Below are positions 1-64,000 of a stretch of 64,000 nt of DNA, one piece after another. The notes under the pieces were generated by a model, which searched no databases, was not told the origin of the DNA, and was given only the letters and a program-made list of their open reading frames with translations. A program made the position numbers and the translations under genes. The DNA lies in the NCBI GenBank assembly GCA_051859245.1, contig JBHYGA010000004.1, forward strand, positions 512,001-576,000, given 5' to 3'. The DNA comes from Gemmatimonadaceae bacterium (GTDB taxonomy: Bacteria; Gemmatimonadota; Gemmatimonadetes; Gemmatimonadales; Gemmatimonadaceae). Numbering within the stretch: position 1 is the stretch's first letter; every line of letters begins with the position of its first letter.

Positions 1-290
1 GCGGTTTCGGTGGTGCCGTCGGTGGTGGCGCCGGGGCGTCTTACGGCCATGATGTAGGCTGACACGCTGAGTGCGGCGCCGCCGGCCAGCAGCGCGCCCG
101 CGGCCCAGAGAAATCCACTGGTTAACAGGAGTCCCGCCACGCCGCCGAGTCCGCCGAGCAGGGCGAAGGTGCGTACACCGGCAAAGCGGGCGTCGGGGCC
201 GCTGGTGTGTCCCGACCACTCGCGCTCCACGCCCACCGCCAATCCGGTCAGTGTTGCGACAGCAAGGTTGGCGGCGGCGTCCAGGTCCAT
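1..290 (-). CDS. MgtC/SapB-family (DUF4010-type) membrane protein, N-terminal part; runs off the window
   Basis: Manual translation from ATG at 290 gives MDLDAAANLAVATLTGLAVGVEREWSGHTSGPDARFAGVRTFALLG, with the G-ERE and AG-RTF motifs of MgtC/SapB. Confidence 0.8.
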   Translation of the reverse strand, partial: MDLDAAANLAVATLTGLAVGVEREWSGHTSGPDARFAGVRTFALLGGLGGVAGLLLTSGFLWAAGALLAGGAALSVSAYIMAVRRPGATTDGTTET

Positions 291-367
291 GTGGGCAGGA
301 TCGGTCGCGGTGCCTCGCGCGGCAAGGGGGAGTCGCCCTACACCATTGCGGGAACTTGTCGCGCGGC

Positions 368-387
368 ATATCCTTTCATCCGGATAA
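368..387. promoter_or_regulatory. Putative SahR operator
   Basis: ATATC-N10-GATAA (tatcc/ggata inverted repeat) 6 nt upstream of the sahR ATG; resembles the 20-bp ATATC..GATAT SahR box. Confidence 0.5.
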
Positions 388-393
388 TCAAAT

Positions 394-1356
394 ATGACAG
401 CCCCCGCGCGCTCCCTCGTTCACGATCGACTCGCCACCCTGGCCGACGCTACGCGCTGTCGGCTGCTGCTGGCTGTGGACGGGCGCGAGCTCACGGTTGG
501 GGAGCTGTGCCAGGCGCTGCAGCTGCCGCAGAGCACGGTGAGTCGGCATTTGCGGGTACTGGTCGACGCGGACTGGACAATGTCCCGAGCCGAAGGCGCC
601 AGCCGCTGGTACAGCCTCTCGGCGCTGCTCGACGAACACGCCCGCGACCTGTGGACACTGGTGCGCTCTTCTGTCGAAGTGACGCCGGCCGCGCTGCAGG
701 ACCAGGCGCGCATTGAGGCCGTGATTGCTGAGCGACGGGCACGGTCGGAGGCGTTTTTTGCCGACGCGGCCGGAGAGTGGGAGACCACACGCACTTCATT
801 GTATGGCGCGCGCTCCGACCTCGCCGCCACACTCGCCCTGCTCGATTCACGCTGGATTGTGGGCGACCTCGGCTGCGGCACCGGTGTGCTCAGCGCGGCG
901 CTGGCGCCGGTAGTGCAACGTGTGGTTGCTGTAGATGCGTCGGCTGCCATGCTCGAGGCCGCGCGTGCGCGCACCACAGCGTTTGACAACGTGGATGTGC
1001 GCGAAGGCACGCTTGAAGCGTTGCCGCTCGTTGATGCTTCACTCGACGTGGCCGTGTTGATGCTGGTGCTGCATCACGTGGCCGAACCGCTGCGTGTGCT
1101 GCGCGAAGTGCGACGTGTGCTCAAGCCCGGCGGACGTGTGCTGGTGTGCGACATGCGCGCGCACGAACGCGAAGAGTATCGCGTGATGATGGGACACGTG
1201 TGGCTCGGTTTTGACGAAACCGTGATGCAGGAGTGGTGTGTGCAAGCCGGGTTCGCGAACGTGCGCTATCTGCCGCTGCCGGTGGATACCTCGGTGAGTG
1301 GTCCGGCGATGTTTGTGTTAACGGCGGAAGCCGATTCAGAAGACTGTATCGACTGA
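394..1356 (+). CDS. sahR: ArsR-family HTH + SAM-dependent methyltransferase-domain regulator (SahR-like)
   Basis: N-terminal ArsR HTH (ELTVGELCQALQLPQSTVSRHL); C-terminal GDLGCGTG SAM motif; directly upstream of ahcY. Confidence 0.85.
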   Translation: MTAPARSLVHDRLATLADATRCRLLLAVDGRELTVGELCQALQLPQSTVSRHLRVLVDADWTMSRAEGASRWYSLSALLDEHARDLWTLVRSSVEVTPAALQDQARIEAVIAERRARSEAFFADAAGEWETTRTSLYGARSDLAATLALLDSRWIVGDLGCGTGVLSAALAPVVQRVVAVDASAAMLEAARARTTAFDNVDVREGTLEALPLVDASLDVAVLMLVLHHVAEPLRVLREVRRVLKPGGRVLVCDMRAHEREEYRVMMGHVWLGFDETVMQEWCVQAGFANVRYLPLPVDTSVSGPAMFVLTAEADSEDCID

Positions 1357-1369
1357 CTGTATTGATTGA

Positions 1370-3024
<1,655 letters not shown>

Positions 3025-3162
3025 ATGCGGTCTTTTCGCATCCGGAAAGTGTCCCGCGCTCGGCGAGCAGTTCATCTGCAGCCATCCGTTGCGAGGGTAC
3101 GTTCGGTCATTCATGCTATGCCCACCGCTGCTCGTCCCACACTCTCCGTCGGCGGAGCAAAG

Positions 3163-4488
3163 GTGCCAAAGCACAAGTTGAGGGACGGCCGAAATCTGAT
3201 TAAAGGCCTGGCGGAGCTTGGCTCTGCTCTCGGCTACACAGTGAAGGAAGAGGTTCCGGTGGTCGTCAGACGCACTAGGCCCCCTGCAATCGATATAGCT
3301 TGGTTCCGTGAGGAGGGACAAGATTTTCCACTAATGATCTTCGAGGTTGAGAGTCGCGCAACCAACTCGGCAGCTAATAACGCTGTGAAGGTATTTGGGC
3401 AGCCGAACGAGCGATTCCAGAAGCCTCTCTTCTTCTTTCACTTATTCCTCTCCTCTGGTGGCGAGACATCAAGGCTTGAGACTCTCCGTTTCCAGTTCGG
3501 GTCGCATCACTACCGCACTTACTCCTTAGATCAACGCGACTCAACGCTCTTAGTAACCGATGTCCTGTCACATCATCGCCGCCTTAGCAGACAGCTCGAT
3601 ATTGAAAGGTTGGCGTCGGCACTGAATGGCGACTCTTGGCACGACGTTGAACTCGACGTCGTGCTTAAGCATGCTGAAGCTGAAGGCTTTGACGCGCGTT
3701 TTCTCATCAGGTATTGCGAGCTAGGCAGAAGCATACCGCACTTCCGAGAACACTATCTTCGCCTAGTGGAGGAACTAGGGGCATCGGACCTAGATACGCC
3801 AGCATCGTCGAACTACGACAGTCATATCGGATACTGGTGGAATCAGCCGCTCCACATCGGATTGCTAGCGGTTCACCGACCAGACAAATGCGACTATCTT
3901 AACTCGCTCCAGCACTGGCAGAAAAATTCATCGGGTCTCACGCGAATAGGACCGCACTTCGGTTTGTCGCGCGATTACGATGATTTCCTGCTGGGGATTG
4001 CGCCGGCGTTCCTGGCTCTACTTGCGGCGCTGCTGTCCTCGGTGCCCAATGCTGGTCGCTATGTTGCAGATCTCTACCGCCCATTGCTTGATCACCTGCA
4101 ACAAGCGCCTATGGAAGCATCGTTTGGTCTCGCGCTGTGGCTCCTACAAGTTGCCGCGTCCATGCGGGACGCCGAGCGATACGAGTTCGCTAGGAAGTAC
4201 GTAAATCATCGCGGGGGCGTTTCTGCGAGTCTGATTTACAATCCGCCAAGTCTTGTGCAGTTCTCTGAATTCGATGAGGCGTGGAGCGAGGCAATTAACG
4301 AGCCTTCCGATCCCGTTCCATCGATGGCCGACTATCTGCGACGCTTGCAATTGCAACATTTTGGCGGCCCTACGTCTGACGACCTGCTCACTTCAATCGT
4401 TATGGATGTCCTAACCGATGATAAGTTCCTTCTTGGGTGGGCGCCTCGAGTTCTGCGGGCGCTCCACTCGAGAGGAATTTCAGCATGA
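3163..4488 (+). CDS. Hypothetical protein with N-terminal PD-(D/E)xK-like nuclease motif and helical C-terminal region
   Basis: GTG start behind GGAG; E-x-P...IDIAW...IFEVES resembles a restriction-endonuclease-like core; atypical codon usage. Confidence 0.55.
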   Translation: MPKHKLRDGRNLIKGLAELGSALGYTVKEEVPVVVRRTRPPAIDIAWFREEGQDFPLMIFEVESRATNSAANNAVKVFGQPNERFQKPLFFFHLFLSSGGETSRLETLRFQFGSHHYRTYSLDQRDSTLLVTDVLSHHRRLSRQLDIERLASALNGDSWHDVELDVVLKHAEAEGFDARFLIRYCELGRSIPHFREHYLRLVEELGASDLDTPASSNYDSHIGYWWNQPLHIGLLAVHRPDKCDYLNSLQHWQKNSSGLTRIGPHFGLSRDYDDFLLGIAPAFLALLAALLSSVPNAGRYVADLYRPLLDHLQQAPMEASFGLALWLLQVAASMRDAERYEFARKYVNHRGGVSASLIYNPPSLVQFSEFDEAWSEAINEPSDPVPSMADYLRRLQLQHFGGPTSDDLLTSIVMDVLTDDKFLLGWAPRVLRALHSRGISA

Positions 4489-4596
4489 CGAACGTTCGAG
4501 GCGGCGGGATCTGCGCGGTCCCTCTCAATCTTACGTTGACTGCTTGCATTCGCGCTTGGATCTAGCGTGCACAATCACGAAAGACCCCCGCGGTAT

Positions 4597-5571
4597 TCAT
4601 CTTCTGCACAGTGCGTTGGGAACGTTCGCATCGACAAAAGCTTGGAGTTCGTTCATCACTGGCAGCTGCCGAGCGGATTCTAGCTCCACAACCATTGTTC
4701 CGGCGCAGCACTTGCGAGCGGGTCTCCCTGCAGCGGCTAGCGGCTGTAGGTGGACGGGATGCTCATTTGGAAGCACCGCACAACAGTGCTCAGATAGCTG
4801 CGTACAGGCGATATTTACGTTTGGATTGTGCGCCCTCAAAGCCGTAATCACTTCTGGGCGTGGAGTGCCGAACTTGCCTCGGCCGATCGAGAAAACAACT
4901 GACTTCGGCTGTACCAGTTCGCACACGAGTCTCACAAATTCGTCACCGGAGCTATTCGCTGCGCCGCCGTGGTGAGGGAAGACGAGGATAGGCGCACGAA
5001 AATCAGAGTCGGACGTACGATTGGCGAGAGCCACGGCATCGATGTCGGCGGCAAGGAGGATCGCGGGAACCGAATCAAAGTCAATCCTCACGCTTGCGCT
5101 AAGCGTATTGGTCGTGATCCGCTTTCCATGGCGGTCAAAACTTCCTACGCCCTCCAGAACCAGGTGCGCTGGGGGGGAGACGATGCAAAGCTTCACACGG
5201 CCGAGCGTTAGATCGTCGCGACCTCCACTCGCGAGGCCGACTGCGAGCTTCGCTTGGTTCAAACCAAGTGCAACCTTCAAGGAACTCCACGTCCCTGTGT
5301 CCTTAAAACTGTCCTGATTCACGTGTACACAGCCAACCCGGAAACGGTCAGCACTCAGAACCGCGATGGCGCCACCGATATGATCGTGGTCGGCGTGAGA
5401 CAAATAGATCGCATCAATCTTGTAAATGCCTGCAGCGTCAAGAAACTCGAGAAGAGTGCTTCCAGGCCCAGCATCCACAACAACTAGTCCCTCGTCAGAT
5501 CTTACGACCGCGCAGTTGCCATGCCCAACATCGAGAACGGTGACGCTAGCTCCGTTTGGTTTCGGATTCAT
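4597..5571 (-). CDS. ComEC/Rec2-like MBL-fold metallo-hydrolase (putative nuclease), soluble
   Basis: LDVGHGN, VDAG, SHADHDHIGG, LLAAD, PHHGG motifs; no TM or signal segment; Cys-rich C-terminus; GAGGT RBS. Confidence 0.85.
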   Translation of the reverse strand: MNPKPNGASVTVLDVGHGNCAVVRSDEGLVVVDAGPGSTLLEFLDAAGIYKIDAIYLSHADHDHIGGAIAVLSADRFRVGCVHVNQDSFKDTGTWSSLKVALGLNQAKLAVGLASGGRDDLTLGRVKLCIVSPPAHLVLEGVGSFDRHGKRITTNTLSASVRIDFDSVPAILLAADIDAVALANRTSDSDFRAPILVFPHHGGAANSSGDEFVRLVCELVQPKSVVFSIGRGKFGTPRPEVITALRAHNPNVNIACTQLSEHCCAVLPNEHPVHLQPLAAAGRPARKCCAGTMVVELESARQLPVMNELQAFVDANVPNALCRR

Positions 5572-5576
5572 TATCG

Positions 5577-6248
5577 CTACACCTCGCGCCATTCAGCGAA
5601 GTACAAGTCACTCGATGTCACTGCCCCCAAATTCACTTCAGCAAGTAGGTGGTCAGCTCCACCGAGGATCGCACTCTGTATGTTCGGTGGAAGATCCCGA
5701 AGATGAATGGAAATCAGTTTCTGTGGATCCCATCCCGGCACGACCACCATGCAGTCTTCGCTGCCGCTCACCGAATCATCGAGATCTTCGATGCGAACGA
5801 GCGTACGCCAAGGCCGACGATGCTCAGCCACTCGACCCTCGATCTCAGCGATGCAGGTGTTGATCGCGGCAAGCAGCGTCTCGGGACTGAGCTCCGCTGT
5901 CGGAATCACAACGGGGATGAACTTGCGATGAGGACGCAGATCCTCACTCAGGTCATCGGTCATTCGGGAGCAAAGAATTGCTGGCACTCCTGCCGCATTC
6001 AGGCCTGCCACAATCAAGCCGCCATCTACGGAAGCGTAATTCTTCTTCCGAAGGTGATAGTCGCATAACACGGCTGCGTTAGCGGAGGCACGCTTTCGCA
6101 GGTCGTCAACACCACGTACAGGGGCCTCAACTTCAATAGCAAGCAAATAGCTATCTTTGACGAGCTCTCCGAGAGCATCACGGCTATCTGGTTGATCGTC
6201 AACGATCAGAACCTGTTCGATTGTGTGTCCCTTCAAGGCAAGATTCAC
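5577..6248 (-). CDS. Response-regulator receiver domain + unknown C-terminal beta-rich domain
   Basis: VLIVDD, LCDYHL (phosphoacceptor Asp), ILCS; GTG start 1 nt after the kinase stop, with GGGAG RBS. Confidence 0.8.
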   Translation of the reverse strand: MNLALKGHTIEQVLIVDDQPDSRDALGELVKDSYLLAIEVEAPVRGVDDLRKRASANAAVLCDYHLRKKNYASVDGGLIVAGLNAAGVPAILCSRMTDDLSEDLRPHRKFIPVVIPTAELSPETLLAAINTCIAEIEGRVAEHRRPWRTLVRIEDLDDSVSGSEDCMVVVPGWDPQKLISIHLRDLPPNIQSAILGGADHLLAEVNLGAVTSSDLYFAEWREV

Positions 6249-6249
6249 T

Positions 6250-8310
6250 TTAGGCTCCCATAATCGGCAGCTCGATTCGAAAAGTTGCTCCCCCAAGTTC
6301 CCCTGCGGCTTCAGCGGAGACTTTCCCGCCCAAGTCCTTGACCGTATCTCTGACAATTGTAAGCCCCAATCCGGTACCGCTCGCGCGTGTGGTCTCTCCC
6401 GGAAGCCAAATCGAGCCAAGAGAGATGCCAGTGATGCCCGGGCCGTTGTCCAAGACCTCAATCACGCAGCTTTCGCCTAGTACGTGTGTTCGCAGCTCGA
6501 TAACACGCTCTCCGATGCCTGCCAGCTCAAAAGCATTTACGCAGTTGTTGATCAGGTTCGTAACGAGGGACTCTAACGCGGCCTCCGTTCCTTGATAGTA
6601 CGGAGAAGCGATAGCTAATGTTTGACGAACCTCGACGTCACGCCCCTCGAGGAATGGAGTAAAAGTCTTGACCACTCGGGAAACAACTTCGTGAACATCA
6701 ACCCGTCCGCGTCGACGCTTGTCACGCCGGACTAGACTCAGAGTTGCAGATGCGAGCACGGAAAGTGCGGAAACCGCACGCCGCACAGACTCAACTGGTT
6801 TCTCGAGTATCGATCCGAATCTTTCGCTGAGTGCTTTTTTGCCCCGCCTCTCAATAGTATTGATAGACGCCTCAATAACTTTGAGTGGATTGCCAGCACT
6901 TTCGTGAGCAAAAGTCGCTGCCGTAATACCCGCTGTACTTAGAGTGCGATAGAGCTGCACCTCTTTGTGAAGAGTCTGAATTTCCTTCTTTCGCGCACGA
7001 TCATACCTTTCGAATGCGGCAGAAAATCGCTCGCGTGTACGCGCAGGCGCTTTTTGGATGGCAAAATCGACTGCCTCTTTCGCTTTCGAGCTTCGTGTGG
7101 GGGCCTCAGTGCGTCGTCTAGCTCGTCTCTCCTCCGCGTCTTGCATTCTACATCGCGCCATCCATTCCAAGCAGTCTATGGCAAACCGACGGAGTTCGAG
7201 ATAGTCGGGTCCCTCGATCAGTCCACTTCGGTCGGTCTTTTGCACCAGTCGACCTTGAGTATCGGAAACCACAACTCGACCGATAGAGTTATTCGTCGAA
7301 GGCCGCTCTTCTGGGCTGCGTACTCTGCGAAGATTCATCTCCAACCAATCGTTGGTCGGGCCTCCGTACGGACTAACTCTTAATCCATTCTGATAGAGAT
7401 GCACGCCGCCGAACTCTTTGAGCCAGACTCTGACTTCACTAAGTGTGGACTTTCGTAACTCGAACGAAGCCGATGTTAGAACGAAAGACCAGAGGTCGAA
7501 GCTTGCGTCGGGGCAGCGGTAGAGCTCTCCCTCGCTAGCGGAACTGAGTTCGCTGTGTGCGGCCTCGTAGAGCGGCTTGCCACGAAAGTCCACAACTCGT
7601 GCTCGTGCTATTCCGCCTTCAAGTGTTGCGACAAGGTGATAGTCCGCGTCTCCGAAGTAGCGCTCTGCCACCAGCCGCGAGAACTCGGCGTATTCCGGAG
7701 CTTTGAGTTCCGGACGAAATCCTACGGTCTGGTCGTCAAAAGGATCTGCGAGCAGCACAAGCGCCCTAGCTAGTCGACGAACCTCGTGCGCACCTACGGG
7801 ATTTCGAAGGTTGCAGAGCTCGATGTGAGTCCCGTATCGTGGCGAAACTGCCAGCTGTTGGTGCAGGGGGAGCAGAACATCATCCACGAGTGACGCTTCA
7901 TCGAACTTCTGCCAATCCAGCGCTAAGGAAACCTCGGTTGGACGTCCCGCGCGTGAAACCGACGTCACAATCGCTCGAGTGCCAAGTCGAAGCGCCGCGA
8001 GCCTTCCTAGGCCTTTGTTGCCCGCTGGAACGCGGCCTTTCGTGGTTAGTTGCGAGATCGACTTGCGTGAGCTTCCAAGAACAAGCCAACCGTCGATAAT
8101 GTCGTCAGATGTCATCCCGATGCCATCATCAGAGATGATGATGGATCCACCGGGCTTGAGTGTGTCGCGCAGCTCAATTACGCATCGCGACGCGTCGGCA
8201 TCGTAGGCATTCTTGACCAACTCGAGGACGCCTTGGTCAAGGCTTGGATTAAGCTCCTCACCTAGACGACGCAATATCTCGGTAGAAAAGCGAAAGCGCG
8301 CTTCTTTCAA
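6250..8310 (-). CDS. MORC-type GHKL ATPase fused to a C-terminal histidine kinase
   Basis: ELVKNAYDA, DDGIGM, GNKGLGR (GHKL); then FAHE H-box, NLINN N-box, DNGPGI, GTGLGL; TTG start overlaps the MTase TGA (TTGA) with GGGGAGG RBS. Confidence 0.9.
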   Translation of the reverse strand: MKEARFRFSTEILRRLGEELNPSLDQGVLELVKNAYDADASRCVIELRDTLKPGGSIIISDDGIGMTSDDIIDGWLVLGSSRKSISQLTTKGRVPAGNKGLGRLAALRLGTRAIVTSVSRAGRPTEVSLALDWQKFDEASLVDDVLLPLHQQLAVSPRYGTHIELCNLRNPVGAHEVRRLARALVLLADPFDDQTVGFRPELKAPEYAEFSRLVAERYFGDADYHLVATLEGGIARARVVDFRGKPLYEAAHSELSSASEGELYRCPDASFDLWSFVLTSASFELRKSTLSEVRVWLKEFGGVHLYQNGLRVSPYGGPTNDWLEMNLRRVRSPEERPSTNNSIGRVVVSDTQGRLVQKTDRSGLIEGPDYLELRRFAIDCLEWMARCRMQDAEERRARRRTEAPTRSSKAKEAVDFAIQKAPARTRERFSAAFERYDRARKKEIQTLHKEVQLYRTLSTAGITAATFAHESAGNPLKVIEASINTIERRGKKALSERFGSILEKPVESVRRAVSALSVLASATLSLVRRDKRRRGRVDVHEVVSRVVKTFTPFLEGRDVEVRQTLAIASPYYQGTEAALESLVTNLINNCVNAFELAGIGERVIELRTHVLGESCVIEVLDNGPGITGISLGSIWLPGETTRASGTGLGLTIVRDTVKDLGGKVSAEAAGELGGATFRIELPIMGA

Positions 8311-9602
8311 CGTCTGCCTCCCCAAATTGGGACAGAGCCAAGCGATCCTACGGTGAGGTGCCGACAGCGAATGACTGAGTCTAACCAACGAGTGGTCCGA
8401 GGATCCTTAAGCGTCGTGACCAATCTCCGGCAAGCGCTCAGCGATCGATCGTGCGGAACTACTACCAGCATATGATTCTCAACCGCCACAGGCTGCTCGC
8501 CCTTCACTATGGTGGCGACAGCACGATGAACGTCTCCCGGCCGTGAGGTTCTGCGTACCGCGACAAACGGAGGCTGTATTAGCGTGCCCATAAAGCGCCG
8601 TTTCGAAGCGGGTTGGGTAATTTCCCCCCATCTAGGTGCGCTCTTGGGCGTTAGATAGGGCTGCCACTTTCCACGATGCGGCGCGCGATACTCGACGACT
8701 GATCCCGTGCGAACCCTGTAGAGGTCACTGACTGTCAGCGTTTCGCCTTCTGAACTAGCCCTCACCCAGACCGCACTCGAACTCTCGCCCTGTCCACGGA
8801 TCGCGTGGAGTAGAAATACGTGCACGTCTGTTAACGAATCAAAGAGACCGTATTCTATCGTATCAACTCGGCCGGCAAGCGATTCAAGCTGCGCGCGCCA
8901 CGCTGCGTATCGCGAGCCGCTTCGGAGTACGTCAGGAAGTACGGCTACCATGCTGGTGCCTGCCCGCGCTTTCCTGAAGATAGATTCGGTGAACATAGCA
9001 GCAGAACTGACCTTCCCACGCCCCCACGAACAGTCACCTGGCGCCTCAATGTCGGTGAAGGGCGGATTCAACACGATATGCGTGACGTTGCTAAGATCGG
9101 TCTGTGCAGAAATTCCGTCGCCTCTCCGAATATTTGGAAACACGTCCTTCGGAAGAGCACACGCAGAGTTCACGCCGACACGACTAGCAGCCGCAATCGC
9201 CAGTCGCGCGCGGGCCGCCCCGACAAAAGGCTCATGGAGGTCAGTTCCTCGAAGCTGGTGGCCCCATGTGTTGATCGTGTCAATCAGGCCGCCCGTTGAA
9301 GTCAGCAGGTGACGACTGCACGCAATGAGGAGGTCTCCAGCACCACATGCTGGGTCCAGAATGACAGAGGCCGGGTTCAACTTGCGTTCAAACATCGAAA
9401 CGACGAGCTCCGCGAGAGTTGCACCAGTAAAGAATGCGCCCGCAGCCCTAAGCTCGCGAATCGGTACCAGTCGGCGGAGTTCTCGACCAGCGTGTCCGTC
9501 TAGAGTTGCCTCAATAGCACCTTTGTGAGCGTCGCCGTGCCTCGCAAAAATTTGCTCGGCTAGATGCCACATCTCTTTCGTAGCGGGCCGAAAAGCTTTC
9601 AC
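8307..9602 (-). CDS. N6-adenine DNA methyltransferase (gamma-class motif order) with C-terminal TRD-like region
   Basis: GAFFT (motif X), LDPACGAGDLL (motif I), VLNPPF (motif IV). Confidence 0.9.
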   Translation of the reverse strand: MKAFRPATKEMWHLAEQIFARHGDAHKGAIEATLDGHAGRELRRLVPIRELRAAGAFFTGATLAELVVSMFERKLNPASVILDPACGAGDLLIACSRHLLTSTGGLIDTINTWGHQLRGTDLHEPFVGAARARLAIAAASRVGVNSACALPKDVFPNIRRGDGISAQTDLSNVTHIVLNPPFTDIEAPGDCSWGRGKVSSAAMFTESIFRKARAGTSMVAVLPDVLRSGSRYAAWRAQLESLAGRVDTIEYGLFDSLTDVHVFLLHAIRGQGESSSAVWVRASSEGETLTVSDLYRVRTGSVVEYRAPHRGKWQPYLTPKSAPRWGEITQPASKRRFMGTLIQPPFVAVRRTSRPGDVHRAVATIVKGEQPVAVENHMLVVVPHDRSLSACRRLVTTLKDPRTTRWLDSVIRCRHLTVGSLGSVPIWGGRR

Positions 9603-10288
9603 TTGAGTTTCGCGAGTTGTCGTAGTTCGCTCCTCGCGCCACGTAAATGTGGCGGTCGAAGCGTGATCCGGAAAACTTCGCGAACGGCACTAGCAGCCCG
9701 CCGACTGCGGTATGCATTGATCGCGGGATTTGCGTCGGATCAAACGTCTTGCCCTGCGTCGTTTGGAACCTTGAACAGCTCATCTGGGTCGGGCACAAAC
9801 TTCATGAACGCGACCGATTGCCTCATGCACATAAAATCCACTGCAAGAGAGCAAACGATAAAGACAAATATGCGCCGTAAGCGGGCTCTGCAAAACCCTA
9901 CCACACGCACTCGACCGACTGAAAGCCGCAAAGGATGGCAGGCCGCGACGGCCGAGTGCAAGGCCGGCATCCCATGGATAGGCAAGGCGTCCAATTCATA
10001 TGTCTGGCCCTGGCTATGGGATGCAAACACAACGCAAGCGTGGGGGAAATGTCGGAGATGCAACCTTCAGCCCGACTCGCCACAACTAAATGCCCATTTC
10101 GAACAGAAGTTAGAAATGCGCTCTGTGTTCGCGCCACAACCACAGCCCGATGGTCGCACGCCTTGAGGGCGTTCAACATCGTGGCAAACTCGCAATCACC
10201 GCGGTTCGCCGACCAAGTCACATGCCCGCCCTCACATACGCTGTCATAGTGGGCGGCCGTATCAATTCACGCGTCTTCTCTCGCGCCT

Positions 10289-10548
10289 CACTCTTCGAGC
10301 GCCCAAGGGACGCCGGCCACGGACGCGACGTACCGTCTGCTGCATCGCCCTGCGGCATCAAATCGCGGGGCAACTTCTGCGAATCTCCCGACGCCATCTA
10401 CGCCAACATGACGATCAGCGTGGCGTTGTTGCGCAGGACTTCTGGCACAATCTTGTCGTACGTGTCGCGGTTGGTGTGCATGGTGGTGTTGCTGGAGTTC
10501 CAGTCGAGCGCGCCGGTGCCATTGCTAGGTGCCTTGGCACACACGAAC
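10289..10548 (-). pseudogene. Degenerate 3'-end fragment of the M28 peptidase gene
   Basis: Aligns with about 39907-40166; encodes HTNRDTYDKIVPEVLRNNATLI with a TAG at 10398-10400 in place of Tyr. Confidence 0.9.
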
Positions 10549-10605
10549 GAGCGGCGTGCTTGTTGACGCACAACAACGAATGACCGAACATGACACTCGG
10601 CGGCA

Positions 10606-11148
10606 TCACCGCGAACGAACCCAAGGTTCGTCGCAACTCGCAGTGGGTGTGCCGCGAATGCCGAGTTCCGTGGGTCGAGGCGAGCTCGCGCCTGCGCCAA
10701 CCGTGTACGCAACTCGCCCGCGCGCGTCGGTGAACGATACCGCGTCTCTGAGTGTGACCAGCTGCGATACGGCTTGCTTGCCCACCCGCGCCGGATCGTA
10801 GCGCCACCTCTTCAGAGTTTCGAGCAGGAGCGTCGCATACTCCTCCGATGTTGTGCGCATTACTTTCGCTGAACCCTTTCGCACCTCACCCGTGGAGTCG
10901 ACTACGAACTCGACGTCCACGCGCACGCAGCGCAGCCCGGACGGCGGCTGGAAGTTTGGCGTGGAAGACTTCTTCAGTTTGGCAGGTTTGTCTACGGCGC
11001 ACTGGCGATATACAGCCGCAGTGCCAAAGCGAAGCGTGTCGGTGACAGGTTCGCAGACCGCTGATGTATCAGCAGATTGGGCGCGACCAGGTGTAGCGGT
11101 CACGATTGCAGCGACGAGTGCCGTGAACAGGTGTCGAGTGCGAAGCAT
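10606..11148 (-). CDS. Secreted protein with TonB C-terminal-like domain
   Basis: Signal peptide; VDVEFVVDSTGEV...WRYDPARVG..VSQLV pattern. Confidence 0.7.
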   Translation of the reverse strand: MLRTRHLFTALVAAIVTATPGRAQSADTSAVCEPVTDTLRFGTAAVYRQCAVDKPAKLKKSSTPNFQPPSGLRCVRVDVEFVVDSTGEVRKGSAKVMRTTSEEYATLLLETLKRWRYDPARVGKQAVSQLVTLRDAVSFTDARGRVAYTVGAGASSPRPTELGIRGTPTASCDEPWVRSR

Positions 11149-11181
11149 ATCTGAGTTACCGTGTGCAGAGTGAATCCGAAT

Positions 11182-11340
11182 CTATCGAACCGCACCAGCG
11201 GCTCGCTTAGTGATCGGCAGAGCCAGGCCGTGCGCGCGATCATCTGAATCAAGTGCAATAACCGTCAGGCGCGTGGAGTCGATCGCGATCCAGTTGAAGA
11301 GAAAGCGCCAGTTGCTTGCGCCGGGTCGCTGGTCGGGCCA
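11182..11340 (-). pseudogene. Possible C-terminal remnant of a beta-propeller lipoprotein gene
   Basis: IAIDSTRLTVIALDSDDRAHGLALPI resembles the C-termini of the window's propeller paralogs; no start before the ahcY repeat. Confidence 0.3.
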
Positions 11341-11349
11341 CCGCACTCC

Positions 11350-11427
11350 GTATTGATGAGGTCGGTAGCGCAAGGTGTGATGAAGGCAGCGCGGTTGCCA
11401 TGTGACGGCAGCGCTGTATTCTTTGCG
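11350..11427 (+). repeat. Direct repeat of ahcY stop + downstream hairpin (island right boundary)
   Basis: 71/78 identity with 2947-3024. Confidence 0.9.
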
Positions 11428-11789
11428 CGCAATGCAGTTTTTCTTCGAGAAGCTGAGCATGCTCAGAGGAAAAGGTGCGATGACACGTCACTTCGCATTC
11501 GCGGCCCGCTCGACATGAATCCGTCTTTGAGGATCGTCACACGGTCTGCGCGGTTGCAGCTAGGCGGCTTCTTGTGCTTTGGTTCAATGTTTGCAGCAGA
11601 AACGCTTCGCACTGCGCACTTTTGCTTGACGGGATAGATGATTGGTGCGAATGTTTTTCGGTTTCGTCGCCTCAGCAGTGACGCGGAATATGCAGCGACA
11701 ACGTCCGACGCAAACCGCCACCTGCGGTGATCGCCTGCTGTGCAGATACTCGTTAGCATGACTTCTCGAATCGCTCGCTTCAGAGGGAT

Positions 11790-12440
11790 ATGCGCAAGAA
11801 ACGATCAGTTATTTTCGCGAGTACTCTCAAGCGTTTCGTTGAGTCCGCCATCCTGCAGCATCCAATCGTCGTCCTAGGCTCGATGGTTGGGGCCTTCGGG
11901 ATGCTCAACGTACTGGATTCGATAGTAGTCGCGCACCTTGGTACTCCCTGGTCAATGATCCCCGCGTGGATGTACCAGCTGCTTGGAGTCTTTCGCGCCG
12001 TGGTCAAGCCGATGTTCGATACACTCGCGCACGTGCTCGGCATTACGATTTCTCCCGCGTGGCGCGATTACTTCACGATGGGCATAATCGTGGGCAGCAT
12101 GCGGTTTCGTTCAACAATGCACATTCGGCGCGCAGTGTTGACAGACCAGCTCACTCGCTACGACGAGCCGATCTTCGGACGTACGATCACCGTCACGAAG
12201 GCTTCCGCAATCCCGGCTTGGTTTGTGTTCTTCTGTTCGAGAGTTAGCTATGCGACTGCCTTCTGGCCCGCCAAGCTATTCGGTGCGGTGTATCGCTATC
12301 TCACAGGGCAGATGCGTACCGGCGGCGCCGGAGCCAAGAAGGCACAGGCACAAGACCAACAATACCTCGTCTTCTTCGGTGCCATCATATGGTTCCTGTT
12401 CATTCTTCTCGCGTTGGCCATTACCCGTGCGTCTCGATAG
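11790..12440 (+). CDS. Hypothetical membrane protein
   Basis: 216-aa ORF with GAGGG RBS and several hydrophobic segments. Confidence 0.65.
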   Translation: MRKKRSVIFASTLKRFVESAILQHPIVVLGSMVGAFGMLNVLDSIVVAHLGTPWSMIPAWMYQLLGVFRAVVKPMFDTLAHVLGITISPAWRDYFTMGIIVGSMRFRSTMHIRRAVLTDQLTRYDEPIFGRTITVTKASAIPAWFVFFCSRVSYATAFWPAKLFGAVYRYLTGQMRTGGAGAKKAQAQDQQYLVFFGAIIWFLFILLALAITRASR

Positions 12441-12680
12441 TCGCTTGGCGGCATCACCTTCGGCTGCGGTCGCAACTTCGAATCGACAGTCGTCGTCGGC
12501 GCGCCGTCTAGCTCACCTCATGCAGAGGAAAGTTGGAGTCTTGTGAAGAAGCCAGAAGCCGTGTCTGTCATGCCGCAGGCCAACGACGCCTGCTGCCGAC
12601 GAGCTTAAGATCGGTTGCGGTTGTGGGAGTGCTAGCAGCGAAGCTCACCTTAAGCAGGAGACCTCATTTTTTGAGTAGCC

Positions 12681-13448
12681 ATGGATAGCGATGTAAAGCT
12701 GATCTCAGACTTGATTCATGGGCTAGGACTTACGCTTGCCACAGGCGTCGTGCTGATCGCCTTGATCGTAACGTTGGGTTGGCAGTACTTGAAAACGAGT
12801 GTTGAGAAGCGCGCCATTGCGGCGATCGACCGTGAACTGGATGCTCATCGTCAGCAACTCCAGCTTTCGGCCGACAGTGTTCGGCTCGACTTCCAACGAC
12901 GACTCGCCGATTTTGGGCTCTACAACGAACAGCGACATCGGTGTTATCGCCGACTTTTTCGCAGAGCGTTGGAAGCAGAGGGAGCACTTGGTAGTCAAGT
13001 TGGTGGCTTCATAGCTACGGACTTTTCAAATGCAACAAAGGATCAAGTCGCCGAGATCCTCGAACGGGCGGGAACCGCTGGGGAGGTGCGTGACGCGATT
13101 CTTGGCGTGTGGGAAGAGGATCGTTCTGCCGCAGATCGCCTGCTCGATGACGCGTTAAGACGGGCGCGGGAGCTTCGGGCACATCAATCATTTCAACGGT
13201 TCAAGAACGAGTTGCTCGTAAGCGATCTCTATGTTTCACAGACCGTTCGAGAATCGCTCATCCGTCTGAACCTTGTGCTTGCGTCCCTAAGCGCCCACAT
13301 CATGGTGCCCGACGACAGTGGAGTAAGGCCATTCGAACTGAAACAACAGGCATCCATGATGACGGCTGAGCTTAGAATCGCGATGGCAAATGACCTGTCG
13401 CGTGGAGACTATGGCGTTCCCGTCGACAGAACACTGCCGCGCGCGTAA
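12681..13448 (+). CDS. Hypothetical protein, N-terminal TM helix + coiled-coil region
   Basis: 255-aa ORF; hydrophobic stretch at residues 10-34. Confidence 0.65.
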   Translation: MDSDVKLISDLIHGLGLTLATGVVLIALIVTLGWQYLKTSVEKRAIAAIDRELDAHRQQLQLSADSVRLDFQRRLADFGLYNEQRHRCYRRLFRRALEAEGALGSQVGGFIATDFSNATKDQVAEILERAGTAGEVRDAILGVWEEDRSAADRLLDDALRRARELRAHQSFQRFKNELLVSDLYVSQTVRESLIRLNLVLASLSAHIMVPDDSGVRPFELKQQASMMTAELRIAMANDLSRGDYGVPVDRTLPRA

Positions 13449-13644
13449 CAGTTGATTGTACGACGGCTCGCACGGCTTGCTGCGTGCATCCTGTTGCAGC
13501 GCTCTGCAGCGAGCCTCGTGCGCTACACGGCGTGCGATTTGGTTCGTGTTGATTTGATCAAGCTTTTCGACATTATGGCACAAACGGTGTGGTGTTCATG
13601 CGGTTCTTCGCATACGTCGCCTTTCGAAATCATCCGGTGTCTGA

Positions 13645-14742
13645 ATGACTGACGTCCACTTCGCGAGACGAAGTCTTGCCCTTGTTGCACTGCTTGTCTT
13701 CGCTGCATGTGGGACCACCAACAGTGATACCGATTCCGAAGCGCCGCGCTTGGTCGAGCTTGAGGAGGCGCTCGCTGCGGGAACGGTGCTGCGGCTGGGC
13801 GCAGCGGACGGTCCGCAATCCATTGGCGCGGTGATGGCCGCGCGGATTACGCCGGATGGGTCACGGATCGTTGTGCTCGATCGCGAGCCGCCATATCTGA
13901 AAGTGTTTCGGCGTGACGGCACTCCGGAGGGGCAGTACGTCGCGCGCGGAAGCGGTCCGCAAGAGATGTCTGAAGTGTCCACCATGGCCGTTGATAACGA
14001 ACGAGCCTTTATCGTTGGTCCGTATGCACTGCTGGTGACGACACTGGATGGGTCAGTCAGCGAGAGAGTTGTGCCGGACTTTCCGCTGTTCGATATCGGC
14101 ACGGACTGCGCCGGACGCGTGATCGGCTACGGGCCGCGCGGCGATCCTGAACCACAGTTCCTGCACCAGCTCGCCGTTGATTCCACCGTGGCGGTGACTC
14201 GCTCAACGCTGCAGGGTCAGCGGACAGAACGCATGGCGTGGGGATTCGGACGATCGAGTGTGGTGCGTGCCTCGGCCGGCAGCGTGATCAACCACCGTGA
14301 AGAGGGCTTCAGTACGCCTGTGTTTCTGTCTTGCGACGGCGACACCTCGGCGCGGGGCTGGTCGTGGGCAGCGGCCGAGTTCCCTTCGAGACGGGACGCG
14401 CAGCGAGGACAGGAGTTGCGCGACGGTTCTACCGCTCAACTCACGTTTGACGCGACCGTGCCGATTAATGTGGGGGCAGCCGAGCTCGCCAACGGACGGC
14501 TTTTGTGGCTTGAGCAGCGGCTGATGTTCTCGGGCAAGAGGGAGATGGACGTGCGGTTGGACTGGTTTCTGGCGGATTCTGCGGGGCTGCGGCGTGGGTA
14601 CACATCCCAGTCCTATGTGCTCCAGGATGTCGGCGCTGGTTTGATGTTGATTTCGACGGACGAGCCGTGGTCACAGGTGTTGTTGGTCCCCGCTGACGCG
14701 GTGGAGCAGCTGCTTGGCCGAGGTTCGTGGAAGGCACGCTGA
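13645..14742 (+). CDS. 6-bladed beta-propeller-type lipoprotein
   Basis: Lipobox FAAC; RGSGPQEM variant of the GxGPGEF motif. Confidence 0.7.
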   Translation: MTDVHFARRSLALVALLVFAACGTTNSDTDSEAPRLVELEEALAAGTVLRLGAADGPQSIGAVMAARITPDGSRIVVLDREPPYLKVFRRDGTPEGQYVARGSGPQEMSEVSTMAVDNERAFIVGPYALLVTTLDGSVSERVVPDFPLFDIGTDCAGRVIGYGPRGDPEPQFLHQLAVDSTVAVTRSTLQGQRTERMAWGFGRSSVVRASAGSVINHREEGFSTPVFLSCDGDTSARGWSWAAAEFPSRRDAQRGQELRDGSTAQLTFDATVPINVGAAELANGRLLWLEQRLMFSGKREMDVRLDWFLADSAGLRRGYTSQSYVLQDVGAGLMLISTDEPWSQVLLVPADAVEQLLGRGSWKAR

Positions 14743-14902
14743 CCCGTCGTTTTTGGTGTTTGTTCGGATATTTGCTATATTTATGGAATCGGCCAGTTGC
14801 GGGCATTCGACTCGCCGCACCCCCACCTGCCAGGCCGCTCCTTGTAGGGGCGTGCTCACTACGCCGTCAATAACTACTCCCGTCGCCAGACTCAGCGCAC
14901 GC

Positions 14903-15919
14903 ATGAACGACCTGATTCTGTACACCACCGACGATGGGCGCAGTCAGATCAGGCTGCGGGCCAAAGACCAAACCGTTTGGCTAACGCAGCGCGAAATGGC
15001 GGAGCTGTTCAATGTCAGTTCCGACAACGTCGGCGTGCATCTCAAGAACATCTTCGAGGACGGCGAGCTAAATCGGGCGGCAACTACCGAGGAATCCTCG
15101 GTAGTTCAAACCGAAGGCAGCCGCGAGGTGCAACGTCCAGTCACGCTCTACAACCTCGACGCCATTCTCGCGGTCGGCTACCGCGTGCGTTCGCCGCGCG
15201 GTGTGCAGTTCCGTCGCTGGGCCTCAGTCATCCTCAAGGAGTTCCTGACCAAAGGCTTCGTGATGGACGACGAACGCTTGAAGAATCCGGATGGCCGTCC
15301 GGATTTCTTCGACGAGATGCTGGAGCGCATCCGGGATATACGCGCCTCGGAAAAGCGTTTCTATCAGAAAGTGCGCGATCTCTTTGCGCTATCCATCGAA
15401 TACGACAAGACCGACTCCGCTACACAGCAGTTCTTCGCGACGGTGCAAAATCTGTTGATCTTCGCAGTGACGCAAAAAACGGCGGTTGAACTCATTACCG
15501 CTCGTGCTAATCCCGACGATCCGCACTTCGGTCTGCTGGCGTGGAAGGGCGACAAGGTGCGCAAGGCCGACATTGTCGTCGCGAAGAATTACCTCACCGA
15601 AGACGAGATCGATACGCTCAACCGGTTGGTGGTCATCTTCCTCGAAACCGCCGAGCTGCGCGCCAAGAGCAAACAGGAAACGCGCATGGCGTTCTGGAAG
15701 CAGAACGTAGATCAGATCATCAGCTCGAACGGATTTCCGCTGCTCACGCACGCGGGATCTGTCAGTCACGAACAAATAGAAGCGCGCACAGGCGAGTTAT
15801 ATCTCGCGTTCGATCAGCAGCGCAAAACTCTCGAGGCGCAGAAAGCTGATGAGCAAGATGCAGCGGACCTGGAAGCGCTGGAGTCCACCATCAAGCGGCG
15901 TACGAAGCAACTACGCTAA
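14903..15919 (+). CDS. rhuM: RhuM-family virulence/DNA-binding protein
   Basis: TVWLTQ..MAELF, YNLDAILAVGYRVRS.RG.QFR.WA, RIRDIRASEKRFYQK, AKNYL motifs. Confidence 0.9.
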   Translation: MNDLILYTTDDGRSQIRLRAKDQTVWLTQREMAELFNVSSDNVGVHLKNIFEDGELNRAATTEESSVVQTEGSREVQRPVTLYNLDAILAVGYRVRSPRGVQFRRWASVILKEFLTKGFVMDDERLKNPDGRPDFFDEMLERIRDIRASEKRFYQKVRDLFALSIEYDKTDSATQQFFATVQNLLIFAVTQKTAVELITARANPDDPHFGLLAWKGDKVRKADIVVAKNYLTEDEIDTLNRLVVIFLETAELRAKSKQETRMAFWKQNVDQIISSNGFPLLTHAGSVSHEQIEARTGELYLAFDQQRKTLEAQKADEQDAADLEALESTIKRRTKQLR

Positions 15920-15949
15920 GCGGAGCAGGCGCAAGTTCATCGCTGCCTT

Positions 15950-16594
15950 TCAGCCGATCGTAGCGCGCAGACCCACTCCGAAAGTCGCGGTCCACGGGCG
16001 AAACGCGCGTGGACCACTCACGGTCTTGATCAGACCTAAGTTTGTCGTGAGTCCAATGCGGCTTCGAGCGGGAATGCGAAGCGACACGCCCCCAGAAACG
16101 GCTATGCCGTTTTCAGAATACCGCGCAGCAGCGGTCGATCTTTCCGCCTCATGTCGGGCGTGACCAGCGCCAGCGTTGAGGGTGAGACTTTGCAGAGCAG
16201 GCAGCGAGTACTGGCCGATCAAGAGCACATACTTGCTAGACTGATTGTACTCAAAACTGAACTGCTGAAACATTCGCCCCGCGATGCCGATAGCCAGTCC
16301 TTGCCCCAGCTTCACCCCAACCACGGCCTCAACCGCTGGTCCTGCAGCTCGAGCATTCGACGGACAGCCCGTGCAGTTTGCCGGCTGAACATCCCATGCG
16401 ACGCCCACCGATGCAAAGGCACGACCCTCCTCAGCAGTCGCCGATTGGGCCCGCAGAGGTTTGTCACTAAGCATCAGCGCCAACAGCGGAACGAAGAGAA
16501 AGCCGACCACCTTCAATGCCAGCGCGCGGGATAGCGAGGCGCGGTGACCGAATCTTGACGCGAACGTAGCGCTCAGCTCGTGACCTGTCGCCAT
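15950..16594 (-). CDS. Putative outer-membrane beta-barrel protein
   Basis: Signal-like segment and alternating beta strands ending TATFGVGLRATIG. Confidence 0.5.
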   Translation of the reverse strand: MATGHELSATFASRFGHRASLSRALALKVVGFLFVPLLALMLSDKPLRAQSATAEEGRAFASVGVAWDVQPANCTGCPSNARAAGPAVEAVVGVKLGQGLAIGIAGRMFQQFSFEYNQSSKYVLLIGQYSLPALQSLTLNAGAGHARHEAERSTAAARYSENGIAVSGGVSLRIPARSRIGLTTNLGLIKTVSGPRAFRPWTATFGVGLRATIG

Positions 16595-16744
16595 GGTAAC
16601 TCCCGTTGACGCTTGTGTTGGAGAAATCTTTCTTCAGCTTCTCGCTGACCCTTACGCAGATGGCGCAAAAATTCAGTAGGCTAGCTCCGTCGAACGCTCC
16701 GACTTTCCGTGGTGGTTTGTCGTCGGCAGTCATCGCGTAGATGC

Positions 16745-18847
16745 CTACCGACCTGGCCGCTGGTCGAAGCAAGTTGCTCCTGAAACCACACTGATTTCCT
16801 GCGGCACAAATGCGATCCCCGATGCCGCGTCTGTTACCTTGAGCAGAATCGTAACGGCGCCGGAGGCAGGGGTTCCGAGGCTTAGCGAGGAACCGGTGCT
16901 CTGCAGCATGGAGTTCACATACCACTCGTATGCATAGGGCTCGACTCCATTTGCGGCTCCGGCAAAATAGTTGCAACTAGAGTTCGGAGGAACTTCCGTG
17001 GCGCCGGATATTGTTGCGGACATGGGAGGCGGAGGTGGTGGATCGCCAGGATACCCCCTCTCTGTGGGATAACATTGCTGCGGAGAGGAGCAGACCAGTA
17101 CTGACATCTTTCGTGGATCGTCGGTGCCGAGCACCTGGTCAAGCACGGACATTTCCACCGTCGAGCGATACGGCATGTTGTCGAATGCCGGTAGAAACCG
17201 TATCGATCTCCTCGACTGCCAATACGTGTTGCCGGAGCCATCAGAGATGGCTCCTTCCACCGCATTCGTGACAATCTGCTCTGGCTTGCCGACCCATTGG
17301 GCAGCATAGGAACCGGAGCCGCCAAAACCCGCTGGTGGCGAGTTGATCACAGCGGATGCCCGCACAAAGGGATAGTAGTCCTGCGAGTTTATGGTGTTCG
17401 TGTAGTGGACTAATAAGCCTTTGAGCTGCGACACGCATGGACCACCGACTGCTGCGGAGACGTTGACCATTGCCATGCGCCATGAGGGTGCTCCCCCGCA
17501 CTGCGCACCGGTCGAAGTTTTCATGATTTGATCCATCACCTGCCGAGCGCTGAACGATGGGAAACGATGCCGGACGAGCGCAGCGACTCCACCGATGAAG
17601 CCGGTGGACGCAGATGATCCGTTTATGCTAAGAAGACCGGGCACGAGTCCCACGGTCGCGAGCGCGGTGTAGGCGACAACGCCGGATTTGCTGCCATAGT
17701 CGTACATGTTGGACGGCCGGCTCCCGTCACTGTTTGCCCCACTCACTGCCAGCACCTCCTCCTTCGAGGCTGGGAACACTGCGGTGTTGATTTGAGGACA
17801 GTTTCCCCCAATCGGACACGTTCCCGCTGCACCGACAAACACCACATCGCGTTCATAATGGTGATAGTCAATCACATCGCTAAGGAACTCAGAGAAGTTG
17901 GTCCCGGGTACGAATCCGAAGGCCATTATAACTACGCCTGCCCCGGTGCTGGCCGCGGTATCAACTGCTACTCCTGAAATAAATCCATTGGGTGAAGTGA
18001 CGGCGTTGCCCTGTCCGACTGAAATGAGGCTCGCACCGTACGCAACGCCAACACTTCGTGTGCCATTCATCGGACCAACTGCGAGAGATGCGATACGAGT
18101 GCCGTGAGAGCAACTCGGATAGCCATCTTGGACCACTTCAAGGGTGCGTGGGATTGGTCCAGATGAGAACCCGGAGCCAAACTCGCCGTCTCCCCAACCC
18201 AAGCCGGTGTCAACCATTCCCACCTTTACGCCTTGGCCAGTCGCGAGCTTCCAGCCATTCGGGACGTTCATCCCGTCAGCATCGTAAGTGGAGGCTACCA
18301 GATCCCCACTCGGCAGTAGCAGGGTCGGATCAGAAAACTGCGAATCACCACCACTGCTACCGGACTCACAACCGTCTCCGCTCGCCAGCGAGATCCGAAA
18401 GTAGGTGGGTTCTACGTAGTCGACGAACGGAAGCTGGCGGAGCCGTGCGAGGGCGCCGCGGCTGCCCAACTTGATACGGACAACAGGATATCGCAGCGAG
18501 TCAATCGCAAGAATCTTTACTTCCCGTTCTTGCCTTACTGCCGAGAGCGCGAGCTTCCATCGCTGCTGCGAAATTGCAATTCGCCCACGCACCATGCCGC
18601 GTGCCGTACCGACCTCCTTTAGTCCAACAATAACGCTACTGTCGATCTGAGAGCTCAAAATCCAGATGATGGAGTCCGATAAACTCCTCCGGTCGCCTTG
18701 GCCTGAGATTTGAGCGACTTGCTGGCCATCAAGGACGTTAGCGCTAAGCTGGGGGTCTGCAGAGGTAGTGGTATCGGGGCGACATGCGGACAGCAAACAG
18801 AACAGGAACAGTACCCACACTTGCGACGCACGTAGAAGCCAATTCAT
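16745..18847 (-). CDS. S8 (subtilisin-like) serine peptidase lipoprotein with C-terminal PKD/Ig-like domain
   Basis: LSAC lipobox; VGMVDTG (Asp), SHGT (His), AAG, NGSSAS (Ser); poly-Pro linker. Confidence 0.8.
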   Translation of the reverse strand: MNWLLRASQVWVLFLFCLLSACRPDTTTSADPQLSANVLDGQQVAQISGQGDRRSLSDSIIWILSSQIDSSVIVGLKEVGTARGMVRGRIAISQQRWKLALSAVRQEREVKILAIDSLRYPVVRIKLGSRGALARLRQLPFVDYVEPTYFRISLASGDGCESGSSGGDSQFSDPTLLLPSGDLVASTYDADGMNVPNGWKLATGQGVKVGMVDTGLGWGDGEFGSGFSSGPIPRTLEVVQDGYPSCSHGTRIASLAVGPMNGTRSVGVAYGASLISVGQGNAVTSPNGFISGVAVDTAASTGAGVVIMAFGFVPGTNFSEFLSDVIDYHHYERDVVFVGAAGTCPIGGNCPQINTAVFPASKEEVLAVSGANSDGSRPSNMYDYGSKSGVVAYTALATVGLVPGLLSINGSSASTGFIGGVAALVRHRFPSFSARQVMDQIMKTSTGAQCGGAPSWRMAMVNVSAAVGGPCVSQLKGLLVHYTNTINSQDYYPFVRASAVINSPPAGFGGSGSYAAQWVGKPEQIVTNAVEGAISDGSGNTYWQSRRSIRFLPAFDNMPYRSTVEMSVLDQVLGTDDPRKMSVLVCSSPQQCYPTERGYPGDPPPPPPMSATISGATEVPPNSSCNYFAGAANGVEPYAYEWYVNSMLQSTGSSLSLGTPASGAVTILLKVTDAASGIAFVPQEISVVSGATCFDQRPGR

Positions 18848-19187
18848 CAGTTTCTCGTAGAAACCTGTATGTGATTTACATCTGACAGTTCGAGCGGAGT
18901 TCCTTCATGTAGCGTCGCGCGGATTACTCACTCGCTGCACTTGGAAAAAAGCTCTTTGTATATCGCCGCTAGAACAACAGGCCGCTATTAGCCCGCGGGG
19001 GTATTGGTACGATCGGGCGGCCTGTGAACCGTTTGCCGCCGCCTCCATATGACACATCACAAACTGGTGCCTCATTTTGTTGCCTGCTACGTCAAGAGCG
19101 AGCGAGCACGGGGGTGATCCGAATAGTCGTCCTCTTGCTCTGTGTCAAAGAATGAGCACCGCGGCAAGTGCAGCAGCTGCCATCCTA

Positions 19188-19664
19188 GCGACGGTGCAGA
19201 ACCTGTTGATCTTCGCCGTGACGCAAAAAACGGCGGCTGAACTCATTACCGCGCGTGCCAATCCCGACGATCCGCACTTCGGTCTGCTGGCGTGGAAAGG
19301 CGACAAGGTGCGCAAGACGGACATTGTCGTCGCAAAGAACTACCTCACCGAAGACGAGATCGATACGCTGAACCGATTGGTGGTCATCTTCCTAGAAACC
19401 GCCGAGCTGCGCGCCAAGAGCAAACAGGAAACGCGTATGGCGTTCTGGAAGCAGAACGTGGATCAGATCATCAGCTCGAACGGATTCCCGCTACTCTCGA
19501 ACGCGGGTTCGGTCAGTCACGAACAAATGGAAGCGCGCACGGGCGAGTTATATCTCGCGTTTGATAAGCAGCGCAAACCACTCGAGGCGCAGAAAGCAAA
19601 TGCGCTAGACGCAGCCGACCTCGAAGCGCTGGAGTCCACTATCAAGCGACGTATCAAGCAATGA
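19188..19664 (+). pseudogene. 5'-truncated second copy of the rhuM 3' half
   Basis: Aligns with 15437-15910, differences mostly at third codon positions; N-terminal half is missing. Confidence 0.9.
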
Positions 19665-20026
19665 CCAATCCGTTCTTCGGCAGTTGGCGAATTGTGGAGA
19701 TGGAACTCTGGGGCGCCGACTACCTCGATCTTGTGGTCCAGGCGCATATCACGTTTGAATCCGATCGGCACGGATCGTTTCAGTTTGGTGCCGTGCGCGG
19801 AAGGATCGACTATCGGACAACCGATAGTGGAGAATCGCCGAGAGTAGATTTTTCGTGGGAGGGATTCAACGACGCCGACCGGAGTTGTGGTAGAGGTTGG
19901 GCGGTCATCACAAATGAGCAGTTGATCGGACGTTTGTTCCTCCACAACAGTGATGATTCCGCATTTGTCGCAGAGCGAACGTCTGACGCCGACCGTCGTC
20001 GGTCGCGTTCACGTCGCAAGTCGTAA
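19661..20026 (+). CDS. Conserved-looking hypothetical protein
   Basis: ATGA overlap with the rhuM fragment; GSWRIVEMELW...FSWEG..D...GRGW beta-rich pattern. Confidence 0.7.
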   Translation: MTNPFFGSWRIVEMELWGADYLDLVVQAHITFESDRHGSFQFGAVRGRIDYRTTDSGESPRVDFSWEGFNDADRSCGRGWAVITNEQLIGRLFLHNSDDSAFVAERTSDADRRRSRSRRKS

Positions 20027-20065
20027 AGGGCGATTTCGAAGGCTAATATTCTAATCGAAGCCACA

Positions 20066-20497
20066 ATGGACCCACGTACCATTCTGCCGCATCGATATCC
20101 ATTTCTGCTGGTAGACACCATCGATGACGTCGAGCGCGGAAAATCCGCGCGCGGCACAAAACTGGTGACGGGATCCGAGTGGTTGGTGATTGGCACAACC
20201 GGCGCGAACACACGGCGCGCCATGCCACATCTGCTCATCGTGGAAGCACTCGCGCAGCTGTCCGCGGCGGTGATGCAAGGACTGGTCGATAGCGAAGGCG
20301 CGATCGGCTATTTCATGGGCATCAACAACGCGCGCTTTCGCGGAGAGGCCGTGCCGGGTGACGTGATCGCGCTCTATGTGGAGCTGCAACAGTTTCGACG
20401 CGGCATCTGCAAGACGCACGGCGTGGCGAGCGTGAATGAAACGCAGGTTGTGCGGGTGGATATCACGTCGATAATTCGTAGTGCATCGACTGCCTGA
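20066..20497 (+). CDS. FabZ-like hotdog-fold dehydratase paralog
   Basis: LPHRYPFLLVD, EALAQ, ARFR..V.PGD motifs; the catalytic HFP motif is absent. Confidence 0.8.
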   Translation: MDPRTILPHRYPFLLVDTIDDVERGKSARGTKLVTGSEWLVIGTTGANTRRAMPHLLIVEALAQLSAAVMQGLVDSEGAIGYFMGINNARFRGEAVPGDVIALYVELQQFRRGICKTHGVASVNETQVVRVDITSIIRSASTA

Positions 20498-20501
20498 CTC
20501 A

Positions 20502-20564
20502 ATCAGAATCGACTTGAGTTCATTCCCGAATAGGCGATGCACAATATGCGCGGGTTTCTGAAAG
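20502..20564 (+). repeat. Degenerate fragment of the AbrB-type antitoxin gene
   Basis: 54/63 identity with 26516-26578; contains an in-frame TAG. Confidence 0.8.
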
Positions 20565-20646
20565 AAGCCCGGTTGTCGCAAGGCTGCTCGCCAACCCGAT
20601 CGGGATCGGTTAGGATCAAGTAGATCACACTCTGCCCGAGCACACC

Positions 20647-20829
20647 ATGGCCCATCCGACCGCGAAGGATCTGCTCCAAGAAGCTGTCGACCATCTCCCG
20701 ACGGATGCCTCGGTTGAGGAGGCCATGAAGCGCCTGCTCTTCCTCGCGAAGATCGAACGCGGGAAGGCCGACCGCGAGGCGGAACGGCTGGTCGAGCACG
20801 ACGAGGTCAGGCGTCGCCTCGCTCTCTGA
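20647..20829 (+). CDS. Small putative antitoxin
   Basis: LPTDASVEEAM..L..LAKIERGKAD...RLVEHDEVRRR pattern typical of ParE/RelE-associated antitoxins. Confidence 0.65.
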   Translation: MAHPTAKDLLQEAVDHLPTDASVEEAMKRLLFLAKIERGKADREAERLVEHDEVRRRLAL

Positions 20830-20844
20830 TGCGGAGCGACGTGC

Positions 20845-20942
20845 CTCTATAACGCAGTCGATCAACTCTCCGCGTTCCCTGACTCCGAGCGCATCGTGCC
20901 GGAGCGCGGCAACCCAACACTGCGACAACTCGTGCGACCGCG
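20845..20942 (+). pseudogene. Internal remnant of a ParE/RelE toxin
   Basis: Translates LYNAVDQLSAFPDSERIVPERGNPTLRQLVRP (the ParE 'L..FP.SGR.VPE' pattern); no start and truncated. Confidence 0.6.
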
Positions 20943-22064
20943 CTATTTGCTTCGGCGTGTTAGCGAGTGCAGGTGAATCGTCTCCACATCGTCCTCGTCG
21001 CGATGCACACCGAGTACGTAATCGCGACCGATCTCCATCACGCGCAGGCCGGCCGGCAACTGCGCGCGCGCGACGGGCACTCCGCTCACGTCGTAGACCG
21101 TCCACCGATTGAGGTCCACCGGCCAACCGTATTCGCGTACCCAGATCAGGCCCGTTGCATCACCAACCAGTTCTTTGAAGGCGGGCAAAACTGCGGGCAA
21201 TGGTACATCAGTGACTGCCTCGATCCACGCTGGCGACGAGCGCGGGGATTGCGTCGCCATGCGTACAAGGCTGTCGCGAATCTTGCGGTGTTCGCCACTC
21301 GTGAATCGGTGACGTGGTGCACGCAGACGGATAACGTTTACTCGCTTGCCATCGGCGTCGAATACGAGCAGGGAGTCGCCCGATATTTCGCCAGCGACCG
21401 TGTGCGTTGTGGTGCTCCCGACCACCACAGTGTTACCGAATGGCACGATCATCGCTGAACTTCCGTCTCGCGACGCATGCTGTTCGGTAGACCGGAACGA
21501 GCCGAGCGTGGACAAGCGGTTCCCTACGAGCAGATGCAGATCGGTGGGCACGTGGAAGATCTGCCTGGGTTGTTGCTGCACTCGACCACTCGCGTACACG
21601 AGCCACGCATCAGCGCGTGCGTATTGGAATAACGGCCTGCCCTGGAGGTTCATGTGCTCGATGAGCGGGGTCAACGCAACAGAGCGAACGAACTTTCCGT
21701 TGCGATCGAACACCTGCTCCGTGCGCGACAATAAGTCGAGTGCACCAATACTCCCGTCCTTCTTCCAGTAGGCCTGGCTGAGCGAACGAAACTCGCCCGG
21801 CCCCGACCCGCTGCGTCCAAACGTCGCCATCACGGCTCCCGTTTTGGACATCAGGTAGAGACGCTGCGAGCCATTGTTGGCGATCAGCAGCGCACCATCA
21901 TCGCGGCGCATGACGGATCGCACGCGCAACAGCACGTCTCCGCCGGGTAGCTCGTTCTCGATGACTTGTGTCGGCCGCGCGTCGACGATCCACTGTACCG
22001 GCTGCGCGTTGAGCGCGTTGCACAGCAGCGTCGAAGCGGCAAGTTGCAGCAAAGCGGATCGCAT
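20943..22064 (-). CDS. Secreted 6-bladed beta-propeller protein
   Basis: Signal peptide; GRSGSGPGEF; C-terminal IWV...W.VYD..G...GVHRDEDDV. Confidence 0.75.
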   Translation of the reverse strand: MRSALLQLAASTLLCNALNAQPVQWIVDARPTQVIENELPGGDVLLRVRSVMRRDDGALLIANNGSQRLYLMSKTGAVMATFGRSGSGPGEFRSLSQAYWKKDGSIGALDLLSRTEQVFDRNGKFVRSVALTPLIEHMNLQGRPLFQYARADAWLVYASGRVQQQPRQIFHVPTDLHLLVGNRLSTLGSFRSTEQHASRDGSSAMIVPFGNTVVVGSTTTHTVAGEISGDSLLVFDADGKRVNVIRLRAPRHRFTSGEHRKIRDSLVRMATQSPRSSPAWIEAVTDVPLPAVLPAFKELVGDATGLIWVREYGWPVDLNRWTVYDVSGVPVARAQLPAGLRVMEIGRDYVLGVHRDEDDVETIHLHSLTRRSK

Positions 22065-22166
22065 GAAGGCTGATCTGGGAACGTGAAGTTCGGTGGGCTG
22101 CGTGCGGGCGGGCCGGCTGACGTTTCGGCGAGATGTTGCAGACGATGCTATGCGGTGTGCACGGTA

Positions 22167-22220
22167 GTGAAGCCGGAATGTCTGTTCAAGTCGGAACAGT
22201 ATTGGTACTGATGAGGTCGG
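22167..22220 (+). repeat. Second degenerate copy of the ahcY 3' end
   Basis: 48/54 identity with 2909-2962, including the stop codon. Confidence 0.85.
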
Positions 22221-22273
22221 CGGAGACCTGTGTGGCACCTTGATTGTACATACGATGTGCGTACATTTAATGA

Positions 22274-22567
22274 ATGAGTGCACCTCGGTTCGAGTGGGAT
22301 CCGCGGAAGGCGGCCCAGAACTTGAAAAAGCATGGCGTCGCCTTTCCGAAAGCCCAAACTGTTTTCGAGGACGAGGACGCGTTGTTGATCCCTGACCCGG
22401 ATCACTCGATCGACGAGGACCGCTACATCCTACTCGGCCTGAGCGGCGCCCTTCGGGTGCTTGTGGTCGTGCACTGCGAACGCCAGGAAGGCGATGTGAT
22501 TCGCCTCATTTCCGCGCGCAAAGCGACAAAGCCTGAGCAGCAGACTTATACCGATCGGAGGCTGTGA
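22274..22567 (+). CDS. BrnT-family toxin
   Basis: FEWDPRKAAQNLKKHGVAF...EDRYILLG...IRLISARKA. Confidence 0.9.
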   Translation: MSAPRFEWDPRKAAQNLKKHGVAFPKAQTVFEDEDALLIPDPDHSIDEDRYILLGLSGALRVLVVVHCERQEGDVIRLISARKATKPEQQTYTDRRL

Positions 22568-22797
22568 TGCGTAAACAATACGATTTCGCTCACGCGAAGA
22601 AGAATCCGTACGCGAAACGCTTGAAGAAGCCCGTCACCATTCGGCTCGACGAATCGACCGTCGCCTACTTCAAATCACTCGCGGACGAAACGGAGTTGCC
22701 GTACCAAAGCCTGATCAATCTGTACCTGCGAGACTGCGCGGCCTCGGGACGACGACTCTCGATGACATGGCGGGCGTCCCGCGCAGGTCCCGCATAA
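22567..22797 (+). CDS. BrnA/CopG-type antitoxin
   Basis: MRKQYDF..AKKNPYA...VTIRLD...YFK...PYQSLINLYL; TGATG coupling to the toxin. Confidence 0.9.
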   Translation: MRKQYDFAHAKKNPYAKRLKKPVTIRLDESTVAYFKSLADETELPYQSLINLYLRDCAASGRRLSMTWRASRAGPA

Positions 22798-22855
22798 CAC
22801 GCGTTGCTGCAGACAAGGGCATTGCGGTGCGCTTGTAACGGCCCCTCTCCGCGCC

Positions 22856-23437
22856 TCAGCTCACCGCCACGAAGTCCGTCGCCGAAAACCCTGCAGGAAA
22901 CTCCTGCGCTTCGAGCTCAGCGAATCCGGTACCAATCGCCGCAGGGTTGAGCGACAGCGCCGAGACGAGCGCTGCGTGCCGGTCGGTTTCGAACGTGTAG
23001 GCGCCACCTTCACCCGCGTCGGCTCGCAGGATCTCTTCAATCTTCATCGCGTCAGCCGGTCTGGTGAACGCGCGCGCGAGGGCCCGGGCATCGCCGCCCT
23101 GTTCCACCATGGCCGCGTCGTCCTCATCAAGATCGAAGTGCGACGGATCGGAGATGTACTCGTCCACCAACTCGCCGCTCTCGTAGAACGCATACATGAG
23201 CACGCTGTCATCGTGGTTGATCACGGCCAGCGCCTCACAGTCCATCGACCCGGAGTACAGCTCGGCCTGCGCGTGCACGAACTCCGGATCGTCGGACTCC
23301 TCACCGCCGTCGAACACGACGATCGAGCCGTTGCGAGCGGACGAGATCCGAGCGGTCCGGCCGGATTGTTGCGCGATCTGCACGACCGAAGCCTGATCGG
23401 CGGTGCGCAGCGTGAGGTTGGCGTAAAAACGGCCCAT
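22856..23437 (-). CDS. Hypothetical acidic protein
   Basis: 193-aa ORF with host-like codon usage; NHDDSVL.Y..Y..G..VDEY.SDP. Confidence 0.65.
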   Translation of the reverse strand: MGRFYANLTLRTADQASVVQIAQQSGRTARISSARNGSIVVFDGGEESDDPEFVHAQAELYSGSMDCEALAVINHDDSVLMYAFYESGELVDEYISDPSHFDLDEDDAAMVEQGGDARALARAFTRPADAMKIEEILRADAGEGGAYTFETDRHAALVSALSLNPAAIGTGFAELEAQEFPAGFSATDFVAVS

Positions 23438-23493
23438 GGGTTTGCGTCGGGGTGGGAAAAGAAACTGGTCGTTCAAAATGAAAATCGGCGAAC

Positions 23494-23982
23494 CTACTTT
23501 TTCAGTACGTCGGTCAGCAGCATGCCGCGCACGTCCTGAATGTCATCAATGCGCCACCGGTCGTCGTTGCGCTCCTGATCGTTGCGCAAAAGGTACGTGA
23601 TGGTCCAACTGCGCTCCCCATCAGTGAACGTCACCGGCACCCACGCTTTTTCGGACCGCACTTTCGCGTCGCCGATCGTGAAGCTGGTCGCGCCCTGGCT
23701 CCCGCTAAACGGATCGATCACCATCGGCGGCTTCGTCGTGGACTCTGCCGCACGCCCGAAAAAGTCGAATAAGGTGCGACGAAATCTTCGGGTAAGGAAT
23801 CGCTCCTTTTTGTCCATGCCGCTCGCGGTGAACGCCCGCGTACCCGCCATGTGCAGCTTGAGGAACTCGCGCACCGGGCGCTCCGCATAATCAATGAGCC
23901 CGGCGCTCGCGATTGTTGGCGCGAGTGCCAGAACGATTACGCTTGTGCCGGTGAGTTGCAGCCAGCGGCGACGGGTGAGCAT
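23494..23982 (-). CDS. Tat-exported hypothetical protein (DUF3828/NTF2-like)
   Basis: TRRRWL twin-arginine signal; DPFSGSQ and WRIDDI. Confidence 0.6.
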   Translation of the reverse strand: MLTRRRWLQLTGTSVIVLALAPTIASAGLIDYAERPVREFLKLHMAGTRAFTASGMDKKERFLTRRFRRTLFDFFGRAAESTTKPPMVIDPFSGSQGATSFTIGDAKVRSEKAWVPVTFTDGERSWTITYLLRNDQERNDDRWRIDDIQDVRGMLLTDVLKK

Positions 23983-24069
23983 GCGTTAAATGTACGTCAC
24001 CTGCGTTTCAATCGTCGCAGCGCGCATTCGCCGCAGCGCGTTCGCGACTCCCTCCCGAAGACCCCCGCC

Positions 24070-25713
24070 ATGATGTTGACCCCACACGTGCCCCTTCATC
24101 GCTCTGCACGCCTTTGGGCGCTTGCCAGCGCCATCCTGTTGGCCGCCTCGCCCATTGCATCGCCAGTGGCCGCGCAGGAGCTGCAGACGCACGCGGAACG
24201 CTCGGGCTTTACCGAGTACACGCCGTACGATTCGATGATGAAGTACCTGCAGCAACTCCAGGGAATGAGCCCGGAAGTGCGCATGGGCATTTACGGCAAG
24301 AGCTATCAGGGACGGGAGCTGCCCTACATGGTTTTCTCGCGTCCGGCCGTGAGTGAGCCGTGGGAGGCCTGGTCGCTGGGACGCCCGGTGGTCGTCCTGA
24401 ACGCCAACGTGCACGGCGGTGAGCGCACGCTTCGCGAGTCACTGCTGATTCTGATGCGGGAGATGGCCACGCCGGGCACGGAGGCTAACGCCTATCTGGA
24501 TAAGGTGGTCATTGTGGTGGCCCCGCAGATCAATCCCGACGGCTTTTCTGCGTCCCCGAACGGGACGCGTGGCAATGCCTGGGGCGTTGATATGAACCGG
24601 GACTGGGTCAAGCGCGAGCAGCCGTCCATGGCCGCCTACGCCCAGAACGTGATCGGTCGCTGGATGCCCCACATGTTCGTGGACGGGCATAACGGGGGCT
24701 CGTTCCCGTACCAGCTGACGTATCAGTGCCCTTCGCATGCGGAGCCCGACCAGCGGATTACGGAGCTGTGCGACAAGGAGATCTTTCCGGCCATCGACCG
24801 TCGACTGGAGGCGGTGGGCATGGACACGTGGTACTACCAGAACGGCTCCCGCACGCGTTGGAATGGCGGCGGCTCCGATGCTCGTATCGGCCGCAACTTT
24901 GGCGGCTTCGCCAACATGGTAGGCATCCTCTTCGAGTCGCCCCCGGGTCAACCCATGAATGAGGGCGTGAAGGCGGGCGTTTTGGGCTACAAGGCAGTGG
25001 TGGAGTACGCCCGCGACAACTCGGCCAAGCTCATGGACATTGTAAACCGGGCGCGGCGTGAGACGGTGGAGATGGGTCAGCGCGCAGAGGGCCAGGTTGT
25101 TGTGGAGATGGAGTATCAGCCACAGCCCTACCCGGTCACGTACGAGATCGGCGTGCGCGAGGACGGCGTGCTCAAGCGGGTGAAGGTCACCCACGATTCC
25201 ATGATGACGCGCCCGGTGGCCACGAAGACCAGACCGCGCCCCTACGCGTACATCCTTCCCCGCGAAGCGGTGAACGCGGTGGCAATGCTGCAACGCGCTG
25301 GCGTGACGGTCGAGCGTTTGCTGGAGCCGATGCAGACCGATGTGGAGTCGTACGTCATTGAGAGCGTGAGCTTTGAGCAGGCGTATAACCACGCCGCGGC
25401 CGTGCGGCTCAAGTTGGCCGACACGACGCTGAAGCGCACCGAGACGTTCCCGGCGGGGAGTTACGTGATCCGCACCGGACAGATGATGGGCCGGCTGGCC
25501 GCCCATATGCTGGAGCCGGAGACGAATGACAACGTGTTCTACTGGAACACGATGGACGCGTGGATTCCGCTGTCGAGGCTGATGCCGTCTCGGCCGAGCC
25601 GGCCGGACCCGGAAGAGGGATTCCCGGGCGCTCAGGCGGCGCGGCCGCCGCTGGCGCCGGTCTACAAGGTGACGCGTCCGCGCGCGATTCCGTCGCGGAT
25701 TGTGGAGCCCTAA
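24070..25713 (+). CDS. M14 zinc carboxypeptidase family protein
   Basis: Signal peptide; HGGE, NPDG, DMNRD, DGH. Confidence 0.9.
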   Translation: MMLTPHVPLHRSARLWALASAILLAASPIASPVAAQELQTHAERSGFTEYTPYDSMMKYLQQLQGMSPEVRMGIYGKSYQGRELPYMVFSRPAVSEPWEAWSLGRPVVVLNANVHGGERTLRESLLILMREMATPGTEANAYLDKVVIVVAPQINPDGFSASPNGTRGNAWGVDMNRDWVKREQPSMAAYAQNVIGRWMPHMFVDGHNGGSFPYQLTYQCPSHAEPDQRITELCDKEIFPAIDRRLEAVGMDTWYYQNGSRTRWNGGGSDARIGRNFGGFANMVGILFESPPGQPMNEGVKAGVLGYKAVVEYARDNSAKLMDIVNRARRETVEMGQRAEGQVVVEMEYQPQPYPVTYEIGVREDGVLKRVKVTHDSMMTRPVATKTRPRPYAYILPREAVNAVAMLQRAGVTVERLLEPMQTDVESYVIESVSFEQAYNHAAAVRLKLADTTLKRTETFPAGSYVIRTGQMMGRLAAHMLEPETNDNVFYWNTMDAWIPLSRLMPSRPSRPDPEEGFPGAQAARPPLAPVYKVTRPRAIPSRIVEP

Positions 25714-26168
25714 GACACCGCGATCCCGGTAAGCTTCGCGTTTGCGGCCTTTTCCATATCGAGAATTTTCGAGAGCAGATCGTGTGCCTCGTCGTTCTTG
25801 AGCTGCTTGGCCCACTCGCGAAGCGTGCCGTAGCGCGCAATCTCGTAGTGCTCGACGGCCTGTGCGGCACCGATCAGACACGCTTCCAACGCCTCGCCAC
25901 TGGCCTCCTCCATAATGCCTTCGGCCTCTTTGATGAGGCCTTCAATGGCGTCGCATTTTTCGCCCTCAGACGGCTGGTCAATTGAGGCGAAGACCTTCTG
26001 GAGGATCTTGACCTGCTCCTTCGTCTCCTTCAGGTGCTCTTCAAAGGCCGATTTCAAATCAGCTGAGGAGGCCGCTTCGATCATCTTGGGCAGCGCCTTG
26101 ACGATCGCTTTTTCGGCGTAATACACGTCTTTGAGCGTGTGATGGAACGCTTCTGCTTGAGTTTTCAT
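25710..26168 (-). CDS. YciF/DUF892 ferritin-like protein
   Basis: LKDVYYAEK, HLKET..Q, AQAVEHYEIARYGTL. Confidence 0.9.
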   Translation of the reverse strand: MKTQAEAFHHTLKDVYYAEKAIVKALPKMIEAASSADLKSAFEEHLKETKEQVKILQKVFASIDQPSEGEKCDAIEGLIKEAEGIMEEASGEALEACLIGAAQAVEHYEIARYGTLREWAKQLKNDEAHDLLSKILDMEKAANAKLTGIAVS

Positions 26169-26364
26169 GAGTCGATCCCCAGACGAGAAATAGTGCGACG
26201 GCGGCCGAGCGCATCGCGCCTACGGGAAGAGGCCACCGACACATCGAACATGGGGCAGGCGGGCGCGTAGAGCTATCCAACGTTGGAGCGGTTCTCTGCT
26301 AGTCCGAGTGGACAATAGGCGTTGTCAGCGCCGAGCTCTTCCACAACCGACCAGTTGCTCCAGT

Positions 26365-26405
26365 TCATCGATCGCAGTATCGTTGTACGATACGCCTATC
26401 GATGA
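26365..26405. promoter_or_regulatory. Nested palindrome, probable TA autorepression operator
   Basis: tcatcgat..gtatcgt-tgt-acgatac..atcgatga just upstream of the antitoxin start. Confidence 0.55.
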
Positions 26406-26412
26406 GGTTCCG

Positions 26413-26619
26413 ATGTCCGTCGTCACCGTATCGCCGAAGTTTCAGGTGGTCATTCCGCGCGAAATCCGGGAAGCGTTGCGTCTGGAGCCCGGACAGAAAG
26501 TGCAAGTGCTGCAGTATCAGAATCGGGTCGAGTTCATTCCGGTTCAGGCGATGCGCAAGATGCGCGGGTTTCTGAAAGGCATCGACACGACCGTGCCGCG
26601 TGACCGGGACCGCGTGTGA
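26413..26619 (+). CDS. AbrB/MazE-fold antitoxin
   Basis: VTVSPKFQVVIPREIRE.L.L.PG. Confidence 0.9.
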   Translation: MSVVTVSPKFQVVIPREIREALRLEPGQKVQVLQYQNRVEFIPVQAMRKMRGFLKGIDTTVPRDRDRV

Positions 26620-26993
26620 ATCTGATCGACTCGTCGGCGTGGCTCGAATACTTCGCCGGGAGCAGACAGGCGTCGCATGTGACGGCCGCCATCGAAAACA
26701 TCGGGCGCCTGTTAGTCCCCACGATAGTGCTTGTGGAAGTCACGCGGCGTGTCATGCAGCAGCGAGACGAAGACGCCGCATTGCAAGTTGCTGCCGTGAT
26801 GCATCAAGGCCAGATCGTAGCGCTCGACAGCGGGATTGCATTGAGTGCGGCGCATTTTGGCGTCGTCCACAAACTGCCCTTGGCGGACAGCATCATTTTC
26901 GCTACCGCGAAGCAGTTCGACGCCACCATTTGGACGTTCGATGCCGACTTCAAAGACCTGCCCGGCGTGAACTACTTCGCCAAATCGAAGTAG
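26616..26993 (+). CDS. VapC PIN-domain toxin
   Basis: IDSSAWLEY, LVEV, LPLADSII.ATA, WT.D.DF; GTGA overlap. Confidence 0.9.
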   Translation: MNLIDSSAWLEYFAGSRQASHVTAAIENIGRLLVPTIVLVEVTRRVMQQRDEDAALQVAAVMHQGQIVALDSGIALSAAHFGVVHKLPLADSIIFATAKQFDATIWTFDADFKDLPGVNYFAKSK

Positions 26994-27052
26994 CGTGGGC
27001 TCGGAGTTCCAAGCTGAGCACGCTATTCCGCGGCGGTGCGCCAGCAACGCAC

Positions 27053-30000
27053 TCACCCCGGCGCCAACTTCGCGCGCAGTGCCGCCACACGCTCGCGCGC
27101 GGCGCGCACCACGGGCTCTTGCTCCGGTTCTGGCATTGTCCAGTCGGCGAGGAAGGCGTCGTAGTAACGGATCGCGCGGCGCAGATCGCCGCGCGCGTCG
27201 TACAGCTCGGCCAGCCGGCGCCTGGCCGTGGGAAAGTACACGGCATCGAAGTCGCCGAGGCTGGGAGAGGTGAGCGCCGCCTCCATCCAGATAATCGCCG
27301 AGTCGGGACGACCCGCGCGATCGTGCATCATGCCCATGAGAAACGCTTCTTCCGGGTCGGCCGACGCGCGTTCCGCGATGGCGAGCCGGAGGTGCCCGAT
27401 CGCCGCATCGTGCTCATCTGCCGCCATGGCGAGGTAGGCACGTCCGCGCGCCTCCGCGAAGCGCCGGAGAGGAGTGCGCGGCAGCTGGTCGCGCATGGCC
27501 GTCTCAAACGCCAGGCGCGCGATGCTCGTATCACCGGCCATTGCGGCGGCCAGCAATATGGGTGGCCATGGTCGGGAGTCGGCCGGAACGGCCTCGAGCA
27601 CAGCGGGCGCGGTAGCACGTCGCAGTTGCACTCGCGCTTGCGCTACATCGCCCCAGAAGAACACACTCGCAAAGGCCGAATCCGCGGTCGCCAGCATCAC
27701 GGCAACGCCGGGCGGTGCTCCAGCGGTCGCGGCCTTGTGCATGGCGGCGAGATAGCCGGTCGCCTCGCGCGGGCGACCACGCTGCGCAGCCCACCCGGAG
27801 AGGAATGCGTTCGTCAGTCGCGCCTGCCGACCTGACTTCGGCGCCTTGGCCAGCTGACGCGCCTCCACCACGGAACTGTCGAACAGTCCGCGCGCGTAGG
27901 CCTGCCACGAGCGCGCCTCCCAGAGATCAGCGTTGTCGGGCAACCGTTCGGCGAACAGTTGGGCGACGCTGTCGATGCCCGCGGTGTCGCGAAGTGCGTA
28001 GAGCACCTGGAGCAGGTTCGTGAAGTTGGAGCCTGATGCGCTGCGGGTGTTCAGCGAGCGACGAAGCGCCTGGGCCGCATCTTCATATCGACGCAGGTCG
28101 ACGTAAATGACCGACAGATTGTTGAGCGCGGTGGAGTTGGTGGAGTCGCGGCGCAGCACTTCTTCATACGCCGACGCCGCCTTGGTGTAATCGGGCTCTG
28201 GTCCGCGCGTGTAGTAGTAGCCCTCGGTGAAGGCCCGCTCCTCGTCGCTCAGCCGGTCCTTGTAGCGCATGGCATTCTCCAACGCCTGCGCCGCTCTCGG
28301 TGTGCGAGAACCCGAGTTGTTGAGCACTACCGCAATGCGCCGCCAGGCCATGGCGAACGTGCTGTCGAGTTCGACGGCGTCCTGCAGGAGCTGCAAGCCT
28401 CGGGTGTCATCGCCACGCGCGCCAAGGAATTGCGTTGCCTCCACGTATTTGCGCAGCGCCGGCAGCGACGCGGTGGTCACGCGTTCGAGCGGATGCGTAC
28501 GACGAATGCCTTTGAGCGACTCACCAACGCGTTCGCGAATACTGCGCGAGAGTGTGCCAACGGCGTTCACGAGCGTCTCGTCGCTCTCGGCTTCTTCGCG
28601 AAACGTTGCGAGTTCGGAGCCGTCGAGTGGCGAGACAAGTCGGGCGGAAATGACGTAGGTAGTGCCGAGCCGCACGATCTCACCGTCCACCACGGCGCGC
28701 GCGCCTTCACGCGTGGCGATTTCGCGGGCGAGTTCATACAGCACGATGCTTTCGCGCGGACGCTGCATACGATCGAGAATGTCCCGCACACTCGCGCGCG
28801 TCAGCACCGACAGGTTGGCCGACTGCGCCAGATCGGTGCGCAGCGCTTCCGCGACGGTGGTGCCGATGAGTGAGTCGTCGGCGGGCGGTCGGAAGTCGGC
28901 CACCACAATGGTCTCGCGCTCGCTGAACTCGCCCTTGGCCATGAGTGACGCCGCGGGCCCGACGCCGAGCGCACGTGTGGCGACAAAACCGCCGACGAGG
29001 AGCACGAGCGCACCGATGGCCACGGCTCCGGCCCGCCAGGTGCGCGTCCACGAAACGTGTGGACTGGCGCGCAGGGCAATCGTGGCCATCGTGCCGGCGG
29101 CCCGTGGTGTGCCACCGGGCGTAAAGGTGGGCGTGGCGGCGGCCGCGCGATGCGCGGTGCGATGGACCCACCACGTGCCAATCACGGCCGGCAGTCCGAG
29201 CAGTGCCACCGAGGCGGCCGCGATCAGCGCCCAGTCGGGGAGGCCGATGAATGTGGTGGCGGCGTAGACACTCAGGAGCAGGAACACCGAGATGGCCGCC
29301 CACGTGGCGAGGGCACGGGCGAGTCGCACGCGTCGTGCCGGTGCCCGCACAGCCCCGGAGGCGCTGCCGCTATGCGAGGCGTCGAGCGCGCGGACAATGC
29401 TCGCTGCATCCTGCGGGCGGTCTTCCGGACTCTTCGCGAGGCATTGCATGACCACCGCCGCGAGATCCGGAGGCAACGACGGCTGCAACTCGCGGATGTC
29501 CCTCGGCGGCTCACCGAGATGTGCGGCCAGCACGCGCGCCGGTGTGCGTCCAGCGAACACCTGTTGTCCCGAGAGCAGCTCATACGCCATTGCGCCGAAC
29601 GCGTACAGATCGGCGCGATGGTCGAGCTCGGGATCAGCGGCCGCCTGTTCGGGCGCCATGTAGGCCGGCGTGCCGATGGCCATGCCCGCCTGCGTGAGCG
29701 CCGTGTTGTTGCCCGCGGCGCGCGAGGCGGAGATGGCCTTCGCGATGCCGAAGTCGGTGACCGTGGCGCTGCCGGCGGAGAGCAGCACGTTGTCGGGCTT
29801 GATGTCGCGGTGCACAATGCCGTGGCTGTGTGCGTAGGCGAGTGCGCGCGCCACGTCTCGGAGCAGCCCCAGGGCTTCATCCAGCGGCACGGGGCCGCGC
29901 AGCATGCGCTCGCGCAGCGACTCACCGTCAACGTACGGCATGGAGAACCACGGCAGCCCGTTGGCGTCACCTGAGGCGAGTACCGGCACCACGTGCGGAT

Positions 30001-30217
30001 GCTGCAGCTTGGCCGCCATGAGGACTTCGCGCTTGAAGCGTTCGACGCTGAGTCCCTCGAGCAACTCGGGGGCGAGCACCTTCACCACAACCTGCCGATC
30101 GAGCGATCGCTCGCGGGCCAGGTAGGTGCGGGACATGCCACCACCGCCGAGTTCCGACTCGAAGGTGTAGGTGTCGGCAAGCGCCTGCTCCAAACGAGCT
30201 CGGAAGGCGTCAGTCAT
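27053..30217 (-). CDS. Membrane Ser/Thr protein kinase with TPR domain
   Basis: LGGGGMS, VVVK, HRDIKPDN, DFG, GTPAYMAPE; TM helices; TPR-like C-terminus. Confidence 0.92.
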   Translation of the reverse strand: MTDAFRARLEQALADTYTFESELGGGGMSRTYLARERSLDRQVVVKVLAPELLEGLSVERFKREVLMAAKLQHPHVVPVLASGDANGLPWFSMPYVDGESLRERMLRGPVPLDEALGLLRDVARALAYAHSHGIVHRDIKPDNVLLSAGSATVTDFGIAKAISASRAAGNNTALTQAGMAIGTPAYMAPEQAAADPELDHRADLYAFGAMAYELLSGQQVFAGRTPARVLAAHLGEPPRDIRELQPSLPPDLAAVVMQCLAKSPEDRPQDAASIVRALDASHSGSASGAVRAPARRVRLARALATWAAISVFLLLSVYAATTFIGLPDWALIAAASVALLGLPAVIGTWWVHRTAHRAAAATPTFTPGGTPRAAGTMATIALRASPHVSWTRTWRAGAVAIGALVLLVGGFVATRALGVGPAASLMAKGEFSERETIVVADFRPPADDSLIGTTVAEALRTDLAQSANLSVLTRASVRDILDRMQRPRESIVLYELAREIATREGARAVVDGEIVRLGTTYVISARLVSPLDGSELATFREEAESDETLVNAVGTLSRSIRERVGESLKGIRRTHPLERVTTASLPALRKYVEATQFLGARGDDTRGLQLLQDAVELDSTFAMAWRRIAVVLNNSGSRTPRAAQALENAMRYKDRLSDEERAFTEGYYYTRGPEPDYTKAASAYEEVLRRDSTNSTALNNLSVIYVDLRRYEDAAQALRRSLNTRSASGSNFTNLLQVLYALRDTAGIDSVAQLFAERLPDNADLWEARSWQAYARGLFDSSVVEARQLAKAPKSGRQARLTNAFLSGWAAQRGRPREATGYLAAMHKAATAGAPPGVAVMLATADSAFASVFFWGDVAQARVQLRRATAPAVLEAVPADSRPWPPILLAAAMAGDTSIARLAFETAMRDQLPRTPLRRFAEARGRAYLAMAADEHDAAIGHLRLAIAERASADPEEAFLMGMMHDRAGRPDSAIIWMEAALTSPSLGDFDAVYFPTARRRLAELYDARGDLRRAIRYYDAFLADWTMPEPEQEPVVRAARERVAALRAKLAPG

Positions 30218-30250
30218 GCAGCGGTGGGGGTCATTGCTGCAGAATGTACA

Positions 30251-30282
30251 GCAGGAAGTTGCCAATGTCGAAGAGCAGCGCG
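30251..30282 (-). repeat. 32-nt exact copy of an internal segment of the creatininase-family gene
   Basis: gcaggaagttgccaatgtcgaagagcagcgcg is identical to 33153-33184. Confidence 0.85.
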
Positions 30283-30373
30283 ACCGGCTGGCACCTATCG
30301 CTGAACTCTCGCTTTCATCTCACATCTCTTCCACCACGATGACGCTTCTCGACTCTCGCGCCACCTGCAAGCA

Positions 30374-30916
30374 ATGAGCATCGATCCCCGCTCGCTCTGG
30401 GACTACGTGGGTGACGAGCACCCGGCCTTCGCGCAAAAGGCCGGGCCCGGGCAGGAATCGGTGTGGGATTATCCTCGGCCGCCGCGGCTCGAGCCCGACT
30501 CGCGTGAGATCGTGGTGAAGGTCGGTGACGTGGAGATCGTGCGCACCACGCGCGCGCTCCGCATGCTCGAAACCGCCAGTCCGCCCACCTTCTACCTTCC
30601 GTTTGCCGACGCGTCACCGGAGGTGCTCGTTCCGACGGCCGGCGCCGGTCGCTCGCACTGCGAATGGAAGGGCGCGGCCAAGTACTGGTCGCTGGTGGTG
30701 GGTGACACGCGCCTCGACGCCGTGGCGTGGTCGTACCCCGAGCCGAACGCGCCGTATGCGGCGTTGCGCGATCATTTCTCGTTGTATCCGGGGCGCGTGG
30801 CCTGCTTCGTGAATGGGGAGCGCGTGCAGCCGCAGGAGGGTGGGTTCTACGGAGGCTGGGTGACGCACGAGATCGTGGGGCCGTGGAAGGGCGGGCCGGG
30901 TACGGGCGGCTGGTAG
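30374..30916 (+). CDS. DUF427-domain protein
   Basis: ESVWDYPRPPRLE, ETASPPTFY, CEWKG.A.Y, FYGGWVT. Confidence 0.85.
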   Translation: MSIDPRSLWDYVGDEHPAFAQKAGPGQESVWDYPRPPRLEPDSREIVVKVGDVEIVRTTRALRMLETASPPTFYLPFADASPEVLVPTAGAGRSHCEWKGAAKYWSLVVGDTRLDAVAWSYPEPNAPYAALRDHFSLYPGRVACFVNGERVQPQEGGFYGGWVTHEIVGPWKGGPGTGGW

Positions 30917-30957
30917 GGCAATCACTTCCGTAGCGAAGGGGCGCGCGCTGCGATGAA

Positions 30958-31386
30958 TCACACGACGGGTGAACGCCACCGCAGTCCCGGGAAGCGCGCG
31001 AAATCCTTGTCGGTCGATATCCACTCTGTGCCGTGTTCAATCGCGAGCGCGGCATGATAGGCATCGGCCACGAGATTCCCGCGCACGCCGTCATGGTTAC
31101 ATAGTGTAAGGAAAATCTCCCAGTGTCGCTCCCCGGGCCGCAGCGCGACCACCCGCGGATGCTCCCGCAGCGCGCTCACGTACTGGGCTGCGGCGTCCAT
31201 CGGCATTGGCGGATCAAAGACGCGCGGGTTGGTGAGCACACGGAGTACGCCAGAGAGCACCAACTCGGAGATGCCGACGGGTTCCTGCGCGGCGAGCGCA
31301 TCGTCGAGCCACGCGCGAAACTCGGCGTGGCGCGGCGCGTCGTCACGCGCGGCGTACACGAGCACATTGACGTCGGGCGAGATCAC
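30958..31386 (-). CDS. VapC PIN-domain toxin
   Basis: PDVNVLVYA, GNLVADAYHAALAIEHG, STDKDFARF. Confidence 0.92.
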   Translation of the reverse strand: MISPDVNVLVYAARDDAPRHAEFRAWLDDALAAQEPVGISELVLSGVLRVLTNPRVFDPPMPMDAAAQYVSALREHPRVVALRPGERHWEIFLTLCNHDGVRGNLVADAYHAALAIEHGTEWISTDKDFARFPGLRWRSPVV

Positions 31387-31628
31387 GGCCCGTCGTTATC
31401 CATGAGCGCGAGCAGTGCAGCGTTGTTGTCGAGATCGACGCCAGGGCGTAGTCCATTGCCACCACGAAACACCGGAATCACGGGTGTGTGCGCTGGCGCT
31501 TCACGGTCCGCGAGGACCGCAGTCCGCAACGCGTCCTCGATGAACTCGTTCAACGACCGCCCGGCGCGCGCGGCGCGTGCCTTCGCTTCCCGAAGCAGGT
31601 GATCATCGAGGCGGATAGTGGTTCTCAT
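31383..31628 (-). CDS. VapB ribbon-helix-helix antitoxin
   Basis: MRTTIRLDDHLLREAK..AA..GRSL..FIEDALR; GTGA overlap with vapC. Confidence 0.9.
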   Translation of the reverse strand: MRTTIRLDDHLLREAKARAARAGRSLNEFIEDALRTAVLADREAPAHTPVIPVFRGGNGLRPGVDLDNNAALLALMDNDGP

Positions 31629-31709
31629 ACATCTGAACACTACAAAGTGACATTAAAATGTCAACCAACAGTCTCAATATGGAGTCAATAACTCCATAAA
31701 TCATCGCAA

Positions 31710-31903
31710 TATGGAGGTAGAGGAACAGCGACCAAGTGCGCCCCGCGGACCTGCGCAGGCTCAAGGCATTCGTCGACGAATACTCCGAGTGCACACCGTG
31801 GCTACTGTATCGCGGCGCGCAGCGTCTTGAGATTGATGGCGTGAGGTGTTGGCCGGTGGCGCAGTTTCTGGCCGAGTTGGTGCCTGGCGGGTGGCCGGGC
31901 TAA
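31710..31903 (+). pseudogene. Collapsed remnant, C-terminus of a DUF4143-type ATPase/nuclease gene
   Basis: NSDQVRPADLRRLKAFVDEYSECTPWLLYRGAQRLEIDGVRCWPVAQFL resembles DUF4143 C-termini; preceded by the palindrome tatggagt-caata-actccata. Confidence 0.45.
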
Positions 31904-32649
31904 CCAGAGGACTCGGGCGCGCGAAGGTGATCTGACGGGTTTCCCATTTCGAGGCGCTCGAACAGTGCATGATCGAAGATCGGGGCCTGAACGCTATTCG
32001 TGTCACCGAGTGCATCGCTGAGCCGTCCGGCAATGCGGGCGACGAGTTGATTCATGGTATGCACCTCGGACACGAGCGTGGACACATCCCGCGATTCCCA
32101 ATAGTGCGTTTCGTCGCGCACTACCACGTTGACGCCGAGGGAGATGGCGTGGTCGAGCAAACGCACGAGTGCGGTGTGGCACGCAACGAGGTGCGCGTCG
32201 CTGACCGTGGAAGCGTACTGGGTTTTGCAGCTGCAGTGCCAGTACCAGTCCACCGGCGCTCCGCCCGCCGATCGGCGGCGCAGTAAGCCAAATGTGGCCG
32301 TCTCACACCCTTTTCCAGGCTGCACGAGGAACCCCAGCGCTGAGGAGCAATCCCCGTCGAGTGGCGCATCGTCCGCATCATCCGCATCGAATGGAGTGGC
32401 GACGATCTGAGCCCACTGGCGCAGCGCGGCGCGCAGCCCAGCGTGCTCACGTTCGCCGCCGCGATCGCCGCCGCGATCGTCGTCGAGGTCAGTCAACAAC
32501 GGTGAGACATGAGCGAACGGCAGCGATCGCGCGAACGCTTGAAGCGCAGTGAGCGATGCGATCACCGACTCGCGTGTCGTTGACGCGGGGAGGCGAAGTT
32601 CGAAGTTGAGATGAAGTCCGATATTTCCCACCTGTGAGTGATGTCTCAC
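31900..32649 (-). CDS. Hypothetical protein
   Basis: PGKGCETATFGL, WYWHCSCKTQYAS, H..LV.LLD, VRDETHYWESRD look like conserved-family motifs. Confidence 0.7.
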   Translation of the reverse strand: MRHHSQVGNIGLHLNFELRLPASTTRESVIASLTALQAFARSLPFAHVSPLLTDLDDDRGGDRGGEREHAGLRAALRQWAQIVATPFDADDADDAPLDGDCSSALGFLVQPGKGCETATFGLLRRRSAGGAPVDWYWHCSCKTQYASTVSDAHLVACHTALVRLLDHAISLGVNVVVRDETHYWESRDVSTLVSEVHTMNQLVARIAGRLSDALGDTNSVQAPIFDHALFERLEMGNPSDHLRAPESSG

Positions 32650-32700
32650 AGTATCCGGTCATGGCATAATGTGCGGTACCAAAACCTCACCGAACTAATC

Positions 32701-33606
32701 TTACCGTTTCACCAGCGTGCCCCGATACGCGTTGATCGCATCCACGGTGAGCTTCGTACGCAGCTCCGCCACTTTGCGACCGATGTCCTGCAGCCACTCG
32801 AGCGACTCGAACTTCACACCGTTGATCTCCGCTTCACCGGCCCTTACGCGCTGCGGATAGCGGAGCGACACGGGGTCAACGAGCGACATGGTTGCGTCGA
32901 TTGCGAGTTCTTCATGCAAGCCGCTGCTCCCGGTGCTCGCGCCAATGCGGATTTGCTCGGGGATCTTGAGTTCATTTTGAATGAACGGCTGCACGTGTGT
33001 GACGTGGTTGTAATACTCGGCGACGTGTTTGAACACGACGCCTGCGGTGTCGCCCACGTACAGTGCGGTGAGCGAATCCGCGGCGAAGCGCATGCCGGCG
33101 GTGTTTCCGCCGCTGTCGCCGAGGTAGTAGATCTCTTTGAAGCCCATGCTGCGCAGGAAGTTGCCAATGTCGAAGAGCAGCGCGCGATACGTGGCCTGAG
33201 AAATCATCGGGCCCGCACGACCGGGCGTGATGTTGGAGCCCACGTTGCCAGGTTCAAGTGTCACGAGCGGCGCGACGAGTGTCTTGCCCAACCGACGCGC
33301 AATCATTTCGCCGTGCAGCCGGTTGTTGATGTTGTGTTTGTCGAGCACGAGGTTCGCGCTGTTGTCCTCCACGCCGCCGGTGAGCACCAGTACGGTTGTG
33401 TAACCATCGCGGATCATGTCGCGCAGCTCGGGCTGCGTGAGCTGCTCAATCCACACGGTGTTCACGCCCTCGATGGTGCGCGGCGCATTCGCGGGGCGAC
33501 GCGGCGGTTGCGGTGCGGCGGCGCCGGTTGGCGGCTGCTGCGCGGCGGCGCTTGCGGGCGCGGTGGCGAGTGCGAGGAGGGATAACAACAGCAAGGTCGC
33601 GCGCAT
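32701..33606 (-). CDS. Creatininase-family protein (secreted)
   Basis: Signal peptide; TGGVE.N..L.L.KH, GDSGGN, GLHE. Confidence 0.8.
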   Translation of the reverse strand: MRATLLLLSLLALATAPASAAAQQPPTGAAAPQPPRRPANAPRTIEGVNTVWIEQLTQPELRDMIRDGYTTVLVLTGGVEDNSANLVLDKHNINNRLHGEMIARRLGKTLVAPLVTLEPGNVGSNITPGRAGPMISQATYRALLFDIGNFLRSMGFKEIYYLGDSGGNTAGMRFAADSLTALYVGDTAGVVFKHVAEYYNHVTHVQPFIQNELKIPEQIRIGASTGSSGLHEELAIDATMSLVDPVSLRYPQRVRAGEAEINGVKFESLEWLQDIGRKVAELRTKLTVDAINAYRGTLVKR

Positions 33607-33728
33607 CAAGGTCTCCGGACAGCGGGAGCGAGTGGGTTGCAGGCGTGTGTGGTGGTATTCAATATGATATGGTGGCAACGGCGTCCTCTCCTCTTTCGAT
33701 TGCTTGGAGCAGCGTAAGCGAACCCATG

Positions 33729-34006
33729 ATGGACCCACGCGCCATTCTGTGGAAGCACTCGCGCAACTGTCGGCGGCGGTCATGCAAGGACTGGTCGACA
33801 GCGAAGGCGCGATCGGCTACTTCATGGGCATCAACAACGCGCGTTTTCGCGGTGAGGCCGCGCCGGGTGACGTGATCACGCTCTCAGTGGAGCTACAACA
33901 GTTTCGACGTGGTATCTGCAAAACGCACGGCGTAGCGACTGTGAATGGAACGCAAGTTGTGCGCGTTGATATGACGTCGATTATTCGCAGTGCAACCACT
34001 ACCTGA
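33729..34006 (+). pseudogene. Internally deleted, frameshifted copy of the FabZ-like gene
   Basis: First 7 codons fused to the segment equivalent to 20241-20497; 154 nt missing. Confidence 0.9.
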
Positions 34007-34042
34007 TGGCAACGTCCATGCTGGCGACACTGCGCGGCCGCG

Positions 34043-34888
34043 CTATGCTCCGATGGTTTTGGAGATCCAGTCCCGGTAATGGCTCAGCCGCACGTTGCAG
34101 GTCACCTGCCCATAGCGTCCCGGCGTACGTACGGTGCTCTGTGGATCGGACCAGGACGTCAGCCCCGCGACCACCAAGCGGTCGCCATCCTGTATGAGAA
34201 GCGGGCCGCCGCTGTCGCCGCTGCCGGAGCCTCCCTCGAGCGGCAGCGCATTCGCGGGCTCGTCGAACACGTAACAGATCCAACGCCCATGCGCGCTCGT
34301 GATGCGGTTGTACGCGCGGCGCAGCGTCGTGCGATGCGCATCGCTGAACTGGTAACCCGTGACGCCGTTGCCGGTCGCACCTTTTCCGATGATCTGCACG
34401 ACCTTGTCGTATTCGCTGTCACCTTCGTTCATCGCAGCCGGTGCAACATCGGTGACCGACTCGGCAAGCTTCAGCAGCGCGATGTCGTCCGATGTGGCGA
34501 GCAGCGATCGGAAGAGCGTCCAATCCCACGTGGCCAGCGCACGGTCGACCACTTCCTGCGGCGGTTTCGTGTAGCCCGGGTGCACCACGAGACGCTCAAC
34601 GCGCCGAGCTGTGCCGTTGAGCATCACGTGGGTGAGTTCGTGTTGCCACGTGACGGCATGCGCGGCGGTGACGACCCACTGCGGCGCAATGAGGACGCCG
34701 TGTCCTTCGCCAGGCATGTCCACGAGCGCCGGGAACGCCGAGGCAGGAACTCGATACTGCGCGTCGTCCACGTCATCTCGAATGACGATGGCGTCGGCAG
34801 CCGTCGAGACAATGAACACGGCGAGTGCGACGAGGAGCAGAGTTTTGGTCACGGCGAATTGGTGAGGAAGGCACACTCGCGGCTTCAA
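34043..34888 (-). CDS. Trypsin-like (S1) serine protease
   Basis: VTAAHA, DIALLKL, GDSGGPL. Confidence 0.92.
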   Translation of the reverse strand: MKPRVCLPHQFAVTKTLLLVALAVFIVSTAADAIVIRDDVDDAQYRVPASAFPALVDMPGEGHGVLIAPQWVVTAAHAVTWQHELTHVMLNGTARRVERLVVHPGYTKPPQEVVDRALATWDWTLFRSLLATSDDIALLKLAESVTDVAPAAMNEGDSEYDKVVQIIGKGATGNGVTGYQFSDAHRTTLRRAYNRITSAHGRWICYVFDEPANALPLEGGSGSGDSGGPLLIQDGDRLVVAGLTSWSDPQSTVRTPGRYGQVTCNVRLSHYRDWISKTIGA

Positions 34889-34932
34889 CCGTGTACGACC
34901 CGCTGATGAGGGAAGTTTCGGCTACTCGATCT

Positions 34933-35364
34933 ATGACCACAGCCAGAATGCCAGCGGAACCACTTATTGGCCAACGTGCACGAGGATTTGCGTGGCGCTC
35001 GCTACTGCCAGCGATGATGGTGGTCAGCCTCCTCTCGGCCTGCAATGGCGCCACGTCCGAGCCGTTCGCCACGTTCGAGGTGTCTGGATCGGTGCGTTTC
35101 GTGAGCGGGACACCGGTGCCAAACGCATCGGTTGTCGTGCAGACGTTTGGCGACGCGTGCGGAGTGAGTGCGCTGATTCACCATGGAACCGCCACCACTA
35201 ACAGCCAGGGAGCGTTTCGCCTTCAGCTTGGCTCGGGCTTCGACGGCTGCATTCGCGCCATTGCTACAGTGAGCGATGAGCGCAGTGCGTTTGTCGTCCG
35301 CGAAGGAGTGCGCGCTGCGGGCGGTGACACCATTACGCAGCTGAACGTGACGATTTCGGACTAA
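34933..35364 (+). CDS. Small lipoprotein with carboxypeptidase-regulatory-like beta-sandwich
   Basis: LLSAC lipobox; VSGSV...G.PV.NA.V...TNSQG.F. Confidence 0.55.
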   Translation: MTTARMPAEPLIGQRARGFAWRSLLPAMMVVSLLSACNGATSEPFATFEVSGSVRFVSGTPVPNASVVVQTFGDACGVSALIHHGTATTNSQGAFRLQLGSGFDGCIRAIATVSDERSAFVVREGVRAAGGDTITQLNVTISD

Positions 35365-35393
35365 CACAACACGCCCGCTTCGGCGAACAGCGT

Positions 35394-35470
35394 TCCACTC
35401 GGTGCCGTGCTCGATCGCGAGCGCGGCGTGATTGGCATTCGCCACGTGATTCCCGCTCACTCCGTCATGG
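35394..35470 (-). repeat. Degenerate fragment of vapC (30958-31386)
   Basis: 67/77 identity with 31020-31096; encodes HAALAIEHGTEW. Confidence 0.85.
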
Positions 35471-35616
35471 CCGCAGATCCAGGCAGGTTGACATCTATGT
35501 TAAAACGATGAGCCACTTCGCGAACAATTTCCGCCTCGGTCATGAGAGACATGTGTGAGGCTCGCACTCGGCGGCCTCTTTGCCCTGTCGCCGCTTATCC
35601 TGTCGGAGCCCACCTC

Positions 35617-36201
35617 ATGAACCGGCTGCTCGCACTCAGTCTGTTGCTCGTTACCGCAGTCTCGCAGGTGCACGCAGCACAGCCGGTGCAGGGCTTTGTC
35701 GGGAGCTTCGCCCCCGCGAACTGGTCGAGCTTTCCAGGTGATGGTTCGATCGCCTTTGACGCCACATCGTTGATCCTGACAAGCGGTGATTTCTTGCAGC
35801 CGTCGTTTACCGATGTCTCGATCAACGTGCCATTCGCCGTCCGCGTGAGCTTTGATTGGGACTACGCGACCAACGACTTTCCGGAGTTCGACCCGTTCGG
35901 CATCACCACGCTGTCGCCGTTAAACGCCCCTGTATTCACCGCGCTCTCCGACGGGAACGGCAACGAAGTGCAGTCCGGCAACTTCTCGATACTGTTGTCG
36001 GCTGGCGAGCTGTTTGCGTTTACCGCCAGGAGTACCGATGGAATTGGAGGCGCGGCGACGACTCGGATCTCCAACTTTGCCTTTGAGCAAACCGGCGTCG
36101 ATGTTCCCGAGCCGAGTAGCATGGCGCTGTTGTTGGCGGCGCTTGTAGCGAGCGCTGCGTTCCGCCGTGGGTGGCTGTCGCGGCGAGACTGCGCCGGGTG
36201 A
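35617..36201 (+). CDS. PEP-CTERM sorting-domain protein
   Basis: Signal peptide; VPEPSSMALLLAALVASAAFRR. Confidence 0.85.
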   Translation: MNRLLALSLLLVTAVSQVHAAQPVQGFVGSFAPANWSSFPGDGSIAFDATSLILTSGDFLQPSFTDVSINVPFAVRVSFDWDYATNDFPEFDPFGITTLSPLNAPVFTALSDGNGNEVQSGNFSILLSAGELFAFTARSTDGIGGAATTRISNFAFEQTGVDVPEPSSMALLLAALVASAAFRRGWLSRRDCAG

Positions 36202-36212
36202 TGTGATCGCGC
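36178..36212 (+). repeat. Third, short fabZ-like fragment
   Basis: 30/35 identity with 20338-20372. Confidence 0.6.
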
Positions 36213-36225
36213 GTTCGCCCAAGCG

Positions 36226-36861
36226 TCAGAAGTACAGCGCTCCGCGAATGCTCACTCCGCCAAGCGACAGCCGCGTGACCGTGCGCTTCTGCTCCGTTAG
36301 TGGTGAGTTATTGTTCTCGCGCGAGACGGTTGCGCTGACCGTCCAGGCGGCGCCGAGCGAGAGACTGCGCGTGACCATCCAAAGCGCACCGAGGTCGGCA
36401 AAAATGCCGCCGCCGCCGTTGTTGTTGGTCACCGACTCGCCGCCGAACTGCTGCTCGGTGCGTGTTACTCCCGCGAGCGCTCCGATTGTGAAATGCTGCA
36501 GCACGTCTTCACTGGCCGGTCGAAAGAATCGTCGGCCGAGCTGAACATTCAATGAGCGATTGCCCGTGACTCCGGCTGTGAGCGGCGGGTCGCTCTCATT
36601 GTCTGTCTCCTGCAACTCGCCACGCACGGTACCGATCCAGGCGCGCGTTGGCGAAGAGAACCGCATCAGGCCGGCGCTCGCGTAGTTGCCAAGCGCAAAC
36701 TCGGCGCCCCATTGACCCGCACGGAACGTCGTGCTGTCTGCGGATTGGGCCGAAAGCGATCGTTCTGGAATGTTCAGCGCTACAGCGAGCGTAGCAGCTG
36801 CGATAAATGTGCGGCGAATAATCGAGCGCAATGGAATCTCGGAGGTAGAAGTAGGCAGCAC
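36226..36861 (-). CDS. Outer-membrane beta-barrel protein (paralog 1)
   Basis: Signal peptide; AGQWGAEF; C-terminal IRGALYF. Confidence 0.7.
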   Translation of the reverse strand: MLPTSTSEIPLRSIIRRTFIAAATLAVALNIPERSLSAQSADSTTFRAGQWGAEFALGNYASAGLMRFSSPTRAWIGTVRGELQETDNESDPPLTAGVTGNRSLNVQLGRRFFRPASEDVLQHFTIGALAGVTRTEQQFGGESVTNNNGGGGIFADLGALWMVTRSLSLGAAWTVSATVSRENNNSPLTEQKRTVTRLSLGGVSIRGALYF

Positions 36862-36891
36862 ACACTGTGCGTAGAGACGGAGGAACGCCGG

Positions 36892-37527
36892 TCAGAAGTA
36901 CAGCGCCGCTCGAATGTCCACTTGGCCAAACAAAATTCTGGTCGAGGTCAACGTCGTTGTTTCTGGTGGTGAGAGCCCACCTTCGCTCCGCCCTCGCGAT
37001 CGCACGCGCGACGCCTCAGCACTCCATGCTGCGCCGATCGACAATCGTGGTGTCACCATGTAGAGTGCGCCCACGTCGACGAACGCTCCACCACCACCGT
37101 ACCATTGGGAGGACGGAAACGTCGGGCCCGCTCGCTCGCGGCCACCGAGCACGATTACGCCTACGGTGGCATGCTGCTGCACGCGGCTTGACATGGTGCG
37201 ATACCAGCGATGCCCAAGTCGCAGCGCGATTTCCGCGTCGTTGAAGGATCGTGCGACCGCGTCGGGCTCAAACCCGCGCTGTTGCACGTCGCTCCGAGTA
37301 CGCTGGATACTCGCCCCTACCGCGCCGATCCACGCACGGTTCGGTGTGGAGAATCGCAAGAGTCCCAGACTTGCGAAGGCAGCCTCGAGCCCGATCTCTG
37401 CGCCCCACTGTCCGGCCTCAAAGGCCGTGGTGTCGGGGGCTTGTGCGGCAGTTGTGGTGGGCAGCGTGACAACACCCGCCATGATGCACGCACTGACGTA
37501 CAACGACCGTAGCACCGCAACAGGCAT
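36892..37527 (-). CDS. Outer-membrane beta-barrel protein (paralog 2)
   Basis: Signal peptide; AGQWGAEI; C-terminal IRAALYF. Confidence 0.7.
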   Translation of the reverse strand: MPVAVLRSLYVSACIMAGVVTLPTTTAAQAPDTTAFEAGQWGAEIGLEAAFASLGLLRFSTPNRAWIGAVGASIQRTRSDVQQRGFEPDAVARSFNDAEIALRLGHRWYRTMSSRVQQHATVGVIVLGGRERAGPTFPSSQWYGGGGAFVDVGALYMVTPRLSIGAAWSAEASRVRSRGRSEGGLSPPETTTLTSTRILFGQVDIRAALYF

Positions 37528-37694
37528 GCAAGCCTCGAGAGGAAAAGTTGCCGGGCGGCGCAGGTTTACAGCGGATCAGTACTTACGATAATTGCACACG
37601 CACCGTGAGTGTTTGTGTACGCAACGCACTTCAAAGTTCCATCGAGGGCCCGGGATTGCGCTGTCCGTCTGAGACAACATTCGTTGCCTCGCAG

Positions 37695-38255
37695 CTAGTA
37701 TCGGCAGTACTTGTCAATCAGGGCCTTCGCCGTTCCATTTGACTCGGCACGACGCGACAGCCAGCACAGCAGCGGTTCGATAAACGAAAGCAACCCGGGC
37801 ATATTCGTGTCTCCCCATCGCACAATCAACGCGGTGTGATAGAGATTCTTCGGCACGCCTTTACGAGTCGTGAGACCGTCGGCCGCCAAGCCGTACATCA
37901 CCTGGAGCATCCGCTCGAATCCGGGTGATCCTGGCTCAATGAGCACATTGAACGTCACGGGTTCACCCGAAGACGGATTGTAGAATCGATGCACTTGCCC
38001 GGCTTTCGCTGTGACCGATTCCGAGGGCGATAGTAGCAGCGTCTCCGTTCCTACTTGCAGACCAAGGGTGCCCTCCACGCATGTGAAGGACTCATCGAAG
38101 GTCCGGTGGTAGTGCAACTCATTGCTTCCGCCAGGCGCGAGCTCGATTTGCGCGAGACTATACTCTCCCCTCGTCTCAGCTGAGAGTTCAAGGAAGGTGA
38201 CCCGGTCGTTGATAACGGGATTCGTAATCGTGCGCGAATACGCAATCGTCGTCAT
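37695..38255 (-). CDS. Cupin-domain protein
   Basis: LHYHRTFDESF.CVEG, G.VHRFYN; GGAGG RBS. Confidence 0.85.
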   Translation of the reverse strand: MTTIAYSRTITNPVINDRVTFLELSAETRGEYSLAQIELAPGGSNELHYHRTFDESFTCVEGTLGLQVGTETLLLSPSESVTAKAGQVHRFYNPSSGEPVTFNVLIEPGSPGFERMLQVMYGLAADGLTTRKGVPKNLYHTALIVRWGDTNMPGLLSFIEPLLCWLSRRAESNGTAKALIDKYCRY

Positions 38256-38311
38256 CGCTGTACCTCCGCTGGACGTGAAGAAGTGTTCGGAGTCGATCAG
38301 CACCGTCGGCA

Positions 38312-38686
38312 TCATCGAGCCCAAGGCGGTGTCATCGGCGCTGCCTCGCCAACGATTACTTCCCCGCCGACCGGGAAGATCGCGATGGCTTCGAACGGGA
38401 TGTCGTGAGGATTCGCGAGCTTGAACACGCTCGACGCAGGCACGATCAGCGTGGACCCAGCTTCGACGTCGAGCACCTCCCCGTTAATGGTCGCCTGACC
38501 CTTCCCGGAGAGGGCGACCAGGATCTCTTCACGCGTGACGCGGTGTGCAGTGCCCGGTGTCCCTGGCTCTACGTGCAGACGCCAGGTGGCGGTCTCCAGG
38601 GTTCCGAGGCTCGGAGCCGCCAACGAGGTAAAGCGCGTGCCGGATACATCGAAAGAGCGGTGGTCGGACGGGTGTAGCAGTGGCAT
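38312..38686 (-). CDS. Cupin-domain protein
   Basis: PGTPGTAHRVTREEIL.ALSG.G; GGAG RBS. Confidence 0.8.
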   Translation of the reverse strand: MPLLHPSDHRSFDVSGTRFTSLAAPSLGTLETATWRLHVEPGTPGTAHRVTREEILVALSGKGQATINGEVLDVEAGSTLIVPASSVFKLANPHDIPFEAIAIFPVGGEVIVGEAAPMTPPWAR

Positions 38687-38740
38687 TTGAGTCTCCTTGA
38701 GGTTATACTTCACTGAAGATTATAAACCTTGGTGAATAAT

Positions 38741-39208
38741 ATGGCAAGCCCCCAGACTCAGATCGATCTTGGCGTTCTCTTCAACCTGGCGTACGGCGCC
38801 TTCGTCGCCCGCCTCCACACGGCGATGGCAAAGGCCGGATTTCAGGATCTCGGCCAATCTTTCGGCTACGTGTTCCGGCTTATCGATGCCGAACCGGTGA
38901 GTCTCGCCGCCCTCGCGACCCGTCTGCAGATGACGCCCCAGGGCGCGCTGAAGATTGTGGCCGACATGGAAGCGAAGGGCTATGTGGAACGGCGCAACCA
39001 TCCTGATGACGCGCGCGTGCGCATGGTGGCGCTCACGCCTCGCGGGCGAACGGCACTGCTCACCGCGAGGCGGTTCCACACGGCATTCGAAGCCGAGTTA
39101 GCTGTCCAGGTTGGCGCCGCTCAAGCGTTGGCCCTTCGGCACACGCTTGAGCGTATCGTTGCCGACGCTGCGGCCGACGGAATCGAGCTCACGGCTCGGC
39201 CCGCGTAG
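38741..39208 (+). CDS. MarR-family regulator
   Basis: LA.RLQMTPQG..KIV..ME.KGYVERR..PDDAR...V.LT.RG; divergent from the cupin genes, with a cttca-c-tgaag palindrome between them. Confidence 0.9.
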   Translation: MASPQTQIDLGVLFNLAYGAFVARLHTAMAKAGFQDLGQSFGYVFRLIDAEPVSLAALATRLQMTPQGALKIVADMEAKGYVERRNHPDDARVRMVALTPRGRTALLTARRFHTAFEAELAVQVGAAQALALRHTLERIVADAAADGIELTARPA

Positions 39209-39267
39209 ACAGAAGTACACGCCGTAGTGCTCGTATCGATCCTGTTCCTCCCAAGCCGACGCGCACG

Positions 39268-39765
39268 TTGACCGAGTTCAGCATCCAGCCATTGATTCGC
39301 AGCCCAGTCGCCGACGCCGCTCTTGAGCGCCTGCTACGTGAGACGTATGTCTCGGCGGGTTACACCGACGCAGACCGTGCAGCGACGCTCTTCAGCGCCG
39401 ACGCCGTGCACGCGCGTGGTAGCACTCGCGCCGCCTATGACGGCGACGGCACGCTCGTAGGCACGGGCACGCTCGTCATCGGCGGAACTCCCGCCAGCCG
39501 CCTCGCGACCGGGAGCGAGGCGGAGCTGCATCTGCTCGCGGTCGCGGCTAACGCGCGCGGACGCGGCGTTGGCGAGGCCATCGTCAACGTGCTGCTGCAA
39601 GACGCCAAGCAGGCGGGCGCTGCCACGGTATGGCTCTGGACCCAACCGGCGATGCTCGCCGCGCAGCGGCTCTACCTGCGCTTGGGCTTTCACAGAGAAC
39701 CGGTGCACGATTTTCGTCTCGGCGACCGCACGTTCCTCGTCTTCGCCAGGGCGTGCACGAGTTGA
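39268..39765 (+). CDS. GNAT N-acetyltransferase
   Basis: LAVAANARGRGVG, AQRLYLRLGF. Confidence 0.85.
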   Translation: MTEFSIQPLIRSPVADAALERLLRETYVSAGYTDADRAATLFSADAVHARGSTRAAYDGDGTLVGTGTLVIGGTPASRLATGSEAELHLLAVAANARGRGVGEAIVNVLLQDAKQAGAATVWLWTQPAMLAAQRLYLRLGFHREPVHDFRLGDRTFLVFARACTS

Positions 39766-39807
39766 CTCGCAACTGCTCAGTTGAACGTAACGATTCCGAA
39801 CGAATGC

Positions 39808-39847
39808 AAAACGCCCGCCCCAACGAACGTCGTCGGAGCGGGCGTTT
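39808..39847 (-). terminator. Intrinsic terminator between the convergent GNAT and M28 genes
   Basis: aaacgcccgc...gcgggcgttt stem with a T-run on the minus strand. Confidence 0.65.
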
Positions 39848-39886
39848 CACATCACGCGTGTGTTCTCGCGTTACATGTCGTTCAAC

Positions 39887-41551
39887 TTACCGCGACGACT
39901 GGGCCGCACTCTTCGTCGGCCCAGGACACGCCGGCCACCCACGCGGCGTGCCGTCGGGGCCATTACCCTGCGGCACCAAATCGCGCGGCAACTTCTGCAC
40001 ATCTTCCGACGCCATGTACGCGAGCATCGCGATCAGCGTGGCGTTGTTGCGCAGGTCTTCGGGCACAATCTTGTCGTACGTGTCGCGGTTGGTGTGCCAC
40101 GTGGTGTTGCTGTAATCCCAGCCGAGCGCGCCGGTGCCAATGCCGGGCGCCTTGGCACACACGAACGTGGTGTGATCGGTGCCACCGGGGCCGCCAAACG
40201 GTGAGTTGTTGCCCAAGCGAATCCACTGCGTAATCTCCGACGGCATTTCGCTCATGTAACGCGTGAGGAACGCGCCGGCGTGTACGAACGGACCTGGGCT
40301 GATCGACGAAATGCGACCCGTGCCGTTGTCCTGATTGAACAGCATCTGCATGCCTTCAATCACTTCCGGATGCATCTCAACGTACGCCTTTGAGCCGTTG
40401 AGTCCCTGTTCTTCGGAGTTCCACAAACCGATCACAATCGTGCGCTTGGGATTCGGATACACCGTCTTCAGAATGCGCATCGCTTCGATCATCGTGAGTG
40501 AACCCGTGGCGTTGTCGGTCGCGCCCGAGCCACCGGTGAACGAATCAAAGTGCGACGACAATACCACGTATTCGTTTGGCAGTGTGCTGCCTTTGATCTC
40601 CGCAACAACATTGCCAACCGGGCGCTCCGGTCCCTTTTCTGCGGTGACCATCAGGCGAATCTTCGGCGACTGATTGTTTGCGGCGAGACGATACAATAGA
40701 CCCATGTCTTCGCAGCCGACGTCAACCGTAGGAACCTCCTGCTTCGCCGAACCAAATACTTTGTTGATGCCCGGATACTGCGAGAAGTTGGTGGTCAATG
40801 CGCCAAGCACACCGGCCGCCTTGAGTTTGGCTTGAATGTTGCCCGGTCCACCGCCGGCGAGTACACGCTGGTTGAACGAAGCGGAGAGTGCACTCTGCTC
40901 CTGCCGCAAACGGTCGCGCGATTCCGGCGTGCCGAACTCCGCCCACTGTGACGCCATGCGACACGAGAGCTGCGGTGCGTTCAGCAACACGAACTTGCCG
41001 CGTGCCGACGGAACCCACGCAGCGAAGAGTTCCGGCGTGACGACGGTATCGGGAATCACCACCACATTGCCTTCAACCCACTGTCCGTTGGTGCCGGGAG
41101 TCCATCCCATCGCGGTGACTTCAAGTCCACGCACGCGCGGGAACAACAACTCGCCGAACGCGGAGCCGTTCTTGAAGCTGTTCCAGGTGCCGTAGTTCTC
41201 AATGCGCGCGGGAACGCCCCACTTGTTGAACGTGGCCAGCATGTAGGCCTGCGCGCGGTCGGCGTCGGACGATCCCGTCAACCGAGGCCCGATGGAATCG
41301 AGCAATACTTGTGCGAACTGCATGACCTGCGAGCGCTGCATGCCTTCCTCAAAGATCTTGTTGATCATCGGGTCGGTGGCCGGCGTCGAGCGCACATACG
41401 GTGCATTGGCACGGTCTACCGGCAGCGCCTGCGGGTTGGTGGGCGGCGGCGTTGGGCCCGGAGGGCCTCCTCGGCCGCGCGGCTGCGCGAGGGCGTCGGC
41501 ACTGGTGGCACTCACGGCGAGTACGCCGATGAGGAGAGCTTTTTGAAGCAT
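39887..41551 (-). CDS. M28-family (carboxypeptidase Q-like) peptidase
   Basis: Signal peptide; GPRLTGS, SHFDS, GATDNATG, EEQGL, TDH, WHTNRD. Confidence 0.9.
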   Translation of the reverse strand: MLQKALLIGVLAVSATSADALAQPRGRGGPPGPTPPPTNPQALPVDRANAPYVRSTPATDPMINKIFEEGMQRSQVMQFAQVLLDSIGPRLTGSSDADRAQAYMLATFNKWGVPARIENYGTWNSFKNGSAFGELLFPRVRGLEVTAMGWTPGTNGQWVEGNVVVIPDTVVTPELFAAWVPSARGKFVLLNAPQLSCRMASQWAEFGTPESRDRLRQEQSALSASFNQRVLAGGGPGNIQAKLKAAGVLGALTTNFSQYPGINKVFGSAKQEVPTVDVGCEDMGLLYRLAANNQSPKIRLMVTAEKGPERPVGNVVAEIKGSTLPNEYVVLSSHFDSFTGGSGATDNATGSLTMIEAMRILKTVYPNPKRTIVIGLWNSEEQGLNGSKAYVEMHPEVIEGMQMLFNQDNGTGRISSISPGPFVHAGAFLTRYMSEMPSEITQWIRLGNNSPFGGPGGTDHTTFVCAKAPGIGTGALGWDYSNTTWHTNRDTYDKIVPEDLRNNATLIAMLAYMASEDVQKLPRDLVPQGNGPDGTPRGWPACPGPTKSAAQSSR

Positions 41552-41682
41552 GAGCTGGGATTGGTGAGGGTCGGCGGCGCGGAGACTCGCGCGCGCCGGT
41601 GATGGGAGGTAACGGTGTGAAGCTACGTTGTCGAAATGTGATCCGCTGACGATCGGCCCCAGCAAAGCCGCCTTGTCCGAAC

Positions 41683-41698
41683 GTATCACGCGTGATAC
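41683..41698. promoter_or_regulatory. Perfect 16-bp palindrome, probable TA operator
   Basis: gtatcacgcgtgatac immediately before the antitoxin start. Confidence 0.6.
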
Positions 41699-41706
41699 AC
41701 TACAAT

Positions 41707-41943
41707 ATGGATCACGTTTCTGTGCGCGAGCTTCGTAATCATGGGGGACGCGTCCTCCAGCGCGTCGCAGGAGGCGAAACGCTCACCGTGACGATGGACG
41801 GCGAGCCCATTGCCGAACTGCGGCCGGTCGCCGGACGAGCGCTGTCGGCAGCCACGCTGCTCAAGCGGTGGTCCAAGTTGCCGTTGGTGGACGCGAAGCA
41901 GTTTCGCGCCGATCTCGATCAGGTCATGGACGCCTCCCTGTGA
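41707..41943 (+). CDS. Phd/YefM-family antitoxin
   Basis: VSVRELRN...VL.RV..GE..TVT..G.PIAEL.P. Confidence 0.9.
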   Translation: MDHVSVRELRNHGGRVLQRVAGGETLTVTMDGEPIAELRPVAGRALSAATLLKRWSKLPLVDAKQFRADLDQVMDASL

Positions 41944-42368
41944 TCGACCACGCTCGACACGCCCGAGGAATCCTCGACACCAGCACCGTCATTCTGCTCA
42001 GTCAACTGGCTGACCCGAGCGTCCTGCCGGCTGAACCGTTGATCACAGCGATCACGTTGGCGGAGCTGACGGTCGGCCCGTTGGTGGCGACATCAGATTC
42101 GGAGCGGGCCGCCCGACAGGCGCATTTGCAGCAGGCCGAATCAGACTTTGACGCACTGCCGTTCGACGCGGCCGCTGCTCGCAGCTTCGGGCGTGTGGCG
42201 GCATCGCTCAGGCAGTCCGGTCGCAAAACGGCAGCCCGATCCTATGATGCGATGATTGCCGCTACCGCGTTGTCGCACGCGTTGCCGGTGTACACGTGCA
42301 ATCCCGACGACTTTGGCGGCATTGATGGGCTTGAGGTGATTCCGGTGCCGTGGCCGATCAGAGAATGA
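41940..42368 (+). CDS. VapC PIN-domain toxin
   Basis: ILDTSTVI, TLAEL, YDAMIAATA, T.N.DDF; GTGA overlap. Confidence 0.9.
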   Translation: MIDHARHARGILDTSTVILLSQLADPSVLPAEPLITAITLAELTVGPLVATSDSERAARQAHLQQAESDFDALPFDAAAARSFGRVAASLRQSGRKTAARSYDAMIAATALSHALPVYTCNPDDFGGIDGLEVIPVPWPIRE

Positions 42369-42862
42369 CGCTCGCACAACTGTCCGTCGGATTGCTCTGC
42401 CTCTACTGGGCCGCTGCGGGAACGACGCTCGGCGTGCTCATCTTCACCGCCGCTCTCGCGGTGCGCGCCACGATCTACACGATTGTCGCTCAACCAACCG
42501 GCGGCCTGGCCGGCGCAATGGTTGCCACGATGATGATGTTCTTTTTCGCAGCCGCCATTGCAGTGCTCTTTATGCTGCCGACTGCGTTCGTTTCCACATG
42601 CGCGTTTGCGATTGGCGCACGCATGGGAGCGTTCGACGATCACTCGCGTCGCGTACTGGCGGTGACGGCGATGATCGTGGGTGGAATCGGAACTGCGCTG
42701 TTTGTGTGGTCCGCCGGCTGGGAGCTTTCGGAAGCGTCCGCGGAATCGATCGCGTTGCTCGTTGGCCTGTGGCTGACGATCGCTGCAGGGTGGGCTGGTC
42801 CAAGACTCTTTATTCGTCAGCTGCGCCTTGGCCGATTTTCCCCAATCTCAGTGAACCGGTGA
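42365..42862 (+). CDS. Hypothetical multi-pass membrane protein
   Basis: Four or more hydrophobic helices; ATGA overlap with vapC. Confidence 0.6.
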   Translation: MTLAQLSVGLLCLYWAAAGTTLGVLIFTAALAVRATIYTIVAQPTGGLAGAMVATMMMFFFAAAIAVLFMLPTAFVSTCAFAIGARMGAFDDHSRRVLAVTAMIVGGIGTALFVWSAGWELSEASAESIALLVGLWLTIAAGWAGPRLFIRQLRLGRFSPISVNR

Positions 42863-44058
42863 TCAATCCCGTCTTTACCAAACAGGTGGCACGCGTAGGC
42901 CTGCTGAGCATTGCGATGGCGTCGTGCACCCACGAGTCTGCCGACGGACGTGTCGAGCGCACGCTTGTGAATGGAGTTGTCGAGGTGAACAACCGCGCTC
43001 GACTTGGCGCCGCGGCCACGTTGCAGCTGGATGATTTGGTGTTGCGTGACGTCGGTGGCCTGAAGGAACGCGAAGACGACGAGTTCAATCACAACAACGG
43101 ATATTTATCCGGCGTTGTGCTTTCGGATGGCGGGTTCGCCGTCATCGATTGGACGCGGGTACGTGTGTTTGATTCCGCAGGGGTGCAACGTGCTGTGATC
43201 GGGCGCGAGGGCGAAGGACCCGGAGAGTTCGCTGGCATTGAGAGCATTTGCCGAGCGGCCGATGATACGCTGATCGTGATCGACCAACGTCGTGTGAGCG
43301 TGCTCGACTCGCGCGGAGGGATTGTGCGTCAGACGATGCGGCAGGATTTCCGTCTCACGGGTGATGGCTGTTTTGACGACGGCTCACTGCTCTCGCACGA
43401 CTTCGCCGCATCAGGCAACAACGACGTGCAAAATCGCGCGGTAGTGCGACAAAGCGACGACGGTCACTTGCTGGATTCGCTCGGTGTGTTTCCGAGATAC
43501 GCATTTCGCGGCGTTGCGCAGTACATCCGCTTGCATCCGCACGGAGAACATGTGTACGTGAGCGACCCGCGTACCAACGAAGTGCGCCGCTACAAAAAGG
43601 ACGGTACGCTCGACCAGATCGTGCGCATGGCAGACAAGGCACGTCGAATTGACGAACGTTCTGCCGTACGATGGCTCGGTGGTCCCGCCGCCGCGATGGG
43701 CAGTCCAAACGCTTCTGATGTGCGCAATCAGAGTGAAGCACAAATGTGGCCATTCTACCGCAACATCAAGATTGATGGCACCGGACGGTTGTGGGTTCGC
43801 GACTTTCCCGCGAACGACACCGCGCCCGATCGATGGACGATCTACGACACGCTCGGCGTATTCGCAGGCAGTCTCGACATCCCGCGCGGGCCGCCGCGCA
43901 AGATCAACAATCCGCCACCAGGAGCTCCACCATTCATGCAAGGCAGCACGCCCGAGTTGATTGACGCGTATGGTGACGTCGTGATCTTGCTCGAGCGTGA
44001 TGCCGACGGGGCGGCGCATTTTCTGTCGCGGAAAGTCAGGCCGCGCGTGTTCGAATAA
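42859..44058 (+). CDS. 6-bladed beta-propeller lipoprotein
   Basis: MASC lipobox; GREGEGPGEF; DGTGRLWV. Confidence 0.75.
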   Translation: MINPVFTKQVARVGLLSIAMASCTHESADGRVERTLVNGVVEVNNRARLGAAATLQLDDLVLRDVGGLKEREDDEFNHNNGYLSGVVLSDGGFAVIDWTRVRVFDSAGVQRAVIGREGEGPGEFAGIESICRAADDTLIVIDQRRVSVLDSRGGIVRQTMRQDFRLTGDGCFDDGSLLSHDFAASGNNDVQNRAVVRQSDDGHLLDSLGVFPRYAFRGVAQYIRLHPHGEHVYVSDPRTNEVRRYKKDGTLDQIVRMADKARRIDERSAVRWLGGPAAAMGSPNASDVRNQSEAQMWPFYRNIKIDGTGRLWVRDFPANDTAPDRWTIYDTLGVFAGSLDIPRGPPRKINNPPPGAPPFMQGSTPELIDAYGDVVILLERDADGAAHFLSRKVRPRVFE

Positions 44059-44078
44059 CGCTTGGCTATCGCGCGCAA

Positions 44079-44495
44079 CTATTCAAGCACCGCGTCACCA
44101 ATACGACCCCACGTCTGAATGCGCTCGGCCGAGACTTTGATCAACGACACATCGGGATCCTCGGGACCATTCTCGAACCACTGTTCAAGTGACGTGTGCC
44201 AGTACTTCTTTTTGAGGTCCGCATCGTCCACGATCGTGCCGCTGCCCCAAACGGAAATAAAGCTCGGACCGTCGTGATCGGAGAACGTGAGCTGCACGCG
44301 ATCGTCGCGCGAGATTTCGGCGATCTTGGTGGAACTGGTACGCGCAAAGAACCAGTTGTCGCCGTCGTACTGCACTTCTCCATTGTTCGACATCGGGCGC
44401 GTGTTCACGCCGTGCTCGCCGACGGTCTGCATCATGCAGAAATCGATCTTCGCCATGGCCTTGGCAATGTCGCTGAACTCTTTGGTCTTTTTCAC
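44079..44495 (-). CDS. Pyridoxamine-5'-phosphate-oxidase-like / general stress protein
   Basis: TRPMSNNGEV.YDGDNWFF, WF..GPEDP; start uncertain. Confidence 0.8.
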   Translation of the reverse strand: MKKTKEFSDIAKAMAKIDFCMMQTVGEHGVNTRPMSNNGEVQYDGDNWFFARTSSTKIAEISRDDRVQLTFSDHDGPSFISVWGSGTIVDDADLKKKYWHTSLEQWFENGPEDPDVSLIKVSAERIQTWGRIGDAVLE

Positions 44496-44589
44496 GGCTG
44501 GGCCCGGTTGCGGTGATTGTGCGTCTCGCCTGACGAGCTTCTGACGAGTTGGCGCAGTGGTCATACACCGGTCGCAGTATTCGTTGCAT

Positions 44590-45795
44590 CTATTGCCGTA
44601 TGCGATACCGCTCCACGTACGGCACATCCAGCTCATCCAGTCGAACGCCCCACACCTGATCGCCCGCGAATGCACGTGGATCAAATCGGCGCGGCACGGT
44701 GACGCGTGCGATAAACGCGCCGGTGCTGTCGATCACATACCAATGCGCCGCGCGCTCCTCGAACATGGGCACAAACTCCTGCACCCAGATTCTGTCGGCG
44801 TCGTCAATGCGCACGCTGCCGAAGGCGGGCAACGTGTCTGACACCACGGCGTTCGAGTCCCGCGCGAGCGTCTGCTGGCGCGCGTTGCTGCTGAGCAATG
44901 TCACTGGCATCGCCACACGCACAATTGTCGTCTTGTCACCATCGACATCGTAGCGAACGAGTTCAAAACGATCGGTCTCGCCTGCGACCACGCTGTTTTC
45001 GCCAACAACGAACACCGAACCTCGGCCCATGCTGAGTCGTCGGACTTCAATACTGTTGATCTGTCCAGACGCCGTTCTGCTCACCTTGATGATGGATTCC
45101 TGAGACCGAAACTCAGCCAGCGCTTTGCGCATTGCGCCGGCCGAGTCGAGCAGCGCGACCCGCTCCGGTCCGCGCATGACGCCGGTTGGAATTTCATTGT
45201 TGTTCGCGACGATTGTGCTGTGCGTTGCCACGAGCGTTCCGTCGCCCAGTGCACCAATCACGCGGCTGCGACTGATGCCCTCGGCCGGCTCGGCCAGTCG
45301 CACCAGTCGTGCGTACGAGCCGTCCGGTCCGAACACCATGAGCCGCCCACTGGCATCGCTCGCGAGCAGTGAGTCCGCGCCCAGCCGGCTGAACTGCGAG
45401 ATGGTGCGAATGAATTCGCCCGGTCCCTCACCACTGCGTCCGGCCGTCCAAAGGTGCGAGCCGCTCTGATCAAACGCGCGTAGCTCGAGCGCCTGCGCAT
45501 CGGCTACCACCACGGCGCCGGTGGGAAGCAGCGCGAGGCCGACTACGCGTCCAAGCACCTCCGGGCCCGTTCCGTCGATCGACCCGATCCGCACCTCGGC
45601 CGAGTCGGCGATGGTCCAGACCGGCAGCTCGGAGGGCAGCCCGGCGTGCTCCACGATCGTCACGCCCGCGCTGTCGCGGACGGTGCCGCGGGCGGAGAGG
45701 TCGGCGGTGTCGGACGCGTTCGCGCAGCCGGTGGCGTGGAGAACGGTGGCGGTCAGCAGGGCAAGCGCGCCGAGCGTTGCTGGGGTACGTGTCAT
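44590..45795 (-). CDS. 6-bladed beta-propeller lipoprotein
   Basis: ATGC lipobox; GRSGEGPGEF; GVRLDELDVPYVERY. Confidence 0.8.
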   Translation of the reverse strand: MTRTPATLGALALLTATVLHATGCANASDTADLSARGTVRDSAGVTIVEHAGLPSELPVWTIADSAEVRIGSIDGTGPEVLGRVVGLALLPTGAVVVADAQALELRAFDQSGSHLWTAGRSGEGPGEFIRTISQFSRLGADSLLASDASGRLMVFGPDGSYARLVRLAEPAEGISRSRVIGALGDGTLVATHSTIVANNNEIPTGVMRGPERVALLDSAGAMRKALAEFRSQESIIKVSRTASGQINSIEVRRLSMGRGSVFVVGENSVVAGETDRFELVRYDVDGDKTTIVRVAMPVTLLSSNARQQTLARDSNAVVSDTLPAFGSVRIDDADRIWVQEFVPMFEERAAHWYVIDSTGAFIARVTVPRRFDPRAFAGDQVWGVRLDELDVPYVERYRIRQ

Positions 45796-45914
45796 GTGCC
45801 TGGGGAGGGGGCGGAGGCCGCTGGGTTGACGCAAGCGAGCGCGCGCGGCTGGCAACTACTGGTTATTCCGTAGGTTAGAAGTGGATGGGTGGTGCTGTCA
45901 ACCAGCGCCTTGCG

Positions 45915-45955
45915 ATGTAGCACACAAATGCTACATTAATAGCACACTTGTACTA
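45915..45955. promoter_or_regulatory. Tandem palindromic TA operators
   Basis: atgtagca-N6-tgctacat followed by tagca-cacttg-tacta. Confidence 0.6.
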
Positions 45956-45965
45956 CGGAGCACGC

Positions 45966-46193
45966 ATGGTCCGCGAACTTACGCTGCGTCAGGTTGGGGG
46001 CTCGATCGGCGCGACAATCCCGAAGGATATGGCCGAACGGCTGCACCTCGAGGCCGGAGATCGTGTGCTGGCCATTGAAACGGATCGCGGCATTCTGCTG
46101 ACGCCGTATGATCCGGACGTCGAGGCCGGACTCGCAATCGCGGCGCACGCGGCGAAGAAGTTCCGCAACGCGCTGCGCGAACTGGCGAAGTAA
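45966..46193 (+). CDS. AbrB/MazE-type addiction antidote
   Basis: LRQVGGSIGATIPK...GILLTPYDP...NALRELAK. Confidence 0.9.
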   Translation: MVRELTLRQVGGSIGATIPKDMAERLHLEAGDRVLAIETDRGILLTPYDPDVEAGLAIAAHAAKKFRNALRELAK

Positions 46194-46196
46194 GCG

Positions 46197-46592
46197 ATGG
46201 TTCGGTGGGTTCCGCGGCTGGTCGTGGATGCCGTGCATCTGGACCACCTGCGCGAGCACGGCGGCTTGCCGGGCGTTCGCGACGAGAATGCACTGGAAGC
46301 GGCGCTTGCACGGCCGAAACAAAAGGCGCACTACGAGCCGGACGCCGACCTCGCGACACTCGCGGCCGCGTACGCGTACGCGTTCGGACTCGTGCGTGGA
46401 CATCCGTTCAACGATGGCAACAAGCGCACGGCGTTTCTTATCACGATGGTGTTTCTCGGGCTCAACGCGAAAGAGCTTGACGCAACCGAGACAGAAGTCG
46501 TTCAGGTGATGACCGCACTCGCGGCGGGTTCACTGACGGAAGCGGCGATGGCACAGTGGATTCGTGAGCGTGTTGTACGGCTCACGCTGTAG
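46197..46592 (+). CDS. doc: Doc (Fic-family) toxin
   Basis: HGGLPGVRD..LE.AL.RP; HPFNDGNKRTA. Confidence 0.9.
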   Translation: MVRWVPRLVVDAVHLDHLREHGGLPGVRDENALEAALARPKQKAHYEPDADLATLAAAYAYAFGLVRGHPFNDGNKRTAFLITMVFLGLNAKELDATETEVVQVMTALAAGSLTEAAMAQWIRERVVRLTL

Positions 46593-47322
46593 CGTCAGGG
46601 TCGAGCGGTTCGCAGCAACCATGACTCGCCGTCTTCATTTGTCTGGAACCAGAGCACGTGTGTTGATGTGCGGTCCACGGTGCGCGGAGCGAAGCGGTCA
46701 GCGATCCCTCAGCGCGAACGTACCGTGTGCTACCCAGTACCGTTGCAACACGTTGTACCCGGGTATCGTCGCCGCTCGTGCGAAACACGCGTACGGTGTC
46801 GGTTACGACCGCGGCTTTTCCATACGTGCGACTCTCAAGCGCGAACCACACCGCACCGTCTTTGCAAGTCGCGCTCACTGGCAGGCCGAATACGGCGACG
46901 TCGGATGGAAGAGCAAGTTGTTTGACGTACTGTCCAGTCTCAGGTGAGAGCCACACGATGCGTCGCAAGTTTCGGTCGATCCACCCAGCGGCATCTGAGC
47001 AACCAAATACGGCGCCGATTGCGCTAAACTCACCCGGGCCTTCGCCGGTTCGGGCGAGCCGAGTCGCGCGACGGGTCTCCAGGTCGACCCATCCGAGATA
47101 CTGTGCGGGTCCGGAGACCAACACGAAACGCTCACCCGCGAGCGCTACGTAGCTGGGAATATCGATCTCGAGATCGGTGAGAGAGATTGAATCGGAGCGC
47201 GCGCTCACCCGCTGCGCATGCGTGCTGTCAAAAGCCGTACATACGACAAGCGTCGCGGCAAGAAGCGGCCGACCAATGCGTGCTGCTATACCAGGATGCA
47301 TCGTAGCGTGGCTGGAGTCCAT
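46582..47322 (-). pseudogene. Probably 3'-truncated beta-propeller protein
   Basis: ARTGEGPGEF; much shorter than its paralogs, and the reading degrades after about 46670. Confidence 0.5.
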
Positions 47323-47501
47323 GAGTGCAACCTGCGCTGCTGAACAAACCTTGATTCCACGCCAAACGTCACTTCGACGTGAAATTTCATGCGCCTTCCC
47401 ACAGAGCACTGCAGAGCGGCGTGCACAGTCGCTTGTCACATATACTTGCATCCCCACGTACGCGGACTCACTTTCGCTTGACTCACTTCACTGAGGCCAC
47501 A

Positions 47502-47666
47502 ATGCATCGTGTTGTACCAGTGCTGAGGCTTGCGCTCGCAAAGGGCATCGCTGAGGGCGCCGACGGACGGATCTACGTCTACGAACACAGCACACAGGAC
47601 ATTCGCGTCACCGATGATGACGACGTGCCGCAGGTGGGCCGACTTACCATCGAGCGTGGAGGGTGA
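47502..47666 (+). pseudogene. Collapsed beta-propeller remnant (early blade fused to C-terminus)
   Basis: GADGRIYVYEHSTQDIRV joined directly to TDDDDVPQVGRLTIER. Confidence 0.5.
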
Positions 47667-48226
47667 ACGACACCGCCGCTCGTCGCGTGCATGTGCTCGG
47701 CGGGTCTGGATCAGGGACCTCCACGCTCGCCCGCGCGCTCGCCGCGGAACTGCAGTACGCGTGCTTTGACACCGACGACTTCTACTGGCTGCCGAGCAAT
47801 CCACCGTTTCAACAGAAGCGGAGTATCCCGGAGCGCATCGCGCGGCTCGACGCGGCGCTTTCCAATCAGAGCCGTTGGATGTTGTCGGGATCATTCGCCG
47901 GATGGGGAGACGTCTTCATCCCATATCTCACCGATGTGATCTTCCTGACGCTTGATCCGAGTGTCCGCATGGCGCGTTTGCGTGAGCGTGAAGTTACACG
48001 ATACGGTCACGCGCGCATCGCCGCTGGTGGTGAGTTGCATGACGCACACAACGCGTTCATGAAGTGGGCGGCGCTCTATGATGTTTCCGGGCACACGCAG
48101 CGCAGTCGTGAACAGCATGAGCGGTGGCTTGCACAGTTGCCAGCGCACATCAACGTGCATCGATTGAGTAGTGAGCAGTCACCGTTGATGCTGGTGCGCG
48201 CGAGCCGTCACGCGTTGTTGTTGTGA
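47663..48226 (+). CDS. Adenylate-kinase-like P-loop protein
   Basis: GGSGSGTSTL, DTDDFYWLP, LSGS..GWGD. Confidence 0.8.
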   Translation: MNDTAARRVHVLGGSGSGTSTLARALAAELQYACFDTDDFYWLPSNPPFQQKRSIPERIARLDAALSNQSRWMLSGSFAGWGDVFIPYLTDVIFLTLDPSVRMARLREREVTRYGHARIAAGGELHDAHNAFMKWAALYDVSGHTQRSREQHERWLAQLPAHINVHRLSSEQSPLMLVRASRHALLL

Positions 48227-48272
48227 CGAACGTGCTGCAGTTCGTCGCTCAGCATATTCAAGAACAATAGCT

Positions 48273-51203
48273 TCACTTCACCCGACCAAGCCCGGCGCGC
48301 GCCGCTTGCACAGCAGGCTGCACCGCGGCATCACCCGCGCCCCACTGCGCAATCACGCGCTGATACCAATAACGTGCTGTTGACCGATCGCTCATTCGTT
48401 CGGCGACCTCAGCACGCAATGCCATCGCGCGGGGAAGCGTGATTGACCCGGTGCTGGAAGGCAACGCACGATCGAGCACACGCGCCGCGTCGGCGTTGCG
48501 CTTTGCCGCCATCAGCATGGGTGCAGTGGTCAGTACGGCGCACGGTGCGTTGCCGCATGTTGCCATGGGCAGGCTCAAGAGTGTGCGTAACGCGCTTGCC
48601 GAATCTCCACGCGCGAGCGCGAGATACGCGCGCGCCAGATCACCACGATGTGCGGCGGTGGTGTTGCCGGTCGTGCGCAGTTGTGCATCCAGGGAATCCG
48701 ACGGGCCGATCATGGCGGCCACGGCAACCGTGTCGCCCGCAGCCGCCAGCAAGGGCATGGCTGCGAGCGCGGTGTTCGGATCATTGGTCAGTAGTTGCCG
48801 CGCCTCAGTGAGTACGGGTTCTGTGGGAAGCAGTCCGATGCGCGCGAGCTGTGTGCGATCTACAAAGGTAAGCGGCGCCCCCGACGCGATGTTTTTGCCT
48901 CCCTTCGCCTGCAGCATCAGCGCGTATCGCGCGAACGGCGCAGAGTCGGGCAATGCCGGATTCTGCGCGAGTCGTTGCAGCTGGATTGTGGTCACGATCT
49001 GTGACAACGGTGTGGCTTCCGGAACGTTCCCGATTTCCTGCATCACAAACGCAACGGTGCGCGCGTCAGCCGTATCAAGATGCGCACGAGCAACAGCACT
49101 GAGTGCTGGAGCGGAATCGAGCACCGTGGCCAACGTGGTGTAGTACGGTGCGAGCTGCGGCGCGAGTCGAGCCACACCACGTGCGTACCGAGCGGCGTCC
49201 CGGAAGCGGCTCAGTCGAAGCGCCAACTGATACGCGTGCAACTGCGGCACCAGCATCATCGTATCAAGTGCGATGGCGCGCTCGAAATCATTCAGCGCAA
49301 CGCTGTCCGCACGTCCACCAAATTCGCCAAAGTGATAGCCCGCGTCACCGAGCTCGAGCCACAGTTCGGCGTCACTCGGATAGCGACGTGTTGCTTCCGT
49401 AAGCGTTGCAAAGAGTGCGCTCAGCCCAGGGATGTCGTCGACGGCGTCATTCGCAGACGGTGTGCGGCGTACGACCGCGAGCCGCAAGGAGTCGCCATGC
49501 AACAACAAACTGTCACGCGGACTGCCGCCGCGACGCAAACGAATGGCGCGATCCAGTGCGGCCTGCGCCTCGGGCAATGCTTCACGACCAGTGCGGATGT
49601 ACACCGACGCCACGCCGCGCCACGCGAGCGCGAACAGCGAGTCGATGGCGACCGCCGATTCGTACGCGGCCAACGACGAGTCCGTCACGCCGCGTCGGTA
49701 GAACTGCTGCCCCTGCAAAAATGCTTTCAAGGCGGGCAACGACGACGTGCCCATGGATGCCAATCGCGTACCGCCAGCCAGTGTGCCGCTGCTGCCAAGC
49801 GCGCGCAGCAACTGGATCACCACGGAGTCCGCCAACGCATCAATGCGCGTCGCGTCGCCGCTTACGTCAACGTTGTGTTGCACCACACCGCGGGCGACGT
49901 CCACCAGTGCGACGCGAGCGCGCACCGAATCGCGGCCGACCGGATTAAGCTCGCCGAACACGACCAGTCCGGCGCCAACCGCGTTGCCGAGCGCTGTGGC
50001 CGTGGTGACATCAGCGCGCGTGGCGGATTGTGCAATGCTCGTGGACGGCGACACAGTGCGCAGTGTACCGGCGCCATCGAGACTGCGCGCGAGAATGTCA
50101 ACGAGCCCTTCGCGCCACACGCCCAAGGCGTCGTCGCGCACGGTGAAGGGCATGACGGCGAGCAATGTCGCGTCGGGCCCTGATGGCCCGTTCGGTGAAC
50201 GTGTGGCAAACCACGCGCCGCCCGCAACCACAGCCACGGCGAAGGCAGCCGCGACCAGCAGCTTGGCGCGGGAGCCCTTGCCGGCCGCAGGCGCAGCGTT
50301 CGTGTGCGAACCAGTACGGTTCTCGCTCCTGACCTGATTGGCGTTCGCGAGACGGTCGAGGATGGCGGTCGCCTGCTGCGGACGCTTGTCCGGATCTTTC
50401 TCCAGGCACTGCATCACCAGCTGCGCCAGCGGCTCCGGCACGTCGGCCCGGTGCGTCGCGATTGCCGCCGGCGCCTCGACCATGTGCGCTACCAGCTGCG
50501 CGTGTGCCGGACGGTCGCCGAATGGTGGGCGTCCGGTGAGCAACTCGTAGGCCATCGCGCCGAGCGAATAGATGTCGGCGCGATGATCCGTGTCGGGGTC
50601 GCCGGCCCCTTGTTCAGGCGCCATATAGGCCGACGTGCCGATAGACGTGCCGAGCTGCGTGAGCTGCTCGTTTGGTGCGGAACCCGAACGCGGCGCCGTG
50701 CGCGCCGAACTCATCGCTTTCGCAATACCGAAATCGGTGACGAGGGCGGCGCCGCCGGACAGCATGACGTTGTCCGGCTTGATGTCGCGATGCACCACGC
50801 CGCGACTGTGCGCGTACGCCAGTGCTCGAGACACATCGTTGAGGATCAAGAGCACATCGCTGATCGGCAGACCTTTGTGGTCGGCTACCAGATCGCGCAG
50901 CGACGATCCCTCAATGAACGGCATCAGGTAGTAGGGCAGGCCTTCCGCCGTGGCGCCGGCCGATAGCACCGGAACGATGTTCGCATGTTGCAGTGCGGCC
51001 GCAAGCGCGATTTCCCGGCCGAAGCGCTCCACCGACAGTGACTGCGCCAACTCGGGCGAGAGGAGCTTGACCACGATGTCGCGGCCAAGCGTCCCGTCGT
51101 GGGCGATGAACACGCGGCTCATGCCGCCACCGCCAAGTTCCCGGCCGAGGGTGAACGAGGCACCCAATGCCGTCTGGAGAGATTCGCGAATGAGGTCAGT
51201 CAT
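48273..51203 (-). CDS. Membrane Ser/Thr protein kinase with TPR-like domain
   Basis: LGGGGMSRV, HRDIKPDN, DFG, YMAPEQ; one TM helix. Confidence 0.92.
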   Translation of the reverse strand: MTDLIRESLQTALGASFTLGRELGGGGMSRVFIAHDGTLGRDIVVKLLSPELAQSLSVERFGREIALAAALQHANIVPVLSAGATAEGLPYYLMPFIEGSSLRDLVADHKGLPISDVLLILNDVSRALAYAHSRGVVHRDIKPDNVMLSGGAALVTDFGIAKAMSSARTAPRSGSAPNEQLTQLGTSIGTSAYMAPEQGAGDPDTDHRADIYSLGAMAYELLTGRPPFGDRPAHAQLVAHMVEAPAAIATHRADVPEPLAQLVMQCLEKDPDKRPQQATAILDRLANANQVRSENRTGSHTNAAPAAGKGSRAKLLVAAAFAVAVVAGGAWFATRSPNGPSGPDATLLAVMPFTVRDDALGVWREGLVDILARSLDGAGTLRTVSPSTSIAQSATRADVTTATALGNAVGAGLVVFGELNPVGRDSVRARVALVDVARGVVQHNVDVSGDATRIDALADSVVIQLLRALGSSGTLAGGTRLASMGTSSLPALKAFLQGQQFYRRGVTDSSLAAYESAVAIDSLFALAWRGVASVYIRTGREALPEAQAALDRAIRLRRGGSPRDSLLLHGDSLRLAVVRRTPSANDAVDDIPGLSALFATLTEATRRYPSDAELWLELGDAGYHFGEFGGRADSVALNDFERAIALDTMMLVPQLHAYQLALRLSRFRDAARYARGVARLAPQLAPYYTTLATVLDSAPALSAVARAHLDTADARTVAFVMQEIGNVPEATPLSQIVTTIQLQRLAQNPALPDSAPFARYALMLQAKGGKNIASGAPLTFVDRTQLARIGLLPTEPVLTEARQLLTNDPNTALAAMPLLAAAGDTVAVAAMIGPSDSLDAQLRTTGNTTAAHRGDLARAYLALARGDSASALRTLLSLPMATCGNAPCAVLTTAPMLMAAKRNADAARVLDRALPSSTGSITLPRAMALRAEVAERMSDRSTARYWYQRVIAQWGAGDAAVQPAVQAARAGLGRVK

Positions 51204-51229
51204 GCGCGAAAAGTAGCTGTGGGGCGCAA

Positions 51230-52084
51230 CTACCTCGCGACAGTCTCCGAAACCGCCCACACGTTGCGATGATCCCGCGCATAATCCGCAAAGCGGCGCG
51301 GCGCACGACCGGTAATGCGCTCCACCGCATCTGTCGTCCGCTCGGCATATCCGAGCTTGTAAAAGTTGAGAATGAGCAGCAGGTGCTCCACGTATTCTGG
51401 TGACAGCCCCGCCTGCAGAAGCGGACCGCGCATCGCATCGGGCGGAATGTCCACGTATGTGATGGTCCGTCCGGATTCGCGCGTGAGAATCGCGGCGATC
51501 TCGTCGTGATCAATGGACTCGGCGCCCGTGAGATCGAACGCCTGATTGTCGTGCTCGCGATCATTCAGCAACGCGGCCGCAACCGCGGCAATGTCACGCG
51601 CGTCGATCAGACTTGCCTTTGCGGTGCCCGTGGGAAGCAGAATCTTGCTTTCAGCCAGAATGGCGGGCAGCCAGAACGACTGGAAGTTCTGCATGAACCA
51701 GTTCGGGCGAATGATGTTGTACGCGAGTCCTGATGCTTCGAGGTGACGTTCCGCCTGGCGCAGTGGCGCGTTGTCGTCTGCGTCGGCCCCCATGGCGGAC
51801 ATCAGCACGACCTTCTCGACGCCGGCAGCGCGTGCCGCGTCTACGATTGGGTTCAGCAGCGCGTCCTGCCTGGCGTGCCCCGGGGGCGACAACAGAAACA
51901 GGCGGTTCACGCCGGCGAGCGCCTCGTTCACGCCTTGGCCACTCTCAAGATCCAGGTGTACCTGGTCAGCTGCGGCGGGCGGACGGCTGGTGGCTTTTCG
52001 CACGCGATGTCCGAGCGCGTGAAGTAGCGGGACAAGGGCGCGTCCAACGGTTCCGTTGGCTCCAACGACAAGCGTGGTCAACAT
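51230..52084 (-). CDS. NmrA/SDR-family NAD(P)H-binding oxidoreductase
   Basis: GANGTVG, IRPNWFMQN, IDARDIA. Confidence 0.88.
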   Translation of the reverse strand: MLTTLVVGANGTVGRALVPLLHALGHRVRKATSRPPAAADQVHLDLESGQGVNEALAGVNRLFLLSPPGHARQDALLNPIVDAARAAGVEKVVLMSAMGADADDNAPLRQAERHLEASGLAYNIIRPNWFMQNFQSFWLPAILAESKILLPTGTAKASLIDARDIAAVAAALLNDREHDNQAFDLTGAESIDHDEIAAILTRESGRTITYVDIPPDAMRGPLLQAGLSPEYVEHLLLILNFYKLGYAERTTDAVERITGRAPRRFADYARDHRNVWAVSETVAR

Positions 52085-52233
52085 GCAATGCTCCGGTGAG
52101 ATGGGTGAACACAACGTCCGTTTCCATAATCACCTGAGTTGCACGGACTTTGAATCGCTATATATTCGGATTACATGTCCAAACGTACGCTTCTTGTGGT
52201 CACGATCTTCCAAACTCTGAGCTCGATCGCCTC

Positions 52234-53181
52234 ATGGACCTGCTGACCCACGTGCTTCAGGAGGCAGGCGTGGTGCGCCGGATGCTCGATCTGCGCGCCC
52301 TCGACCGTACCAGGGCGCTCCGGTTTCCGTGCGACCGGAGCATTGGCTTGCATATCGTGACCCAAGGGCCGGTCTGGCTGCACGCGCCGGGCCTGGCGTC
52401 TCCGACGGCGCTGGGAGCGGGCGACATCGCGCTGATGGCACGCGGTTGCACACACATACTCGCCACAGAGGCGGCGCTTGGTGCTGTGCCGGTGCATTCG
52501 GTGGTGGATCTGGCGGGATTGTTGGTGGCGGACAACAACAACGCGTACGTGGCGACGCGGGTGATCAGCGGCGCGTATCAACTGTGGAATACGCCGCTGC
52601 ATCCGATGTTCGCGCAGTTGCCCGCATGGTTCATTATGCGCGCCAGCGAGGTGGCCGAACAGTCACCACTGGCGTTGACATCGGGGCTGATTCGCGCCGA
52701 GTTAGAGTCACCACAACTTGGCAGTCAGGGTGTGTTGCACGGGCTGCTCGACGTGATCTTCACCTACGTGCTGCGCGCGGCGTTGCAACAGCACGCGTCG
52801 TCAGCAGGACTCGGTATTGTGCTGCGTGATCCGGCGGTGCATGCAGCGGTCACCTTGATGCACGAAGACTGCGCACAGCCCTGGACGCTCGAGCAACTGG
52901 CGTCGCGCGTTGGCGTGTCGCGGACGGTGCTGGCCGAGCGGTTTCGCGAAGCGGTTGGTGACACACCACTCCAGTATTTGCGCAACACGCGCGTGCAGCA
53001 CGCCATGCGTTTACTCGGTGAGACGTCGCACTCGATGGAGCAGATCGCGCAGTCGGTGGGCTACAGCGACGCGTTCAGTTTTTCAAAAGTCTTCAAGCGT
53101 GTGGTGGGGGTGTCGCCGCGAGATTTTCGGCGCCGAGATGCAGCGGAGCGTGCGTTGCCGTATCGGTTCAGTTCGGGCTGA
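52234..53181 (+). CDS. AraC-family regulator (cupin + HTH)
   Basis: PWTLEQLASRVGVSR..LAERF; IAQSVGYSDAFSFSKVFKR. Confidence 0.92.
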   Translation: MDLLTHVLQEAGVVRRMLDLRALDRTRALRFPCDRSIGLHIVTQGPVWLHAPGLASPTALGAGDIALMARGCTHILATEAALGAVPVHSVVDLAGLLVADNNNAYVATRVISGAYQLWNTPLHPMFAQLPAWFIMRASEVAEQSPLALTSGLIRAELESPQLGSQGVLHGLLDVIFTYVLRAALQQHASSAGLGIVLRDPAVHAAVTLMHEDCAQPWTLEQLASRVGVSRTVLAERFREAVGDTPLQYLRNTRVQHAMRLLGETSHSMEQIAQSVGYSDAFSFSKVFKRVVGVSPRDFRRRDAAERALPYRFSSG

Positions 53182-53295
53182 TCGGCGTCTCGCTTCTTGC
53201 CAGCAGTGGTGTCGGCGGCGCAGTATCAGCAGCGGAACTGCTTGAAACACGCCGCGATCCTCGCGCCGGTGATCACGACTCCCACCCAGTTCGCC

Positions 53296-54471
53296 ATGCA
53301 ACGACGCGACGCTCTTCGTGCCCTCGCCACCACGGTGCTTGGTGTGGTGGCTGCACCCGCCATCCTGCGTGGGCGTTATCAGCTCTTTGCGCACAGCACC
53401 GCGCAATACTCGGCCCGTACCGTTGCGTTGATGCGCGAGAGCACGGTGATTGATATGCTCTGTCAGTTCGCGTTCGACGACTTTCGAAAATCCAATATCC
53501 CGCTCGCCCAGCAATGGAAGCGCGACCCGTCGGCGTTCACCGCGGAACACTTTGCCACATTTCGTGAATCTGGCGTGAACATTCTCGCGCTCGGCAGCGG
53601 CGCGGGAACGTACGAGGGCATGCTGCGACACCTCGCTGAGTGGAACGGGTTTGTTGCCTCGCACAGCGACTGGTTTACGCGCATTGACGAACCACGCGAT
53701 ATTGCGCGCATTCGTGCGTCGGGCAAGATCGGTATTCTGATGTCGACGCAAACGTCGGATCACTTTCGTACGGCGGCAGACGTCGACGCATTCCACGCGC
53801 TCGGGCAGCGTGTTTCGCAGCTCACGTACAACATGCAAAGTCGAACGGGCGCGGGATTTCTGGAGAACCGCGACAGCGGGCTCACTGCGTTTGGTGCGGA
53901 GTTGATGGCGCGCATGGAGCAGGTGGGCATGGTCGTGGATCTGTCGCACTGCGGTGATCAGACCACGCTCGATGCGCTTGACTCCGCGAAAAAGCCGCCG
54001 TTGTTCACGCATGCGTCGGCGCGCGCGCTGCTCGAGAACTGTGCACGCTGCAAGACGGACGACATGCTGAAGAAGCTCGCGGCGAAGGGCGGAGTTGTTG
54101 GGGTGCCAATGATTCGCTTCATGATTCGCCCGGCACCGCCCGTGACGGTGGAACACGTGGCCGATCACGTGGAGCATCTGATCCGGCTGATTGGCGCCGA
54201 GCATGTTGGTGTGGGCAGCGACCTCGATATGGCCGGGCTTGCGAATCCGATGCGCAACGACGGTGGTGGTGTGCCGAGCAATCAGCCGAACTTTTCGCGA
54301 TACAACGCGTACTTTGCCGAAAATGGTGGCGCGCATGTGGATGGTCTGGATCATCCCAAGCGTTTGTTTGATCTGACAGAAGCGATGGTGCGCAGGCGGC
54401 ATTCAGATGAGACGATCAGGTTAGTGCTGGGCGGAAGTTTTGCGCGCGTGCTGTCGGCGGCGTGGACGTGA
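53296..54471 (+). CDS. Membrane dipeptidase (M19), Tat-exported
   Basis: MQRRDAL; QLTYN, VDLSH, FTH, HVGVGSD. Confidence 0.88.
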   Translation: MQRRDALRALATTVLGVVAAPAILRGRYQLFAHSTAQYSARTVALMRESTVIDMLCQFAFDDFRKSNIPLAQQWKRDPSAFTAEHFATFRESGVNILALGSGAGTYEGMLRHLAEWNGFVASHSDWFTRIDEPRDIARIRASGKIGILMSTQTSDHFRTAADVDAFHALGQRVSQLTYNMQSRTGAGFLENRDSGLTAFGAELMARMEQVGMVVDLSHCGDQTTLDALDSAKKPPLFTHASARALLENCARCKTDDMLKKLAAKGGVVGVPMIRFMIRPAPPVTVEHVADHVEHLIRLIGAEHVGVGSDLDMAGLANPMRNDGGGVPSNQPNFSRYNAYFAENGGAHVDGLDHPKRLFDLTEAMVRRRHSDETIRLVLGGSFARVLSAAWT

Positions 54472-55748
54472 GCATGAATGCTGCTGCGTGGTGTGCACTG
54501 TTTGCGCTCGCGATTGGGACGCCCGCGCACGCGCAGCGCGCGACAGGGCATGATGCTTCGTCTCCTGTGCTGGTGATTGATTCGGTGCGGGTAGTAGATG
54601 TTGCGGCCGCGCGTACGGGCGCCCTGCAGCGCATCGTGATTCGTGGTGACAGGATTGCCGCTGTCTCGGCGCTTGATGCACCGCTGCCTGAGAGGGTGGA
54701 TGTCTTGCTGAACGCACGAGGTTCGTACGCGATTCCCGGCCTGGTGGATCATCACGTGCATCTCGTGCCTCGACAAGCGGCGGCGCTTGAGCGTGCGGCG
54801 CGCGGTGGTGTGACGATGGTGAACAGCATGGCCGGTGACGCACGAGTGGCGGGAGAGTACGCGCGACAGGTTATCACGAAGGAGCTGGCCGCCCCTGAGA
54901 TCGTGTACGCGAGTGTGCTGGCGGGACCGGGCTTTTTCATTGACCCTCGTTTTCGCGGCGCTGGCGTTGGCTTTGCGCCAGGTACTGCGCCGTGGGCGCA
55001 AGCGATGACCGACACCACGGATCTGGTGCGCGCCGTCGCGCGAGCGCGCGGATCGGGTGCGGAGCTGCTCAAACTGTATGCGATGCTCGACAGCACACTG
55101 GCTGCGCGCATTACGGCGGAAGCGCACGTGCAGGGGATGCGTGTCGTTGCGCATGGCACCGTATTTCCAGCGCGACCACTGCAGTTGGTGCAGTCGGGTG
55201 TGGATGTGCTTACCCACGTGCCGTATCTGTCGTGGCAGGGCGCGGCGAGTCTGCAGGCCGGTGATGTGTTCAATCGTGCGGAGGGACCGTACGCCTCTGT
55301 CGCAGTAGAAGGCGCGCAGATTAAGACGCTGGTTGACGCGATGGCGAAGGCGGGTACGGTGCTGGAGCCCACGCTGTATGTATTTCTGTCGCGCGAGTCG
55401 CCACTGGGCATGCGTGCGTGGTCACTCGCCCTGACTCGTCGCGCCCACGAACGTGGCGTCCCGATTGTTGCCGGCACAGACAATTTGATTGGATCAGACA
55501 GCGCCGCGCTGCCGAACATTCACGCCGAGCTGGCGTATCTCGTGGAAGCGGGGCTTTCGCCGGCTGCAGCGCTAGCGACTGCGACCGTGGTTCCAGCGCG
55601 AGTGATGGGGCGTGCTGCAACGCACGGTGCGGTCGCGCCGGGTTTTGTCGCCGATTTGTTGTTGCTTGAGGCGGATCCGCTCGTGGACATTGCTGCGACA
55701 CGCGGCATTCGCCACGTTGTACTGCGCGGGCGGGTGCTTGCGCGGTAG
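54468..55748 (+). CDS. Amidohydrolase-family protein
   Basis: IPGLVDHHVH, AGTD, G..ADLLLL..DPL. Confidence 0.88.
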   Translation: MSMNAAAWCALFALAIGTPAHAQRATGHDASSPVLVIDSVRVVDVAAARTGALQRIVIRGDRIAAVSALDAPLPERVDVLLNARGSYAIPGLVDHHVHLVPRQAAALERAARGGVTMVNSMAGDARVAGEYARQVITKELAAPEIVYASVLAGPGFFIDPRFRGAGVGFAPGTAPWAQAMTDTTDLVRAVARARGSGAELLKLYAMLDSTLAARITAEAHVQGMRVVAHGTVFPARPLQLVQSGVDVLTHVPYLSWQGAASLQAGDVFNRAEGPYASVAVEGAQIKTLVDAMAKAGTVLEPTLYVFLSRESPLGMRAWSLALTRRAHERGVPIVAGTDNLIGSDSAALPNIHAELAYLVEAGLSPAAALATATVVPARVMGRAATHGAVAPGFVADLLLLEADPLVDIAATRGIRHVVLRGRVLAR

Positions 55749-55808
55749 GCACCCGCTGCGACTTGTCGGCATGATACACACACGGCGTACATCGCGCTTC
55801 TGACACGC

Positions 55809-56204
55809 ATGTCGAACTCCCCGCTCGAACGAGTGCGAGCAATCTGTCTCGCACTACCGCACGCACACGAGGTAGAAGCGTGGGGCGAGCCAACGTTTCG
55901 CGTCAAGAACAAAATCTTCGCGATGTACGCCGCGCCGACCAATCATCACGGCGCGGGCAGACACGGTGTGTGGCTGCACTGCGCCGCAGAAAATCAGCGA
56001 CAACTTGTGGCCGGCGATCCGACGCGTTACTTCGTGCCGCCATACGTCGGAAAAAGTGGTTGGGTTGGCGTGTGGATTGATAAACGTCCGCGATGGCGGG
56101 ATGTCGAAGAGCTCGTCTGCGATGCGTATCTGCGCATCGCGCCCAAGCGTCTGTTCGCTGAGCTCAACCGTGCGGAGTTTTTGCGCAAGCGGGTGGTTCG
56201 CTAA
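55809..56204 (+). CDS. MmcQ/YjbR-family protein
   Basis: WGEPTFRVKNKIFA, YFVPPYVGKSGWVG. Confidence 0.88.
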   Translation: MSNSPLERVRAICLALPHAHEVEAWGEPTFRVKNKIFAMYAAPTNHHGAGRHGVWLHCAAENQRQLVAGDPTRYFVPPYVGKSGWVGVWIDKRPRWRDVEELVCDAYLRIAPKRLFAELNRAEFLRKRVVR

Positions 56205-56215
56205 CGTGCTCGGCG

Positions 56216-56272
56216 TTACGCCCGTCGCGCGAACCGTTTGATTTCAACTCGCGCGCCGATCGGTACACCCGC
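56216..56272 (-). repeat. 3'-end fragment of a ridA homolog
   Basis: 56223-56272 matches 60138-60187 (44/50); stop codon at the aligned position. Confidence 0.75.
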
Positions 56273-56297
56273 TGCGGGATCTTCGGCGGCGTGGAGA

Positions 56298-58904
56298 TCA
56301 TCCGGGTGAGTTGCCGCGCACACTCGGATCTAGTTGTGAACGGTATCGTGCTGCCTCGGCCTGCCGACCGTGTGACTCGTAGAGCTTCACGAGCGTACGT
56401 AGTGCCTGCTGCGCGTGCCGATCATTCACGCCGCGATCGGCAGCCAACCGCTCGTACGCCGGACGCAGGATGGCTTCAGCATCTCGCGCTCGGCCAAGCG
56501 CGAGCAACGCGTCACTCAACTGTACCCGGGTGCGAATCGTCATGATGTTGTGTTCGCCAACCTGGCGTCGAAGGCGTGCCTCAGCATCACGCAGCACTTG
56601 CACCGCCTTCGTGTTTTTCCCTGCACCACGCAGTGCGTCTCCGTATGCGGAGAGGTATGCGGAAACTTGCGGATGATCAGGTCCGAAGAATCGACCCACC
56701 ATTTCCGCGCTCTCGCGCAGTATGGGTTCCGCGTCTGCGTAGCGACCACGTGATGTGTAGCTTCGGCCTTGCAGGTAGAGTGTTTCGGCGAGGTCTGGAT
56801 GTCCGTCAGGATACCGACTGCGCAGGGCGTCTTGCGCGGCGGCGTAAAGTGTGTCTGCCTCGACGAAGCGCCGCTGTTGATCGTGCACGTGTGCGAGCGC
56901 GGTTTGCGTGCTCGCAATCTTCGGATGTTGCGCGTCGTGCAATTCAAGCCAGATCGCGATGGCATCACGAAAATACCGTTCTGCGCGTGCGAGCGCCGCG
57001 CTGTCAACGTCGACGGCCGCGCCGGTGTAATCACCAAGCAGTTTGAGTTGTTGTGCGCCGCGATCGTCGCGGCGCGGCGGACGACTGTGAACGCCGCGCT
57101 CCCACTCCGCGAACGCCTGTGATGCTTCGCGATGCCGTCCCGCGGCATGCAACGCCGCGCCGAGGTCGAGTAGCGTTTCCTGCGTCTCCTGTGCCGTATC
57201 GCCGAGTCGTACGCGCAGCCGAACCAGTGCGGCGCGATAACCCTGTTCGGCTTCTGCAAATCGACCGACACGCTCGTCGAGCTTGGCAATGTTGGCGAGA
57301 CTTCGCGCGACGTCGGGGTGCGAATCTCCGAAAATCTGGCGTCGAATGGCGAGCGTGCGTTCGAGGCTTGGACGCGCTTCGTCGAACGCTCCCAAGTCCA
57401 CGCGCGCCAGGCCGATCACATCCAGCATTGCCGCTTGCGCAGCCGGTTGCCGTTCAAGTGCGTTGGCGCGCGCTTCACCGCGTTCCAGCAATGTGCGCGC
57501 GCTGATCGTATCGGACCGCGCGGAGCCAACGTCTTCGGCCCGAAACAGTCCCGAGAGAAAGTTGGTTGCTTGTTCCGCGCGGTCACGCTCGGCGGTTGCT
57601 CGTGCGCGCTCTTCGGTCGCCTGCGCAAGCGCACGCGCGATACGACGGTTCTGCACTGACAACGTGGCAACGTAGCCCGTGATGACAAGCAGGGCCGTGG
57701 CTGCAAGCGTGAGCGGCAACGCGTGTCGCCGAATCCGTCGACTCCATCGATATGCGCGGTCACCATCGCGCGCGGCCACCGCTTCACCGTTCAACGCGCG
57801 CTGCACGTCGGCGGCAAACTCCGCCACGGAGGCATAACGAGCGCCAGGCTCGTAGCGGAGCGCTTTCAGTACAACGGCGTCCAGATCGCCCGGCAGCGTG
57901 CGACGATGCACAGAAGGAGGTGCGGGATCGTCGCGATGACGCTGCGTGCTGAAGAAGTCGCGTGTGAGCGCACTCGATTCAAACGGCCGGTGTCCACTTA
58001 ACAGTTCGTACAGCACCGCGCCGAGCTGGTACACGTCCGTCGACGTTGTTACTGGCCCACCGTTGAACTGTTCCGGTGCGGCATAGTGCGGTGTGAGCCA
58101 GCGACGCTGCGTGGTGGCCGGCGCACCCGTGACGCCGGTTGAGCCAGTACCACCTGGTTCTGTTTCGAGAATCTTGGCGATGCCGAAGTCGAGCAACCGA
58201 GGGCGGCCGTCACGCCCCACCAGAATGTTTGACGGCTTGAGATCGCGATGGACGACGAGTTGTCGATGCGCCGACTGCGTCGCCTCTGCGACTTCGAGAA
58301 AGAGTCGAAGGCGTGTCGGTACGTCGAGCCCGCGCGTATCGCAGTACGTGGTGAGCGGCTCTCCCTCGACGTACTCCAGCACGAGGTACGGCCGGCCATC
58401 AGGCGCCACGCCTCCGTCAAACAATCGTGCAATATTCGGGTGCGCGAGCGAGGCGAGAATGCGCCGCTCCGCGCGAAACCGCTCAAAGTCGGACGCCGTG
58501 TCGAGACCCGCGCGCAGCACCTTGATGGCGGCGCGCTGCGCAAACTCACCGTCGGCCCGTTCACCGAGGAACACGCGTGACATGCCACCGTGACCGATCT
58601 GACGCACGACGCGCCATGCGCCGAGGCGCTCACCGATGAGGCGATCCGCTTGCTGCGCGTCTTCCGTCTCGCGAACCAGCGACGCGGCAACCTCACCTGC
58701 GTCATCAGCGAGCACTGCGTCAAGTCGACCGTACTCGGCAAGCAGCGACTCAACCTCTCGTCGCAACTCCGCATCGTCGCCGCACGCTTCAGCGACCAGC
58801 GCGGGCCATGCCGCGGGTTCGACATCGAGCGCACGGTCCAATATCGCGTCGATCTGACGCCAGCGATCGGCAGTCAGGCGAGCGACCGAGTCGTTGCGCG
58901 GCAT
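56298..58904 (-). CDS. Ser/Thr protein kinase with TPR repeats, coupled to an ECF sigma factor
   Basis: IGHGGMS, HRDLKPSN, DFG, TP.YAAPEQ; kinesin-light-chain-type TPRs; TGATG overlap. Confidence 0.92.
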   Translation of the reverse strand: MPRNDSVARLTADRWRQIDAILDRALDVEPAAWPALVAEACGDDAELRREVESLLAEYGRLDAVLADDAGEVAASLVRETEDAQQADRLIGERLGAWRVVRQIGHGGMSRVFLGERADGEFAQRAAIKVLRAGLDTASDFERFRAERRILASLAHPNIARLFDGGVAPDGRPYLVLEYVEGEPLTTYCDTRGLDVPTRLRLFLEVAEATQSAHRQLVVHRDLKPSNILVGRDGRPRLLDFGIAKILETEPGGTGSTGVTGAPATTQRRWLTPHYAAPEQFNGGPVTTSTDVYQLGAVLYELLSGHRPFESSALTRDFFSTQRHRDDPAPPSVHRRTLPGDLDAVVLKALRYEPGARYASVAEFAADVQRALNGEAVAARDGDRAYRWSRRIRRHALPLTLAATALLVITGYVATLSVQNRRIARALAQATEERARATAERDRAEQATNFLSGLFRAEDVGSARSDTISARTLLERGEARANALERQPAAQAAMLDVIGLARVDLGAFDEARPSLERTLAIRRQIFGDSHPDVARSLANIAKLDERVGRFAEAEQGYRAALVRLRVRLGDTAQETQETLLDLGAALHAAGRHREASQAFAEWERGVHSRPPRRDDRGAQQLKLLGDYTGAAVDVDSAALARAERYFRDAIAIWLELHDAQHPKIASTQTALAHVHDQQRRFVEADTLYAAAQDALRSRYPDGHPDLAETLYLQGRSYTSRGRYADAEPILRESAEMVGRFFGPDHPQVSAYLSAYGDALRGAGKNTKAVQVLRDAEARLRRQVGEHNIMTIRTRVQLSDALLALGRARDAEAILRPAYERLAADRGVNDRHAQQALRTLVKLYESHGRQAEAARYRSQLDPSVRGNSPG

Positions 58905-59440
58905 CACTCGTGTCCGAGCTCTCGCGCCAGAAACAGCTTCGCCTTGACCCAATCTCTCCCAACGGTGCGCGGGGTGATGCCCAGAATCTGTGCGATCTCC
59001 GCGTCATCCAATCCCGCGAAGTACCGCATCTCGACAACGCGACAGAGTCGTTCATCGAGCGCACGCAGCCGATCGAGCGCTTCATCAAGAATCAGGACTT
59101 CGTCGAGACGCTCGTCGGTGGCGGCACCACCCCCGGTGAGCGTGACGGGTCGTGCACCGCCGCCACGCTTGGATGCCTGACGATGGCGCGCGTGGTCAAC
59201 GAGCGCCTGCCGCATCGCGCGCGAGGCGGAACCGAAAAAATGTGCGCGACTTTGCCATTCGCCTTCGCCGGATGCGCCGAACTTGAGGTACGCTTCGTGT
59301 ACCAGATCGGTGGTGCTCACAGTGGCACCGGCGGCGTGAACACGCAGATGTCGACGCGCGAGCCGCTTGAGCTCAGCGTAGACCGCGCCGTCCAGCGGAG
59401 ATGCGGGAGCACTGGTCTGAAGATCCGGCTGGCTCTCCAT
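58904..59440 (-). CDS. ECF sigma factor (TIGR02999-like, kinase-associated)
   Basis: YAELKRLA, TTDLVHEAYL, RAHFF, VVEMRYFAGL...TVGRDW. Confidence 0.9.
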   Translation of the reverse strand: MESQPDLQTSAPASPLDGAVYAELKRLARRHLRVHAAGATVSTTDLVHEAYLKFGASGEGEWQSRAHFFGSASRAMRQALVDHARHRQASKRGGGARPVTLTGGGAATDERLDEVLILDEALDRLRALDERLCRVVEMRYFAGLDDAEIAQILGITPRTVGRDWVKAKLFLARELGHE

Positions 59441-59680
59441 AGGTCTCAAGATCCGGGTTGTGCGAGGGTTCTGCAAGAGCGATCGCGACGCGTGGACTCG
59501 GGCAGCGAGGCCGTTCGACGTGATCGGGGACATACTCCGAAGTCGTACGGAATTCCGGGGTGGTCTCGGACACAGCGCGCAAATGTCTGAGGCGAACTGG
59601 GCATTTCGTATGTGGGGAGAGACCACTGCGGTCCGGGCAATTGTTACACAACGTGCCACCCTTCTTCCAATCCCAGCACT

Positions 59681-60100
59681 ATGCTCACCAGTCAGCAACG
59701 GGCCCTCGTTCGCGAGACCTGGGCGCTTGTTACCCCAATCGCGCCAACAGCGGCGGGCCTCTTCTACGACCGCTTGTTCACGCTCGACCCTTCGCTTCGC
59801 GCGTTGTTCGCGCATGCGGAGATGGATGCGCAAGGTGACAAGCTCATGCAGATGCTGGCGGTCGCGGTGGCGCACCTGGATCGACTTGATGCGTTGGCGC
59901 CCGCCGTTGAAGGGCTCGGGCGCCGGCACGCGGGCTACGGCGTACGCGATTCGCACTACATCACGGTGCGCGACGCGTTGTTATGGACGCTGGAGCAGGG
60001 GCTGGGACCGGCATTTACGCCCGAAGCACGCGCGGCCTGGGCGACAACTTATGAACTGCTCGCTGGCATCATGCGAACCGGTGGTGCGGTACCCGTCTGA
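59681..60100 (+). CDS. Single-domain globin
   Basis: FYDRLF..DP.LR.LF, Q..KL, LGRRH..YGV...HY..V..ALL. Confidence 0.9.
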   Translation: MLTSQQRALVRETWALVTPIAPTAAGLFYDRLFTLDPSLRALFAHAEMDAQGDKLMQMLAVAVAHLDRLDALAPAVEGLGRRHAGYGVRDSHYITVRDALLWTLEQGLGPAFTPEARAAWATTYELLAGIMRTGGAVPV

Positions 60101-60130
60101 ACGGGGTCTCGATATCAGATGCGTGGCGCG

Positions 60131-60514
60131 TCAGTCGCGTCGCGCGAGCAGTTCGATTTCAACTCGCGCGCCGAGCGGCAAACCCGCCACCGCAACCGTT
60201 GTGCGCGCGGGATACGGTGCGGTAAATCGTGTGGCGTACGCCGCGTTCATTGCCGCAAAGTCGGCCATGTCAATGAGGTACACATTGCACTTCACGACAT
60301 CGTCGAGTGATAAGCCGTTGTCTTCGAGTACGGCTTGCAGGTTGTCAAACACGCGATGCGTTTGTGCGGTCACGTCGCCGGTGATCAGCGCGCCGGTGGC
60401 GGGATCAATGGGCGTTTGTCCTGAGCAGAACAGTTCAGACCCGCTCCATACAGCGTGAGAGTACGGGCCAATGGCGGCGGGTCCGCGGGCGCTTGAGGCG
60501 GCGTGGCGAGGCAT
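60131..60514 (-). CDS. ridA: RidA/YjgF-family enamine deaminase
   Basis: PAAIGPYSHAV, SGQTP, MNAAY...PART.V.V..LP. Confidence 0.9.
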   Translation of the reverse strand: MPRHAASSARGPAAIGPYSHAVWSGSELFCSGQTPIDPATGALITGDVTAQTHRVFDNLQAVLEDNGLSLDDVVKCNVYLIDMADFAAMNAAYATRFTAPYPARTTVAVAGLPLGARVEIELLARRD

Positions 60515-60694
60515 GTGTCCGGGTGTGGTGTGGTGAGGGGATCGCGATTGCCTAGTGTACGCAAATGCAGCGTAATGTGCGAGGCAGGGGAACTCGTGCA
60601 TCGTGCGCGGACTAGTCAGGGCAGTCCACCGTGTGCGTCGGCAATCGATGTGTCGTCGCAGTCACTCCCTCCGCGAATCGCAGGAGTTCTACAC

Positions 60695-61276
60695 ATGCAT
60701 CGCCTCTCGCTCACTTCATCACGCACGGCATCACGCGCGATGTCATACGCGCCGCCGCTCCGCGCGCGTGCAATCGCTGTCGCCGCACTCACCCTCTCGG
60801 CGGCATTATGGGTGATGCCAAACACCGCCAGCGCGCAGATGGAACCCAAGCCCGCGGCGACACCATCGGTGATGATGACGCAGACCATCCCGATGAATGT
60901 GAACGCGGACGGCGTGGCCATTCACGGTTATGATCCGGTGGCGTACTTCACGGCGGGTGCACCAACCAAAGGCACCAACGCGTTCACTGCGAAGTGGCAG
61001 GGCGCCACGTTCCAGTTTGCATCGGCGGCCAATCGCGATGCATTTGTGGCCAAGCCCGACGCGTACGCACCGCAGTACGGCGGCTACTGCGCGATGGGCA
61101 TGGTGGGCGGCGGCAAGTATGACATTGATCCCTCCGCGTGGCGCGTAGAAAACGGCCGCTTGTATCTGAACAAAGATCCGCGCACGCAGAAGTCGTGGCT
61201 GCGTGACGTGCCGGGCCACATTGTGAAGGCAGACGCGAAGTGGCCGACCGTGGTGGCCAAAGAACAAAAGAAGTAA
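60695..61276 (+). CDS. YHS-domain protein
   Basis: AIHGYDPVAYF, F.SAANR..F...P..YAPQYGGYCA. Confidence 0.85.
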   Translation: MHRLSLTSSRTASRAMSYAPPLRARAIAVAALTLSAALWVMPNTASAQMEPKPAATPSVMMTQTIPMNVNADGVAIHGYDPVAYFTAGAPTKGTNAFTAKWQGATFQFASAANRDAFVAKPDAYAPQYGGYCAMGMVGGGKYDIDPSAWRVENGRLYLNKDPRTQKSWLRDVPGHIVKADAKWPTVVAKEQKK

Positions 61277-61303
61277 CGTCAGGGCGACAGATTCTGGTCT
61301 TGC

Positions 61304-61332
61304 TTGACAAATGAGCAGAACCCCGTCAGGAT
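61304..61332 (+). promoter_or_regulatory. Sigma70-type promoter of the aroF leader
   Basis: TTGACA-17nt-CAGGAT; the expected TSS falls at the leader ATG (61339). Confidence 0.65.
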
Positions 61333-61338
61333 TGTGCA

Positions 61339-61419
61339 ATGCGCCACAACGCCAGCTTTTATGCCTATTGGTTTACGCCGACCCCCACGGGCCACGGCGT
61401 CGGGCATTGCTGCGCGTAA
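61339..61419 (+). CDS. Aromatic-amino-acid attenuator leader peptide (MRHNASFYAYWFTPTPTGHGVGHCCA)
   Basis: 26 codons with the cluster F-Y-A-Y-W-F, upstream of DAHP synthase. Confidence 0.8.
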   Translation: MRHNASFYAYWFTPTPTGHGVGHCCA

Positions 61420-61442
61420 CGCGCTCCACCTGACGATCTGCG

Positions 61443-61476
61443 AGGCCCGTGCTCAATGCGCGGGCCTTTTTTGTTT
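61443..61476 (+). terminator. Attenuator terminator
   Basis: aggcccgtgc-tcaat-gcgcgggcct followed by tttttgttt. Confidence 0.85.
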
Positions 61477-61536
61477 GGCCAACGCAGATCGCACACGCCG
61501 AGTGGATCCCAACACTCTCTCTGGAACGGGACCCGT

Positions 61537-62577
61537 ATGATCATCGTGACTGCAGTTGGAACACCGGCCGACGCTGTAGAAAACATTGTGGCGCATGTGG
61601 AGCGTGCAGGACTGCGCGCGCACATCAGTCGCGGCGAAGAACGCACCATCATTGGCTGCATTGGTGATCATGACAAACTGATCGCGGCCAATCTCACACG
61701 TCTGCCCGGTGTGGAACAGGTGCTCAAGATCGGCAAGCCGTACAAGATTGCGTCGCGTGCGTTTGCGGGGTCTGATACGATTGTGTCGCTGGGGGACGCG
61801 GCGGGCACGCGCGTCGGTGGTGCAGAACTGGTTGTGATTGCAGGTCCGTGTTCGGTGGAGGGGCGCGATATGCTGTTTCAAACGGCGAACGCCGTGCAGG
61901 CGTCTGGCGCGCGCGCGTTGCGTGGTGGTGCGTTCAAGCCACGTTCGTCGCCGTACGCGTTTCAGGGTATGGGACGCGAAGCTCTGGAGCTGCTCGCCGA
62001 GGTGCGTGCGGAAACGGGATTGCCGGTGGTGACCGAAGTGCTGGATCCACGACAGGTGGAGTTGGTCTCGGAGTTCGCCGATGTGCTGCAAGTCGGCGCG
62101 CGTAACATGCAGAACTTCGCGCTGCTCACCGAGATTGGGAAATCGCATCGCCCGGTGCTACTCAAGCGCGGTTTGTCGGCCACGATCACCGAACTGCTCA
62201 TGGCCGCGGAGTACGTGCTGGCGCAGGGCAATACGCAGGTGATGTTGTGCGAGCGTGGCATTCGCACGTACGAAACGTCCACGCGCAATACGCTCGATAT
62301 TGCGGCGATTCCCGTGCTCAAGCGCGAGACGCATTTGCCGGTCATTGTGGACCCGAGTCACGCGGCGGGGCAGGCCGCTTTAGTTGCGCCACTCGCGATG
62401 GCGGCGATTGCCGCCGGCGCTGATGGATTGATTGTGGAAGTCCATCCCGACCCGACGTGCGCGCAGTCGGACGGTGAACAGTCGCTCACTTTTGCCGCAT
62501 TCGACGCGATGATGCGTCAGGCCCGCGTGGTGGCGCAGGCCGTGGGCCGCGAGTTGACCGTGCCGCTACTGGTGTAA
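61537..62577 (+). CDS. aroF: DAHP synthase type I-beta with N-terminal regulatory domain
   Basis: [41 protein letters not shown]. Confidence 0.95.
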
Positions 62578-63144
62578 CGAAACGCGATCGGCGGCGCGTG
62601 CGAGTACGATGAATCGTGTCCAGTTGTGCGGCACATCCTGTACTCCACGCGCCAGCACTTCGAGTCCGTAACGCTGCGCTGCCAATGCACTCGCGATGGC
62701 GGCCACCGTGCGATCGCCGCGTTCACTGACTTCACGCGCGGCGCCGGCAGTATCGGCGTGTGGTTTGACTTCCAGCCACGGGTGTCGCGCGGAGAAGATG
62801 CGACACTGCGCCAGCGCCACCGGATGACTCCAGACCTGTTGTACAGTCGCGAGCATCGCACCGGGAACACCGAGTACGCACAACTCAATGACCAGCCGGT
62901 GTTCGTCGATCGGCACGAGTGCGTCGCCCACGCTGTGCATCGCGTCGAGCGCTACGGTCACCTTTCCGGCGATCGCATTCTCAACCGGAATCATGGCGCG
63001 GTCGCAGTTACCGCTGAGCACGGCCTGCAACGCCGCGGGGAATGACGTGTGTGGTACACCAACTGCCGTGTCACCGAAGTGCTGAAGCACTGCAGTATCG
63101 GAGTAGGCGCCGGGTTCTCCCTGATACGCGACGCGTTTGATCAC
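62566..63144 (-). CDS. pheA: Prephenate dehydratase (catalytic domain only)
   Basis: VAYQGEPGAYS, PVENAIAG, SHPVALAQC, DTAGAA, NWTRF. Confidence 0.88.
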   Translation of the reverse strand: MIKRVAYQGEPGAYSDTAVLQHFGDTAVGVPHTSFPAALQAVLSGNCDRAMIPVENAIAGKVTVALDAMHSVGDALVPIDEHRLVIELCVLGVPGAMLATVQQVWSHPVALAQCRIFSARHPWLEVKPHADTAGAAREVSERGDRTVAAIASALAAQRYGLEVLARGVQDVPHNWTRFIVLARAADRVSLHQ

Positions 63145-63189
63145 GAGCGCGTCGCGGCTGCTTGGATATCTCGTGTATTCATGAACGCG

Positions 63190-64000
63190 TTAATCCTGAA
63201 TCACTGGTAGCGTGCGCGGTACAACAGCGCGGCCAAGCTGCCCAAGATCGCTGCCGTACCAGATGCTGCGCGTTTTAGGATCGTACACCATGTGCCGGAC
63301 CGCGTTGACTTTGTTTTCGCCAATGTCGGTGTGTCCAAAGAAGCGCTGTGTTTTTGGATCGAATCCCACGAGCCGATTCGGGCGCACACCCGTCTCCACT
63401 ACCCAGAGACGATCCTGTTCGTCGACGGTCATGGCGTACGGCAATGACGCCGCCTTGCCAGGCAGCTCGTACTCCTTCACGGCCCCGGTTGCTGGATCAA
63501 GGCGACCGAGAAATCCACGCGTGTAGTCGGTGTACCAGATGCCGCCGTCGGTGGTCCGTGCAATACGACGCGGACGCGTGCGCTCGTTGGGCAGCACATA
63601 TTCCTTGACCGCTCTAGTAGTCGGATCAATGCGTCCGATCTTGTTCGTGCCAAAGAGATCAAACCACACCATACCGTCCGGAGCGACTACCACACCGTAC
63701 GGTCGTGAACGCGGCGTGGGCATGGTGATCAGTTCTACCTTGCCGGTATTCGGATCGAGCTGCCCCATCATGTTCGAGTTCTGCAGCGAGAACCACAGAT
63801 TGCCGCGTGCATCAAAGTCGATGGTGTGCGGATCTCGCGCGGCCGCTTCCGGCATGGGATACCGACGAATGGCGAGCGAACGTCCATCAATGCGTCCGAT
63901 CATGCCGTTCATGTTGCCGGCGTACCACGCATTGCCCTGTTTGTCGACCACCACCGTGTGCGGATGCGTGCCGCTATCAATGGCGATCTGTTTGAACTGG
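63190..64000 (-). CDS. Virginiamycin B lyase (Vgb)-like beta-propeller; 5' end outside the window
   Basis: Repeated P..I....DG..W......IGR.DP.T...KEY.LP units. Confidence 0.8.
   Translation of the reverse strand, partial: QFKQIAIDSGTHPHTVVVDKQGNAWYAGNMNGMIGRIDGRSLAIRRYPMPEAAARDPHTIDFDARGNLWFSLQNSNMMGQLDPNTGKVELITMPTPRSRPYGVVVAPDGMVWFDLFGTNKIGRIDPTTRAVKEYVLPNERTRPRRIARTTDGGIWYTDYTRGFLGRLDPATGAVKEYELPGKAASLPYAMTVDEQDRLWVVETGVRPNRLVGFDPKTQRFFGHTDIGENKVNAVRHMVYDPKTRSIWYGSDLGQLGRAVVPRTLPVIQD

Follow-up and report, generated by a model that had tools for sequence, protein, structure and literature searches.

Four linked genes on the minus strand of the window (the whole 64,000-nucleotide stretch analysed here), at positions 9602-4597, raise the question of whether they form an immune system, how such a system would be switched, and how far it differs from those already described. 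Together they look like a restriction-modification (R-M)-like cassette, apparently switched by phosphorylation:

9602-8307, minus strand: gene A, 431 amino acids, GTG start
8310-6250, minus strand: gene B, 686 amino acids, TTG start
6248-5577, minus strand: gene C, 223 amino acids, GTG start
5571-4597, minus strand: gene D, 324 amino acids, ATG start (alternative ATG at 5592)

The original prediction of four coupled genes on one strand is borne out by the open reading frames and junctions read from the letters. The TTG start of gene B (8310-8308) is overlapped by the TGA stop of gene A (8309-8307), giving a TTGA overlap; 1 nt separates the TAA stop of gene B (6252-6250) from the start of gene C, and 5 nt separate the TAG stop of gene C (5579-5577) from the start of gene D. 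GGAG/GAGG purine-rich stretches were found 6-10 nt 5' of the starts of genes B, C and D. The four genes are translationally coupled and constitute a single operon. The domains predicted for all four products were likewise recovered, through Pfam matches and motifs and, for gene C, through its modelled fold, and orthologue alignments revealed that the catalytic motifs and domains of A, B, C and D are intact and conserved.

Judged by its motifs, gene A probably encodes a gamma-class N6-adenine DNA methyltransferase. It contains motif I (DPACGAGDLL, residues 83-92) and motif IV (NPPF, codons 9068-9057), with G87, G89, D90, N179, P180 and P181 invariant among 11 aligned orthologues, and its start is backed by homologue N-termini, which likewise read MKAF... 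Matches were obtained to Pfam N6_Mtase (1e-6, over the cut-off), PADLOC mad2 (4.4e-12) and type I/II MTase models. The conserved C-terminal domain (RRTSRP...ENH...RCRHLTV) is presumed to be the target-recognition part.

Gene B specifies a soluble sensor kinase in which a GHL (MORC/MutL/Hsp90-like) ATPase and a complete histidine kinase are joined in one chain. Residues 1 to ~400 comprise the ATPase, consisting of a GHKL domain (E30, N34, D61xGxG65, K99-GLG; HATPase_c_3 at residues 25-137, 1.5e-19) and a second/transducer domain. Residues ~441-685 hold the DHp and CA domains (HATPase_c at residues 575-682, 8e-22), with an H-box FAHESAGNP containing H469 (codon 6906-6904), an N box TNLINN, and G1 and G2 boxes DNGPGI and GTGLGL. 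Among NCBIfam models, residues 8-187 match NF050001, the N-terminus of BbrUII/HgiDII restriction enzymes (1.6e-19), and AtoS/ZraS kinases match as well; a profile search of the PDB returned ZraS over 447-685 (1.4e-15). In PADLOC, REase_II models (4.6e-11) and TmtA were the only ones matched. The orthologues show a mean column identity of 69% (n=10). An AF2 model of residues 1-440 had a pLDDT of 69, and residues 300-365, the most conserved part, were modelled at a pLDDT below 50. Superposition of 269 residues of the ATPase model (range 7-397) on MORC2 gave a Z of 16.6 and an rmsd of 4.8; TRAP1 and MutL, at Z 15.4, rank level with it. The label "MORC" initially given to this module thus stands as far as a GHL ATPase is meant, but not for MORC specifically, since MORC2/3, TRAP1/Hsp90 and MutL are equally close (Z 16.6-15.4).

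Gene C is modelled as a receiver-adaptor protein, with a REC domain at residues ~10-139 and a small beta-rich C-terminal domain at residues 141-223 (5828-5580; beta1-beta2-beta3-alpha-beta4-beta5). The REC domain has D17, D18, S94 and the putative phospho-acceptor D63 (codon 6062-6060), of which D18 and D63 are invariant across 52 family members. Its Pfam Response_reg score fell under the cut-off (E 0.02; 15.5 versus 30.2 bits); the AF2 model has a receiver fold (pLDDT 90.5) that matches REC domains by Foldseek and by VIA (119 residues aligned at an rmsd of 2.5 in the best hit, Z 13.3). The canonical beta5 Lys is absent, the aligned position in the family alignment being I111-P112 with no conserved K; because of this and the low Pfam score, competence for phosphotransfer is not assured. 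Since the C-terminal domain is predicted to consist of five strands and one helix, and none of the 52 family members matched any HTH family, gene C appears to be without a DNA-binding output.

Gene D would encode a soluble ComEC-type metallo-beta-lactamase (MBL) hydrolase, going by its motifs and profile matches, and is presumed to be the nuclease effector of the cassette. The predicted HxDxDH motif is indeed intact, as HADHDH (H59-A-D61-H-D63-H64, codons 5397-5380), and is accompanied by D176, H200-H201 and a C-terminal tail in which C256, C263, H274, C288, C289 and C322 are invariant (11 orthologues aligned). The protein matches Pfam Lactamase_B (8e-14), PADLOC LmuA (2.6e-10) and TIGR00361 ComEC (2.4e-9), and its closest solved relatives in a PDB profile search are ComEC MBL domains (4e-16). 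The host genome has a separate full-length ComEC elsewhere, to which D aligns by hhalign with a probability of 98.2 (E 4e-14, 226 columns). For ComEC-type MBL domains DNase activity is only a presumption, and the substrates cleaved by other MBL enzymes are diverse.

The products of genes C and D were predicted to form a complex, with ipSAE values of 0.85, 0.86 and 0.85 in three runs and 0.34 for the best of three controls; these express model confidence, not binding. Of 157 solved complexes 116 attain this ipSAE mark, as do 2 of 215 mismatched pairs, a comparison that holds only roughly here, where our own alignments were used. At least 97% of contacts agreed between runs, and the partner pLDDT was 87. 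The interface is predicted to involve residues 141-223 of C, including P171, W173, N206 and G208, all of which vary little or not at all across the family, and residues 36-42, 62-75 and 93-104 of D, adjoining H59/D61/D63/H64. Such docking beside the MBL metal site suggests post-translational gating of the nuclease by C.

Conserved co-occurrence of the four genes, on which the original prediction depended, was found in both metagenomes and genomes. Among 80 metagenome loci, gene C follows gene B in 72/72 testable cases, gene D follows gene C in 64/64, and an A-type methylase lies directly upstream in 60/64. The four exceptions comprise two with gene A divergent, one with a different, Eco57I-type N6-adenine methylase and one showing none; in locus L038 an unrelated N6-adenine methylase in divergent orientation replaces gene A, and in one lineage (L011, L052) no methylase was found in the DNA covered. 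All four genes occur in the same order and with tight spacing in 52 of the 54 metagenome loci with room for them, in 10 of 13 loci from species-representative genomes (the other three having an inverted methylase, a contig end after D and a contig end inside B), and in both annotated plasmids inspected, of four with a full-length kinase match. This arrangement is not due to chance. By record titles, the carriers among genomes and plasmids span about nine phyla, the titles naming Planctomycetota, Acidobacteriota, Myxococcota/delta-proteobacteria, Armatimonadota, Verrucomicrobiota, Actinomycetota, Betaproteobacteria and Bacteroidota; identity between phyla is ~55%. Among 41 related genomes gene B was found in one, its own, and in none of 14 genomes of the same genus. 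Decayed copies also exist, with an in-frame stop in gene B of L006 and a frameshift in gene D of L003.

The cassette is accessory and mobile in character. It lies within an 8.4-kb segment flanked by two direct repeats:

2944-3024, no strand assigned: left copy of the 81-nt repeat, its start lying within the final codons of the S-adenosylhomocysteine hydrolase gene (1400-2953)
11347-11427, no strand assigned: right copy, 81 nt, 90% identity to the left copy
2950-4488, plus strand: convergent open reading frame of up to 512 amino acids, inside the repeat-bounded segment and outside the conserved cassette

The nearest relative has one junction at the same site, with other cargo (RES, DUF3800 and DUF7019 genes), and G+C is 0.52-0.58 at the cassette versus 0.60-0.68 at the window start. 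The convergent reading frame has no Pfam, PADLOC or PDB sequence match and no homologue in any fetched locus; its nearest protein cluster is a "hypothetical protein" (score 0.93). Defence or mobile-element genes lie within ~7 kb in 9/15 loci, a raw count without a background rate; they include Mza, HmaC, Cas1-like, HKD+Snf2, SIR2-like, PDC-S28, JAB/E1-E2, RhuM/PDC-S05 and integrases. The plasmid copies adjoin ParDE and integrases.

We consider it fairly probable that this is a mobile, self-contained R-M-like immune cassette with a His-Asp phosphorelay inserted between recognition and cleavage. The methyltransferase A would mark host DNA. The GHL module of B, a homologue of the ATPase head found in restriction enzymes of the BbrUII/HgiDII type, would then probably sense DNA without the mark, possibly together with A, leading to autophosphorylation of H469 and transfer to D63 of C; these residues are conserved. 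The C-terminal domain of C, predicted to sit on D beside the HxDxDH site, would allow receiver phosphorylation to turn the nuclease on or release it, a switch that would operate after translation, since C seems to lack a DNA-binding output and is predicted to bind D. Finally D, by its ComEC-type catalytic domain, may degrade invading or all DNA. The R-M-like idea, in which a relay connects a sensor linked to a methylase with an MBL nuclease, is partly supported; it fits all findings, given the conserved catalytic residues, the near-obligate linkage, the patchy mobile distribution and the predicted receiver-MBL complex.

The nearest validated system is Ambrosia of Pseudomonas aeruginosa (AbrR, AbrA, AbrB, AbrC and AbrD), described as anti-phage in the available text of a preprint (10.1101/2025.09.30.679545). 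According to that text, its parts include a methylase, a kinase, a receiver-wHTH protein (AbrC) and an HNH nuclease, defence requires the receiver Asp (D60A), and reporters are induced upon infection. Phages grown on AbrA alone were still sensitive; AbrA methylation is not protective, an outcome that speaks against a plain "methylation marks self" logic there, and in the authors' proposal the modification made by AbrA may itself be what the nuclease acts on. As an analogy, this precedent shows that a set of methylase, kinase, receiver and nuclease can defend against phages. Perhaps, then, the methylation logic is inverted here too, with A or its product being the trigger or target, or A doing no more than recognising DNA as a subunit of the sensor, and the host kept safe by holding the relay off. 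We regard this as unlikely. The AbrA results favour it, as far as the preprint text goes, but the Ambrosia nuclease is a type IV HNH and D is not. The TTGA overlap of genes A and B also speaks for it, with a parallel in HEF_HK loci, where the kinase gene overlaps that of a C5 methylase (4872-5945 / 5945-8920 in L023). Such overlaps suggest that methylase and kinase form a physical unit, regardless of how the methylation works chemically; in addition, a ComEC-type MBL would not be expected to read a methylation mark itself. The swap in L038 to an unrelated, divergent N6-adenine methylase fits a generic mark better than a dedicated sensor subunit.

It is very unlikely that phosphorylated C acts by raising methylase and nuclease expression, as in the Ambrosia working model. 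The infection-induced reporters and the wHTH of AbrC would support such a relay, but the predicted output of C has no HTH match in its family and is predicted to bind D directly; an XRE gene was found upstream in 0/5 small open reading frames of the window and 1/11 other loci (there beside a Gp49-like gene). Moreover, translational coupling of the four genes within one operon means that the relay proteins would be made along with their supposed targets. A selfish R-M-like post-segregational killer, stabilising a mobile element without a real anti-phage role, seems no more credible: mobility, patchiness, plasmid copies beside ParDE and integrases, and the two decayed copies agree with it, but classical R-M systems do both, so that it is not exclusive of defence, and an ATP-dependent sensor with a relay would be hard to explain for simple addiction. 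We find a non-conflict cytoplasmic two-component pathway, in which a ComEC-like hydrolase would serve to regulate repair, epigenetic state or the uptake of DNA, extremely improbable, even with ComEC competence proteins as the closest solved relatives of D. A full-length ComEC is already encoded elsewhere in the genome; the cassette, found in 0/40 relatives searched, crosses phyla at the identity given above and occupies a variable hotspot, features that are not those of housekeeping pathways.

Among known systems, the likeness of D to ComEC/Rec2 covers the whole MBL domain and the HxDxDH variant of motif 2, but D is soluble, has 324 residues without a competence (membrane) or OB domain, and carries a Cys-rich tail; the C-terminal domain of C has no sequence similarity to ComEC. 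The two-component defence system Detocs reportedly lacks a methylase, has another kind of sensor and joins its effector, an ATP nucleosidase, to the receiver. It works on a similar principle, with infection sensed by a kinase and answered by an effector linked to a receiver (10.1101/2023.01.24.525353). BbrUII/HgiDII enzymes (NF050001) and paraMORC ATPases share the N-terminal HATPase_c_3-type GHKL head and the R-M context, but their ATPase is fused to or beside a nuclease in the available account (Iyer, Abhiman, Aravind 2008, PMC2292703), whereas in B it is joined to a histidine kinase, with the nuclease encoded two genes away behind a receiver.

Bellieny-Rabelo et al. 2021 (PMC8011034) linked HEF_HK (PF19191)/Response_reg_2 (PF19192) two-component-like pairs, computationally only, to paraMORC ATPases and R-M genes. 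As there described, their kinases also combine HATPase_c_3, DHp and HATPase_c, with a receiver-like gene just downstream and a methylase just upstream. One HEF_HK protein, whose gene follows that of a C5 methylase, aligns with B over three collinear stretches (E 1e-13, 6e-11, 1e-12); the homology is distant, and B and C did not match PF19191 or PF19192, though both models match true members. HEF_HK kinases are ~990 aa and their receiver proteins ~530-550 aa, associated with C5 methylases and Vsr/HNH, and MBL has 0 occurrences in the available text of PMC8011034, whereas D is an MBL.

Ambrosia was compared with the cassette by its described architecture. On the preprint's available description, both cluster an N6-adenine methylase, a histidine kinase/HATPase, a receiver and a nuclease, neither with a classical cognate restriction enzyme, and D60, essential there, corresponds to the invariant D63. 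They differ in the nuclease (type IV HNH versus ComEC-type MBL), in the receiver output (wHTH versus a small beta-rich domain that, by prediction, docks on the nuclease) and in gene number (five versus four, with no XRE regulator gene found here); Ambrosia is reported as gammaproteobacterial (76% Pseudomonadales), whereas the present family was found outside Gammaproteobacteria. The initial claim of novelty proved too strong, since a related architecture was reported computationally in 2021 (PMC8011034) and Ambrosia was phage-validated in 2025. The cassette departs from Ambrosia in its nuclease, its receiver output and its lack of an XRE gene; it is not categorically new and, with its presumed function, looks like a relative of the Ambrosia anti-phage system.

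The cassette occupies 9602-4597 of the window and comprises four genes, A to D, which lie at the coordinates given in the original prediction and all on the minus strand:

Window 9602-8307, minus strand: A, N6-adenine DNA methyltransferase, 431 aa
Window 8310-6250, minus strand: B, GHL ATPase with histidine kinase, 686 aa
Window 6248-5577, minus strand: C, receiver-adaptor, 223 aa
Window 5571-4597, minus strand: D, ComEC-type MBL hydrolase, 324 aa

The junctions, read from the sequence, are as tight as had been described. The TGA stop of A overlaps the TTG start of B (TTGA), 1 nt separates the TAA of B from the GTG of C, and 5 nt separate the TAG of C from the ATG of D; a GGAG/GAGG-type stretch precedes each downstream start. 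A scan of 4300-10300 revealed no sigma-70 promoters (mean of 2.3 in shuffled sequence), using a consensus that may not be that of the host, and no terminator on the operon strand. No Rfam families were found in the window.

The best 120 homologues of B are full-length proteins of 684-713 aa, which are 53-59% identical when the window's own sequence is excluded. The order A-B-C-D, with adjoining genes overlapping or a few bases apart, is found in 10 of 13 species-representative genome loci; in the other three A is inverted after D, the contig ends 168 bp past D, or the contig ends inside B. Both annotated plasmids that were inspected, one of Burkholderia and one of Hymenobacter, also have these four genes, under the NCBI names methylase, ATP-binding protein/sensor kinase, response regulator/hypothetical protein and MBL-fold hydrolase. 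We also compiled 80 metagenome loci, each count being limited to those with room for the gene concerned. In these, the gene after B is C in all 72 and the gene after C is D in all 64. A methylase of the A type stands next to B, upstream and in the same orientation, in 60 of 64, and 52 of the 54 with room for four have the complete set. From this linkage the trio B-C-D therefore looks obligate and the adenine methylase nearly so, and the conserved synteny on which the original prediction depended is seen in both sets of loci. Among the four methylase exceptions, A is divergent in two, an Eco57I-type N6 methylase takes its place in one, and none was seen in one. The Eco57I-type N6-adenine methylase, in locus L038 (2431-4188, minus strand), is unrelated and divergent, a non-orthologous replacement in which the role of adenine methylase is kept. 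Two decayed copies of the cassette were noted: in L006 (6986-9058) the kinase gene is interrupted by an in-frame stop, and in L003 (9737-10719) the MBL gene is split by a frameshift; either may be a real pseudogene or an assembly error.

A matches Pfam N6_Mtase (1e-6) and, in a scan with the HMMs of PADLOC-DB 2.0.0, type I/II methylase models and mad2. Membership of MADS was rejected, since NF047738 scored 23 bits against a cut-off of 720, and the PADLOC mad models found no match in B, C or D. Motif I (DPACGAGDLL) precedes motif IV (NPPF), both being invariant or nearly so in 11 orthologues, in which the C-terminal domain is likewise conserved. Classical type II restriction-modification systems carry a cognate restriction endonuclease beside the methylase, whereas domain, PADLOC and NCBI family searches located no restriction endonuclease family in this operon, and hence no cognate enzyme of known nuclease fold beside A, in agreement with the first reading of the sequence.

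B contains two Bergerat-fold modules, HATPase_c_3 (residues 25-137, 1.5e-19) and HATPase_c (residues 575-682). The Bergerat ATP-binding motifs (ExxxN, DxGxG and a GxxGxG-like motif) are present, and none of 10 orthologues deviates at E30, N34, D61, G63, G65, K99, G100 or G102. The first 187 residues match the N-terminus of the BbrUII/HgiDII restriction enzymes (1.6e-19); only this ATPase head, and no further part of the enzyme, was matched. A ten-orthologue profile aligned residues 441-685 to the DHp and CA domains of ZraS (1.4e-15), FixL and HK853. H469-E470, N585/N589, D621xGxG625 and G645xGxG649, which represent the H, N, G1 and G2 boxes, are all invariant, and the complete histidine kinase that had been recognized from sequence stands. 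The assignment of the head to the MORC ATPases stands in part. The AF2 model (pLDDT 69 over residues 1-440) includes a second, S5/transducer domain after the GHKL domain, with residues 277-365 below pLDDT 50. Over residues 7-397 its best match is MORC2 (Z 16.6, rmsd 4.8, 269 aligned residues), followed by MORC3 (Z 16.2), TRAP1 and MutL (both 15.4); the two MORC proteins lead TRAP1 and MutL by at most 1.2 Z, the scores from MORC2 to MutL are ties by the rule of the comparison tool, and Foldseek ranked TRAP1 first. On these models "MORC-like" is therefore a fair term for the two-domain GHL class to which B appears to belong, and not an assignment to the MORC family.

The Pfam receiver score of C is below the cut-off, and its model (pLDDT 90.5) is a clear receiver by fold comparison (Z 13.3) and by Foldseek. 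D17-D18 and D63 are conserved and T/S94 is found in 12 of 12 sequences; the conserved beta5 Lys is lacking, with an invariant I111-P112 at that place. As had been anticipated, a C-terminal domain follows: residues 141-223 are modelled as a small separate domain, in which three strands are followed by one helix and two more strands. An ESM Atlas search with this domain gave no usable match, and comparison of C with the non-MBL parts of ComEC gave no similarity (probability 0.05). Longer proteins with C fused, including a C-D fusion, were absent at E <=1e-5, which is weak evidence. A search of 1.84 billion 50%-identity representatives places 358 clusters in the C family at E <=1e-30; of the best 150 of these clusters, almost all have lengths of 213-241 aa.

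Orthologue alignment identified D as a ComEC-type MBL protein, with HADHDH, D176, HH200-201 and a Cys-rich tail. Profile searching gave the solved ComEC MBL domains as its best PDB relatives (4e-16), and D aligns to the whole MBL domain of the ComEC of the same genome (probability 98.2, 226 columns). The full ComEC is encoded elsewhere in that genome, on contig 5; a further ComEC-like MBL match, distinct from that gene, falls in an open frame of 492 aa at G000:C7:114278-115261. D shares with ComEC/Rec2 the MBL domain and its HxDxDH motif; however, at 324 aa it has neither the membrane competence domain nor the OB domain, and it matches ComEC models only at positions 441-514 and 619-683. The description of D as a soluble ComEC-like hydrolase with an intact motif is thus borne out, and it is presumably a nuclease, specifically a DNase.

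Complex prediction for D with C scored 0.85, 0.86 and 0.85 in separate runs, the best of three controls reaching 0.34. Of 157 solved complexes 116 attain such a mark, as do 2 of 215 mismatched pairs, a comparison that is only roughly applicable here since our own alignments were used. The runs share at least 97% of their contacts, and the partner pLDDT is 87. The predicted interface on C involves the C-terminal domain only (141-152, 169-176, 199-210 and 223) and includes P171, W173, N206 and G208, positions with little or no variation across 52 family members; on D it involves residues 36-42, 62-75, 93-104 and 279-285, next to HxDxDH. The prediction supports binding, although it falls short of a demonstration.

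B was found in only one of 41 related genomes (its own), 30 of which are at least 90% complete, and in none of 14 genomes of the same genus. An 81-nt direct repeat (90% identity; window 2944-3024 and 11347-11427) bounds an 8.4-kb segment around the cassette, the left copy beginning in the last codons of an S-adenosylhomocysteine hydrolase gene. The closest relative (locus L030, 2283-12199) is 93% identical over this gene and has a single junction there. Past the junction it carries sequence like window 11350-11756 and then about 8.4 kb of other cargo (DUF3800, RES and DUF7019 genes), followed by a homologue of window 10283-11289. Since the cargo at the same place differs, the site after the hydrolase gene is a variable hotspot. 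In the repeat-bounded segment we saw no integrase; a tRNA-targeting island was rejected, since no tRNA is present at the locus. Phage records gave no match covering at least 80% of B (0 of 50,697), and no full-length copy was found in IMG/VR. The neighbourhood past the cassette also looks accessory. The further features of interest are:

Window 2950-4488, plus strand: open reading frame of up to 512 aa, convergent with the cassette, inside the repeat-bounded segment
Window 14714-15919, plus strand: full RhuM-family gene (PADLOC PDC-S05, 3.5e-145)
Window 16745-18847: subtilase of 700 aa, between the two RhuM genes
Window 19077-19664, plus strand: second, shorter RhuM copy, C-terminal half only

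Pfam, PADLOC and PDB searches gave no match for the 512-aa frame; to the eye, its D...EVESR stretch resembles PD-(D/E)xK motifs, a likeness without tool support. As none of the other loci has this frame, we do not count it as part of the system, and its candidacy as the "missing" restriction enzyme was rejected.

We propose that the cassette is probably a phosphorelay-gated, restriction-like defence system, in which an MBL nuclease would be controlled post-translationally via the C adaptor; each single step is less certain than the whole. In silico, this rests on catalytic residues that are intact, on genes that are almost always linked, on the mobility of the cassette and on the interface predicted between C and D. 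The ATPase head of B would sense DNA, methylation by A would have a role in the system, B would pass phosphate to C, and C would in turn control the nuclease D, putatively a DNase, with a direction of switching that we infer. A more specific version, built on the models, is put forward tentatively and is somewhat doubtful. In it, a receiver devoid of transcriptional output would be a dedicated adaptor, whose OB-like C-terminal domain (so read from strand-helix order in the model only) would clamp the ComEC-type DNase at its metal site, and phosphorylation of its Asp by the DNA-sensing, MORC-like kinase would license DNA degradation. If true, this would be a post-translational "phospho-switch restriction enzyme", with a coupling unlike the transcriptional model proposed for Ambrosia, the AbrR-AbrA-AbrB-AbrC-AbrD anti-phage system of P. 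aeruginosa.

The main rival concerns the logic of methylation: the mark placed by A may be a trigger or target rather than a self-mark, as suggested for Ambrosia, where, according to the accessible part of the preprint (10.1101/2025.09.30.679545), phages are unprotected by AbrA methylation. Transcriptional control by the relay, as modelled for Ambrosia, is less likely; no HTH is present in the model of the C output domain, and no HTH family was found among 52 family members. A pure addiction module and a role outside conflict we also regard as less likely. The raw count of defence or mobile-element genes within about 7 kb of the cassette is 9 of 15 loci, leaving out as likely housekeeping the ABC-transporter matches to mad3/mad8/AriA and a UvrD match to GajB. 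These neighbours are MzaBCD, HmaC, Cas1-like, HKD with Snf2, SIR2-like and PDC-S28 genes, JAB/E1-E2 with MBL and patatin, integrases with ParDE and, in the window, RhuM/PDC-S05. Immediately upstream of its cassette, an Acidipila genome (L005, 114-5135) has a MzaB-MzaC-MzaD-like set (HATPase_c_3, Z1, DUF4420), which places two GHKL-containing systems next to each other. A patatin-like phospholipase gene adjoins the cassette in three unrelated loci (L006, 11230-12774; L015, 4948-6252; L038, 8993-10837); it may be an accessory that is present now and then, or a defence gene in its own right.

Should the phosphorelay-gated model hold, the cassette would be a bacterial immune system with a signalling relay between DNA recognition and cutting, which would permit thresholding, amplification or abortive outcomes, as a fused restriction enzyme cannot. 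As a compact, soluble four-protein model system it could serve the questions of how the state of DNA is read by MORC/MutL-type ATPases, to which ATPases of eukaryotic chromatin and immunity are related, how an enzyme is gated in trans by a receiver domain, and whether ComEC-type MBL domains are true DNases.

Among described systems, the HEF_HK/Response_reg_2 (PF19191/PF19192) pairs of Bellieny-Rabelo et al. (PMC8011034) share with the cassette a HATPase_c_3-DHp-HATPase_c protein, an adjacent receiver-like gene and an adjacent DNA methylase. As far as the accessible part of that paper goes, its HATPase_c_3 + HEF_HK + HATPase_c proteins adjoin Response_reg_2 proteins and C5 methylases; that part contains no experiments and does not mention MBL. 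B is distantly homologous to a HEF_HK-type kinase in three collinear segments, and the order methylase-kinase-receiver is the same. Membership was nevertheless rejected for B (no PF19191 match at E <=0.1) and for C (no PF19192 match at E <=10 in any of 52 family members), whereas both models match true members from the same phylum, including, as a positive control for PF19191, the kinases of loci L023 and L024 (4e-27). PF19192 candidates occur in 6 of 301 genomes of the phylum versus none in the window's own genome. The L023 (4872-10970) and L024 (7520-13254) loci are true HEF_HK/Response_reg_2 loci, from genomes of the same class as the window's, with a C5 methylase, a kinase of 991-998 aa and a receiver protein of 531-546 aa, whose long C-terminus may hold a fused effector; L023 also has Vsr.

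The nearest validated relative in principle is Ambrosia. The accessible part of the preprint (10.1101/2025.09.30.679545) describes an XRE regulator, N6 methylase, kinase, receiver-wHTH and type IV HNH nuclease, validated in P. aeruginosa, with all genes needed, defence abolished by D60A and expression induced on infection. Judged against that description, the cassette has in common with Ambrosia its principle and three of five kinds of part. Both have an N6-adenine methylase gene (in A, N6_Mtase, NPPF and DPACGxG are conserved), a histidine kinase/HATPase sensor, the likeness being at domain level only, and a receiver. Three defining features of Ambrosia, the wHTH, the HNH and the XRE gene, are lacking. 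AbrC is a receiver with a wHTH, whereas C joins the REC fold to an output of five strands and one helix; AbrD is a type IV HNH enzyme, whereas the fourth gene here encodes a ComEC-type MBL and no HNH was found in window 4597-9602; and AbrR is a HipB-like XRE regulator, whereas the cassette has no XRE gene. Small open reading frames upstream of A matched HTH families in 0 of 5 cases in the window and at 1 of 11 other loci, beside a Gp49-like gene. The view that the four genes are not a named system holds insofar as literature searches for the combination found no paper on an MBL version, but it needs amending, as the cassette shares its principle with Ambrosia. The system is real and widespread, its function is predicted, and it is a variant of a kind now known rather than a new category. 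If the model holds, the principle of Ambrosia would apply beyond Pseudomonas, in many phyla and through another effector.
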